25,331 nt of DNA from IMG/VR virus record IMGVR_UViG_3300036822_000086; one strand, given 5' to 3'. The translations under genes and the position numbers were made by a program. The notes beneath the pieces were generated by a model that saw nothing but the letters and a program-made list of their open reading frames with translations, was not told the DNA's origin and made no database searches. This document shows positions 1-25,331 of the stretch, piece by piece (positions within the stretch are counted from its first letter, which is position 1; the number at the start of each line of letters is the position of its first letter). Source of the stretch: an uncultured virus (IMG/VR IMGVR_UViG_3300036822_000086). Taxonomy: Duplodnaviria; Heunggongvirae; Uroviricota; Caudoviricetes.

Positions 1-286
1 CTACGAAAGTGTTGGTCGGGTCGAACACTTGATCGGTCAGAGTACCGGTGTTGCCGATCTTTATGTCGTTGCCGTTGGCAGCGAACGTAAAGCCGGTCGC
101 TAGGTCCGTGTAACGGACCACATCCATATGTTGGCCATTGAGATGACCAAGAGCACTGTTGGTACCCGAGGAGTCGGCGACGACGTTGTCGCCCGTCCCA
201 CTCAGTTGAGTGAGAAGTTGAACGTCTGCCATCGCTGGCGACGCCAGCACCAAGCACAGTGCCGTGCCGAGTAAGAGTTTCTTCAT
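1..286 (-). CDS. Secreted protein with Sec signal peptide, runs off the left edge; resembles N-termini of PEP-CTERM/VPLPA-type exported proteins
   Basis: Not in the ORF track; translated by hand: MKKLLLGTALCLVLASPAMA-DVQLLTQLSGTGDNVVADSSGTNSALGHLNGQHMDVVRYTDLATGFTFAANGNDIKIGNTGTLTDQVFDPTNTFV. GGAGG RBS upstream, AMA cleavage site, G/T/N/D-rich mature part. Confidence 0.8.
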   Translation of the reverse strand, partial: MKKLLLGTALCLVLASPAMADVQLLTQLSGTGDNVVADSSGTNSALGHLNGQHMDVVRYTDLATGFTFAANGNDIKIGNTGTLTDQVFDPTNTFV

Positions 287-379
287 GCGATTATCGCCTC
301 CGTGCGATTTTGGGTGGGGGTTGGTTGCCCTAGTTCGCAACCTTACCACTCTGTCACCAAACCGCGTCGGAATGCCATA

Positions 380-393
380 CTATCGTTCGATAG
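380..393. promoter_or_regulatory. Palindromic operator CTATC-N4-GATAG (copy 1)
   Basis: CTATCGTTCGATAG between divergent genes; its reverse complement is 13/14 identical to 17643-17656. Confidence 0.55.
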
Positions 394-407
394 GTGTCCA
401 CCGAATG

Positions 408-435
408 TTGACAGGCGCGAGCCAGCCTCTAGGCT
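408..435 (+). promoter_or_regulatory. Sigma70-like promoter, probably giving a leaderless transcript
   Basis: TTGACA-16nt-TAGGCT, with the ATG at 443 only 7 nt further on and no SD sequence. Confidence 0.5.
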
Positions 436-442
436 CGCTGGC

Positions 443-772
443 ATGCTTTATCGCCCACATCGCGCATCGTTCGCCGATGCGACGGCCGCCGTGGTCGAGT
501 TGCCCGATCGCGCCGCCCTGATCGCCCATCTCGCCGCCGAACTGCGGCCGTGGGGTTTTGCGATCGAGGATGCCGACGTCCGCATCAAGCCCTACTGTTT
601 CGATCAGCGCAACGGCTGGAACACCTACCTCGTAACCGTGCGCAACAAGTGCGTCGGCGATCATTGGCTGTTTGGCGCCCAATTGGGATCGGATTACTTC
701 GGCGCCGTCGGTTTCACAGACGGCCCGGCTCTCACGCTGCGGGCCAGGATGGTGGCGATGCCAGGGCCATGA
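443..772 (+). CDS. Phage hypothetical protein (YRPHR...GFTDGP)
   Basis: 3' part of ORF 302..772; start moved to ATG 443 directly after the promoter. Confidence 0.7.
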   Translation: MLYRPHRASFADATAAVVELPDRAALIAHLAAELRPWGFAIEDADVRIKPYCFDQRNGWNTYLVTVRNKCVGDHWLFGAQLGSDYFGAVGFTDGPALTLRARMVAMPGP

Positions 773-801
773 GCTTGGCGCCTTTCGAGCCGAACGTTTG
801 C

Positions 802-1044
802 TCACCCGTTCGGCTCTAGCATCTTGATCGCCTCGATCCGGTTGACGATCGCCGCCAGACCAGCGCGCTGCGCCAAGTATTGAGCCCATAACGCTTCCGG
901 GATCAAATACACCGGAATGTCAGGCTCAACAGCCAACGCATGCACCCCATCGATCGATTTGAGGCGCACCGCCGGGCCTCCAACAATGTCACCGGCCGCG
1001 ATAAACTGGGGCGCGTCGAGGTAGTCGCGGATCACCCGAACCAT
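802..1044 (-). CDS. Hypothetical protein
   Basis: 80-aa ORF collinear with neighbouring minus-strand genes. Confidence 0.55.
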   Translation of the reverse strand: MVRVIRDYLDAPQFIAAGDIVGGPAVRLKSIDGVHALAVEPDIPVYLIPEALWAQYLAQRAGLAAIVNRIEAIKMLEPNG

Positions 1045-1071
1045 GTGCTCATGCCGCCTTCAGGGTACCTA

Positions 1072-1113
1072 CGATAATTTTCGCTACCTCACTTGCGGGC
1101 GTAAAAATTATCG
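1072..1113. repeat. Intergenic inverted repeat (CGATAATTTT / AAAATTATCG)
   Basis: Perfect 10-bp AT-rich arms with a 22-nt spacer. Confidence 0.7.
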
Positions 1114-1123
1114 CCGTTCACCG

Positions 1124-1315
1124 TCAGCCCCGGTAGAGATCGCGCCAGAACCGCCAGTGACGCATCTCGCGCAACTCCGCGCGGCTCGGCCGGTTGATCC
1201 ACATGCCAGCAATCCCGCCCGCCAGCAAGATCGCTGCGAACGCATAACGCTGCCACGCCGGCCAGCTTGCCATCTCCGTTTGCAGCATGATCGGCCCCGG
1301 CGTCATCAGCGGCAT
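1124..1315 (-). CDS. Small single-pass membrane protein
   Basis: Hydrophobic YAFAAILLAGGIAGMWI followed by a basic tail. Confidence 0.55.
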   Translation of the reverse strand: MPLMTPGPIMLQTEMASWPAWQRYAFAAILLAGGIAGMWINRPSRAELREMRHWRFWRDLYRG

Positions 1316-1524
1316 GCTACAATCCGGCCTGCAACGCCGCCGTCATCGTCACCGCCATCGCTCCCGACGACGTCTTCGTCTACGTCTACGATTACCCCCG
1401 TCATCGAGCAGTGGCAGCACGGTTCCATGCAGACCACCGGAACGCCCGGCTCGATCTCAGGCATGTCGGCGTACTCGACCGCGAGGAAGCGAGCGCCGTG
1501 GCAGCACGGGCAGACGGCCTTCAT
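1306..1524 (-). CDS. Small Cys-rich (zinc-binding-like) protein with acidic Gly/Asp tail
   Basis: CPCCHG...CCHCSMTG; ATG 1524 overlaps the upstream stop (ATGA). Confidence 0.6.
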   Translation of the reverse strand: MKAVCPCCHGARFLAVEYADMPEIEPGVPVVCMEPCCHCSMTGVIVDVDEDVVGSDGGDDDGGVAGRIVACR

Positions 1525-1700
1525 GCGTGCTTCGCAAGCGTGATGCTGCGCTTGATCTTTTCGGCGCGGCCCGGGCGGCGATCGATCGCGATGCGCCGAA
1601 CCTTGGGCTTTTTGAACCACACAGCGGTCGCGCGCTTGTTGCGATCGATCTCGCGGGTCACCTTGTAATCACGCGGCAGAATTGGCCGAATTTTTCGCAT
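1521..1700 (-). CDS. Small basic hypothetical protein
   Basis: MRKIRPILPRDYKV...; stop coupled to the next start; start could be 1757. Confidence 0.4.
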   Translation of the reverse strand: MRKIRPILPRDYKVTREIDRNKRATAVWFKKPKVRRIAIDRRPGRAEKIKRSITLAKHA

Positions 1701-1825
1701 GGCGTTGTCGCTGGCGTTGCCGATGCCGTAGGCGTGGGCGTCGGCGTGGATCACCATCCTGCCCGAGCCCGGCTATCTGCGCAACGCGTTGCCCATATAG
1801 GCCGCGTTCGTTCCGGGACGCGAAC

Positions 1826-1855
1826 ATCCGGGCCGATCCCGGCCGATCCGGGCCG
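1826..1855. repeat. Tandem 10-mer x3 (ATCCSGGCCG)
   Basis: ATCCGGGCCG ATCCCGGCCG ATCCGGGCCG. Confidence 0.75.
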
Positions 1856-1959
1856 GTCGCAGAACGTTTCGTGTCCACTCACCAGCCCGTTTCAAATTTA
1901 CCATTAAAATCAAGGACTTATTTCCGGTACAACCCTGAGGAGGTTGTATTTTACGTTAG

Positions 1960-2035
1960 TATGTTAAAAGTTGAGTGCAGCCGCGCTCGCGGGATTGGCG
2001 ACCGGATTAAAAACGAACTCCCCCCATCCCCTTGA
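1960..2035 (-). other. Putative cos (packaging) site region
   Basis: Downstream of a gp74-type HNH gene; minus strand shows a G-run, a T-run, the dyad CCGCG-AG-CGCGG (1981-1992), then AT-rich DNA, the layout expected for HK97-like cos regions. Confidence 0.45.
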
Positions 2036-2198
2036 TATCATTGAAGATTTAGCCATCCCCCAAGAAGTACCATGGAGCTAAGTGTGCCATATCACGATAC
2101 CAAAACGCTATTTGCAGTTGAGTGGTAATGGCTGCCCAATTTACTCAACCTTAGATAATTGATGGTTTTGTGGATGGTGGGTGGTGGGGTGGTGGTGC

Positions 2199-2531
2199 TC
2201 AGTCTTGGTAGGCTGGATGGCGCGCATCGAGCGGAAAGCCATCAGCGTCAGTGCCCGGCGTGAAGCCACGGATTTCTGCATAACGCTTTGTTTGATCGTG
2301 GCAATTCGTGCACAGACTCTGCAATGCGCCGAACCAGAACGCTTGGTAATCGCCGCGATGTGGTTGGATGTGGTCTGCTGCATTGGCTGCCTTAGCGATA
2401 CCTTGATCGGCACACGCCTTGCACCATGGTTCGATTGTCAGTTGATGGCGTGCACGTTTGCGCCATCGCTGCCTGCCATACCATGAGCGCCAAGGTGCTG
2501 TCTTGTTGTGGTGATCGAGTTGATCAGGCAT
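2199..2531 (-). CDS. HNH endonuclease, terminase-associated (HK97 gp74-like)
   Basis: WY..RW...EPWCKAC...ADHIQPHRGD...LQSLCTNCHD...DADGFPLD. Confidence 0.9.
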   Translation of the reverse strand: MPDQLDHHNKTAPWRSWYGRQRWRKRARHQLTIEPWCKACADQGIAKAANAADHIQPHRGDYQAFWFGALQSLCTNCHDQTKRYAEIRGFTPGTDADGFPLDARHPAYQD

Positions 2532-2535
2532 TGCT

Positions 2536-2547
2536 CAAGCTACCGCA
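2536..2547 (-). promoter_or_regulatory. ops-like pause/recruitment element
   Basis: TGCGGTAGCTTG versus ops consensus GGCGGTAGnnTG (9 of 10 fixed positions), on the non-template strand between the RfaH-like gene and HNH. Confidence 0.7.
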
Positions 2548-2617
2548 CCAGCGCTGGTTACCCACTGGGATCAAGCTCGCACCAGAATTGTTCGACACGG
2601 CACGTACTGGAAATCTT

Positions 2618-3130
2618 TCAAGCGGCGATCAAGGCGAGATCGGAGTTGGCGATCAGTACGTCGGTCTTGCGTCCGAGGAAGTCGAGCAGCACGCGAGCCC
2701 GTTCGTGTGGGCGCATGTTGGCGATGACGCCGGCATGGCCTTGGAACGGACCTTTGAGAATTTGCACCTGAGAGTTGGGACCGAGAACTGCTTTTGGTTT
2801 TGGCAGGACGATAATTCCGTCGTCGCCTTCGCGTTGGCGTAGATCGTGGATCACGCGATTGGGCAAGCAATCGGGCTCGCTACCGCGCATGACGATTCCG
2901 ACAATTCCGAAAGTTGAGAGCAGGACGCGCCAGCGATCGGCGAGGACGAACATGTAGCTCGGAAACAGCGGTCGAGCGACGGAGAGTTTCTGATCGTTGA
3001 AGGTCACGCGTTCGAGGATTTTCGGCAAGTAGCACTCGAATTTTTGCGCGGTGGCATTTTCCAGAGCCCAGTTTTCCCGACCGCCACGCGTGCGCACAAC
3101 GATCCAACGTTTTGTGGCTTGCCCGACCAT
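2618..3130 (-). CDS. NusG-family transcription antiterminator, RfaH-like (NGN + KOW)
   Basis: RWIVVRT..GRE, ECYLP, RPLFPSYMFV, STFGIVGIV; KOW motif VQILKGPFQG and RARVLLDFLGR. Confidence 0.92.
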   Translation of the reverse strand: MVGQATKRWIVVRTRGGRENWALENATAQKFECYLPKILERVTFNDQKLSVARPLFPSYMFVLADRWRVLLSTFGIVGIVMRGSEPDCLPNRVIHDLRQREGDDGIIVLPKPKAVLGPNSQVQILKGPFQGHAGVIANMRPHERARVLLDFLGRKTDVLIANSDLALIAA

Positions 3131-3220
3131 GAACGCGATTTCTGACGCAGGACTACAATCCGAGTCAAGAGTTTGCCGACAATTGGCTTAACTTTTCTCT
3201 GGAAGTGCAACCGAGCGGGA

Positions 3221-3465
3221 AGCCCCAATTTTCGCCTCGGCGCCACCAGTCACTTTGCCGCCCCGCCGCCCTCCCCCTATTTTCTAACGTCAGGTGTATG
3301 AAAATGGGGGGAGGGCGTTTCCCCCCTTTTCTTACCCTTACGTTAGTAAGGGGCGGAAAAGTGAATGGGGGCGCCTCGTGGCCGACTTGTTGCTCCCCGC
3401 TTTTCCCCGGTTTTTGCGGAAGAATGGGGGAAGGAAGAATAGGGGTCAAAACAATGGGGGAGGCG
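3221..3465. repeat. Origin-like tract of AAT(G/A)GGGG repeats and dyads
   Basis: 18-bp inverted repeat 3267-3284/3300-3317 (17/18), dyad CCCTTAC-GTTA-GTAAGGG 3335-3352, further motif copies near 3364, 3423, 3438 and 3453; no credible ORF. Confidence 0.6.
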
Positions 3466-3604
3466 GCACAACCGAAAACGACGCGGCTCGCGTATGGGTG
3501 CATGTGGATCAAATGGTGAAATGCGTTGACGGTCTACGCCGAGACGCTGACACTTTCGCAATCTCTAGCCGACAGAATCAGCCGAGCAGCGGAGGGCGCG
3601 CACC

Positions 3605-4678
3605 ATGCCACGAGCCGAGACACAAGCCGCGTTACGCGGGCTGGTCAACGAGACTGAACAGCACAAGCCCAAGCGCAGCAAGGTCGAGATCATCGCGCCG
3701 AGCGTCGGCAAAGGCAATGCCATGACGCGCGAGCAATGGGCTGGCCGCCTCAACGGCGAATGGGAGGCAACGAAAGACAACGCTGTCGAAGGGTTCTTCG
3801 AACTCGGCCAGAGCCTTCTGTTGTGCAGGGGGCAAATCAAGGGTGGCGAATGGCTCGACATGGTCACCAATGATCTACATTTCAACCAAAACGTTACAAA
3901 CAAATTGATGCGTATCGGAAAGTGGCAAAACCGTCGCAATGCGACGCTTTTACCTATCATGGGTAAGTTTCCGCCAGACTACACTACCCTTGATATACTC
4001 TCGCGTCTTCATGAGAAGTTCCCGGAAGTATTTGATCGCTTGCTCGATGACGGCACAATCTGCCCAAGCTTGCAACGCAACGAAATCTCGAAAATTCTGC
4101 GGCTAGAGCGTGTCGCCGAAGACGAGCAACGCATTCTCAACCTCGCACCGATCGCGGGCAAGTTCCGCACGCTCGTATTTGATCCGGCTTGGGAATATGA
4201 CTGGTTGTCGCTGGCTGGCCGCGCCAAACCGGGCTATGCGATGCAATCGCTCGATCAGTTGCGTGCGCTTGATATCAAACAATGGGCTGATCAAGAAGTT
4301 GGTTGTCATCTATATGTTTGGACGACCAACAACTTCATGGTCGAGGCCTGCAAGTTGATTGTGCATTGGGGGTTTCAGTATCGCACAGCGATCACGTGGG
4401 TTAAGCCGCCGCCGTTTGGGCTCGGTAGTTATTTCCGTAATTCAACTGAACATGTGCTGTTCGCAACGCTAGGCGATACCACCACGCGGCCAGCCGCCGC
4501 AAGCATGGCAACAGATTTTCGAGCGCCGCGCGGCGAGCATTCGGAAAAGCCGGAATGTTTCTACGACATCGTGCGCGCGGCCAGTTACCCGCCATATGGT
4601 GAGGGCAATCAACGCGAACCGCGACCGGACTTCACCAATCTATTTGAAGAGGTTGCGATCACGGAGGCGGCCGAATGA
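3605..4678 (+). CDS. MT-A70 family N6-adenine methyltransferase with DUF3102-like N-terminal domain
   Basis: FRTLVFDPAW, HLYVWTTN, WGFQYRTAITWVK, GLGSYFRNSTEHVLFA, HSEKP; GGAGG RBS. Confidence 0.9.
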   Translation: MPRAETQAALRGLVNETEQHKPKRSKVEIIAPSVGKGNAMTREQWAGRLNGEWEATKDNAVEGFFELGQSLLLCRGQIKGGEWLDMVTNDLHFNQNVTNKLMRIGKWQNRRNATLLPIMGKFPPDYTTLDILSRLHEKFPEVFDRLLDDGTICPSLQRNEISKILRLERVAEDEQRILNLAPIAGKFRTLVFDPAWEYDWLSLAGRAKPGYAMQSLDQLRALDIKQWADQEVGCHLYVWTTNNFMVEACKLIVHWGFQYRTAITWVKPPPFGLGSYFRNSTEHVLFATLGDTTTRPAAASMATDFRAPRGEHSEKPECFYDIVRAASYPPYGEGNQREPRPDFTNLFEEVAITEAAE

Positions 4679-4899
4679 CGGAAGAAGAACGCATCGAGTG
4701 GGAAGCTGACAAATACAAATACTTTGGCCCCGATCCAAATCCTGTTATTGAGGCGGCTTTGATGAAGCACCACTTGGCATATCGCGAATACGCAAAACGA
4801 CCAACCCCAGAAAATTCAGAAGCATTCATGCGAACATCGCAAGAATTGCAAGATATAGTTCAGCTTAGTCAATGGCAGCCGCCGAGTGAAAAACAGTGA
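4675..4899 (+). CDS. Hypothetical protein
   Basis: ATGA overlap with the methylase stop; GGAGG RBS. Confidence 0.75.
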   Translation: MTEEERIEWEADKYKYFGPDPNPVIEAALMKHHLAYREYAKRPTPENSEAFMRTSQELQDIVQLSQWQPPSEKQ

Positions 4900-4909
4900 A
4901 TGAGTTGCT

Positions 4910-5548
4910 TTAGACCAGACGCGTCACGCTACCGTCTGGATTGAACCGCAACTCTGGTTTTCCCCATAAACTGCTTTGCAGCCCGCCAACATCAACACGG
5001 AAACCTTCGATTCTGAGATCACGACAAACTTTCTGAATTGGTGTTTTAAGGCAACGCGTCCATAAAGCTCGGCCACCAATCATATTTTCGATGTCGGTCA
5101 CCACAAGCGCCGCGCGATGTTTATGGACCCAAGCACGCCATCGCTTGAGCGGCAGTGGCCAACAATTGACTGATGTTTGATCCAATGAAGCTTGCGCCCA
5201 CAAAACCATATCAGCCGTGCTGGCAATACCCCAGCCCTGCGCTTCCTGACCGGGAATGGTGCATGACATTTCTTCAAACAAAAAATCCTGCCAATGCGAA
5301 TATCTCGGTTCTCCGTTGGGCAAACGCGGGAACCGCACGCATTTCCAATCAATACCTAATACTCCGTTCAACAATTGCATCGCTAGATCAACATGCGCTT
5401 TGCGCTGTACTAATTGAGCAAACTGAGAATTACCACGGAATTCCACCAGACCGGTGCCGCGTTTTGACCATTGTGGCAGCACATCGCCGAGCAGTTTTTC
5501 GTACATCTCCCAAGACCAAGCGTCGTCGTATTCGAATTGATTCACCAT
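4910..5548 (-). CDS. Putative PD-(D/E)xK restriction-endonuclease-fold protein
   Basis: Q..HVD...GIDWK...DFLFEEMS...GW...AD pattern; start moved to ATG 5548 (AAGGA RBS). The CDS is secure, the fold call is tentative. Confidence 0.6.
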   Translation of the reverse strand: MVNQFEYDDAWSWEMYEKLLGDVLPQWSKRGTGLVEFRGNSQFAQLVQRKAHVDLAMQLLNGVLGIDWKCVRFPRLPNGEPRYSHWQDFLFEEMSCTIPGQEAQGWGIASTADMVLWAQASLDQTSVNCWPLPLKRWRAWVHKHRAALVVTDIENMIGGRALWTRCLKTPIQKVCRDLRIEGFRVDVGGLQSSLWGKPELRFNPDGSVTRLV

Positions 5549-5606
5549 TTTATCCTTTGATAGTTTGCGGTAATACTGAGCAGCGCCGACTGATCGTCCG
5601 ATAGAA

Positions 5607-5676
5607 GGGGCGGGGGCATGTAGGCCCACGCGGTGATTTGCAGTCACCGCGCCCGGCGATCAGGACCGGCCGCCCC
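5607..5676 (-). ncRNA. Cloverleaf (four-way junction) structured RNA, tRNA-like but non-canonical
   Basis: GGGGCGG / CCGGT-CCTGATC-GCCGG / G-CGCGGTGA-CTGCAAA-TCACCGCG-T / GGGC-CTACAT-GCCC / CCGCCCC; G-U pairs favour the minus strand. Confidence 0.55.
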
Positions 5677-5765
5677 GACATCGGCGCGCCGCGCAGTGCG
5701 AAAGCGGACACCACGCGAGCCGACTGCGGGCTGTTATTTGTTACGCGCCACCTGCCCGCCGGGCG

Positions 5766-6134
5766 CTATGGCTGCGTGGCCATAACCCTACGTCTTGCTT
5801 GCACTCTGATGATAGGCACGTAAATGAACGCAAAGGCTTTTTTCTGCTGCCAGCGCGCCCGGCACGGCTGAAACAAAAACCAACTACAATTCCGTTTTGG
5901 ATAATCCCATTCGTAGGGATCATCACCGCAGCGTTTGTACCAAATCTCACTTAGGCGCGGAGCGCGTTGCTCGCTGTTTTCTGGTTCAACATACAACTCC
6001 ACCTGCTCACCATATAACTTCACCATCTCATCGCTCCAGTCCATGTAATTGATCAATACGCGCGAGGGCAAAAACGGGATGGCAAAAAATTCCTCCCAAC
6101 TCAAATGATAGCGCGGAAATTCTTCGATCCGCAT
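5766..6134 (-). CDS. Hypothetical protein (aromatic-rich)
   Basis: AGGA RBS, collinear with the operon. Confidence 0.7.
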   Translation of the reverse strand: MRIEEFPRYHLSWEEFFAIPFLPSRVLINYMDWSDEMVKLYGEQVELYVEPENSEQRAPRLSEIWYKRCGDDPYEWDYPKRNCSWFLFQPCRARWQQKKAFAFIYVPIIRVQARRRVMATQP

Positions 6135-6152
6135 CGTTGTCTATCCTAATCG

Positions 6153-6533
6153 TTAACGTGTTGACCGCCGTTTGGTTTGCTGATCCATCGCCTTGCGGAT
6201 GTCCTCGCTAGTCAGGCGATAGAATTTGTCCAATCTCATCAACTCACGTTGTGCGACTTTCAGCGGGCCGAGATCGACGTCGATCTCATTGAGATCAGCG
6301 AACAGTTTGAACCGTTCGACCGCGCCGGCACGGCCATAGCCGATCACATAGACTTGCTGGCGCTCAAACTGATCGAATTGCACGCGGCAACGATGCGTGC
6401 GCTTGACCGCGTCGATGATGCCATAGCGTCGCGTTTGCAGCGGGCCAAGCTCGGCATTGAGCGCCATCAGTTCGCGCGAGTTGGTGGCCCAGTCGGCCTT
6501 CAGGTCTTCGAGTTGTTGCAGTAGATCGGACAT
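6153..6533 (-). CDS. Hypothetical coiled-coil protein
   Basis: Heptad-like Leu pattern; 3-nt gap to the upstream gene. Confidence 0.75.
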   Translation of the reverse strand: MSDLLQQLEDLKADWATNSRELMALNAELGPLQTRRYGIIDAVKRTHRCRVQFDQFERQQVYVIGYGRAGAVERFKLFADLNEIDVDLGPLKVAQRELMRLDKFYRLTSEDIRKAMDQQTKRRSTR

Positions 6534-6536
6534 CGA

Positions 6537-7046
6537 TCAAGGCGAACCGACAAGTCCGTTCCAATCGATGTGAATGGCCATGGGATTACGATCTGGTTTG
6601 ATGAATTTGAGGGCTGCATCGCTTTCGATCTGCGCCTCGACAGCATCGATCAATCGAATGCATTCTCGCAATTGCTCGCGGAAAGGTCCGGCGTAAGTCA
6701 TCGCCTCTTTGGCCGTAAAGCGATCCTTCGTTTCTCTATTTGCGCTGGCATGATACATCCAAAGCGGAAGCTCAAAATGGTCGCGCACGAGATCGACCAA
6801 CGAAATTTTGATGGACGGGCTGCTTTCGGATTTTTCGTCCCAGCCGAAACACGTGCCAAGATCAAGCGTGAGATGACCTTCCCGGCCATCCAAGTCCAAG
6901 CTCATGCTTTCATCGTTTGTTGTGAGCCCTGCAAGAAATCTATTCATTGCGCGCCCGATAGGCGCCGCAAGTGCTCCGAATAAATCTTTGCAATTGAGCG
7001 TAAAATCGATTTTCGCGTGTTCACTCTTGCTCAAGGGTATGCGCAT
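6537..7046 (-). CDS. Hypothetical protein
   Basis: GGAGG RBS before ATG 7046. Confidence 0.8.
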   Translation of the reverse strand: MRIPLSKSEHAKIDFTLNCKDLFGALAAPIGRAMNRFLAGLTTNDESMSLDLDGREGHLTLDLGTCFGWDEKSESSPSIKISLVDLVRDHFELPLWMYHASANRETKDRFTAKEAMTYAGPFREQLRECIRLIDAVEAQIESDAALKFIKPDRNPMAIHIDWNGLVGSP

Positions 7047-7075
7047 TTTTGTCCTCCGGGTTTTCGAGTTGTTGG

Positions 7076-7501
7076 CTATGATCGGCGCTGGCGCGGCTTA
7101 CCCAAAAAATCTGGGGCGAAAAAATAATGTCGTGGAGCCCATTTGTGCGGATCGCGCCGCTGCCTGAAAATAGGATACGGAGCGGACATCCACACTTCGG
7201 GTCTGTTGATTGCGACGCGGCAAAATAAGTTTCCAAGAAACAACGCGGCACGTTCTTCGTCACAGCCTGAAGCATCAAACAACGGGCCGAGAACCACCGG
7301 CCACGGGTTTTGACAATTCAACGTGACGCAGACACGGTTGATCCGATTGATTGCATGCGCGTCGAAAAACGTGTTGATGTGAGTATAGACGTCCATGACG
7401 TTTCCGCCATAGCGATGCAATGTGCTAATCTGCGCGTTCGTTAGATCAGGGAACCAGTCCGTCTTCAGAAAATCCATTTTTGTTGTGCACCAGTGACTCA
7501 T
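7076..7501 (-). CDS. Hypothetical protein
   Basis: ATG 7501 overlaps the methylase stop; GGAGG upstream. Confidence 0.7.
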   Translation of the reverse strand: MSHWCTTKMDFLKTDWFPDLTNAQISTLHRYGGNVMDVYTHINTFFDAHAINRINRVCVTLNCQNPWPVVLGPLFDASGCDEERAALFLGNLFCRVAINRPEVWMSAPYPIFRQRRDPHKWAPRHYFFAPDFLGKPRQRRS

Positions 7502-7992
7502 TGGGTTCCTCCAACTTTTACGCTCAAACACAAGCCTAGTCCGCAGCGCTGTAGCGCGTTGTTGGCGACTTCGCCCATTCCCAACAGCACGATGCCATGC
7601 CCAGGCGCGCGCCCGATCGAGCCATCGGGCCGAACGAATTTGGTTTTGCCTTTTGGGAACAGCATTATTTCAGCTTTGGTCGCATATTCATGAAACCACG
7701 CCGCCGATGTATAGGCTCTAACGATGGCGACGCCGTTGCCGTGATCGAGAAATCTTTGCAGCCATGGCACATGCCCATTGCGCCCACCGAATGGCGGGTT
7801 CATGAACACGAGCCCACGCCATTTACGGTGCAAGCCATCGTCAGCTTGCGTATAGACGCGACGAGCGGGAACCCAATGATCGCGGCCGGGCGAGCACGGA
7901 TCGAGATCGAACTTCAATCCGAGCGCGGTAAAAATTTCCGGCGGCGTGTACCATTCATCGCTGGCACCAACGCAAGGCTCGTGCAGACTCAT
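7498..7992 (-). CDS. Phage N6-adenine DNA methyltransferase (phage Dam family)
   Basis: DEWYTP, FDLDPC, DDGL...W.GLVFMNPPF catalytic motif, AWFH. Confidence 0.92.
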   Translation of the reverse strand: MSLHEPCVGASDEWYTPPEIFTALGLKFDLDPCSPGRDHWVPARRVYTQADDGLHRKWRGLVFMNPPFGGRNGHVPWLQRFLDHGNGVAIVRAYTSAAWFHEYATKAEIMLFPKGKTKFVRPDGSIGRAPGHGIVLLGMGEVANNALQRCGLGLCLSVKVGGTQ

Positions 7993-8231
7993 CGTTTTGA
8001 TCCACGCACGACTTCATCAAGTGCACGCTGAATTAGTTGGTCGAGCGCGCGCAGAACTTCACGCCGGCCTTCTTCGCGCGCAAAAGCGGATTTCATGACT
8101 TGCTCGGTGCCGTCAATGCCTGCTTTTTTTGCGGCTTCGAGATAAGACATGCCGTCGTCCAGCACATAGCACGCGGCTTGCCTTTCACGTTCCGGCGTAT
8201 TTTTATGTGGCCGCCGGTTCGGGGGTGTCAT
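7989..8231 (-). CDS. Small HTH-like protein, paralog of an internal domain of the upstream ParB-like protein
   Basis: VLDDGMSYLEAAKKAGI helix-turn-helix pattern; AAGGA RBS. Confidence 0.8.
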   Translation of the reverse strand: MTPPNRRPHKNTPERERQAACYVLDDGMSYLEAAKKAGIDGTEQVMKSAFAREEGRREVLRALDQLIQRALDEVVRGSKR

Positions 8232-8245
8232 GTTTGGTGTTTCCT

Positions 8246-9460
8246 TTATCTTCTGGTTGGGGAACTGTTGCCGCTGCCAGCGCGCTTTGCTCGTTTATCT
8301 CGCTTGCGCGCGGCCCAATCCACATTCAGGTCTTGCCATTGCGTGGGCGAATTCTTTTCATCCAACAACAGCTTTTCCAAACCCGAAAACAAATTGAATG
8401 CGTCGCGGTAGCGGTCGGCCGTTGCGGCATGCAGTGTATCGTGTGGAATGCTCAACAATTGCGCCAGCCGCTCGGTGTGCAAACACGTCCAGATTTTCCT
8501 GAACGTTATCTTGTCCATTACGCCCTTGCGGGCGTTCATGATCGCCTTGGCTTGATCCTGCTCTTTTTTGTGGATCGGCAGAAACGTCTCGCGCCAGAAT
8601 TGATGTACTTGCTTGTTAACCGAATCCCAGAATTCGGCCTGAAGCTTCGCCTTCTCGCGCGTGATCGCGGCGTCAAGCTTCTCCTGTGCCGTCATCGATA
8701 GCGAGGCGGCGGGCTGAGCTTGGCGACGTGCGCCGCGTTCTTCAGCGACGGCGATCTTGACCGGCTGTACTGAGGCGAGGCCGAATTGTTCGGCCACCTG
8801 TTCCAGCGTCTTGCCCTGATCCAAAACGGCAATCGCCAACGCTTGCTTGGTGACGTCGGTCAATTCGGGCGTGCGATGATTCTTGCGCGTCGTGGCCTTG
8901 TAGGCCGCACCTAGCTTCATCTCGCCGCTGCGCACCTTGGCGGCAAGTTCGGGCGCCTCCGTCGCGACTTTGTGGGCTTGCGCGATCGTGCTTTTGCCGA
9001 CGTTCAGCATGTTGCCGAGTTGATTGTCTACGCGGCCGGAACGATCAACAGTGGCCCCATTTTTGGGGCCGCTGTCAGTTTTTGCTGATCGAGCCTTGGC
9101 GCCAACAATACGCCCCTTTGCCATACCCGCCTCTTGCCGCTTTTTGGCGGCGTCGGCCAATTGCGGGCGCAAGGCTTCGCCCAACATGGCGCGTTGACCG
9201 GGATCGAGATGGCGACGCACGATGTTCTCGGAGATCACGAAAGCAATGACTTCGTAATCGTCCTTGAATTTCATTTCCTTGTAGTGTGGCTCGACCTTGG
9301 CGGCCTTACAGGCGCGCTCGCGGTTGCGGCCATCGATCAGCAAATCATGCCAAGTCTTGATTGGCTCGCGCTGTCCGTTGGTGCGGATATCTTCGACCAG
9401 TAAATCGAATTCGGCGCCTTCCATGATCGGAAATAGCGCGGCGGCAGGATGTATCTTCAC
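8246..9460 (-). CDS. ParB/Srx N-terminal domain protein with HTH motifs
   Basis: IHPAAALFP, LVEDIRTNGQREPI, LIDGRNRERAC (GxxRxxA), VISENIVRRHL; GTG start. Confidence 0.88.
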   Translation of the reverse strand: MKIHPAAALFPIMEGAEFDLLVEDIRTNGQREPIKTWHDLLIDGRNRERACKAAKVEPHYKEMKFKDDYEVIAFVISENIVRRHLDPGQRAMLGEALRPQLADAAKKRQEAGMAKGRIVGAKARSAKTDSGPKNGATVDRSGRVDNQLGNMLNVGKSTIAQAHKVATEAPELAAKVRSGEMKLGAAYKATTRKNHRTPELTDVTKQALAIAVLDQGKTLEQVAEQFGLASVQPVKIAVAEERGARRQAQPAASLSMTAQEKLDAAITREKAKLQAEFWDSVNKQVHQFWRETFLPIHKKEQDQAKAIMNARKGVMDKITFRKIWTCLHTERLAQLLSIPHDTLHAATADRYRDAFNLFSGLEKLLLDEKNSPTQWQDLNVDWAARKRDKRAKRAGSGNSSPTRR

Positions 9461-9515
9461 GGCTCGATTCTTTCTGTTTGCGCCGGACGCAATGCCAGCG
9501 TTGCCAGCGTCGCGA

Positions 9516-9546
9516 GAAACCGGCCGGGGATTGCTCCCCGACCAGT
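9516..9546 (-). terminator. GNRA-capped hairpin, possible intrinsic terminator or attenuator
   Basis: ACTGGTCGGGGA-GCAA-TCCCCGGCCGGT followed by only a short T-run. Confidence 0.5.
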
Positions 9547-9562
9547 CGCTCAGTTAGTTGAG

Positions 9563-9967
9563 TCACTCAGTATTGCCGTTACCGTCGCCGTCGCGGACAA
9601 TCTTGCCCTCAACGGTGTGGCGCCGTTCCTTGCGCGAAAACTCGTAACGCCGCAGAACGACGCCGAGAGACTTCACGATGGTGTCCAGCTTCTTAGTGCC
9701 GACGATATGGCCAGCGATCGTCCGCGCCTTTTCGCGCAGCAGTTCGGCGGCCTTCACGTTGTCGATCGCAAGCGAGCCCTCGACCGCGTCGGAGTCCCAC
9801 ACGGCTTCGAGAAAACGCCGGTAGTCCTCCGAATCGTTCCAGAGCATCAAGTGCAAATCTTCGATGTGATCGTTCAACGTCCGTTCAGTCTTGATCTTCC
9901 GCTCCCACTCATCGATCGAGGCGGGAAGTTGAACCGGACGTGGATGGAGTTGCCGATTATCGGCCAT
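9563..9967 (-). CDS. Hypothetical protein
   Basis: AAGGAAG RBS; TTGACA at 10034-10039 suggests its own promoter. Confidence 0.75.
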   Translation of the reverse strand: MADNRQLHPRPVQLPASIDEWERKIKTERTLNDHIEDLHLMLWNDSEDYRRFLEAVWDSDAVEGSLAIDNVKAAELLREKARTIAGHIVGTKKLDTIVKSLGVVLRRYEFSRKERRHTVEGKIVRDGDGNGNTE

Positions 9968-10093
9968 TGGACACACTTCCTTTCTGCGGGCGCTATGCTC
10001 CGCAACGAAGCGTCTGGCCGAAATTTATACGCTTGTCAACCTCATGTGGACAAGTATTTGGCAGCGAGAGTTTTCCGCGTTACTGCCAGCCTT

Positions 10094-10348
10094 TTAATCC
10101 TCGAACCGGAACGCCGCGCTCTGCTTGCCCCGGAACTTCGCCTCGGCAGCGTCCAGCGCCTCGCGCAACGCCTTGAACACCTGCTCAGTCTCGGCCGGCG
10201 TGTAATCATAAGTCGTGCGCCGCGATAGATTGCCGAGTTGCGCGATCAACCGCACCAACCGGGTCACCCGATGCTCGGCAAGCACGCGGAACTTGATCGC
10301 CTTGTCACTGATCGGCTGCTGCTGTTCGTGGATGACGAGTTGTTCCAT
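10094..10348 (-). CDS. Small helical protein (F..LAE.RV...I..LGNLS...Y.YT pattern)
   Basis: Recognisable mobile-element motif; GGAGG RBS before ATG 10348. Confidence 0.8.
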   Translation of the reverse strand: MEQLVIHEQQQPISDKAIKFRVLAEHRVTRLVRLIAQLGNLSRRTTYDYTPAETEQVFKALREALDAAEAKFRGKQSAAFRFED

Positions 10349-10386
10349 TTTGCCTTCCTCCTGCTTTGTGATCTTTTCGATTCGGC

Positions 10387-10725
10387 TCACCAAGGCCACG
10401 GCTTTCTGTCAAAGATGACCCTGAGATTTTCTTGGTGGGTCATTCGATCAATGTCGGCCTCTGTCAATAGCGTGTCGGTTTCATAGCGCACGCCAGTGCC
10501 GGGCTTTACGATCATCCCGACCACGATGTATTTGTACGGCAATTCATCTGGAATGGCCGGGACATTCTGATTGATAGCGTAGTCGCGCGTGATGCGCGGC
10601 AATTCTTGGCTGCCAGCAACCATGACGGTACGGACTGAAAGCTGCGCATGGACAATTCTTTGCATGCGCGCGACGATCGCGTGATTGAGGCTGTTAACGT
10701 AAACCGTACCGTTATCGCTCGGCAT
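10387..10725 (-). CDS. Hypothetical protein
   Basis: TGATG overlap with the upstream gene. Confidence 0.7.
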   Translation of the reverse strand: MPSDNGTVYVNSLNHAIVARMQRIVHAQLSVRTVMVAGSQELPRITRDYAINQNVPAIPDELPYKYIVVGMIVKPGTGVRYETDTLLTEADIDRMTHQENLRVIFDRKPWPW

Positions 10726-11060
10726 CAGTGCACCTGTTCCTGATCGCTAGGCTCGCTGCTCGCCTTGGGGCGGTTCTTCTGCGGATCAAACACGTCGATC
10801 ATCTTATCGAACGCCAGCCTGATCCCGGCCACCGGACATCGACGCAAGAATATGCTGTCAAGCATGCTCGCCACTAGCGTCAGCATGATCGCGCGCGGGA
10901 CCACCAAGTCATAGCCGCGCAGCGCGGCGCCCAAGTCGGCCACCGCATTGTCAGCCGCGATCTTACGCGATTCGGTTTCCGGCCAGCGCGCCAATTCGAC
11001 CAAAGCTTCCGACGCATCGTGCACCAATTCCGTCATCGAAGCATTGCGCCGCGTCTTCAT
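10725..11060 (-). CDS. Hypothetical protein
   Basis: ATGA overlap; GGAGG RBS. Confidence 0.75.
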   Translation of the reverse strand: MKTRRNASMTELVHDASEALVELARWPETESRKIAADNAVADLGAALRGYDLVVPRAIMLTLVASMLDSIFLRRCPVAGIRLAFDKMIDVFDPQKNRPKASSEPSDQEQVH

Positions 11061-12805
11061 CGTTTCTGTCCTCCGAATCCTTGGTTCATTTTGTTGATCA
11101 GGAATTTGCCGAACTTCTCGTTGTCCATGGACCGATCATCGGCACGCTGCCTGCCAAGCGCATGCTCGGCGCCGATGGTCATGTCAACCATATGAAAATG
11201 ATCCTTGCCGGGCACCGTGATCTCGACGTTGTAACCGGCCCATGTGAACTTCTTCATCCCACTGAAGTAGGTCTTCACTGGCGTGCCATTCTTGCGCACG
11301 TGCGCGCGCACCATGCGCAGCACCGGACGGCGCCTGCCCTTTGTCGTCACCGCCACGTCGCGATCCCTGAAGAAGTGCGCCATGCGCCGGGCTTCGACGC
11401 CGAACGTTGCGGTCAGTAGTCCCTTATGCACGGCGACGCGCACGATCGAGCCAAGTGACGCCGATTCGTACAGATTGGCAGCGTTGATGAACAACCGGCG
11501 CAGATAGTCTTCCGGCTCGATCCCGCTCAGATCGCGATGTGACCACGACAAATAACGATCCGGCACTTCCCAGTGCGTGTTGATGAATTCAGCCGGTTCC
11601 AGGCATTTGCCGCCATACGGGCCCTTCGACCATTTGATGGTGATCTTCTCGTGTAGCTTGGTCTTCAAAATCCGCACGCGTCCGGTGTTGTGCTCGACAA
11701 ATACGCCGTACTCTTGCGGAACGCCGCCGCGCCGCTTCTGCGCCTGCTTGTGGATTTTCTTGTCATTCCGATCCCAATACACGGTCATGTAGTAGGTATC
11801 GCCGCCGCTCACCCGCTCGAACGCCGGATGCGGCTTGCTCATTTTGCGGAAGTATAGAAAACGCGGCGTCCAAATAACGTGCGGCTTGTCTTCGGTGCGC
11901 TTGTCGAATTTGCGTGACGCGTCGCCAAAGTAGACCGGACGATGACCCATGGCCCCTTCGGCCTTCAATCGCTTTTCAACGTCGTTATACTCATACGCTG
12001 GTCCCGGTTCGGCGCTGTCCTGCACCGTCCACCTGTCTTCGCTTGCAGCGATATCATCGAACCCATAGGCGATGGCACCAAAGCCAGGACGATGCTGGCG
12101 CCACCACGGTGATAGCTCGACGCTCTCGCTGCCGCCGAGCCACTTGTCGAAATTGTGCGTGGCCGACCACGGGACCATCTGAATCCCAATCTGATGCAGC
12201 AAGTCATAACTGTCGCGATCGCCGATCTTCATCCGCTTCAGATAGACCCAAAAGACATCGAGTTGATCGAGGATCGCGTCGCGGAAGTAATACTGACCCC
12301 ATTGCTCGGGATCGTCGGTCAGTACCGGCGCCTGTGGTCTTGGCTGGCGCGGCTTGGCTGGCTCGGTCCGATGCAGCACCGTGCGCTTGACCGGGCTCGG
12401 CGCAATGTCGGCCGGTTTCGGCGTGACCCACTTTTCTTTGCGATAGGCCGGTAACCGGAAAACCGGCGCCAGCAACGACGCTGGCACCGGCTCGGGCGCT
12501 GGCGGTGACGCAGACGATGACGAAGGCGGTGACGTAGACGTTGGCGAAGGCGATGACGATGACGTTGGCGCTGGCTCTGGCGTCGACGTGGGCGTTGGCG
12601 CTGGCGTAAGCGTTGGCGTGGGCGCAGACGGCGGCGAAGGCGCCGACGAAGGCATGGACGTTGACGGAGGCGTTGCCGGGGCATCCTGCCACGGCCCCGG
12701 CCACTCGCCAAGCAGCCTGAACCCCACATGGCGTGCACGCGCCCGCCATTCACTCCAAAGCCTGCTTGCAGATCGTAGCAGCCGATCCAAGAACGCCATA
12801 AACAT
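11057..12805 (-). CDS. Large hypothetical protein with Pro/Ser/Thr-rich linker and C-terminal VRAHxR motif
   Basis: 582-aa ORF, GGAG RBS, directly downstream of the helicase. Confidence 0.85.
   Translation of the reverse strand: MFMAFLDRLLRSASRLWSEWRARARHVGFRLLGEWPGPWQDAPATPPSTSMPSSAPSPPSAPTPTLTPAPTPTSTPEPAPTSSSSPSPTSTSPPSSSSASPPAPEPVPASLLAPVFRLPAYRKEKWVTPKPADIAPSPVKRTVLHRTEPAKPRQPRPQAPVLTDDPEQWGQYYFRDAILDQLDVFWVYLKRMKIGDRDSYDLLHQIGIQMVPWSATHNFDKWLGGSESVELSPWWRQHRPGFGAIAYGFDDIAASEDRWTVQDSAEPGPAYEYNDVEKRLKAEGAMGHRPVYFGDASRKFDKRTEDKPHVIWTPRFLYFRKMSKPHPAFERVSGGDTYYMTVYWDRNDKKIHKQAQKRRGGVPQEYGVFVEHNTGRVRILKTKLHEKITIKWSKGPYGGKCLEPAEFINTHWEVPDRYLSWSHRDLSGIEPEDYLRRLFINAANLYESASLGSIVRVAVHKGLLTATFGVEARRMAHFFRDRDVAVTTKGRRRPVLRMVRAHVRKNGTPVKTYFSGMKKFTWAGYNVEITVPGKDHFHMVDMTIGAEHALGRQRADDRSMDNEKFGKFLINKMNQGFGGQKR
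12475..12678 (-). repeat. Degenerate hexamer array (CGYCNN) x34 encoding the P/S/T linker
   Basis: Strict 6-nt phase; 30 of 34 units start with CG. Confidence 0.8.
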
Positions 12806-12816
12806 GTCTCCGGGTT

Positions 12817-14367
12817 TTACAGTCGCATGTCTTCGTCGCGATCAAGCTCCTTGCCAGGGCGCATGCCGTCAACGACGCGGATACAGTCACTCGGCACATT
12901 GCCCTTTTTCTTGCCAGTCTTAACCACTTTCTGAACCACCGTCACGATTCCGTTGCTGATCCAACTAGCGAGGATATCGGCGGCGTCCTTCTCGGCGCAA
13001 TTCAAATGCCTCTGGATCACATATCCAGCCCAGCGGCGCGGCTTCGATCCACGCAACGGCGTCGGCGCGAACGGATCGCCGGTCTGCACACCATCATCAT
13101 CCTGATAGCCGGCCACGAATTCATCAAGCATGGCGTTGGCCTGCATGCTGGTCATCTTGTCGAACGCGGTCAGCGCCTTCCAGGGCATCAGCACGCCGAC
13201 TTCATCGGCCGGAAGATCATCGCCCGCATTGGGCAATTGGATCGATATCTTCTCAAACCATTTGGCGATCGGCGTCACCAACGTGAGATTTGACTTGGCA
13301 TCATCGAGCCGCAAATACCGGGTGCGCTTGTCCGCTGTGAGGCCATGCCGCTCGGCTTCCTGATCCGTCATGCCGAACAGCGTGCACACCACCCGGCAGA
13401 TGCCCGCCAGCGCCCCGGCGCCGCGCGCCGCGTCCATGTCGCCGGCCATGTCTTGCGCGAACTTGCGCGTGTGGTGGACCAGCAACACAGAGCAATTAGT
13501 ACGACGAGCGACTTCGCGCCATAACACGCACGCCCATTTTAGCTCGGAATTCGAGTTTTCGTCGCCGATGAAGGTTTCGGCGAATGGATCAACAATCAGA
13601 ATGTCAAACTGTCCGGCAATAATTGTTTGCACGATGCGCTCGATCATCGGCGTGCGCGTCACCGTCTTGGTGCGCGCGTCCGCCTTGGCGATGACGATAT
13701 CGTCGGGCGCTTCGGCAAAGGCAAAGCTCGTGGCCAAGCTGTCTTCGTCAAGGTTCATCAGCCTGCATCCGGCAAACAAGCGCCGATGCATTTCATCTTT
13801 GTCTTCCTCGCTATTGATCACCAGCACCCGCACCGGGCCGCGCAGCCGCCAGCCACCCCAATTCGTCAACCCCGCCGCACAGACCATGCCAAGCTGCAAG
13901 GTGAACAGGCTCTTGCCCGATCCGGGCGGTGCCACCAGCATGGTCACGTGCCGGCGCAGCAACAGCCCGGGAATGATCCACGGCCGGCGCGGGATATCAT
14001 CGCCTTTGATTGGGAACGGAAAGACAATCGGGACAACGTTGAGCGGCGGCTTCGCGGTATAGTCTTGTTGGTGTTGCTCGCCGAGCCCACCGCTGCCATC
14101 GCCGTTTATTCGCGCCTCGAACGCCTTGGTGATGATGCCTTCGACGTTCTCAATGCCGATGTTTTCGGTCAGCCCATGCGAGGCGGCAAGCTCGATCAGT
14201 TCGTCAACGGCGACCGCCTTTTCCAATCCGCGCGTGACGTAGCTCGCGACTTCCGTGGTGCAATGGCGGAAATTTTGCAGCCGCGCGTCATCGTTCGCGG
14301 AGCCGCTTAGAATGCGCGACCACGACGCAAAACCAATCTCAAACACGCCCAGTTGCGCGTCTGCCAT
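12817..14367 (-). CDS. AAA_25 / RepA-like (RecA-fold) replicative helicase
   Basis: Walker A APPGSGKS, Walker B ILIVDP, DENSN, VLLVHHTRK, ARGAGAL, AKSN; helical PriCT-like N-terminus. Confidence 0.92.
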   Translation of the reverse strand: MADAQLGVFEIGFASWSRILSGSANDDARLQNFRHCTTEVASYVTRGLEKAVAVDELIELAASHGLTENIGIENVEGIITKAFEARINGDGSGGLGEQHQQDYTAKPPLNVVPIVFPFPIKGDDIPRRPWIIPGLLLRRHVTMLVAPPGSGKSLFTLQLGMVCAAGLTNWGGWRLRGPVRVLVINSEEDKDEMHRRLFAGCRLMNLDEDSLATSFAFAEAPDDIVIAKADARTKTVTRTPMIERIVQTIIAGQFDILIVDPFAETFIGDENSNSELKWACVLWREVARRTNCSVLLVHHTRKFAQDMAGDMDAARGAGALAGICRVVCTLFGMTDQEAERHGLTADKRTRYLRLDDAKSNLTLVTPIAKWFEKISIQLPNAGDDLPADEVGVLMPWKALTAFDKMTSMQANAMLDEFVAGYQDDDGVQTGDPFAPTPLRGSKPRRWAGYVIQRHLNCAEKDAADILASWISNGIVTVVQKVVKTGKKKGNVPSDCIRVVDGMRPGKELDRDEDMRL

Positions 14368-14536
14368 ACCCGGCGACCGTGCAGGACGTGGACGCGTTAG
14401 GGTGCAGTGAAATCGTAGGGGTTAGCGGCATTCATGGTGATGAGCCCTTCTTGCCAGAGTTTTCAAAAGTGGACAGTGAACCAGACTAGTCGGCGTTGAC
14501 TCCCATAGGTTCTTCGAGTTGTCCCCGCTATCCTGC

Positions 14537-14743
14537 TCATTGCAGTGTTCGCTCCCGTACCCGCGCAACCACGGCGCGGATATCAGCGCTGAAGCTGTCG
14601 GCATCGTCGGGCGTCATCGTTGCCCCGGCGATCACCTTGTCGGCGTGACCGAGCAGAACAAAATGCACATGGCCGCAATGATCGCAGAGATAGACGTCGA
14701 TGCTCTGTGCTTCCGGCGGCGCGGTATCCTTGTCTCGCCTCAT
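14537..14743 (-). CDS. Small CxxC protein
   Basis: CDHCGHVH; ATGA overlap with the upstream stop. Confidence 0.65.
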   Translation of the reverse strand: MRRDKDTAPPEAQSIDVYLCDHCGHVHFVLLGHADKVIAGATMTPDDADSFSADIRAVVARVRERTLQ

Positions 14744-15591
14744 GCCTGCACGCTTACATCCTTCGGCGGCATCCGCCATTGCACGCCAAGCTCCTGCATG
14801 CAGGAATAGATTTCCACGTCATCGAAGCAATCGATGGCTTGCATCAGCACTTGAACGCTGATTTCACCTTGGCCACGGATGCGCGCAGCTTCCAGCGCCT
14901 GCACGATTTTCGCCTTGCGATGCGCGTGTCGCACTTTGGCGACGATGGCCTGCTGCACCGCGTTGCGTTGGGCAATGGCGATGTCCATCGCCGTATCGAT
15001 TCTCGCCTTGTGCGCCGCCGCTACCCCCTCGGCAAGCCGCCGTTGCGCAGCGGCGGCCAGCGCCGCTTCGCGAGCAATCGCTTCGTCGTGTGAAAATTGC
15101 CAGTGGGTTTGCCGTTGTGCCGCATTCCATGCGGCTTCATCAGCCGCTTGACGCGCGTGTTGTGCAGCAATCGCTGCTGCGCGCTCGCGCTCCCATTCCG
15201 CGTGTTCGGCCGCTCGCTGTGCGCGCTTCGCCTTGCGCCGGGCTGCCGCCGCTGCCGCCGCTTCAGCTTCAGCTTTCAACGCTTTCGCTATCGCTTCGTC
15301 CTGTGCCCGCTGCGAGGCCAGACGTTCGCGCGCGTTCATGTCGAGCGGCGGTAGGCCCTCGTGCTCGGGAATACCGCGTTCGAACAGATGATCGTTGCCC
15401 AACAGCGAGCCGCTCTCGATTTGCCCGGTGGCGCGGATGTGCTCGATCAACGACCATTCATCGTCAACCAATTTCGGCGGTGGATCGCTCAGCCGCCGCA
15501 GCCACGGCGGCGGCGGCGCGATGATGCCGTAGAGCGCGCGCTGTGACGTGCGCAGATAGCTGTTGCGCCGGACTTGATTGATCCGCTGCAT
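14740..15591 (-). CDS. Hypothetical protein with Ala/Arg-rich coiled coil
   Basis: 283-aa ORF abutting both neighbours. Confidence 0.75.
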   Translation of the reverse strand: MQRINQVRRNSYLRTSQRALYGIIAPPPPWLRRLSDPPPKLVDDEWSLIEHIRATGQIESGSLLGNDHLFERGIPEHEGLPPLDMNARERLASQRAQDEAIAKALKAEAEAAAAAAARRKAKRAQRAAEHAEWERERAAAIAAQHARQAADEAAWNAAQRQTHWQFSHDEAIAREAALAAAAQRRLAEGVAAAHKARIDTAMDIAIAQRNAVQQAIVAKVRHAHRKAKIVQALEAARIRGQGEISVQVLMQAIDCFDDVEIYSCMQELGVQWRMPPKDVSVQA

Positions 15592-15837
15592 TCAGTTCTC
15601 GATCATTGTCTTGCCAGCCAAGCGGCCGATCGTGACCGAGGGCAACGTCGTCTGCGTCAGATGCGCCGCCGCGATCTCAACTTTCAGCGTCTCCAGAACC
15701 GTCCGCGCCAGCGAGATGTGCAGACGTGCTTCCGACGACGAGATTCTCTTTTCGTCCACCAGCTTCCAAATGCGCAGCATCTTCTCGCGAATGTCGGCCG
15801 TGTCCCTTAACATGGCCGAGTCCCGATCCTTCAACAT
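15592..15837 (-). CDS. Hypothetical protein
   Basis: 81-aa helical ORF; stop abuts the next ATG; start could be 15813. Confidence 0.7.
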   Translation of the reverse strand: MLKDRDSAMLRDTADIREKMLRIWKLVDEKRISSSEARLHISLARTVLETLKVEIAAAHLTQTTLPSVTIGRLAGKTMIEN

Positions 15838-16426
15838 GTTGCACCGCCTTTTGCGTTCTTCGGATCGCCTTCTTCAGTTTGAATGCTTCGTGCTCCATCT
15901 TGCGCAAGCGTGCGCGATGCTCGCGTTCCTGCGCGCCGCGCAGCCGCGATGTCTTGTGCGGAGATTCATCAGGGCAACAGCCCTCGCAATACCATTCCGA
16001 TTTGAACTGAATGCGCGCCGGACCGTCGCACCATGCGCACGCCGGCAAGCTGGCCGCATCCATGCTGACGCGCCCTGGCTTGCTCGGTTCACGAAACCGA
16101 TCGAGCATGATCGGTGGCACCACGCATTTGCACAGCGTCCGCAGCACCGCAATCACCGCCTGCTGATTCACCCGATTGGCGAAGCCGGAACTTTGATTTG
16201 GCGTCGCCGCCAATTCGGTCAGCGAGTAATCGAGCATTTCCACCGCTTGCTTGATCCGGTCGATCGCCCGTTGCTCGGCTTGCTCGCGTTCGGATTCCGG
16301 CGACGGCTTTTGATTGAATGAGAATTGCGCCAAGCTCACCGGCTTGCGCGCGCTCACTATCTTGGCAACGGAAAATTCTTGTTGCTCGCGCATGCGCTCG
16401 ATCACGTCCTTGCCGGGCTTGCTCAT
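15677..16426 (-). CDS. Hypothetical protein with CxxC...CxxC zinc finger
   Basis: ATGA overlap with the VRR-NUC stop; CAWC...YCEGC; 3' end overlaps the next gene by 161 nt. Confidence 0.65.
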   Translation of the reverse strand: MSKPGKDVIERMREQQEFSVAKIVSARKPVSLAQFSFNQKPSPESEREQAEQRAIDRIKQAVEMLDYSLTELAATPNQSSGFANRVNQQAVIAVLRTLCKCVVPPIMLDRFREPSKPGRVSMDAASLPACAWCDGPARIQFKSEWYCEGCCPDESPHKTSRLRGAQEREHRARLRKMEHEAFKLKKAIRRTQKAVQHVEGSGLGHVKGHGRHSREDAAHLEAGGRKENLVVGSTSAHLAGADGSGDAES

Positions 16427-16842
16427 GCCTGAATACTCACTCTCAGCGCGCCCCATTGCTTGAGCACATTCACCGCATCATCGAACCGATCGACGCAGGC
16501 GAACGGATAGCCGTGCTCCTGGCAATACGCGGCGAATGCAGCCTGCGAATCCGAGAGATCGCCCCCACGCCGCTTAAGCTCCAGAAAATGCGCCAGCGAC
16601 TTCGGCGCGGGCGACAGCAGGATGAAATCCGGCCAGCCGGCGACCACGCCCATGCGCTTGAGCTTGCCGGCGGTCGCGTCGGTGCGATACTCGCCAAGCG
16701 GCATATGTGTATACCGCCAATCGCGCGCGGCCCATTTTGACAAGATATCGGCCAACATGGCCTGCATCGAAAATTCAGGGGCCGGCGGCGGCCTCCGCAC
16801 CCGCTTGGTGAACAGGTCAATCTGGCCACGCCGTGGGCTCAT
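16423..16842 (-). CDS. VRR-NUC domain nuclease (Holliday-junction resolvase-like)
   Basis: KLKRMGVVAGWPDF...FLELKRRGGDLSDSQ; start moved to ATG 16842 (ATGA overlap). Confidence 0.9.
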   Translation of the reverse strand: MSPRRGQIDLFTKRVRRPPPAPEFSMQAMLADILSKWAARDWRYTHMPLGEYRTDATAGKLKRMGVVAGWPDFILLSPAPKSLAHFLELKRRGGDLSDSQAAFAAYCQEHGYPFACVDRFDDAVNVLKQWGALRVSIQA

Positions 16843-17024
16843 GCGCGCATCCTCTGCCGCGCCTTGCGCGTGCGCCAGCCCTTGAGCGAGGCCGCGCGGT
16901 AGCGCGCGCGCCGACACGGCAGACAATAGGTGAAGCCGACGCGAACGCGCATCCCGCAGGTCTGGCATTTGGCGCTGGTCGCTCGGTGCTTCATGGCCGG
17001 TGTTTCGTCGTGGAACGTTTCCAT
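16839..17024 (-). CDS. Small basic zinc-finger protein
   Basis: CQTCG...YCLPC. Confidence 0.7.
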   Translation of the reverse strand: METFHDETPAMKHRATSAKCQTCGMRVRVGFTYCLPCRRARYRAASLKGWRTRKARQRMRA

Positions 17025-17032
17025 CTGATTGA

Positions 17033-17347
17033 TTACGGCCGCCTTTCCAGCCGGTAGCGACCATTGACGTTGCCGGCGCGCGCCGACACGATGCGATAGC
17101 CGGCGTGCGCGATCTCGCTGTTGAGTTGCGTGATATGGGCTTTCAACGCGCTGTACTGGCGGCCATTAGCGCGCGACCACTTGCGATCGTCGGCATACAA
17201 CAGCGCGAACAGGTCGGCCGAGTCGATGCCCTCTTGGCCCGCCCGACAGAGCAAGTCGTAGAGCGCCGCCTTGATCGGGGCGAGCTTCACCCCGAGCCGG
17301 AATTCCGGCAGCGTCTGATTGCAGTATGGGCAGCGACGCTGACGCAT
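17033..17347 (-). CDS. Winged-helix DNA-binding protein (OmpR C-terminal-like) with N-terminal CxxC
   Basis: CPYCNQ, LYDLL, LFALLY, LKAHITQLN, GRYRL wing. Confidence 0.8.
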   Translation of the reverse strand: MRQRRCPYCNQTLPEFRLGVKLAPIKAALYDLLCRAGQEGIDSADLFALLYADDRKWSRANGRQYSALKAHITQLNSEIAHAGYRIVSARAGNVNGRYRLERRP

Positions 17348-17604
17348 CAGTCGCGCCCGCGCTTGGGATAGAGATCAGGCCGTAATGTGCTCCGCGAGAT
17401 GCGCGAGATACGCGCCACCGCGAGCACGTGCGCCGCAGGTACCTTCGTCCATTTCGATGTTGCCTGCCGCTGCAAGCCAAGCTCGCGCGCGATCTTCGCC
17501 AGCATCCCCGGCCGCTTGCGCAGCGCTGCTATGCCCCCGTCGGCTGTCGCCTGTGTGTTGACGCGCGCGTGCGCGCCGTTCCCGCCCCGTGTAACCGGTG
17601 CCAT
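17347..17604 (-). CDS. Cro/YdaS-like HTH regulator
   Basis: KIARELGLQRQATSKWTKVP...LRPDLY signature; first gene of the leftward arm. Confidence 0.88.
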   Translation of the reverse strand: MAPVTRGGNGAHARVNTQATADGGIAALRKRPGMLAKIARELGLQRQATSKWTKVPAAHVLAVARISRISRSTLRPDLYPKRGRD

Positions 17605-17642
17605 CCATGCCTCTTAGAACTCGGGAACCAACCGCCGCTTAG

Positions 17643-17656
17643 CTATCAAACGATAG
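17643..17656. promoter_or_regulatory. Palindromic operator CTATC-N4-GATAG (copy 2)
   Basis: CTATCAAACGATAG overlaps the -10 box of the predicted cro promoter. Confidence 0.6.
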
Positions 17657-17678
17657 GGGACCGGCTTGCGACCGGCAA
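17650..17678 (-). promoter_or_regulatory. Predicted cro promoter
   Basis: TTGCCG-17nt-TATCGT. Confidence 0.5.
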
Positions 17679-17733
17679 CGCAAAATTTTACATCTTCCAA
17701 ATCACAGCCATGCACAGACGTGGCAACCAAAGG

Positions 17734-17762
17734 TGGACGCGACAAATATGCTGCGCTAGGCT
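17734..17762 (+). promoter_or_regulatory. Predicted promoter of the recombination operon
   Basis: TGGACG-17nt-TAGGCT (same -10 hexamer as 430-435). Confidence 0.5.
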
Positions 17763-17817
17763 TCCGCCGCTGCTGATTCTCGTTTTTACCGCATTACCAA
17801 ATGGAGCTTGCGCCCCG

Positions 17818-18795
17818 GTGAGCATCGAGCGCATTGCCATCACGTCGCGCGAGCAGTGGCTGTCGCTGCGCATGCAAGACATAACCGCGAGCGATGTCGC
17901 CATCGTCTGCGGCGAGGCCGCCTATGGCTCACAAGCTGAACTGTATGCCGAGAAAAAAGGACTACGGCCGCCGTTGACCGACAATCCGGTGTTGCGGCGC
18001 GGTCGGTGGGACGAGCCGGCAGTGTTCGAAGCGCTCGCCGAGTACAAGCCGCACTGGGAACTGACCCGCGCCAAGATTTACCTACGCGATCCCGAGTTGC
18101 GCTTGGGCGCCACGCCGGACGGGTTTGCGCTCGCGCCCGAGCACGACGGCCCCGGCATAGTACAGGCAAAGTCCGTCAGCCGTTTCGTCTTTCGCAATCG
18201 CTGGATGGTCGATCCCGGTGAAATGGTTGACTACGGCGAGGCCGATCCGCCACCCTATTACATCCTGCAAACACTGACCGAAATGATGCTGAGCGGCGCC
18301 AATTGGGGCGTGCTCGCTGTGATCATCAAAGGCGAATTCGACGCCTCGTTTAGAATGTTTCCAATCGATCGCGACCCGGGGCTCGAATACATCATCAAAG
18401 ATAGCGTGCGCATCTTCTGGAATGACTATCTCGACCCTTGCATCATGCCGCCGTTCGATCCGCAGCGGGACTCGGAACTGATCAAACTGTTGTACCGCGC
18501 CGACAAAGGCACCAGCATCGATCTAACCTATGACAACCGCGCGCTTGAATTGGTCGATGACTTGACCGAATTGCAAGCCGCGCGCAAGCGCATTACCAAA
18601 CAGGAAACCGAGATCAAGAACGAGTTACAAGCCAAGCTCGGCGACAACACGTTCGGCAATCTGCGCGATGGCCGTTGCCTATCGTGGAAGACACAGCCGC
18701 GCCGTGCCTACACCGTGCCGGCATCGGCGCCGCGCGTGCTGCGCATTCTCAAACATAAACCGCAACCACAGGAGCAATCCGAAGATGTCGAATAA
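17818..18795 (+). CDS. YqaJ-like viral recombinase exonuclease (lambda exo family)
   Basis: EQWLSLR..ITASD, LYAEK, RRG..E, ATPDG, VQAK, YILQ; GTG start after GGAG. Confidence 0.92.
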   Translation: MSIERIAITSREQWLSLRMQDITASDVAIVCGEAAYGSQAELYAEKKGLRPPLTDNPVLRRGRWDEPAVFEALAEYKPHWELTRAKIYLRDPELRLGATPDGFALAPEHDGPGIVQAKSVSRFVFRNRWMVDPGEMVDYGEADPPPYYILQTLTEMMLSGANWGVLAVIIKGEFDASFRMFPIDRDPGLEYIIKDSVRIFWNDYLDPCIMPPFDPQRDSELIKLLYRADKGTSIDLTYDNRALELVDDLTELQAARKRITKQETEIKNELQAKLGDNTFGNLRDGRCLSWKTQPRRAYTVPASAPRVLRILKHKPQPQEQSEDVE

Positions 18796-19930
18796 TGATT
18801 TGGACCGCACTGATCAGCGCAAAGCACTAGACGAGTTCGCCAACGCTGGCGCTCAACGGAATCAACCGCCGAGCGGCGCGGCGCTGGTGCGACCAACGTC
18901 CGGGATCGCCGAGCGGGTGATCGGTGCCCAGCCGGTCGCGGTGCAACGAGACGAGAAGGCAATACTTGCCAAACTCTCGGCTCTTGCGGCTGCGGCCGGT
19001 TCGGATTGGTTCTACCGATTCCCGGTGAACAATCAGGACGGTACGAAGGGCTATGTCGAAGGGCCCTCGATCAAGCTCGCGAATTCCGTCGCCCGCATCT
19101 ACGGCAATTGCATTAACGAAGTTCGCGAGATCGACGTCGGCGACGCGTGGGTGTTCTATGCCCGGTTCACCGACGTCGAAACCGGGTTCTCGATGGAGCG
19201 CGCCTATCGCCAGCGCAAGGGCCAGCGCAGCCTGAAGACCAAGGACGCCGATCGGCAACTCGATATCGCCTACCAAATCGGTCAAAGCAAAGCGATCAGG
19301 AATTGCATCGTCAACGCGCTGGAAATCTATTGCGAATTTGCATTTCAGGAAGCCATGGATTCGCTGGTCAACAAGATCGGCAAGGACTTGGCAGGCTGGC
19401 GTGACCGCACCATTCAGGGCATCAGGAACATGGGAATCGACGTGCATCGCGTCGATCGCGTCATCGGCCGCCCGGCCAAGGATTGGTTGGCCGGCGACGT
19501 GGCTCGCGTGATCGCGATGATGAAATCGGTCGCCGACGGCATGGCCGACGTGAACGAAACGTTCCCCGCCGATCAACAGGTGCAGACACCGCAACAGCAA
19601 TCACCGCAAACCGGCGCCGCTGATCCGCCCCCCCGGGAGGACAGCACCGCCGGGGCGGGCTCGTCGCCCTCTAGCCGAGAACACGACGGGCCCGCCGCTG
19701 ATGCTAACCGGGACCAATCAACTGACGCCGATGAAGCACCCGGCGACAGGCCCGAGGAAGACGTCGAAACCGACGCCCAAGCCGCCAACCTACGCGCCGC
19801 GTTCATCGCCGGGCAGAGCGCGCGCCGTGCTGGCGTGCAGCGCCGCGCCGTGCCGCCCGAGTACCGCGCGCGCGAGCGCTCGGCCGACGCCAAATCCTGG
19901 CTCGATGGTTGGGACGCGGGCGGTGAATGA
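18785..19930 (+). CDS. Putative single-strand annealing protein with acidic linker and RMF-like C-terminal motif
   Basis: Coupled to the YqaJ gene; EGPSIKLA...YGN...D.ETG...SKAIRNCI motifs; function inferred from position. Confidence 0.75.
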   Translation: MSNNDLDRTDQRKALDEFANAGAQRNQPPSGAALVRPTSGIAERVIGAQPVAVQRDEKAILAKLSALAAAAGSDWFYRFPVNNQDGTKGYVEGPSIKLANSVARIYGNCINEVREIDVGDAWVFYARFTDVETGFSMERAYRQRKGQRSLKTKDADRQLDIAYQIGQSKAIRNCIVNALEIYCEFAFQEAMDSLVNKIGKDLAGWRDRTIQGIRNMGIDVHRVDRVIGRPAKDWLAGDVARVIAMMKSVADGMADVNETFPADQQVQTPQQQSPQTGAADPPPREDSTAGAGSSPSSREHDGPAADANRDQSTDADEAPGDRPEEDVETDAQAANLRAAFIAGQSARRAGVQRRAVPPEYRARERSADAKSWLDGWDAGGE

Positions 19931-20136
19931 TGCGCAGCCTCACGTCTGCCGAACGCGTCACCCAGCAATTGCTGGATTGGCTGCAAACCAACGGCACTGA
20001 TTCCACGGATGCGATACCAGCTTTGCTGGTGACGGCGGCCAAGCTGGCGGCGCACGATCATCCCAGCCTACACGAAAGCATGGTCACGATCCTGCGTACG
20101 GCGATCGAGGAAGAACGCAAGAGGGCATTGGCATGA
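19927..20136 (+). CDS. Hypothetical protein
   Basis: ATGA overlaps at both ends. Confidence 0.75.
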   Translation: MMRSLTSAERVTQQLLDWLQTNGTDSTDAIPALLVTAAKLAAHDHPSLHESMVTILRTAIEEERKRALA

Positions 20137-20582
20137 GCAACAATCCACTTGGCGAAGATTGGTTTGACTGTTTCCGCGAGGCGATTGCTGCAAACGATGG
20201 CGCGGCAGTATGCACCGTCGAGATGATTCCGGTCGATCACCTCGATGCCATGATGGAGGCTGCGGAGGGCGGCGACGAAGACGCGCGGAAAAATATCGTC
20301 GTATTCGCGAACTGGGTCAGAAATATCGATCAGGCGGCCAAACAGAACGTGCGCCCGGCTTGCTTCCAATGCGGGCGGGCCCTGACGACGATCGAGGACG
20401 GCGGGGATGGGCTTGGCGGGATCGCCATCATCTCTCCGACAGCCAAGACGGGCGAGGCAACGGAAGGCGCAGTGGCCGCGTTCTGTCCAGCCTGCAAAAA
20501 TCTCGGCCCGTGGGCTCTGATGCCGAAACTGCGCGAGGCCATGCAGGACGAAATTGGTGTCGATACGTTCGAGATTCAGTGA
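20133..20582 (+). CDS. Zinc-binding hypothetical protein
   Basis: CFQCG...FCPAC. Confidence 0.8.
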   Translation: MSNNPLGEDWFDCFREAIAANDGAAVCTVEMIPVDHLDAMMEAAEGGDEDARKNIVVFANWVRNIDQAAKQNVRPACFQCGRALTTIEDGGDGLGGIAIISPTAKTGEATEGAVAAFCPACKNLGPWALMPKLREAMQDEIGVDTFEIQ

Positions 20583-20590
20583 AGGACACC

Positions 20591-20821
20591 ATGACCGACG
20601 ACTTGTTGACCATATGGGTGATTTATCATTCGCCTTCGGACTTCCCGGGCAAATGGGTGCTGCGCGGGCAGGACGCATTGCCCGGCCGCGTGGTCCGGCC
20701 GCACGCGAATGGCTTTATCTGCGAAACGTTGGAGCAGGCGCGCAAACATGTGCCGCCCGGCTTGGCGATGCTGACACGCCACCCCGATGATGATCCGGTG
20801 ATTTATGAAGTCTGGCTCTGA
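20591..20821 (+). CDS. Small phage protein (W.IY.SP.D.PG..V.R...EVW), copy 1
   Basis: AAGGA RBS before ATG 20591; paralog at 21855. Confidence 0.85.
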   Translation: MTDDLLTIWVIYHSPSDFPGKWVLRGQDALPGRVVRPHANGFICETLEQARKHVPPGLAMLTRHPDDDPVIYEVWL

Positions 20822-21110
20822 CACGCCGCTGACAAGCCTGACAAACCCCGACGTGCTGGAAATCGTGGCGCTGGTGGAGCAGATTCGCCCGCTCCTGGCC
20901 GGTCGCGAGCCAGATATCGTTGGTGGCGCGCTCGCCGACTTGCTGGCGACTTGGCTCGCCGGCTTTAGAGTTCTTGACAATCCCAAAGCGACCACCGAGT
21001 TCCGCGAAGCAATGCTGCAAATGCATCTTGAGTGCATGCGCCCGCTGATCGCGATCAACGAGAAGGAACAAGATGCCCGAAGATCACACACTCGGCGACG
21101 CGCCGATTGA
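20805..21110 (+). CDS. Hypothetical protein
   Basis: Helical ORF in the operon. Confidence 0.7.
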   Translation: MKSGSDTPLTSLTNPDVLEIVALVEQIRPLLAGREPDIVGGALADLLATWLAGFRVLDNPKATTEFREAMLQMHLECMRPLIAINEKEQDARRSHTRRRAD

Positions 21111-21345
21111 GCAGAAATATCGCGACCAGATGCAACGGCTCGCGCGTGTCCTCGATTCAGTTTTGAACGACGGCGCCACGGGCGATGATCGCAAGACCGG
21201 ATTTTGCCTGATGATATTCCCGTTCGCAGACTTCGGCGGCCGCGCCAACTACATCAGCAACGCCAACCGCGACGACATTATCATCTTGCTCAAGGAACAG
21301 CTTGCCCGCTTCGAGGGACAGCCGGAACTGAAAGGCACGGCATGA
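21073..21345 (+). CDS. Phage hypothetical protein (GF.L..FPF...NYISNA.R.D)
   Basis: AAGGA RBS; recognisable motif. Confidence 0.85.
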   Translation: MPEDHTLGDAPIEQKYRDQMQRLARVLDSVLNDGATGDDRKTGFCLMIFPFADFGGRANYISNANRDDIIILLKEQLARFEGQPELKGTA

Positions 21346-21608
21346 GCTTCCGCGTCAAGTTCATCGATCGCGGCGTATCGCCCAAGCAACAACCGGACCC
21401 GGCGTATCCGCGCGGCATTGACCTTGATCTCACGCACGGGAACAAAGGCTGCAAAGAAAACCTGCCGTATCCGGCGCCGCGCTGCGGCTACTATGCTGTC
21501 GAGTGTAACAAGTGCGGGTTCAAAGCGATGATCACGGTCGCCGGGCGCCAGGATGATCCGCGCTCGATCAAGCTGCCCTGTAAAGACCGCGAGAAGGGCA
21601 CGGCATGA
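21342..21608 (+). CDS. Cys-rich small protein
   Basis: ATGA overlap; PAYPRGIDLD, PYPAPRCG, CNKCG. Confidence 0.8.
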   Translation: MSFRVKFIDRGVSPKQQPDPAYPRGIDLDLTHGNKGCKENLPYPAPRCGYYAVECNKCGFKAMITVAGRQDDPRSIKLPCKDREKGTA

Positions 21609-21862
21609 AGGCCGAGGACCAAACCGTGCTTGTTTGCTGTCGCGTGGCCGATATCGATCCGCCCGTGACCAGCAGCGTGGATAGCTGCGGCGAGTGCGGC
21701 AAGCCGGTGTGGCGCGCGCTGTCGTCGCCGGAAGTCGATTTAATTCTTTGTATGCAATGTGCCGAAGCGAAAATCCGCGCCGCCAAAGCTGCGGGTAAAG
21801 CAGTCGAGTTCGGAGAGATTACGGACGAGCAACGTAAGGAAATAGAAAAATATCATGGCTGA
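21605..21862 (+). CDS. Zinc-ribbon protein
   Basis: CGECGKPVW...CMQC. Confidence 0.8.
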   Translation: MKAEDQTVLVCCRVADIDPPVTSSVDSCGECGKPVWRALSSPEVDLILCMQCAEAKIRAAKAAGKAVEFGEITDEQRKEIEKYHG

Positions 21863-22091
21863 ACTTGTTGCCACCGTGTGGGCGATCTATCGCTCGCCAG
21901 CCAACGCGCCCGGGGCGTGGGTGCTGCGCGCGCATGACATCCGGCGCGGACAGCCGCCACAGGTACGGCCACAGATGATGCACGCCGATCGGCTGGCCAA
22001 CATCCGGCAAGCGTTACCAAGCGGCTTGGCCTGCATTCCGACCGAGATCGATTATCTGGCCACGCTGCATGAAGTGTGGGTGCCGGTATGA
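21855..22091 (+). CDS. Small phage protein, copy 2 (paralog of 20591-20821)
   Basis: TVWAIYRSPANAPGAWVLR...LP.GLA...EVW. Confidence 0.8.
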   Translation: MAELVATVWAIYRSPANAPGAWVLRAHDIRRGQPPQVRPQMMHADRLANIRQALPSGLACIPTEIDYLATLHEVWVPV

Positions 22092-22360
22092 AAACTATTC
22101 TCCCCGGCGACGTCCTGACCGAGATCAAACGCCAGTTAGATTGGCGCGGGCGCGCTGGTCAGTCGCAAAGCTTCATCACGATCACGCGCGGGCAAGCCGA
22201 AGCGCTGTTGCGCGCACCCGAGCTAATCAATCAAGCCATCGATGATGGCATCAAAGAATTTCTTCATGACGTGGCAGGAAAAGGCGAGATCGGGGAATTT
22301 TTCGACGCCGTCAAAAAGGCGCGAGACTTCGAAGACAAATTAAAAAAACGCGAGGACTGA
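22088..22360 (+). CDS. Hypothetical protein
   Basis: ATGA overlap. Confidence 0.75.
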   Translation: MKTILPGDVLTEIKRQLDWRGRAGQSQSFITITRGQAEALLRAPELINQAIDDGIKEFLHDVAGKGEIGEFFDAVKKARDFEDKLKKRED

Positions 22361-22361
22361 A

Positions 22362-22670
22362 ATGGCAACCCGCAGAATGCCGCAATCCAACTGTCCCGCG
22401 TGCGGTAAAGCGTTCACTGCCACCACCAACGCGGTCGGCGACGCAAGCCCCCGCGCGGGCGATTGGACGATGTGCATCGACTGCGGCGAGATGCTGGCAT
22501 TTGATGAAACACTCAAGCCGCGCGCGCTGACCGAAGACGAACAGCGCGAGGCCGCCGCCGATCCGCGCATTCGCAAACTGCAACACGCGCATCGCGTGAT
22601 GAAGCATTTGAAAGCTCGCCAATCCGAAGTAGCCAAGCCCACCCAGAGTTCAACACCACGGAGGAAGTAG
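22362..22670 (+). CDS. Zinc-finger protein
   Basis: CPACG...P..GD..CIDCG; GAGGA RBS. Confidence 0.8.
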   Translation: MATRRMPQSNCPACGKAFTATTNAVGDASPRAGDWTMCIDCGEMLAFDETLKPRALTEDEQREAAADPRIRKLQHAHRVMKHLKARQSEVAKPTQSSTPRRK

Positions 22671-22673
22671 ACG

Positions 22674-23012
22674 ATGACTGACCAATCTGCACAGCACCGC
22701 GAACCGCCGCGCCCGGCGGCCGTCAATCTACAGAAACTTTCCGATGACATGCGCGCCGAGCCGGCGCCATCACCGCCGCCGGAACAATTCAAGCCGCCGC
22801 ACATGCGTAGTTCGTTCCTGACAAACAAAGGCAGCAGCGATTTGAAAATGATTGCTGATTCGGTCAAAAGGTTGACTTGGGATGATTGCGAACGGTTCGG
22901 CGCGACCGTTGCAAAAAGTCTGACTAGCACTGAGAAGATAAGTGGTTCAGAAGTAGCGCGAGCGCTACAAATCGCTGCTGACGAATTGCGCGCGGTAACC
23001 GATGAAGCCTGA
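22674..23012 (+). CDS. Hypothetical protein
   Basis: GGAGG RBS. Confidence 0.75.
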   Translation: MTDQSAQHREPPRPAAVNLQKLSDDMRAEPAPSPPPEQFKPPHMRSSFLTNKGSSDLKMIADSVKRLTWDDCERFGATVAKSLTSTEKISGSEVARALQIAADELRAVTDEA

Positions 23013-23019
23013 TTCCACA

Positions 23020-23102
23020 CATGGCATGACGTGGCAGGCGAGGCAAGCCCTGGCGGGGCGCGGCACGCCGTGCCGCGACAAGCCAAGCCATGGCAGGCGC
23101 GC
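23020..23102 (+). repeat. Pentamer-phased array (CNNGV)n punctuated by CAGG
   Basis: catgg catga cgtgg CAGG cgagg caagc cctgg cgggg cgcgg cacgc cgtgc cgcga caagc caagc catgg CAGG cgcgc. Confidence 0.8.
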
Positions 23103-23105
23103 ATA

Positions 23106-23180
23106 AGCCGCGCGATCTAAGGGGCCTTAGATCGTGAGGCTCGCCGCCGCCGGACTTCAGTCACCCGTCCGGCGGCGGTG
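23106..23180 (+). other. Two adjacent strong hairpins
   Basis: CGCGATCTAAG-GGGC-CTTAGATCGTG (23111-23136) and CGCCGCCGCCGGAC-11nt-GTCCGGCGGCGGTG (23142-23180); no U-tract. Confidence 0.7.
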
Positions 23181-23198
23181 CTAACAACGGGGAGCTAA

Positions 23199-23381
23199 AT
23201 GGATTCGAAACAACAACGACTCAATGAATTGGCCGAAGAAATGTATTCAATTCTGTCCGAGGAACCGACGATGGACCTAGCCTCCATGCAACTGGCTGAT
23301 ATCTATCTCACGCTCATGCAGCGACTGATGGCCAAATTCGGCAATCCACCGCCGCCCAGCCGACGATTGGGGGTTCTCTGA
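23199..23381 (+). CDS. Hypothetical protein
   Basis: GGGAG RBS; TGATG overlap with the next gene. Confidence 0.7.
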   Translation: MDSKQQRLNELAEEMYSILSEEPTMDLASMQLADIYLTLMQRLMAKFGNPPPPSRRLGVL

Positions 23382-23770
23382 TGATTGAGAACTCGCCGAT
23401 CGCGATGATTCTGGAAGCGACGAAGAAAATATCTGAAGCGCTGCAATTACTGCAAGCCGCATTGCAGGCCACCGAAGCGCGCAAGATCGACGGCAAGCCG
23501 TTCGAGATCGATTTTGCCTTTCTCGACGCCCCGTTGGAAGACGTCGAATGGGGATACGATCACAAGCGGCGCCTGCTCAACATGTTCGAGGATTGGAACA
23601 AGTTCGAGACGCGTTCGGACAATCCCGACGTGCCGCGCTTGCTGGTGACGGTGCGCGACTTGCTGACGATAAGCGAAGACGAATTGCTGGCCACCCCGCG
23701 CGTCGGCGAGCAAGCTATAGGGCGCATTCGTGCAGTGCTCGCCAAACATGGGTTGGTCCTGAAGGTGTGA
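23381..23770 (+). CDS. RNA polymerase alpha C-terminal-domain-like protein
   Basis: LDAPLEDVE...TVRDLLTISEDELLATPRVGEQAIGRIRAVLAKHGLVL parallels alpha-CTD [37 protein letters not shown]. Confidence 0.8.
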   Translation: MIENSPIAMILEATKKISEALQLLQAALQATEARKIDGKPFEIDFAFLDAPLEDVEWGYDHKRRLLNMFEDWNKFETRSDNPDVPRLLVTVRDLLTISEDELLATPRVGEQAIGRIRAVLAKHGLVLKV

Positions 23771-23846
23771 TTTGGGGCTCATAAATGACGGATCAAATAA
23801 GGCCAGTAGATCGGCTCGATCACAGTGAGATCGTGAGACACCGGTT

Positions 23847-24032
23847 ATGAACAAATCGCCCTTTGCAGTTCGCCGAGAGGACGCCCTGGAATGGCGCACC
23901 GTCCCAAAGAGACTTGCTGAGGTTGCTGAGCGTAGCGGATTCCGTGTCCGTGCTAATAGCGCCGGTAAAGTCTGGCAGGTGTGGGCCACCGAAAGCGAGT
24001 ATATCCACCTCCAAAGCCAACTTTTCGCGTAG
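23847..24032 (+). CDS. Hypothetical protein
   Basis: 61-aa ORF in operon orientation. Confidence 0.55.
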   Translation: MNKSPFAVRREDALEWRTVPKRLAEVAERSGFRVRANSAGKVWQVWATESEYIHLQSQLFA

Positions 24033-24046
24033 GACAGGAGACAGCG

Positions 24047-24274
24047 GTGACGGTTTCCAGGCTGGACGAATGGGGCATCGATAGGCTTGAGCGCGAGAAT
24101 GAGCGCCTTCGTCAAGTCTATGATCAGCTTGTAGGAGAAAAAGAGCGATATCGGCGTGTGATCCAAGATTTTGCGAATGAGGCAAATTGGACTTTTCGTC
24201 CTGGCTGTCTCCAATGGACAGCTAAGCGCAACGCAATCGAGTACGCTCAATCAGTCCTTGCGGGAAAGGAATAG
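24047..24274 (+). CDS. Hypothetical coiled-coil protein
   Basis: GTG start after AGGAG; RLERENERLR. Confidence 0.7.
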   Translation: MTVSRLDEWGIDRLERENERLRQVYDQLVGEKERYRRVIQDFANEANWTFRPGCLQWTAKRNAIEYAQSVLAGKE

Positions 24275-24279
24275 TCCCG

Positions 24280-24363
24280 ATGAAGCGTCTAGTCGGATAC
24301 GTAAACGTGCTCACTGGCGAGTTCCGCCCCGTGCATCCGGCTCTTTGGTATTGGGTTGTATAA
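24280..24363 (+). CDS. 27-aa microprotein MKRLVGYVNVLTGEFRPVHPALWYWVV
   Basis: AAGGA RBS; fills the gap between two genes; below the ORF-track cutoff. Confidence 0.5.
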   Translation: MKRLVGYVNVLTGEFRPVHPALWYWVV

Positions 24364-24368
24364 GGAAA

Positions 24369-24539
24369 ATGCGCAGCCAAGATCAGATTGCCAAGGAGAT
24401 CGCGTCAAGGCAGACGCACTGCTACACCTGCGGCAAGAAGCTGACCGGCTACGGCGCATATGAATGCCATGTGTGCCATGAATGGCAGTGCTCAAAGGAA
24501 TGTCTCGAAAAACACACCCGAGATATGAAAAATATTTAA
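24369..24539 (+). CDS. Small zinc-finger protein
   Basis: CYTCG...CHVC...CSKEC..H; TAAGGA RBS. Confidence 0.75.
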   Translation: MRSQDQIAKEIASRQTHCYTCGKKLTGYGAYECHVCHEWQCSKECLEKHTRDMKNI

Positions 24540-24603
24540 CGGCGGTCATGCCGACACACCGAGCTTTAAGTTGTCGGCGTACTCAAATCGGAGATAGAAC
24601 CCG

Positions 24604-24750
24604 ATGTATGAGTTAGCGAAAAAGCAAGTTCAGGAACTAGTGGAAAAGGCGACCAAGGCCGATAAGGCTGCGGAGGCGATTAACTTCTCTCAGGCCGCGC
24701 TCAACGCGGCGCATGCGTTCCAAGTCCTTGAGATTATCGACAAGAAGTGA
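24604..24750 (+). CDS. 48-aa helical protein (FSQAALNAA motif)
   Basis: GGAG RBS; MYELAKKQVQELVEKATKADKAAEAINFSQAALNAAHAFQVLEIIDKK; below the ORF-track cutoff. Confidence 0.75.
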   Translation: MYELAKKQVQELVEKATKADKAAEAINFSQAALNAAHAFQVLEIIDKK

Positions 24751-24756
24751 AAACAC

Positions 24757-24780
24757 GCCGCCCTCGGAAACGGGGGCGGC
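24757..24780 (+). other. GAAA-tetraloop hairpin after the 48-aa gene
   Basis: GCCGCCCTCG-GAAA-CGGGGGCGGC; no U-tract on the + strand. Confidence 0.65.
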
Positions 24781-24943
24781 CTCACCGGCTGAATGTCAAG
24801 CCCGACTAGGCAAAACAGACGAAAGGTAAACTCCCGACGAAATTCCCGCCCCTGGATATGGGGCACTTAGCAGGGGCGGTCGATAGCCACGAACTCCGAG
24901 CCTAGCTCGGCGGCCCGCCCCACCAACACTGTGAAAGAAGCCC

Positions 24944-25117
24944 GTGGAACAACCTGAGAAACTACGTCACGCGATCATTGCCAAATTCTTCGAACCGCAA
25001 GTGCGAGACATGGGCGGCGGATTGAGGATCGTTGAGTTACCGAACTACATCACGGTCGAGGAACGAGATTTTATTGTAAGGGCTGTCAGTGAATATTCTC
25101 CAAAGCCAACAGAGTGA
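24944..25117 (+). CDS. 57-aa hypothetical protein
   Basis: GTG start; MEQPEKLRHAIIAKFFEPQVRDMGGGLRIVELPNYITVEERDFIVRAVSEYSPKPTE. Confidence 0.55.
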   Translation: MEQPEKLRHAIIAKFFEPQVRDMGGGLRIVELPNYITVEERDFIVRAVSEYSPKPTE

Positions 25118-25126
25118 GAAACGCCC

Positions 25127-25331
25127 GTGGATGTAACCAGAGATCCAAAATATAGGGCCGCTAACGCGATCCCGTTTTTCTTCCACGAGGGGGACCGGGT
25201 AGCCAAGCGCGGCGGGGATTATTCGTTTGTTGGTGTGGTGCTGGCCGCCTTTTCCAAGCGCAGCGGCAGTCCTCGGTACGCCGTCGAGAATGACGATGGA
25301 CTGATTCATATCTTCAACGGCGAGCAACTAG
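25127..25331 (+). CDS. SH3-fold protein resembling R67/DfrB dihydrofolate reductase; runs off the right edge
   Basis: FHEGDRVAKRGGDYSFVGVV...RYAVENDDGLIHIFNGEQL versus R67 FGMGDRVRKKSG..WQGQIV...GYAVES...SVQIYPVAAL. Confidence 0.65.
   Translation, partial: MDVTRDPKYRAANAIPFFFHEGDRVAKRGGDYSFVGVVLAAFSKRSGSPRYAVENDDGLIHIFNGEQL

Follow-up and report, generated by a model that had tools for sequence, protein, structure and literature searches.

A conserved non-coding unit of soil phages combines a likely Proteo-phage-1 pseudoknot with an undescribed cloverleaf RNA domain

Introduction

Why a phage should carry a cloverleaf of tRNA size, one arm of which ends in what looks like a cysteine anticodon, is the question raised by a short minus-strand segment (5676-5607) of the DNA analysed here (the window, 25,331 nucleotides at its full length). 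The CU-GCA-AA pattern of the loop is one which we take to be that of tRNA-Cys. The initial annotation had considered a tRNA mimic or anticodon decoy, a relative of the C4/CI antisense RNAs, and a cis-regulator or antitoxin of the nuclease-like gene downstream. The window is part of a phage genome, with genes for a YqaJ exonuclease, a helicase, a Cro-like protein, a methyltransferase, a NusG-like protein and an HNH protein.

Results

The cloverleaf and its resemblance to tRNA-Cys

RNAfold predicts a perfect four-way junction at 5607..5676 (minus strand), with helices of 7, 5, 9 and 4 bp and zero unpaired junction bases, at -42.3 kcal/mol (z -3.46; 0 of 200 shuffles were equally good). The 7 bp closing stem (5676-5670 / 5613-5607) encloses arm 1 (5669-5653; 5 bp, loop CCUGAUC), arm 2 (5652-5628; 9 bp, loop CUGCAAA at 5643-5637) and arm 3 (5627-5614; 4 bp, loop CUACAU), which reproduces exactly the fold described earlier, including the 8-9 bp arm capped by CUGCAAA. 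The lengthening of the closing stem by its CCGAU/AUCGG flanks, likewise described before, also forms in RNAfold, and the extension stem (5684-5679 / 5603-5598, thus 5598..5684 on the minus strand), found both by RNAfold and in a related phage, bears the cloverleaf across a small internal loop.

This junction is the sole perfect one on the minus strand of the whole window. Block-shuffled window sequence (861,254 nt) contained 32 perfect four-way junctions by chance; all helices reached at least 4 bp in four of these, and one of the four was at -40 kcal/mol or better, a chance level of about 0.06-0.24 such junctions per two-stranded window. The fold taken alone is thus just modestly above chance, and its support is its retention in relatives. 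As the plus strand folds equally well in the window (-43.8, z -3.96), the window alone cannot fix the strand, which is fixed by the related phage copy described below.

With tRNA-Cys (RF00005) the element shares its overall size, a 7 bp closing stem, three arms and, in the window copy, the 7-nt CU-GCA-AA loop; it differs in having no linker bases, D-loop, T-loop or CCA, in a middle stem of 8-9 bp, and in a loop that is not kept. Neither GUUCRA of the T-loop, GG of the D-loop nor a 3' CCA occurs in the three loops (CCUGAUC, CUGCAAA, CUACAU) or the tail UUCU, and the lack of GTTC and CCA had already been recorded. ARAGORN and the Rfam tRNA models had been suggested as a check, and neither calls the element: ARAGORN reports 0 tRNA genes in the window and, with its score relaxed so far that 25 other places are called, still misses the element, and Rfam, including RF00005, gives no match to the cloverleaf up to E 10.

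A conserved 7-nt anticodon loop that starts with a pyrimidine and U and sits on a 5 bp stem is not what is found here, as the stem has 8-9 bp and the loop varies. In the related phage the arm 2 loop has nine bases, AAUGCAAAA, beginning AAU, versus the seven (CUGCAAA) of the window, and the anticodon-loop geometry is lost both there and in contigs from three of the four soil runs compared. The tRNA-Cys-like loop is probably incidental, and the idea of a tRNA-Cys mimic or anticodon decoy is not upheld, because the first loop base and the loop size both differ in relatives and ARAGORN makes no call.

A 173-nt unit shared with a related phage

The nearest related phage record found, G001, carries a copy at G001:78811-78983 that matches 5770-5598 of the window with 92.5% identity and no gaps (13 changes in 173 nt), while the flanks, 3479-5597 and 5771-6185, have no counterpart in G001. 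The match begins 4 nt ahead of the first helix of a pseudoknot and ends with the last base of the extension stem. It delimits a conserved non-coding unit (5598..5770, minus strand) that consists of the pseudoknot, a hairpin, and the cloverleaf on its extension stem. Coding blocks shared by the two phages are 77-99% identical, and the 92.5% of the unit is not above these values. The middle hairpin (5690..5717, minus strand; 10 bp with an 8-nt loop) folds in both copies, with z values of -1.1 and -2.0 that are weak alone, and its single substitution between the copies lies in the loop.

Within cloverleaf and extension stem, 29 of 30 pairs are retained in G001 despite 10 substitutions (59 of 60 pair cells over the two copies). 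One pair is changed on both sides and five on one side, a loop-closing pair opens, and a G-U pair of the extension stem in the window is G-C in G001; of eight changes at paired positions, seven still pair in G001. With two sequences the shuffle control of the pairing tool is powerless (284/500). Retention of pairs has p 0.005 against a uniform-substitution null; when substitution types are matched, p is 0.33 from the window to G001 and 0.018 in the reverse direction.

RNA of the sense strand of G001 forms the same cloverleaf (-37.3, z -2.1), and folding of this copy yields no cloverleaf from the opposite strand, nor from either strand as DNA. Since the G001 copy folds solely as sense RNA, the strand is fixed as minus and the result points to RNA, which backs the earlier assignment of a structured RNA to this strand. 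The unit is an RNA-level element and not a tRNA.

Coding cannot explain the conserved block, as in each of the six frames of the unit 7-9 of 10-11 codon changes are non-synonymous, and the downstream protein has five relatives that begin where its ATG at 5548 does. Translation through the element of an extended reading frame (4910..5647), which the initial annotation had named as a potential refutation, therefore does not account for it, its homologues starting at the ATG at 5548 and no frame being under coding constraint. Two further coding candidates were rejected: read-through of an upstream UAG is ruled out by the same codon changes, and an upstream reading frame from the AUG of arm 3 has 25 codons in the window versus 8 in G001 and shows no coding constraint. 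The unit is non-coding and is kept as a block while the genes on either side get swapped.

A pseudoknot of the Proteo-phage-1 type

The initial annotation overlooked a pseudoknot that lies 50-90 nt upstream of the cloverleaf and travels with it. This is an H-type pseudoknot (5724..5766, minus strand), in which P1 joins 5766-5763 with 5748-5745 (5 bp in G001) and P2 joins 5759-5754 with 5731-5726; the pseudoknot model further comprises GUG at 5751-5749, then an A-rich linker, and a closing AG. Its assignment to Proteo-phage-1 (RF03044) draws on weak matches to the Rfam model (13.0 and 16.1 bits for the two copies in relaxed scans, below the gathering cut-off of 42) and on a score for the two helices. 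As printed, the Rfam model contains zero P2 pairs; its GCCGG and CCGGC are mutually complementary, and the unit has GCGGG and CCCGC, so that an H-type pseudoknot with an A-rich linker results. The original description of Proteo-phage-1 may already show the pseudoknot.

A degenerate pattern run over the genome collection found 56 loci. Among 20 of these scanned with RF03044, seven held eight matches above the cut-off, and six more scanned loci included L050 (87.7 bits), L097 (61.3) and L067 (29.3, below the cut-off). In ten copies excluding the unit, 92 of 100 two-helix cells pair and 0 of 500 shuffles reached as high, a figure that relatedness of the copies can inflate. For P2, 59 of 60 cells pair in 12 sequences that include the unit copies, the middle pair being C-G in eight and G-C in three.

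A nested-only model built without the unit gave the window site 14.5 bits, the third of 24 matches in 85 kb (E 0.13), which by itself is not significant; in L019 the unit site was the best of 12 matches. A two-helix score trained on the 11 other copies put the window (29.2 bits) and G001 (33.2 bits) sites well ahead of all others, while a 44.3 Mb null contained none at 22 bits or more, and training on the nine copies above the Rfam cut-off gave 24.9 and 29.3 bits, with none at 22 bits or more in 26.1 Mb, the training copies having been gathered with a pattern written to fit the unit too. The pseudoknot of the unit is, by these comparisons, likely to be homologous to the core of Proteo-phage-1.

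Unit and motif agree in the order and spacing of a 5 bp core stem, GCSGG, three bases, GUG, an A-rich linker and CCSGC with AG (CCSGCAG), together with P2 complementarity, and also in their phage location near the boundary of early and late genes. The GCGGG/CCCGC pair, the three-base first loop and the AAUAAC linker of the unit recur in L097, a full member of the family. Unlike Proteo-phage-1, the unit has neither the GAUaA bases nor the 5' hairpin that precedes the core (a deletion in the alignment of the window, only loosely aligned in G001), and scores only 13-16 bits. The cloverleaf domain accompanies no other Proteo-phage-1 copy examined. RF03044 had 0 matches above cut-off in 151 genomes of the order of G002, and the pseudoknot pattern had one match in 401 genomes of the class.

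In both annotated phages inspected, Proteo-phage-1 lies just ahead of lysis or terminase genes. In the Pseudomonas phage phiAH14a it follows ninG and one further gene, is ahead of the terminase block, and overlaps an annotated hypothetical gene on the opposite strand; in phage Solano a hypothetical gene lies on one side of it and the endolysin, lysis and terminase genes on the other. Other copies, among those listed, lie amid short genes that by eye resemble early operons. Promoter-like sites were found by script before the motif in L097 (10/12) and G001 (9/12); a stricter tool scan found none in G001, and neither scan finds one in the window. A hairpin with U-tract occurs within 300 nt in six of the 11 other copies and in neither unit copy, as judged by a crude filter without control.

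Several other loci show additional structure around the motif. In the Pseudomonas prophage copies L031, L034, L050, L086 and L101, the 150 nt past the motif contain conserved hairpins and a terminator-like stem before lysis genes, and L050 has an isrJ-like match (E 0.08) about 520 nt upstream of the motif. In L097 (2955-3260) the Proteo-phage-1 member is behind a near-consensus promoter and is followed by a long hairpin and then by a tandemly repeated unit of leader plus gene start.

A predicted alternative fold by strand invasion

One strand of the pseudoknot (5757..5766, minus strand; inverted repeat I1) is perfectly complementary to cloverleaf positions 5658-5649. The invading duplex is 10 bp long in the window and 11 bp in G001. 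Shuffle tests of the length of the complementary run gave p 0.004-0.035, and those of duplex energy p 0.01-0.41 depending on region and test, the two copies not being independent.

The unit can thus be modelled in two states, for which the energies are rough. State A, with pseudoknot, hairpin and cloverleaf, is at -87 to -92 kcal/mol, and state B, in which 5766-5757 pairs into arms 1 and 2 of the cloverleaf, is at -94.2 kcal/mol in the window and -90.6 in G001. In the energy model these are mutually exclusive folds of similar energy. For the whole unit, the invaded form has the lowest energy in the window but not in G001. State B may be a chance product of G+C-rich sequence. An anti-pseudoknot switch common to the whole family was rejected, as the invading complement was seen in 0 of the 11 other pseudoknot copies (lowest p 0.09).

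Soil variants and searches for further copies

Contigs from four of 11 listed soil DNA runs (X3, X4, X5, X6) were compared; no RNA run was listed as containing the unit, which carries no information on expression. Position 5643 has A in place of C in contigs of X3, X4 and X6; contigs of the window form occur in X3 and X5, and another change, at 5649, is compatible with G-U pairing. One contig end from X5 (a single contig, depth 2.7) suggests a different loop 1, with changes at three places and the arm 1 stem kept. The contigs diverge from the window at 5599 (into a flank of the G001 type), 5584 and 5578, which gives at least three kinds of downstream flank. Beyond the ends at 5584 and 5578 (X4, X5, X6) the continuing sequence looks mutually related and could form another hairpin. 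Going by these sequences, an ancestral unit may have been longer, and cargo genes may have shortened it both in the window and in G001.

Exact-pattern searches of viral contigs for further cloverleaf copies returned G001 only, the remaining matches being unrelated on inspection. In metagenome contigs all four matches sit inside unrelated genes; annotated phages and plasmids gave nothing beyond short matches, and of 401 genomes of the order of G002, 115 had matches, of 69 nt at most and with E values no better than 6.8e-5. No cloverleaf was added by model R1, run on 38 sources and three genomes. Related loci sought through the nuclease protein were none, and through the RfaH-like protein only the G001 record. 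The unit is single copy in the window and in G001, which eliminates a multi-copy repeat or MITE. Searches that fell short of most subscription journals found no paper on Proteo-phage-1/RF03044 or on such a cloverleaf.

Neighbouring genes

The gene downstream of the unit (4910..5548, minus strand) encodes a 212-aa PD-(D/E)XK nuclease-like protein, as indicated by a conserved motif and a weak fold likeness. In 22 aligned relatives (of 119 found) D54, K69 and E92 are invariant, with a D67-x-K69 motif. Weak likeness is to RecU, SfiI and BglI (Z 4.0-4.4), the best match having Z 4.4 and rmsd 4.2 over 108 residues for a model of pLDDT 60.6, which is weak; the single-sequence model had pLDDT 35.6. 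Foldseek found nothing at E 0.001, Pfam called no family and none of PADLOC type, and leads from the ESM Atlas point to PD-(D/E)XK families. The 119 relatives make up an unnamed PD-(D/E)XK-like family (P0001) that has no Pfam model and conserves an S-C-T...G-W motif. In G001 the gene is missing by tblastn and by profile. As G001 lacks the gene and soil contigs leave the window sequence at 5599, 5584 and 5578, the nuclease gene is a swappable cargo.

Upstream is a 122-aa reading frame of no known family (5766..6134, minus strand), whose UAG stop codon at 5768-5766 includes the first base of P1; in G001 it is replaced by a divergent gene and a promoter-like site. No terminator directly follows the cloverleaf in the window or G001. 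Further downstream, a terminator-like hairpin (3306..3326, both strands, a consensus match) lies between the unit and an RfaH/NusG-like antiterminator gene (2618..3130, minus strand; Pfam NusG, E 6.5e-12; phrog_6386), which an HNH gene follows, and has a counterpart in G001 at L002:2140-2157 that is a consensus match only. The region around it (3214-3401) is a long imperfect hairpin just upstream of the RfaH-like gene, with a terminator-like core of a G-run and C-run and sub-threshold Rfam matches to mir-627 and Dictyoglomi-1; it is rearranged yet present in G001. The RfaH/NusG paralogue is 99% identical in G001 and occupies the place of Q in lambdoid phages.

In G001 the RfaH/NusG-like and HNH genes are followed by tail-fibre and head genes on the same strand, and in the window a convergent operon (3605-4899) is found between the unit and the RfaH-like gene. 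Plasmid genes annotated as RfaH/NusG match the protein at 30-33%, the best plasmid matches being rhizobial. These sequence matches are a weak hint at the host, which is probably an alphaproteobacterium.

Two methyltransferase genes, 3605-4678 (plus strand; MT-A70 type with an N-terminal extension) and 7498-7992 (minus strand; Dam type), flank the variable region in which the RNA and the nuclease-like gene lie, and neither was matched in G001 at this place. At 11057-12805 (minus strand) a 582-aa protein without Pfam or PHROG family contains a repeat tract rich in Pro, Ser and Thr, with related tracts at other places in G001.

Discussion

A leader RNA as the favoured reading

The unit is a variant of a known phage RNA motif joined to an undescribed cloverleaf domain. 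Of several possible explanations we favour, with a probability of about 0.45, that soil phages carry a modular structured leader RNA which acts in cis and has the cloverleaf as its 3' domain. For this count the coincidence of the ends of the conserved block with those of the structure, the pairs kept, the folding of the G001 copy as sense RNA only, the homology of the pseudoknot, and the terminator-like hairpin before the RfaH-like gene in both phages. Against it count the small number of full copies (only two, closely related), the lack of a terminator after the cloverleaf in either phage and of a promoter-like site ahead of the unit in the window, the convergent operon (3605-4899) that intervenes before the RfaH-like gene in the window, and the fact that this cloverleaf is beside no other pseudoknot copy, with the invading complement likewise in 0 of 11 elsewhere. 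The cis-regulator proposed earlier is in this sense retained, while its link to the nuclease fails with the absence of that gene from G001.

The function that we infer is the following. In the nascent transcript the pseudoknot would fold first and sequester the strand 5766-5757, and the cloverleaf would then form. If the pseudoknot were blocked, either because a ribosome halts at the UAG overlapping P1 or because a partner is lacking, state B would result. The fold state might then set whether the transcript runs into, or survives for, the cargo, RfaH-like and late genes, either by antitermination or by protection from decay. Since the UAG of the window overlaps the first base of P1, translation could tip the balance of folds there; G001 is without that reading frame.

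Antiterminators of the put type achieve protein-free terminator read-through via binding to RNA polymerase. PMC9378689 describes HK022 put as a phage-leader structure of about 70 nt that acts in cis on read-through, and in this possible way of working the unit would be similar. Compared by structure description, put is two stem-loops with a short triple helix, versus an H-type pseudoknot and a four-way junction in the unit. A further likeness is to the IsrK leader of Gifsy-1, for which PMC4825925 reports two near-isoenergetic prophage-leader folds and, ultimately, control of an antiterminator; the unit also has two near-isoenergetic folds. Unlike IsrK, it has no Rfam match and no conserved coupled leader peptide (arm 3 AUG, 25 versus 8 codons).

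Alternative explanations

The conserved block might instead be a stand-alone stable ncRNA, from the pseudoknot to the end of the stem, that binds a protein or small molecule in trans. The agreement between block ends and structure ends while gene neighbours change on either side would suit such an RNA, as would the filing of Proteo-phage-1 as a small RNA gene in Rfam and the constancy of loop 3 and of UGCAAA in loop 2 across all variants seen. With 13 changes in 173 nt, however, a 6-nt stretch is by our own arithmetic expected to stay unchanged about 6 times in 10, and neither phage has a terminator at the 3' end; we consider this reading unlikely. Its special case of a tRNA-Cys anticodon decoy is very improbable, as anticodon-loop geometry is lost in relatives and D-loop, T-loop and CCA are lacking.

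Also doubtful, and slightly less well placed, is an antisense RNA in the manner of C4 and CI, in which the cloverleaf would be cut from the leader as a stable small RNA and would then pair in trans with newly made transcripts at their pseudoknot strand, and in some variants with a downstream site too, leading to termination or silencing and hence to immunity. RNAs of this kind are released from a precursor by RNase P and have single-stranded a' and b' segments whose complementary targets lie upstream and downstream. According to PMC5320573, C4 is an RNA of about 77 nt with three stem-loops, cut from a precursor, and the 70-87 nt multi-arm fold on a long stem resembles it; P4 CI RNA has an upstream complement, seqA, according to PMC4825925. 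Like C4 (P1/P7) and CI (P4), clan CL00128, the unit is a small multi-arm RNA in a phage transcript with an upstream complement (10-11 bp), and because this complement exists a C4/CI-like way of working is conceivable. Unlike them, it has four helices without a single-stranded junction, its complement spans stems and junction rather than mainly loops, and no adjoining icd, kil or antirepressor gene was identified. A 7-nt downstream complement of loop 1 (5596-5590) occurs in the window and is missing in G001, so that the downstream target is not conserved. Furthermore, loop 2 does not co-vary with the unchanged upstream GCAGUC, one contig (depth 2.7) suggests that loop 1 was altered at three places with stems kept, and there is no 3' CCA-like end. 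Kinship with C4, as proposed in the initial annotation, finds no backing in Rfam, whose C4-clan models do not match the element; a 16-nt fragment of c4-a1b1 is matched (E 7.9) at a different place in L002, on the opposite strand.

It is rather improbable that only the pseudoknot is functional and the cloverleaf hitch-hikes along as a chance or weakly selected G+C-rich fold. Such junctions do arise by chance (0.06-0.24 per window), the type-matched null gives p 0.33 in one direction, unit identity is not above that of neighbouring coding blocks (77-99%), and the cloverleaf was not found beside other pseudoknot copies. Yet homology continues for 126 nt past the pseudoknot, to the very last base of the extension stem, seven of eight changes at paired positions keep pairing, and folding is asymmetric both between strands and between RNA and DNA.

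RNA antitoxins of the type III kind have a fixed linkage to the toxin gene and are usually tandem repeats. That the element serves the nuclease-like protein as RNA antitoxin or as substrate, or is a DNA cruciform which this protein recognises, is extremely improbable: RNA and gene do adjoin in the window and the best fold matches of the protein include the four-way-junction resolvases RecU (Z 4.4) and Hjc (Z 2.8), both weak, but the unit is single copy, G001 keeps the RNA without the gene and forms no DNA cloverleaf on either strand, and other soil variants run into other sequence (at least three downstream flank kinds), so that the antitoxin of the initial annotation is not supported.

Implications

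For Proteo-phage-1 as a whole a wider reading is speculative and, in our estimation, unlikely: the pseudoknot would be a widespread protein-free phage control element, here with the junction as a switchable output that gates cargo and RfaH-like activator. In proteobacterial phages, where it would sit in promoter-proximal leaders and in those of late genes, it would then be either a ligand-sensing switch or a second class of RNA antiterminator.

At the locus itself, the lesson is that an anticodon-like loop within a cloverleaf can arise by coincidence. An orphan Rfam motif can now be tested as a pseudoknot, one backed by compensatory change, and is seen to recur in phage leaders, often just ahead of lysis and head genes. 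New is a four-way-junction domain, undescribed so far, that has an alternative fold built in. If the unit does not control read-through, it joins the conserved phage RNAs whose role is unknown; if it does, the RNA-only transcription controls of phages, at present very few, would gain one.
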